Shown here piece after piece: positions 1 through 20,000 of a stretch of DNA of 20,000 nucleotides. Within the stretch, counting starts at the first letter, position 1; the number at the start of each line of letters is the position of its first letter. The translations under genes and the position numbers were made by a program. Under the pieces are notes generated by a model. The model saw nothing but the letters and a program-made list of their open reading frames with translations. It was not told the DNA's origin and made no database searches. Source of the stretch: Trichoplax sp. H2 (lineage: Eukaryota); contig NOWV01000147.1 of NCBI GenBank assembly GCA_003344405.1, positions 170,951-190,950 of the forward strand. Direction: 5' to 3'.

Positions 1-58
1 AAAGTACAGAGCGGTAAAATTCCGACTTAAACTCAAAATTTACTGTTCCAATGCATAG

Positions 59-1983
59 ATAATCTGCAGCATAACGGGAGAGCTTTTCTTAAGGGATATA
101 TAGAAAAACTAGTTAAAAGGTAAGTTTGAAAATGTACACAGTGGTTTCTCAGTTAATTATACGGAACATTTTACTGGATACAGTATAATAAATTGTTAAA
201 TAATTTTCGATTAGGGTCGATATTGTGCATATCTTCGTCCTCGATCTAGCGATCGAAAGTTACAAGCAGTATTTGACGTCAAAACGTTACAAGAAAAAGT
301 AAGATATAAAAGATTTACCTCCTAAGTAACACCAGTCAATTGTATTTTAAAAATTCTTACCAATATCATCATAAATAAGATCTTGATATCAACCCTACGA
401 TCAATGCTTGAACTACTTGTATATTCACTTTATACTTATACTGTATATCTAGAATTATATTACATGACGGTTACTCTGATGTGGTCGGATGGGATAATAG
501 CGGGTAACTTATCAACGTTATGTTAATCGATTATACATATTGTAAAAAGTTATTGTTAAGGTTTTATGCAATATGTATAGTAACTAGATTAATATCTATC
601 GTTTATCCCATTGCAGCCAACAAGATTGCATTCGCTGGCAATCACCAGATGGCATCTATCAGCAATTTAATAATGCGCTAAAGAAAAATAAAAGTAATCA
701 CCACGAGCATTGCTACGGATTATTTTACAACTATGCACAGAAACATTACAAAATCCAAATCGTGCAGTAAAGTTGTATATAATAACACTACACCTGATAC
801 AATCTATGCAGAGCTTATAAAGATAGTAAAGTAGTTTATCAACCAATAGCTGACATGGTTTTATTTCTAATAGATATCTCCAATGCTGCATCGGTAGCTG
901 TTGTAGTCGATTCCTTAAGCCCATTTTTATCGCACAACTCTACTAATCATGTCTGCCTAAGTCTACAACAGCTAATGATGCCAGATACAAACATTAATCA
1001 AGGTAATTCAAAATTTTGAAAAAGACTATAAAAAGTTTGTAGATCTAATGTCTCCAATGTCATCATTCTTTTAAATTACAAATAATCACTTTTCGCCACT
1101 TTTTAGAGGACCTTAAGATAACTCAAATAGTCGCATTACTACATTCTGACCTACACGATGACTATGAAATATCTGCCATGAAGCACATCGCATCAACAAC
1201 TATTAGCCTTTGTGAAATGAGTATTGAGGACAAGTTAAAATTTGACGATTTAGGTTATAAATCGATCGCTTCATCATTGCAATAAATAATCACCATTAGG
1301 CAGGCAATATTGAAATCTATCTTAATTATACATTGCTTAGAAAATACATTTTATTTCGGCTTATGCAAAACAAATCACATCAAGAAATCTGGAAAAATAA
1401 TAAATAAGGTATTTGCTACATATGTTCAAATAAGGGAAGACATCTAAAAATCGGCATTTCTTGTTGATAACAGTATGTCGACATAGTGTTATCTCGTAAA
1501 ATTTTAATTTTTCTGCCTTTTTCAATATTAGAAAGAAGTTTATGGTATTTATAATGATTTCGTGATTCGGATATTTGAATATCACCAGACTGATATTAAA
1601 TCTTCTACATTGGATAAAAGTACTTCGGTAAGCAGAAGGCTACATTCGTTCTCATGTATTATAATCATCTGAACCACATAGTATTCCTGAAACAGAATAA
1701 TTCTACTAGGTATAAGTTACTTTACACGTGTCTAAATTAGATACTACGTATCATGTGTTATTTTTAGTCTGATCCAACAGAAAATCTCACTTTCAACTTA
1801 AAGCTAACACAATCAGAAAAACAAGCAAGGTCTCGTTTGAAATTGCCTTATACCTACAGCGATGAACGTAAAGCAGCTGAATTAAGTCAGCCTACCGCAT
1901 CTTCTGGTGGTAAAATATTTTATCAACCAGATGAAGTCGATGACTTTGATGAAGAAGATCCAGATGATGATCTTGACATATAA
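59..1983 (+). CDS. ELP5: Elongator complex protein 5 (5'-truncated by window edge; 8 exons visible)
   Basis: Phase-consistent GT-AG exons: 59-119, 215-298, 453-503, 617-693, 874-1002, 1107-1253, 1341-1408, 1532-1627 plus terminal exon 1768-1983 (TAA). The translation has ELP5-type motifs HDGYSDVVGW, VVVDSLS, LLHSDLH and KKSGK. It ends in the characteristic C-terminus DPTENLTFNLKLTQSEKQARSRLKLPY...GGKIFYQPDEVDDFDEEDPDDDLDI*. The start exon lies upstream of the window. Confidence 0.9.
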
Positions 1984-3377
1984 TGCTACCTTATGCAAGA
2001 CTTGATCTGAAGATTTTTCTTGACGAATTTGGGTTTTGTCATTTTATCACTGCAGCATTTCTGTCTTTTAAAAAGTTAACTGCTAGTTACTGAATTATGT
2101 AAATATTTTAATTATTGCGTGCAAATTACGGTACAATTCGCTCCATCCACAGCTGAAAAGCTAATTTTTTAAGCTCATTACCAAACGTAAATTGCACAAA
2201 CTCTTACGGAACCCAATCATTTGAATCACATAGCTGAAAAACGTGTATACTTATAGCACTCTAATGTACTAACCACTGTACGTACATTATTCGTTGACTT
2301 TTGGAACCCAACTTATTACCATTGAATTGTAACAAATCATTCAGATCCAGCAATACAAATTGATTTTTATGATCATTCATATCGTCCGATACGACAATTA
2401 AAGTACTGTAAAAAATTTTTTACTTAATTATAATTGACCATACTCATGGTCAAGACTTTATTGAGATTATCTGGTACATATAAGGCTTTCATTTATATTA
2501 CATCATTTGAATTATGGTTTTTATAAGGTATCCATTGAAAGTCAATATATATTAAACATGAATGTAGGTTCTAAATTTTCCTACGGCATGTCACATAATT
2601 CTATATCAAACAAGATATTGAAAGTTTATACAAGATTTTATATTTAAATAAAGTATCAAGTTTATCTCAACGTAACAGTACCATATTTTGTTTTTTGGTT
2701 CCACACTTTGGTAACTTATTTCAGTACTAAGTAATGTACTAGTGTTATCAATATCTTTCATAAAGTGATCTGGATTTCTTGCTATATTAAGGAATTATAG
2801 TTTCTTGGTATCTGACATTATCAGTTAACGTTAATGAATTAACAGGCATATATAATATCCTCTCAATACATCAATAGCTGTGCTTGTATCCAAAGAATAT
2901 TGAACTTGCACTATACTGTACGACTATTCATAAAGCATTATTAAAATATTTTAACCTATATTCCTGCAATTACTTTGCAGTAACGTAAGTACTTACTTAA
3001 ATAATAGTAGACTGTAACTGGCAAAATTTACGCACAGGGTAAAAAACACCATTAATTGATCATAAATCTGGATCCATGTATCTTATAAAAGATAATTTAC
3101 AAATTTGCTAAACTATCACTATAGTATTCATTATTACGTTGCAATCTTATTACACGATAAGGTGCAATTTATTTAATTAATGTTATTAAGAATTTCAGGG
3201 TAACATCATATTTTACACTGCCAAAGTAGATATCTAATTTACAATAAGATCGTAATATAATTATGGATCATCGATAAGGGAAGATATTACAGTATAATAT
3301 ATACGAATAATAATAGCGATTTAATAAAACAGTGCATAATTTAAAAATACCTCGAACTATTTAAGTTGTATTTTTTT

Positions 3378-4174
3378 TCATCTGCTCTGTAAATACAATA
3401 GTGTTCTCTGCTTTATATCCGCTTCAGCAATAGTCATTGATAAATTATCAAATTCGCGTTTAGGAATTTCATTAGTAACAAGTATAAGACTTAAAACTTC
3501 AAGAGATTTGGCAGCGTAAGCAGCATATCGAATGATGTCATTTAAAGTATTACTTCGCCGAAACCATCTTTCGATCCTTTTTCCATTATTAAGCTTAACG
3601 GCTAACATAATACGATCTTCATCTTGATCATCTGGTTCTGGTGGTATAGGAATTTGTCGCCATGATTTCTAAATAAAATATTGACAACCATAAATATGAT
3701 ATCAGCTAGTCAGAAGAATAAAACACTGTATGATGGTAAAGTATAATAAAGTTATAATTTTATCTAGCTTACCGGATCGCTCGCTCTTCTAGCTAAATGA
3801 TTTCGTTTAAAAGTCGACGTTGTTGCATTGCTATTGGGAGGATGCGGTCGGAAAATTGGTGTTACTGTTTTAATGTCAACTGTGTCTCGGTTACCAATAG
3901 AAGGCAATCGTTTATATTTAGATAGAGACGCTGCGGTTGATTCAGGTGCTGGAGGGAAATTAGGCAATGCGGAATCTTGCGATAGCCCTCGAACTAATGG
4001 TTTACTGCTTGATGCAGTTACATAGGTTGATTGAAGCTCTGATTTTGTATTATCAGGAGCGGTATGAGTCCTTTCACTTGAATGCTGATGATATGAAGGA
4101 GACGAAGGAAGGCTAGTAGGTGGAGGTCGTCGCCGTCCCTTTGCTGATTGTGGTCGATTTCTTGTAGAGCTCAT
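3378..4174 (-). CDS. UBXN10: UBX domain-containing protein 10-like (p97/VCP adaptor), ~230 aa, 2 coding exons
   Basis: Exons 4174-3773 and 3668-3378, joined by a phase-0 GTAAG...TTTAG intron (3772-3669). C-terminal UBX domain: PPEPDD..RIMLAVKLNNGKRIERWFRRSNTLNDII..EIPKREF..TIAEADIKQRTLLYL. N-terminal RPQSAKGRRRP and SLSKYKRLPSI match the RPKSAKGRTRP and SLNKYPVLPSI motifs I recall from vertebrate UBXN10. Confidence 0.85.
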
Positions 4175-6329
4175 TATAGTTGGCAGCCACAAAATTCATA
4201 TAATTAAATTGACAACTTTCCAAGATTTGAAGATACCATCACACTCTTTTTATTTTAAGCAATTCTTACAAAATCTGTAATCATAAATTAAATGTTTTTG
4301 AATGACAATATTATTATCAACAAGATATTTTTATATCATAATACTAGTGCTATCTAATACTTTTACTTAAAATTTAAGTTTACATCTATGAAATATTTAG
4401 TTATAAAAAAATAACGATATACCGTAGCTTGCGTTTGTTATTAAAATAGTTTAGGTTCTATGTTATGAGTTACTGCATTGTAAATTGACCTGGTGCGCTT
4501 TTAGATGACTACTACATGGCATGCACAACTTTCATATAGCAAATATGGCACCGTAATATAAAATTTTGTTAAATACTGTAGTCATTTAACGATCGCTACA
4601 AAAAGCTTCCAAAGTATATTAAACTCAAAGCGTTTCATTTACTCACTTAACCGGATGTCTGTACAGGTATAGAAATACGAAAGAACACTAAAGTGAATAC
4701 GTTAGCTTCAAAAGCTGATTATTGCTTTAAAATTTTACGTAACTATCTTAGATAATGATTAAACAACACACTGTACCGTCATAGTATATATCGTTACACA
4801 TGCTGCGTATAGCAGAATATTTGCGTTTATCCTAAAAACTATTGCTGCTATCGCACATAACTCTCCCTATACTTCAGTAACCGAAAACTTAATATTGTTC
4901 TATCTGATATGGACTAAGACAATGCACTCGTTTTATTAATATCTATAGGCTTCCAAATATTATATTGTAGTATTTCATTGACAATATAGTAATTCTAGTA
5001 CAAAAATATTAATCCTCGTTATATTGACTTAAACTTGTAGTTCTTATTGAGTTGGAATGGTACCGGTAATTATCGTGCTTTATCTGATTTATTGAGCACA
5101 GATTTATTCTACGCTACTATACGTAGTAGATTTACTCGACTGATTAAATCGTGGTATTGATAACGGAGAATGGAAAATTAATATTAAGGAGGTATTAGCT
5201 ATAAACTACCTCATGCTACAAATATAGTATTCAATACCATACTGTTTATGACTATTATAACATATTTCATAGGTATTCAATCGTATGGAATTAAAACTTT
5301 AGTAGTGACCGTAATTTAATCTGATTAACTTTCTCACTTCACCCTCTTCAGTACTACTTTGGAAAATATAGACGGTATATAATTATATAGTATACTCGTA
5401 TACGCCTCTCTAAGAATAGAATGGGAAGTAAAATGCGAATAGCTATGCTTATATCTACAGCATAATGATCATTCACAGTGACCACTGGCATATTAAGCTT
5501 GGTCATATATGCGGTTTAGGAGGAACGTTAATACCCCACTACGCCTAACTTATTGATAGACAGAGTCACAATGATACATAATCAACCTATTTTAGTCAAC
5601 CATAAGATAGGGTATACTCGTCCATATATCTATTTCATATTTAAAAATCATTGACAGTTTATCAATCTCAGTCCGCGACTGTATTGCGTATTTTTGTAGT
5701 TCATTATCATAATCACAACCGTTCTTTGTATGCCTCTAATATTCGAGATTAGAATTCTCTGTATAAATTGTCCCTACCCGTCCCCATGCATGTCTAATCT
5801 GCGAGTATATAAATAAGTTATAAATACCTTCTTTTTTTTCCATTATTTCATTGAAAACCTGTACTTCTTTCCTATATTCACAGCCAAGAATAAATTTAAA
5901 TATTCCGATCGGCAAATAATTTTCCTCAAGTCTATCATACGCGTAAAAGGAAGTTCTTCAATCATTGACCAATATAATCAATTCAGATGTCAAGCAAGTA
6001 CATCCTGGGCTCAATCATATTGCCTTTGTGGGTGGGTGGAAAATATCACCAATAGAACCAGTAATCGTTGGCTATAACTTTAATCTTATAGCAACATAAA
6101 CTAAAGTTGTAATATGGATATTGACCGTTGTCCAATAAGACTGCAAATAGGGAAAATGGTCAATACAGTAGATTAATTGCTTCTACAGTATACAGGAATA
6201 TTCTACCCATATCAAGCAGTCGATGGTATACTATTCCGTGTTGATTGGCCAAAGTATGAGGTTGCTTACTCCGCATGAATAACAGTACTCAATCAGTAGT
6301 TATATTGATAGTATTTAGTAAGATTCAAT

Positions 6330-7000
6330 TTGAAAAATTGGGAAATGGTTTCCCATGATCGTTGATGGCCGTAGTCTGCGCTCTGCAGGTGCAATCGGAG
6401 CCTGGCTGAGAGGCGTCCCCCGTTCCTATGACAACTGGAGTTGACTGGAGCTAGTGGCCAGGATCATTTTTGCATACTGTACACAGTACTGATACGCATG
6501 TAGCATTGCACGTTATACTGTACTAGTATGACCAATCGCCACCGAGCTGACTCATCGCTGCAGCAACTCGATCATACAGAATCCAGTTCTGCAGTATCAC
6601 GCATGAGTCATCTCACTGCAAGTGCAACATCATCTCAATAGCAGCATTGTAGACGTTTCGGATCGTTTCGGATCGTTACGTTTGACGTGATGGTACTAAC
6701 AGTGTTGACCCTGGTGAAAGACTGATAACACACTTTGTATGCCCACTGCAGTACAGTACAGGACAGTAGTGTGCTGTCCAGTATGCCTACTTTCAAGTGG
6801 TCCGTGCCTGGACCGTCACGTCACTTCATTGTGCGACTCACAACGAGCCCGCAACAATTTGAAATCTTGGCCAGCGTGTGCAAGCCATTTTCCTTCTCAC
6901 TTCCATCACTGCCAGCTTTCCATTTTATCCACTATAACGTAGGATAGCCTGCCTTGACTGCTGGAGGAATCCAATTTATTCTATTGCATTCGATAGCCAA
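6330..7000. promoter_or_regulatory. Putative promoter region of DDX19 (possibly bidirectional)
   Basis: Locally GC/CpG-richer than its flanks and directly upstream of the DDX19 ATG (7018). Contains AP-1-like TGACTCA (6548-6554) and TGAGTCA (6604-6610), CRE/E-box-like TGACGTGA (6683-6690), and a direct repeat CGTTTCGGAT x2 (6654-6673). Function is inferred from position only. Confidence 0.45.
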
Positions 7001-7017
7001 GTAGACTGATTCATATC

Positions 7018-10000
7018 ATGGATGATGACTGGGGATTAGCAGCTCGTAAGCAAGATGAACAAGCCAAATCCAACGAGGTATCTTCTTGATAAAGCATGAT
7101 GCATATTTCAAATGCCATCGCAAGACTGTACAAGGCGATGTTGTCTGCCAATTTTGAAACAATTTAAGCGCGTGATAGTAGGGGCCATCGCTTACAGGAT
7201 CATAACACCATGCTAGTCATGGCTGTTATTTTTTGGAACCTATTTTACCGAAAGGATTTACAGCTGTAGAGTCCAGAATGCAACCCGATGATAATTTCAA
7301 TTCGATTCGCTTGTAAAAATCGACTAGGTACCAATAGGGGGCCGTGATGATAGGACTAGTCGATGGGAAGATACTGTGTGGGATATTATTCTAAATTGAA
7401 AATAGTCCATGAAGATACCTTACTATCCATAAACTGTTGTAGCAAAATTGAATTTTTCCCGAGTATAGTATACACTTTAGGTTGATTTCATTCGATCGAG
7501 GGGATGTGGATAAGCAGAAGCAGGATACTATCGATCCTTTTGACCAATATTGTCTCTTGTCCAGTGACCGCTACGACGAATAAGGCGATTGAAAGCAAGC
7601 AGGTAGTTCAAGAGCAGCTGATTTCCGTCTTGTGATAATCGGACAAGATAGCAGCAGATCATGGTGCATCCCTACAAACTCTCAATCAATGTCGTTAAAA
7701 TGTAGCAGTCTACTTGGGCATGACATCCAACTCTAGACTTTAATTTGCTACTAAAGGCGTGCTACGACCGTGTTCTTGTAATAGATGCAGTCGTTGTTAA
7801 TCGCAACAGTCAAGGCCTTTGACTCAAGGATTCATAATAGTTCGATCGAGATTTCCCTATGGACTTTACATGCAACAGCCAATACATGAAATCTACCGCT
7901 TATGGATGAATTAGCTCGCACTTTGCTACCATTCATTCAAGTTAAGCGACCTAACTAGTCGCCTTCAGGATTTTAAATTACTGCCATGTGACTCGAGCAT
8001 GTTTTTGCCTTCTTGGCCGCCTTGCTTCCGCTGATAACACGCACAAACATTGCACGAGTAGACGCTTAAGATGTTCGCCGGTACTCGATAGTCAATTCAA
8101 TGCCTGCCAAATGCCCTCATAGCTGCTCATTTTACGCGGACTGATCGCATCATTTCATTATCAGTAAACAAGATCATCATGAGATGGAATGACTACAAAT
8201 GATCCATGAAGGCAATGATCGTAAAATGATTGAGCAAAGAATCGCAGTTAAGTACTACAGAATTCATAGAAACCCTATCCACTATGGATGCCAAAATTCG
8301 CCACAGACTTTCCAATATTTTCGGCATTTCGTGAAGTATGGTAGTGACTTCATTATAGCTGCATTCGTCTCTTCAACGTTATGTTTAATAGTTAATCAAG
8401 CCGAAAGGAAGGTCACTCAATGGATATCTCGATCATTGACTATGCATTTTACGGTATTTTACCTACGTCGATGTTATCCGACTAACCGCGTCTCAATTTT
8501 TTTCATTAGTTGTAGTTTGACTAACCCTGGGCAAGATCTAATGTACAGTGTATGCGCCGACACGAATAATGGTCCAATTTTTTGCAGTGAGCTACGCTTT
8601 TAGTCAATGCTTTAGTATGGTTATCCTATTATAACCAAAAGCATTAATATTGAGAGCTCTTGACTTGATTGATCATAACAAGTACAATCATGAGTCAATT
8701 ATCTCTAGCGAGCAATATAAAACCAGGCGGCAACATGTGCAGCCGGTCTAGTAGCTACGTTAGTACGTAAGAGTGTGAATTAGACTTCCTTGAATCCTTA
8801 CAAGATGCTAAGTAAACCATCCTAGTAGATTGCATTTTGGATGTGTAACATCCATGTCAAAGAGATACAAGTTTGAACCCTCAACTTGTAAAGAAAGGAT
8901 AAATCTATAATTGTTAACTGATCATTTAGTCATGCACACCTTACACTGTATCTTACTGTGGTATCGATTATGTCATAATCACCACACACATTTTTCAATT
9001 GACCCTTGAATAATTAATCCATCCATTCATTTTAATTTTAAGCAAGGTGAAATCAGCTACATAGCAAGAATGATATCTCATACTATTACGTTGTCTTTTT
9101 CTTTTTAGCAGAAAAAGAAGGCCGATGAACCTACAACCAGCTCGGCTACAGGTGAGTATCTTGCATTGATAGATAGTTTGATATGCAGTAGGTGGAAGGA
9201 AGGAGCTAATTGAATTTTATATAACAATGGTAAAAAGCAGGGAAAGATTCAGACACTACTTCAACCTCTACTGAGGATGATGCTGGAATTTCATCAGCAG
9301 AAATGTCTCTTTTAAATAAGGTTTTACGCTCCAAGCTCGTTAGCACTACTGCTGACATTGAAGTTCAGCGTCAAGATCCAAATTCTCCGTTATATTCCGT
9401 AAAATCTTTTGAGGAATTAAATTTGTAAGCCACGTAATATCTTTTCAGACCTTTGAAACGGTAACAAAGAACATCATTTAAACTAAATGATAACAATTTC
9501 AGGGCAGAAGCTGTTCTGAAGGGTGTATACGGCATGGGCTTCAACACTCCATCTAAAATTCAAGAAACCGCTTTGCCACTCCTTTTAGGAGCCAAGTAAA
9601 AGCAATCGAATATCTCTAATTTGTTGACATCATTGGATTGTATTAACTATTTTCTTTGTAAATTGATCCTTCCCAGGCCGTCGAATATGATTGCACAATC
9701 ACAGTCGGGAACAGGAAAGACTGCCGCATTTGTATTAACGATGATCAGTCGAATTGATCCAAACAAAGAATATCCTCAGGCAAAGCAGATTTACTAGTTT
9801 CTACTCTTGGATTAACGTGGCGTTCTCATGCTTTCCATATTTTACAATTTAGGCCCTTTGCTTGTCACCAACGTTAGAATTAGCACAGCAAACGGGTAAA
9901 GTTTGTAAACAAATGAGTAAATTCTTAGATATTAAAATAGCAATGGCGACCAGAGGAGAAGAGCATGGTAAATATTATGATCTAGTTAACCTGGACGATA

Positions 10001-11053
10001 ATAGCGAAGCGTAACCAGTTTACACATGCTCCTCTTAGGTAGACGAAGGGAAAAGAAGGTAGAGCAAATCATTATTGGTACTCCGGGTACAATTTTGGAC
10101 TGGATTAGACTGAAATTATTTGATCCTAGCAAGTTGGGTATATTTGTTTTGGACGAAGCGGATGTAATGATTGATACACAAGGCCACCGTGATCAATCAA
10201 TCAAGGTGCACAGGTAGGGAGTATAGTGCTATGAAGACTAAATTGGATCGGTATTATCGATGCAAATCGTTGGCTATACAAGTAATACTAAATGAAAGAC
10301 TTGAACGTCTAGGCACTTGAAGAAAAGTGCTCAATTTCTCTTGTTCTCCGCGACGTACGAAGATCGTGTCATGAAATTTGCAGAATCCATCGTTCCAAAT
10401 CCCGTTATTATCAGATTAAAACGTAGTGAAGAAAGCTTAAGCAACATTAAACAATTTTATATTCGGTGTCAAGACCGACAAGAAAAATTCGAAGCACTAT
10501 CTAATATCTATGGAACTATTAGCATCGGCCAAGCCATGGTCTTTTGTCATGTAAGCCACTACAGTAGATTGCGATTTATAGTAAACCCTTATTGCTGCTA
10601 CCGAGATAATGTATGATGTGGTTTTATTACGTCTAGACTAAAAAATCTGCGCAATGGTTAGCTATGAAGATGAAAGAAGATGGTCACGCTGTGGCTTTGT
10701 TAACGGGAGACAATTCTCCTGAAGAGCGTATGTTTGTCATTGATAGGTACAGAAGTGGAAAAGAAAAACTTTTAGTAACAACTAACGTATGTGCTCGTGG
10801 TATTGATGTGGAGCAAGTGTCTGTTGTCATCAATTACGATGTGCCTCTTGATGGCCGTGGAATCCCTGATTGCGAGACTTATTTACATCGAATTGGTAGA
10901 ACTGGTCGTTTTGGAAAGAAAGGTATTGCTATTAATTTCGTGGATTCTGACCGATCTTTCAATAATTTAAAGTCGATAGAGAAACATTTTGGTCGAAAGA
11001 TTAATCAGATTATAGCAGACGACCCTGACCAGTTGGAACAATTAGCTGATTGA
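7018..11053 (+). CDS. DDX19: ATP-dependent DEAD-box RNA helicase DDX19/DBP5 (DDX19/DDX25 family), ~475 aa, 9 exons
   Basis: Exons 7018-7077, 9109-9151, 9241-9424, 9503-9595, 9677-9779, 9853-9967, 10039-10213, 10313-10550, 10637-11053 sum to 1428 nt in frame. Motifs: [10 protein letters not shown]-terminus, [18 protein letters not shown] motif [44 protein letters not shown] and [12 protein letters not shown]. Confidence 0.96.
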
Positions 11054-11362
11054 GGACGAACAATGTGATCGAGCCTGGTTTATTACCATACTCTGTATAT
11101 TAGCAATATTAAGTTTAATATCACGGTGAAAGTTGTTTGATTGAAACCATGAAAATGCTATAATCTCACAGCGGTTTCGTTTGCTTTTCGATCTGTTGTA
11201 AATGATGAAAGCATATTGACGAAAAGTAGGTGTTGAAACTGTCAAAGTAGTCGTTCAATTTAAAGATTACAAAATTATCTATACCTTCTTTTGCACGGTC
11301 TGTACGTAGGTTGATATGGAATAGTGAAGCCGTGTCTATGCTTTGACTTTCTAAAATGTATT

Positions 11363-11368
11363 AATAAA
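11363..11368 (+). terminator. Candidate polyadenylation signal (AATAAA) for DDX19
   Basis: AATAAA ~310 nt downstream of the DDX19 stop codon. Positional inference only. Confidence 0.35.
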
Positions 11369-11512
11369 AGGAAACGTTGACAGATGCATTATAGCGAGAG
11401 GAAATGGATCATTTTGATGAGGATATTGAGTCGTACTGTTGTTGTACTTGTATACAGTACAGTGCATCTATTCAGTATACGTATGGCAAAAATGAATTGA
11501 AGTAGTTGCAAG

Positions 11513-12875
11513 TTATTGACAGTGGATCCATTTCTGAATAAAATAAGTATAGCGTTGATTCAAGAATCCGTGCTTTAAAGGGATTGGCTTACTGCAACAA
11601 TGTGGTTGCAGACTCCACTTGCAATACGTTGAAATGGTTGTACAGTATACGAGTCGATCATGGGATGCTAGTCCTTCAAGCAGTTGTGTTGCCGACGGAC
11701 TGTGTGACTCAGGGTTATTTGATTTTCTCTTACTGGTTTCAATCGTGGAGAGTAATGCACTTGTTGACACTGCTTCATCAATATCAGATATATCTTCTTG
11801 AGCAATGTTAAGCATGCGATTCAGATCCGTCAAGGCTAAAATAGAGACGCTACAGTAGTAAGTGCAAGTCCCTGAGATATCCTATAGATCAGAGATTTGA
11901 ACTACCACTACCGTTGGTCTATGTTTTTGAAGCATGCGATTGAGATCAGTCAAAGCTAAAATAGAGATGCTACAGTAGTAAGTGCAAGTCCCTGAGGTGT
12001 CCTATAGATCAGATCATCAGAGACTTGAACTACAACTACCGATGGTCTATGTTTTTAAAGCATGCGATTGAGATCAGTCCAGGCTAAAATAGAGACGCTA
12101 CAGTAGTAAGTGCAAGTCCCTGAGGTATCTTATAGATCAGATCATCAGAGACTTGAACTACAACTACCGTTGGTCTATGTTTTTAAAGCATGCGGTTGAG
12201 ATCAGTCTAGGCTAAAATAGAGACGCTACAGTAGTAAGTGCAAGTCCCTGAGATATCCTATAGATCAGAGACTTGGAACTACCACTACCGTTGGTCTATG
12301 TTTTTAAAGCATGCCGTTGAGATCTGTCAAGGCTAAAATAGAGACGCTAGAGTAGTAAGTGCAAATCCCAGAGGTATCCTATACTGTATAGATCAGATCA
12401 TCAGAGACTTGAACTACAACTACCGTTGGTCTATGTTTTTGAAGCATGCGGTTGAGATCGGTCAAGCCTAAAATAGAGACGCTACAGTAGTAAGTGCAAG
12501 TCCCTGAGATATCCTATAGATCAAGGGACTTGAACTACAACTACCGTTGGTCTACAGTATGTTTTTAAAGCATGCGGTTGAGATCAGTCAAGCCTAAAAT
12601 AGAGATACTACCGTAGTAATGACGAATGATCATAAGACAAGCACAAGCAGAAATGGGCGAGTGTGTTCGTTTTTTACATGGCGACTAGGAGCATTAGCAT
12701 GCTGGCTATCCGACCATGATTTACTTCTCAAAGAGACATATTGACTCCCCATTTGTATTCTCCACTGCCAAAGAGGGAGAGACATGGCGTTGTCTCCTCG
12801 TGTGTACTCGTTGGTGTATATCCATGTAAGGACTTTTCTAATGTTATGATTTGGCAACAATTTCGCTCTCTCCAT
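11513..12875 (-). CDS. Hypothetical spliced orphan ORF (~157 aa) spanning the tandem array; may instead be non-coding
   Basis: ORF 12875-12725 ends at a phase-1 GTAAAT donor (12724). An acceptor TCTCTATTTTAG ends at 11836 and opens phase-1 into the 11835-11513 ORF (LTDLNRMLNIAQEDISDIDEAV...). No recognisable homology. Confidence 0.2.
11810..12619. repeat. Tandem array, ~6.4 copies of a 120-135 bp unit
   Basis: Units start at AAGCATGC at 11810, 11930, 12058, 12186, 12307, 12442 and 12568 (partial). The shared core is CTAAAATAGAGACGCTACAGTAGTAAGTGCAAGTCCCTGAG...CTACCGTTGGTCTATGTTTTT. Length variants come from short indels (ATCATCAG, CTGTATA, CAGTA). Confidence 0.97.
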
Positions 12876-12879
12876 GCGA

Positions 12880-13200
12880 ATGCCAAATTGTTGAAGATTG
12901 TCTAGACCGGTCAGAGGTTCCGTTCCAACCGCATACCAACCGATTCAAGTCACGTTCTCCGCTTCGAGGGTCCTTGCGTCTGTCCGGTTCAGGTTCAAGT
13001 TCAGAATTAGGGATCCGCCAACGGTCGGTCCAGCTTACAGTACTCTCCACGGCGAGTGTACAGTACACAGCTGTGTACTGTACTGTACACTGTACCGTTA
13101 CAGTGTTTACTACAGTACCGTATCGGACCGCGCCGTACCGGACCGGATAACCGTTTCTCATTCAGTATTGTCATTTGAAAATACTTAACTTGCAGCTTTG
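12880..13200. promoter_or_regulatory. Putative promoter region of the RNase III-like/ankyrin gene (possibly bidirectional)
   Basis: CpG-rich patch upstream of a probable 5'UTR intron (donor AG|GTAAAT at 13450, acceptor TATGCAG ending 13562) and the ATG at 13645. Contains a palindrome and dense TACWGTA motifs. Confidence 0.4.
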
Positions 13201-13644
13201 GTTGACAATTTAAAACAGTTTGGAAAATTACACGAGGGAAAGAAAGTTGCAGAACTTTCATCTGTATGCGTAATTTGCTTTAACTAAGCCTAAAAGAGCC
13301 CAAGTGATAGTATTGAGCGTACAACATCAAGATTGCCTTTTCCCCGTAGCAAGCAGTGCATCTACGCCATCATTACTGTACTGGATAGCAGCAGCAGCAG
13401 TGTTGGAAGAAAGAAAATAAAAATTCCAATTTACCTCGCTTGCAATAAGGTAAATTAGCTCGCAGTAGCATTGCAATAATGTCATGTTGAGTCCTCATGC
13501 ACGATTATCGGTATTACGGCCTACATGGATAGTTAATCATGACCCTTGTTATTTGTATGCAGACAGGCAGAGGAGAAAAAATAATCCACATTCAAGAAAA
13601 TTAATCAATGATAGTACATGTAGACAGCCGATATTGGTTGTAGT

Positions 13645-15711
13645 ATGGATTTGATACAACATGCCTTTGAAACACGACTTAGCACTTCTGCTACAACAGA
13701 CATCCAAAAGATACTCCAACTCGACAGTGGATCGGACTATCAGGACACGGAAAGTATGTTTGCATTGATTGGTGATAAATTGATGGAACTGGTATTATCT
13801 GCAATGGTATATGATTACGGATCCAAATTATCCTACTCTGATCAAAGTTCTATAGTCAATGCTTTGGCCAATGATCGAATCGTATTTCAACAACTATTCG
13901 ATGCGATCGGTTCAACAACAATCATCCACCAGTTCAATCCTAATTGGGATGGTCAAGGGCTTACCAATTCAATATTAAGCCGAAAGTTAAAGGCCTTTGT
14001 GGGTGTCTTAGTCATGCATGGCAGCTGGGATACTCTTGCACGTTGTATTAAAAAGCACTTGCTCAATTATGTTACCACACACATTGATGGTCGTGTTGAT
14101 AGCAGCAAATCCAGGAATGCATCAGCAAAAGAAAATGAAAGTAATTTTCATATCCACAAAAGATTCATACAAAATCCCATCACGCACCATTTCGATACTG
14201 AAGGAGGGAAACATAGCCAAGAATTGAAAGATCCTCTTGTAACGACGACGACGACGGATACCGCTGACGAAAGCCTACCATCATCCTTTGAAGCTGCACG
14301 CAAAATGCAACTTTTACAAAATGAAATGATGCAAAAATCTCAAGAGCGAGAATACCAATCACCTAAACGTGATAACTTGAGCAGTCCAGGTGAGCTTGAC
14401 TATGTATTAATCTGTCCATCGACATCAATAATCGCAACACATTTAGCCAAGGGTACAGTACATCGGTGACGTAGATTGTGTTCAGTAGATCTAGCCAAAG
14501 AGAAAGCATCTAACTAGGATATATGTATATTCATATTGATACTTCTAGGCAATGTATCTTTCAATAATCCACGTAGCGCAGTAACACCAAAAGAACAACG
14601 CGTATTTTCCGCTATTAGTGGATCAACTTGTACCCTGCTACAATTTAAACAGTACGTCGCCCACCTGCCAGACATCAATGCTAGGAATAGCGGTAAAGTA
14701 GGTGATACACCGTTAATGTTACTCCTTCGAAAGACTCACTTACGAAGTGACGACGAAATACCGAAAATTGAAGTCCTTTTAAGACTTGGTGCTTCTTGGA
14801 CTGCAACAAACAATCAGGGTGCATCTGCAAATATAATCGCTCGCAAACATGATAGTGCTGTCATCGATAGATTAAGGAAGATTCAACCTGTTGATATAGA
14901 TGAAAGAGTGCCATTAAGCGAACCGCTGGAAAATTACTCTGTATCACCAGAGATGCAAAAGGTATTTTCAGCAGTGAGTGGAGATACTTATTCGCTACCT
15001 CAGTTTGAAGAAGCTGTGAATAATGTACCAAACATTAACTGTAGAAATTCTGGTAAAAAAGGTGATACAGCACTCATGATGTTATTACGAAAAGACGTAC
15101 TAAAATTAGAAACAGATATTCCGAAAATTAAAATTTTACTAAGCTATGATGCTTCTTGGACAGCCACCAACAATAGAGGTGAGACTGCAATGCAGCTTGC
15201 TACAAAGCATCCATCAAACGTTCTAGATATGATTAAATTCCCGGCAAATTCAGCTAATTCCACATCAAGTAATCCAGAACAAGTAAGCACTCCAGTATCC
15301 GAAAGAGAACCAGGTCAATCGCGTGGTGTATCAAGTCAAAAATCTGAAACTCCAAATTATTCCACTAACGCAAGTATTAATTACAGTCCACCACTTAGGC
15401 ATGTTGGCCTTAGGGAACGGAAAGTAATCGATGCGATCAAGAATAGAAACTCCTCCATAGGCGAATTACGACGGGTAATATCTAGAGTTGAAAATTTGAA
15501 TTTTTGTGATAATAGCGAAGTTGGAGACCCTCCTTTGATGTTGCTTTTGCGTCAAAAAGATTTAAATCTGTCGACCGATGTATCAAAATTTGAACTTCTC
15601 AGAAATTTTGGTGCTTCATTGGATTACCGAAATAATCGTAACCAATCCGCTAGGGATTTGATTTCTTCACTTGATAAAAACTTTTTCCTTAAAATCCAAA
15701 AATTTTGTTAA
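13645..15711 (+). CDS. Uncharacterised protein, ~635 aa: degenerate RNase III-like domain plus three ankyrin-type modules
   Basis: Exon 13645-14389 (donor CAG|GTGAG) and exon 14549-15711 (acceptor TTCTAG) join in phase 1, giving 1908 nt. An in-frame TAG at 13621 fixes the ATG. N-terminal ESMFALIGDKLMELVLSAMVY and [14 protein letters not shown] align by eye to RNase III motifs. The C-terminal modules carry ankyrin-like GDTPLMLLL...LLRLGASWTATNNQG. Confidence 0.85.
14578..15672 (+). repeat. Three internal ~91-aa ankyrin-type protein modules
   Basis: Module 1 is 14578-14850, module 2 is 14938-15210 and module 3 is 15400-15672. They align without gaps, e.g. INARNSGKVGDTPLMLLLRK / INCRNSGKKGDTALMMLLRK / LNFCDNSEVGDPPLMLLLRQ and GASWTATNNQG / DASWTATNNRG / GASLDYRNNRN. 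Confidence 0.9.
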
Positions 15712-17164
15712 AAGTTTCTCACTGTTATCGTTTCTTCCAATTGTTAAAATAGTATAGAGTTGAGTGACCAAGTCATATCCAGAAATGATCTATATTTTTA
15801 TTCAGGAATGATTCGCTCAATATGTACTTAGACCAATCATGATTACTAGCGATTGTAACGTTTTGAACAGTTTAAATTGATCAGCAATATTGTACAGTGT
15901 GCACATCTTTGACCTTGCTTGAAACTGCCTCTAGTTCACATGGATTGGTTCCTTATTTACACTTGACCACACCAGTCTGAATTGCATGTAGGCTATGAAG
16001 AAAATATTTTATTGTAAAAGTTTTAATAGGAAGTTCCAAGGGCGTCGTTGGCACTTATTATTTATTCAATATCAATCGTTTGTTACATAAAAGCGATCAT
16101 GATGCTTGTATTTTGTTTTATCGCAATATACACAAAAATCGACTTAATTCTATTTATTCAGAAATAATATTATGTAACGGTTATGATATGCCAGCGTAGC
16201 CCTATTTATTCATGGACTTTACCAACGAATACAGTAATATCTATTTAAAGTTTTCGTACTCATATTAAATTGAACGTTCTAACGACAGTTTACTAAAAAC
16301 TTTAAAACTAGAATTGAAATGTTGTGACTGATAATGACCAGTCTTGTACAGTGGTGAAAAATAAATACCGATACAACACTATGATAAGAGAGGAATCTCA
16401 TATTCATCTTTGTTAAACTTCGCTTACAATCTTTATCATAACTTGCCTAGTAGTGTACGTGTAGCTACCGCAAACGAAAGAAATAGTAATAAGTTCAAGC
16501 TATATTCAATGTGTTACATATTGTGTATACAATTGTTTCGATTAGGTGAAAATTCAGTCTGAAAATGAAAACTTCTATATCTATCTTAAGATATTAAAAT
16601 TACATCATTAATGAAGTTAACAATTACGCAGTCTTGGATAACTCTTTCTACCCTGATTTAATTATTATTAAGGTTAGATTAGAAATGTTAATTTCGATAT
16701 GTATAACCGTGTAATAAAAAAATTTCGTTGTTCGCACACATTAGACTTTGTCGACTAATAGAGATATTATCTTTAAACGAAGGAAGATAGTTATTGCTTC
16801 GTTATACCAGATTAAAGGACATTGAACAACATTTATAATAATATTAAAGGCTTTCTTATGCAATGATATATTGCAAGCATAAGCTTTAAGAGGGCTAATC
16901 CAAATTAGCAATAATCTATTTGTCTAAAAACTATATTTAAAAGTATAAGAGTATAACATGTTCTTGAAACACCGCAGGTATCAAAAAACATTCTGTACTC
17001 GTACAGCTTTATTTTTATCCGTAATAACATCTAGAGCATCTATTATTTTCTTGGCTTTTTAATTGCGAGACCACGTCTCATAGACTTAAAAACTAGGACA
17101 AGACTTTCCAATTTCCAACCGTTTCATGAATTAATTCTTAACTACCACTCGTATTAATTATAAA

Positions 17165-17996
17165 GAGTTTAATAAAGTAAGAATCACCGACCATGAAAAA
17201 TATATCAATTTCGATTATTATATTAATTTCTTCAATATAGTAATTAGAGATTACCCATAAGTTAAATGTATTTTAGCTAATATTCAACAGATACTATTAA
17301 ATCATCGCCGTATATCATAATCGTATTTGTCATACAATGTTCAATACGTAAAACATCAGCAAATCCATGAAAAATATTTCAATTTCGATTGTTAGCATGT
17401 AAAAATTGCAGATTACCAGTTAAATTTAAGTATTATGACTAGTATTTAATAAGATACAGCTGTATTAAAATTATTACTGTATATCATAATCGTATTTGTC
17501 ACAAAAAGCTCAGTAGTAAGAATCAATGATTATGAAAAATATTTTGATTTCGATTATTCGATTATTCTTAATGAGTAGTAATTACAGGTTACCCATTCAG
17601 TTAAACATTATGGCGAGTATTCAACAAGATACTATTAAAAATTGAAATCGTTGCCGATATCATAATCGTATTTATCGCAAAAAAAGCTGAATAATTAAGA
17701 ATTAACGAACATGAAAAATATTTCAATTTCGATCGTTAATGTGTGGTAATAAGAGATGACTGGTTAAATTAAAATATTATGGCTAGTTATCAATAAGATC
17801 TATTAAAATTAAAATCGTTGCCAATATCATAATCGTATTTATCGCAAAAAAGCTGAATAATTATAAATCAATGACCGTGAAAAATATTTCAACCTCGATT
17901 GTTAAATGTGTAGTAATTAGAAATGGCTCGTTAAGTTAAGACATTAAAGTTAGTAATCAATAAGATACTAGTACAATCATTACAGTATATCATAAC
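17165..17996. repeat. Diverged AT-rich tandem array, ~5 copies of a 165-179 bp unit
   Basis: Anchor (C/T)ATGAAAAATATTTCAATTTCGAT-like at 17192, 17366, 17531, 17710 and 17876. A second anchor, ATATCATAATCGTATTT, occurs in each full unit. Confidence 0.9.
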
Positions 17997-20000
17997 TATC
18001 TTTATGGTTATTTCTTTCAGGTTATACTTACTGTACTATTTGAAATTTAATGAACAAATTACCGTTTATTTATAGAATCTACTATCTTACAGCAGCTACT
18101 TTGTTAATACCGATTAATTAATAATAGTAGGATTCACGCCAGCACAACGTTGAAATTTTATAGCAGACTTTTTCCCTATCTAAAAAATGGTAATAGTTTT
18201 AAGCTAGTGCCCATTAATCACTTCATTACAATAACATGAAGCTGGATAATGCAATCACAATACTACGATTTAGGATAAAATTCCATACAAAGATTTCTTG
18301 CTTAGTAATGAAACCATAACTATTCGAATAGCATTCTTCCATATGGATAGTTAACTCTGGAAAACTTTTAGACAGAATTATTTAAGGTAACACTGACTTG
18401 CAATTTAAATTCAATACTAAATAATAAACTAAAATAAAGTTTTAGATTTCTGGGAGGTTATCTAGACAGGCAATCTACTGCTATCAGCTATGTCTATATT
18501 CATCACATACCTATGATACAATAGATTTAATTATGAATAAAAATTCGCTATAATAACAAGAAATAAGCTACGGTACATCAAACAAATATTAAGAATATGA
18601 TAGTTGCTAACGATATCTCAGACTAGTGCCAAAGCACCGAGCCTAATAAGACCAAAGCTAGTAAATACTAAGCATAGATAAAGAGACTGGTAGAATAGGC
18701 AATTTTATATCGTAAAGACTCTCAAATATCGGTCATTTATTAAATGATGTTCACGTTATCAATAGATAATACTATATATCCAATACTATAGCACTTGATC
18801 AATTTATAAGGACTACTATGCCAATTGATGTAATATTTATAATACTTATGGATCAGATAGTAGAGATAATTAATAAAGAAGATATCCTACTAAGACATGT
18901 ATTCTATGATGAGTTAGTCAATTTGACGATAAAGATTAAAACTAAACAAATTTGCGCAATTTCGAATGATTGAATAGTGAAGATAGCCAAAGAAAATGAT
19001 CCGATTCAGACAGTCTCCTAAGAAGCGAGACGGAACCTTAGACGAACAGTTCTCTTCCTCTGGCAAACTACTAAGCTGGATGATATTGTACAGTATTCAA
19101 TGATACGTTCATAACTACATTACAGCAGCTGCTCTTCAAAATGCCTGCTACACATCAAAATTTCAATTGAATACACTTAGTTCGTCTTAAAATTTTAACC
19201 ATTTTGTATCCTATTGGTTATTGCTTCTATCCTTAATTGAATAAGTATAATATGAATAATGATACAGGTGTAATCGATTGCCTAGAATTTACCACCGGCT
19301 TGAAAAATAATAAAGCCAAGATATAGTTAATTCTGACGATAAAGCCAGATGATAAACAAAGGTGCAGACATTATATAAAATTAACTTTCATTTTTATTTT
19401 GATAATTGTCTGATTACAAATAATTAAATGAAGATACGCATAATAGTAATTTTAAGTAATTATATTCGATCAAATAAGGTTACCAGATTGTCACAACCCT
19501 CACTTGTGGCAAAGGAAAGTAAAGAACTCTAGTGTAGTTACTTAAAACTTTGGGCTATTTCTCCCAGTACTTTCAGTTTCTATGAGAGAAGTATTTGAGA
19601 ACTCGATTTCTCGGCTGATCTCCACAGACAACTGACTAATTATTACACTATTCTTCACGACATGAGTCTTGCCGTTTCTTGAGCAATTACTTTCTTTATT
19701 CTACAAACACACACGCTTAAATAGGTTTCTACAGTGAATTCCAATATTAACGAGTGAGAATTCATGCTTTACAAGTTACATTAATTAGTATAATACCATT
19801 ACTAAATATACATGTCGATATTCTCAGATTTAGATAGCTACAAGCTATCAGGTGTTAAGACGCTTAACCTTCGTCCATATACAGCTCAATTTTTAGAGAT
19901 TAACATACCTTATAAACCTACAGTAAATTAACTGCTAACAACTTCTATTTTTATCTCATTTCTACCATCCTATTATCAGCTACAAGCGCATTAAAACATA

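Follow-up and report, generated by a model that had tools for sequence, protein, structure and literature searches.

That RNase III-like domains can be inactive and serve in RNA binding or assembly is established. In mL44 and in the trypanosome editing proteins, RNase III folds with an incomplete catalytic set serve binding or assembly rather than cutting, and the editing complexes use pairs of a degenerate and an active RNase III. Such inactive proteins carry dsRBD-like domains, a second RNase III domain, or zinc-finger/U1-like domains; to our knowledge, none carries ankyrin modules. In the E. coli RNase III variant rnc70, the dsRBD supplies most of the RNA affinity, and the atypical eukaryotic RNase III R3B2 of Mucor carries dsRBDs as well; Dicer and Drosha each have two RNase III domains, which pair within one chain. 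Ankyrin repeats occur together with a ribonuclease-type domain in RNase L, where the N-terminal repeats bind 2-5A and the nuclease, which is active and has the unrelated KEN fold, dimerises as part of an RNA-based defence pathway; its likeness to the protein described below is one of architecture only, with no computed link between the two.

In published accounts, the E117K form of E. coli RNase III (rnc70) binds dsRNA and leaves it uncut (PMC3621894, PMC8708148), as the initial annotation of this locus had stated. According to the mutant data given in PMC8708148, E117K, E117A or E117Q end cleavage, and D45A, E65A, E100A and D114A reduce it; the same source places F42 in the 'ball and socket' dimer junction and cites maize chloroplast RNC1 as having two inactive RNase III domains, likewise an RNase III fold without the complete catalytic set that serves binding or assembly and not cutting. 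R3B2 is described as an active nuclease that cuts only ssRNA (PMC8136814). The RNA-silencing toolkit of placozoans is oddly reduced: Trichoplax is reported to retain Dicer2 and AGO2, with Pasha, Dicer1, AGO1 and miRNAs given as absent in the same accounts (PMC3563456, PMC3563972).

The locus compared here with these systems lies within 20,000 nt of Trichoplax sp. H2 DNA (the window) and encodes an RNase III-like domain fused to three ankyrin-type modules. The gene is real and is expressed as a spliced RNA with three exons on the + strand. Its two ORFs (13645-14469 and 14536-15711), which the initial annotation had proposed to be joined at 14389/14549, belong to one transcript: in runs X5 and X6, which stem from separate studies, spliced contigs link the coding exons at exactly this junction, and the same joined peptide is present in the T. 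adhaerens model P0001. The contigs jump 159 bases with GT..AG ends; intron 2 is thus 14390-14548 (GTGAGC...TTCTAG, phase 1, boundary letters checked). One X6 contig (2,713 nt) spans 13274 to 16257, including both coding exons, and X12, the run recorded as RNA, overlaps portions of both. Upstream, the X5 and X6 contigs begin at 13240 and 13274, respectively, run to 13447 and continue at 13561, outlining a 5' UTR exon at 13240-13449, with an approximate 5' limit, and a 113-nt intron 1 within the 5' UTR (13450-13562, GT..AG, boundary letters checked), whose joint is seen in both runs. The X5 contig end at 13240 adjoins adapter-like loose letters. Exon 2 (13563-14389) contains the start codon at 13645 and, ahead of it, an in-frame TAG (13621-13623); the MDLIQ start is common to the window protein and both orthologs. 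Exon 3 (14549-16340) is coding up to the stop codon at 15709-15711, followed by a 3' UTR of ~550-630 nt; the contigs end at 16257 (X6) and 16340 (X5), and poly(A)-signal-like hexamers lie at 16264 (ATTAAA) and 16360 (AATAAA). The spliced product has 635 residues (~71 kDa).

This spliced structure amends the public gene model. TRIADDRAFT_57515 is 98-100% identical to the window sequence; the public T. adhaerens model is labelled 'uncharacterized', with ankyrin as its sole Pfam domain, and opens in a different frame at about codon 57. Its opening peptide corresponds to the +2 frame of the window at ~13816, pointing to either a 1-nt difference or a faulty assembly around codon 65. The public model lacks the first ~64 residues, the signature motif among them, which is probably why the N-terminal domain has gone unannotated.

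Profile comparisons and predicted structures identify residues ~1-150 (13645-14094) as an RNase III catalytic-domain fold that has diverged strongly, with a confident core at residues 38-144. The Pfam family PF14622 matches all three placozoan orthologs (best E 7.9e-6) and PF00636 two of them (best E 1.8e-5); the window protein by itself stays below the Pfam cut-off (PF14622, 14.8-15.9 bits against 35), and TIGR02191 scores 12.9 bits on it against a cut-off of 166, covering only profile positions 34-144 of 219. Aligned by hhalign with 31 bacterial RNase III domains, the ortholog profile reaches a probability of 90 (score 42.6, E 1.7e-6, 106 aligned columns), against a maximum score of 24.5 in 100 column shuffles (mean 12.3, sd 2.5; maximum probability 11.4) and 14.7 for the reversed query. 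The bacterial profile is purely proteobacterial (30 loci from 61 genomes, one phylum), this set having replaced the first E. coli Rnc relatives, which were all near-identical enterobacterial loci. In local mode, window residues 38-144 are collinear with E. coli 39-145 at 14% identity; global mode adds, at low confidence, residues 1-13 opposite E. coli 20-32, across an 18-residue insertion that follows the first helix and sets the domain apart from the bacterial enzymes. The three motif matches that the initial annotation had drawn by eye are thus recovered by profile-profile alignment, the one in residues 1-13 at low confidence. Against PDB sequences, the three-ortholog profile gives 3 matches at E<=10, the top two being C. 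jejuni RNase III (0.022 and 0.042).

The predicted structures point the same way. An AF2 model built from the three-sequence alignment is of middling quality (pLDDT 65.8, pTM 0.59; residues 1-30 under pLDDT 50); a single-sequence model (pLDDT 44.3) was left unused. Among the 38 Foldseek matches listed, 33 are by name RNase III, Dicer, Mini-III, R3B2 or RTL4 entries and 5 are mitoribosome entries, although the best has an E of 5.6e-3, with TM ~0.5 and a large rmsd, and none lies at E<=0.001. VIA-align against 48,161 chains finds 21 at Z>=8: 18 carry RNase III, Dicer or Drosha names, and three do not (2gsl, 9dei from an editing complex, and 3j6b from the yeast mitoribosome). Plainly unrelated chains do not set in until rank 30 (Z 5.6), a scale to be read with the caveat that helical models may reach Z up to ~13 through a common arrangement. 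The closest class 1 bacterial enzymes (E. coli, Aquifex, Thermotoga, Campylobacter) align over 116-134 residues at Z 9.9-8.9, and Dicer and Drosha share the fold at Z 9.4 (8dfv), 9.2 (9asm) and 9.0 (7yym); mitoribosome chains and the editing-complex chain 9dei_D are likewise among the matches. In the ESM Atlas, RNase III clusters make up 25 of 30 matches (top score 0.93).

At the active site, too, the domain departs from the bacterial enzymes. The bacterial columns corresponding to E. coli E41, E65, E100, D114 and E117 are acidic in 31, 31, 30, 24 and 31 of 31 sequences; in the three orthologs they read AAA, YYH, NNN, RRR and KKK. D45 (DDD) is the sole acid retained of the six bacterial acidic positions examined. 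In the window protein, the degenerate signature motif ESMFALIGD (residues 36-44, 13750-13776) keeps G43 and D44, as in the bacterial enzymes, and has A40 in place of E41, so that the acid pair of the motif is incomplete; E36 and D44 are invariant in the three orthologs. The second metal-binding pair is absent: in R113-K114-L115-K116 (13981-13992), R113 and K116, invariant in all three orthologs, take the places of D114 and E117, and E65 and E100 are replaced by Y64 (Y/H in the orthologs) and N100. That of the four metal-binding acids only the D45 equivalent survives had been noted from the window alone, with codons at 13774, 13981 and 13990; these positions are correct, and the replacements prove invariant across the orthologs. 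K116 is the natural counterpart of the change engineered in rnc70 and in Aquifex E110K, but the Trichoplax domain has lost E41, E65, E100 and D114 as well. Given the E. coli RNase III mutant data, the N-terminal domain should be catalytically inactive.

The C-terminal part comprises three collinear modules of ~105 residues. In the exon-3 ORF, Ank_2 scores 29 bits (cut-off 27.3) and Ank_4 24.8 bits (cut-off 22.7). Taken singly, one module of the three finds an ankyrin family in Pfam, namely module 2 (14929-15243), the sole one to pass the thresholds alone (Ank_2, 29 bits against 27.3). Module 1 (14575-14889) is 50% and 72% identical to its two orthologs, the lower figure being an underestimate because P0009 begins within this module; module 3 (15406-15708) is the most diverged, with 28% identity to module 1. 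A profile of the modules retrieves 21 PDB sequences at E<=0.01, 20 of them named ankyrin or DARPin and one a 169-residue chain labelled caspase-2. Identity to the orthologs is 41-43% in the core of the N-terminal domain, 38-72% in the ankyrin modules and 17-27% in the linkers.

No dsRBD, PAZ or helicase family is found in either ORF at E<=10 in Pfam, and the protein contains a single RNase III-like stretch; the architecture put forward in the initial annotation thus holds, as does its statement that the protein is neither Dicer, Drosha nor a typical mL44 (MRPL44). Assignment to class 1 RNase III (Rnc, Rnt1) was rejected on the missing dsRBD; compared with the bacterial members, the Trichoplax protein carries three ankyrin modules instead. 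Dicer or Drosha was rejected on the one RNase III-like domain against two, the lack of PAZ, helicase and dsRBD families, and the lost catalytic acids. A diverged mL44 was also considered and set aside: its endonuclease-domain family PF22935 matches one ortholog of three, at E 0.018, and ankyrin modules occupy the place of the dsRBD.

Two relatives, each 46% identical to the window protein, keep the frame open and collinear; in each, the exon-1 and exon-2 ORFs lie on contigs of equal size (3025/3025 and 3677/3677), which suggests the same two-exon layout and hence that the two-part arrangement is conserved at this divergence. An exhaustive protein search gives 6 proteins at E<=0.001, with members of this family in placozoan-like sequences only. 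P0005 and P0006, repeat proteins matching in 6-7 short stretches, and P0004 (3,579 residues, 6 stretches) were treated as low-complexity matches and rejected as relatives. A word-index search for homologs of similar length finds nothing among 245 candidates, a scan of viral contigs with the ortholog alignment (two N-terminal patterns) gives 8 pattern matches and zero relatives, and a BFVD fold search has nothing at E<=0.001 (best match, iridovirus RNase III, 6.5e-2). An Atlas search with P0001 returned a giant-virus RNase III cluster (score 0.89, 128 shared features), which is below the trust level of the tool and is recorded as a lead only. Literature searches, supplements aside, yielded no publication on an RNase III plus ankyrin architecture. 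That the architecture was 'unrecognised', as first proposed, thus stands within the searches made, together with the 'uncharacterized' label of the public model, and holds no further than that: the fusion would be a new architecture, seemingly confined to placozoans, and a modest, lineage-restricted novelty among RNase III-like proteins of the inactive kind already described.

As in the canonical enzymes, the domain is predicted to homodimerise via the signature helix. The homodimer model, made without the three-ortholog alignment, has an ipSAE of 0.77 against 0.00 for the best control, a value that could stem from solved RNase III dimers which the predictor has learned; three runs share 100% of the contacts, with a partner pLDDT of at least 81. 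Among proteins of solved structure, 21 of 30 homodimers and 0 of 23 single chains pass the mark used for ipSAE; in eukaryotes, 17 of 29 homodimers do so and 0 of 30 single chains (1 of 7 where there is no older solved relative). The predicted interface (residues 33-56, 63-71 and 123-132) takes in the signature helix together with residue 41, the counterpart of E. coli F42 in the alignment.

The reading that we favor, and consider reasonably probable, is that of a diverged, catalytically dead RNase III-fold domain that pairs with itself and serves as a non-catalytic module with ankyrin arms. The domain would no longer be able to bind the catalytic metal ions and would act as a non-catalytic module, pairing, by its signature-motif helix, with another copy of itself in the manner of canonical RNase III domains; the dimer would then present six ankyrin-type modules, tethered by flexible linkers, as arms for binding proteins. 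We infer that the ankyrin modules act as a scaffold, and the protein as a whole is probably a non-cutting one. The former catalytic valley, now with an invariant R-K-x-K at each former cleavage site, may still hold RNA. If it does, the domain would be a natural case of a nuclease active site turned into a binding site by the exchange of acids for bases; if not, it would be merely a dimerising scaffold in an orphan gene.

Retained RNA binding is the substance of a stronger proposal, that of the initial annotation, by which the valley clamps or shields dsRNA without cutting it while the ankyrin modules recruit effectors, the protein being a sensor or a modulator of RNAi. R113, K114 and K116, invariant in all three orthologs, lie at the very positions from which canonical enzymes bind the scissile phosphates via Mg2+, and both the binding without cleavage by E117K and the inactive domains cited for RNC1 are in keeping with it, as is the presence of Dicer2 and AGO2 in an animal described as having no Pasha, Dicer1, AGO1 or miRNAs. 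Sequence variation could be read in the same sense: across four closely related runs, 11 codons of the N-terminal domain carry protein-altering changes against 1 silent, as in an arms-race protein; for the 1,160-nt ankyrin part the figures are 2 against 1. The 11:1 excess, however, is not separable from neutral drift because only 12 codons are changed; by simple arithmetic, 15 changes would include no more than 1 silent with P ~0.08. Moreover, the protein has no dsRBD, whereas rnc70 still carries one; with a pI of 4.7-5.8 in the three orthologs (5.0-6.0 for the core), the domain ranges from acidic to neutral, and the loops aligned with those that we take to be RNA-contacting in bacterial enzymes are variable and non-basic. 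Binding of dsRNA in this form is thus unlikely, and the role of 'RNAi modulator or dsRNA sensor' is speculation. More specifically, and with a somewhat smaller chance of being right, the protein might be a placozoan-specific, metal-free dsRNA 'reader', in which a homodimeric shell holds an uncut duplex and six ankyrin modules signal to partners; it would contact the phosphates directly because the Mg2+-binding acids have turned into an invariant Arg-Lys-x-Lys. Such a reader would sense viruses or transposons, or antagonise Dicer2, in an animal that has lost miRNAs, Pasha, Dicer1 and AGO1, and the unusually rapid protein-level divergence of the domain between close strains would mark an arms race.

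There is only a slim prospect that the dead domain instead joins an active single RNase III domain into an asymmetric, single-cut nuclease, as in trypanosome editing. The predicted interface coincides with the dimer surface of canonical RNase III, and a chain of the editing complex RECC1 is among the fold matches (9dei_D, Z 8.4); on the other hand, the homodimer model scores well, and we know of no free single-domain active RNase III in animals besides mitoribosomal relatives. Dicer and Drosha, which the initial annotation had suggested as partners, pair their own domains within one chain and thus offer no free surface; heterodimerisation with them is therefore unlikely.

An equally slim prospect is that the N-terminal domain is a decaying relic beside a functional ankyrin region, under relaxed constraint and being lost at least in Trichoplax. 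Per nucleotide, the runs differ from the window ~10x more often within the domain than within the ankyrin part (X12, 13 in 548 nt in the domain against 1 in 173 and 1 in 716; X1, 5 within the domain and 0 elsewhere in the coding sequence), and almost all of these differences alter the protein; V50 and N76 are invariant among the three orthologs, yet variable among the close runs. These codon changes and the frame-shifted (+2) start of the public T. adhaerens model could both be signs that constraint on the domain has relaxed in the Trichoplax lineage, although that start may come from an assembly error. Against loss, the frame remains open and collinear, with its MDLIQ start, in two relatives just 46% identical; the core is far better conserved than the linkers; no coding indels are reported in the runs covering the coding part; and the replaced active-site residues are invariant, without drift.

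That the domain still cuts nucleic acid through another arrangement of residues, as R3B2 does on ssRNA, is very improbable: the R3B2 core (6zdw) does hold Foldseek ranks 2 and 3 (VIA-align Z 8.5), and D44 and E36 are invariant, but five of six acidic positions are lost, two of them to basic residues, and a single change at E117 abolishes E. coli cleavage (PMC8708148).

Between the self-pairing, non-cutting domain favored here and its ankyrin arms lies a weakly conserved linker without family match (residues 166-248, 14140-14389; 17-27% ortholog identity). Directly 3' of the domain, ahead of this linker, a conserved motif, D152-x-SKSRN...K162..E165 (14098-14139), is 67-73% identical to the orthologs.

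The gene is real and expressed. Its two open reading frames on the forward strand (13645..14469 and 14536..15711) belong to one mRNA, and not to two, as one 2,713-nt contig of the public sequencing run X6 (13274..13447 + 13561..14387 + 14547..16257) spans both. The runs X5 and X6 stem from separate studies, and contigs of both lack 159 bases between the frames, corresponding to an intron at 14390-14548 with GT..AG ends when the contig joints are shifted by +2; the junction 14389/14549 proposed in the initial annotation is thus present in these spliced contigs, and also in the sequence of P0001, the public T. adhaerens model TRIADDRAFT_57515. A further gap of 113 bases in the same contigs marks an intron in the 5' UTR (13450-13562). 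In the comparison of four public runs with positions 13000-16400, X1 retains both introns and behaves like DNA, and X12, recorded as RNA, covers 13627-14174, 14547-14719, and 15069-15907. An in-frame TAG (13621-13623) lies 3' of the first acceptor; the earliest possible start is thus 13645, and the MDLIQ start is common to the window protein and both diverged orthologs. The spliced CDS of 1,908 nt encodes 635 aa (~71 kDa, pI 8.4). The DNA of the region, with a G+C content of 27-44%, looks eukaryotic.

Taken alone, the window protein carries RNase III signals that are weak, yet consistent and collinear. PF14622 matches it with E 0.033 and 14.8 bits, below the cut-off of 35 bits, with residues 37-141 on profile positions 23-126 of 128; TIGR02191 gives E 0.058, and a search of PDB sequences returns three matches at E≤10, the best two being C. 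jejuni RNase III (0.33 and 0.43). In the ESM Atlas, RNase III families account for 25 of the 30 nearest clusters (top score 0.93, 193 of 256 features in common). Exhaustive phmmer over 1.84 billion representatives yields six proteins at E≤0.001: P0001; P0002 and P0003, each 46% identical to the window protein across residues 1-160; and three repeat-type matches, which were set aside. P0002 and P0003 overrun '...SPG' by a few residues into what is intron here, and are thus the exon-1 ORFs of diverged relatives. With these orthologs included, the evidence for an RNase III-like domain is solid at the sequence level: PF14622 matches all three (best E 7.9e-6) and PF00636 two of three (best E 1.8e-5), while a three-sequence profile raises C. 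jejuni RNase III to E 0.022 and 0.042. Against a 31-member profile of RNase III catalytic domains, made up of that of E. coli and 30 drawn from 61 genomes within a single phylum (identity to E. coli 35-100%), hhalign pairs residues 38-144 with E. coli 39-145 at probability 90, E 1.7e-6, and a score of 42.6; the maximum in 100 column shuffles is 24.5 (mean 12.3, sd 2.5), and the reversed query scores 14.7. The RNase III match first made by eye is thereby upheld for the domain; its extension to the very N-terminus (residues 1-13 opposite E. coli 20-32, with an 18-residue insertion between) is returned in global mode, but with low confidence.

The AF2 model from the three-sequence alignment has a pLDDT of 65.8 and a pTM of 0.59, with residues 31-90 forming a core at ~80 and residues 1-30 below 50. 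Foldseek against the PDB gives no match at E≤0.001 (best 5.6e-3), though all 38 listed rows are of RNase III type or from mitoribosomes: 33 are named RNase III, Dicer, Mini-III, R3B2, or RTL4 entries, and five are mitoribosomes, in which the matching chain is presumably mL44. VIA-align, which is independent of Foldseek and aligned all 48,161 representatives, has named RNase III-type entries as 18 of the 21 chains with Z of at least 8 (Thermotoga 9.9, E. coli 9.8, Pichia Dicer 9.7, Aquifex 9.7, Dicer-1 9.4, Drosha 9.2), values that helical models may attain by chance; 2gsl, the editing complex 9dei, and the yeast mitoribosome 3j6b make up the rest, and the first clearly unrelated row, an SRI domain (Z 5.6), is at rank 30. 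The fold assignment thus rests on the consistency of the family, the gap to unrelated rows, and the sequence evidence.

The active site was mapped by transferring the hhalign pairing to the three orthologs and the 31 bacterial sequences. E. coli E41, E65, and E117, each E in 31/31 bacterial sequences, are replaced in the orthologs by A, A, A, by Y, Y, H, and by K, K, K, respectively; E100 (E in 30/31) reads N, N, N, and D114 (24 D, 6 N, 1 S) reads R, R, R, while D45 (D in 31/31) remains D, D, D. The residue calls of the initial annotation (A40, D44, R113, K116) and their codon coordinates are correct, and its statement that E117K binds without cutting is published: Table 1 of PMC8708148 lists E117K, E117A, and E117Q as binding but not cleaving, and D45A, E65A, E100A, and D114A as weak, and PMC3621894 likewise describes E117K as non-cleaving and still binding. 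From the residue losses and these mutants we infer, on good grounds, that the N-terminal domain is catalytically inactive.

In the best reading, this non-catalytic RNase III shell would pair with a second copy of itself, and the homodimer would display six ankyrin modules as protein-binding arms. The two-copy model of the domain, built without the ortholog alignment, passes the dimer mark with an ipSAE of 0.77, versus 0.00 in the highest-scoring of three controls, a pass that may reflect likeness and not binding, since solved RNase III dimers exist; its runs agree in 100% of contacts, with pLDDT of at least 81. The mark is reached by 21/30 solved homodimers and 0/23 solved single chains (17/29 and 0/30 in eukaryotes, and just 1/7 without an older solved relative). 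The predicted interface (residues 33-56, 63-71, and 123-132) is based on the signature helix and takes in residue 41, which hhalign aligns to E. coli F42. F42 is among the dimer-junction mutants in Table 1 of PMC8708148, a source that describes a ball-and-socket junction joining the two domains. On a possible hold of the shell on RNA, the evidence pulls in two directions: R113-K114-x-K116 is invariant at each former cleavage site, but the loop regions are variable, the domain has a pI of 4.7-5.8 (core 5.0-6.0), and there is no dsRBD; as the initial annotation had it, the Pfam search finds neither this family nor PAZ or helicase families in the protein. A heterodimer with Dicer or Drosha, also proposed there, is unlikely, since the two RNase III domains of these enzymes already pair with each other intrachain.

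The arms of the homodimerizing shell would be provided by exon 3 (14549..16340), which encodes three collinear modules of ~105 aa each; relative to module 1, identity is 53% for module 2 and 28% for module 3, and a GD..LM.LLR core is invariant across them. The exon-3 ORF lies above the Pfam cut-offs for Ank_2 and Ank_4, as does, of the single modules, module 2 (1/3), and 20 of the 21 PDB sequences matched by the module profile at E≤0.01 are named ankyrin or DARPin, in agreement with the three ankyrin-type modules originally noted. Orthologs of this part are P0008 (54% identical) and P0009 (50%). P0003 and P0008 are each on one Logan contig of 3,677 nt, and P0002 and P0009 each on one ENA contig of 3,025 nt; from these paired contigs, the two-exon layout is very likely the same in both relatives. 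Identity to the orthologs is 41-43% in the domain core and 38-72% in the modules, and falls to 17-27% in the linker 3' of residues 152-165, a pattern of selection on folded domains. Residues 152-165 themselves (14098-14139), just after the domain, carry the motif D-x-SKSRN...K..E, 67-73% identical to the orthologs; this best-conserved stretch matches no family and is possibly a localization or modification signal.

Sites at which the four closely related runs depart from the window cluster in the N-terminal domain (13645-14139), at ~10x the density of the ankyrin part (14549-15708): X12 has 13 in 548 nt of the domain versus 1 in 173 and 1 in 716 downstream, and X1 has 5 in the domain and 0 in the remaining CDS. 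In the domain, 11 codons carry protein-altering changes versus 1 with a silent one, and in the ankyrin part 2 versus 1. V50 and N76, invariant in the three orthologs, vary among the runs; A40, D44, R113, K114, and K116 are absent from the changed positions. Positive selection and relaxed constraint could each account for this, and so few changes cannot separate the two.

In a protein search, the gene corresponds to TRIADDRAFT_57515, a 580-aa 'uncharacterized protein' for which ankyrin is the sole precomputed Pfam domain; identity is 98% for the product of the first coding exon (13563..14389) and 100% for that of exon 3. Its first residues, 'MITDPNYPT', correspond to the window read in frame +2 at ~13816, after which the model takes up the window's frame (13809-13845, codons ~56-67). 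This points to a 1-nt difference or indel near codon 65 of the reference, or to an error in its assembly there; the coding part shows no indel in any of the four runs. This frame difference would explain why the RNase III signature is missing from the public model.

Inactive RNase III-like proteins are already a known class, including mL44 and trypanosome editing proteins, and mitoribosome entries and the editing complex 9dei are among the fold matches of this domain. Maize RNC1 is another documented case (PMC8708148). Among the papers listed by our literature searches, none describes the pairing of an RNase III-like domain with ankyrin modules. The architecture is apparently a new variant among the known inactive proteins, its scaffold role is putative, and the exhaustive phmmer search found relatives in placozoan-like sequences only. 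On the RNAi background, passages of PMC3563456 describe Trichoplax as without Pasha and recognizable miRNAs, and passages of PMC3563972 report Dicer1 and AGO1 as lost and Dicer2 and AGO2 as kept. The ESM Atlas cluster nearest to P0001, a 433-aa 'putative RNase III domain-containing protein', is entirely Nucleocytoviricota (score 0.89, 128 features in common, below the tool's trust level); the giant-virus connection is a weak lead, and one viral-contig scan found no relative.

The upstream neighbor, on the same strand, is a DEAD/DEAH-type helicase gene (exons 10305-11053; Helicase_C E 2.4e-22 at 10637-11050). Upstream of the gene also lies an intergenic tandem array (12002-12619; 128-bp period, 4.9 copies, 85% matching). 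At 12842-13190, long open frames overlap on both strands in low-complexity, TAC/GTA-rich sequence, within which the X1 contigs break (loose ends 13074 and 13079); this stretch, which directly precedes the 5' UTR exon, is probably repetitive. On the reverse strand, a UBX-domain exon (3381-3668; E 9.8e-9) is adjoined by a Ser/Pro-rich frame (3767-4195, same strand) that has no family match.
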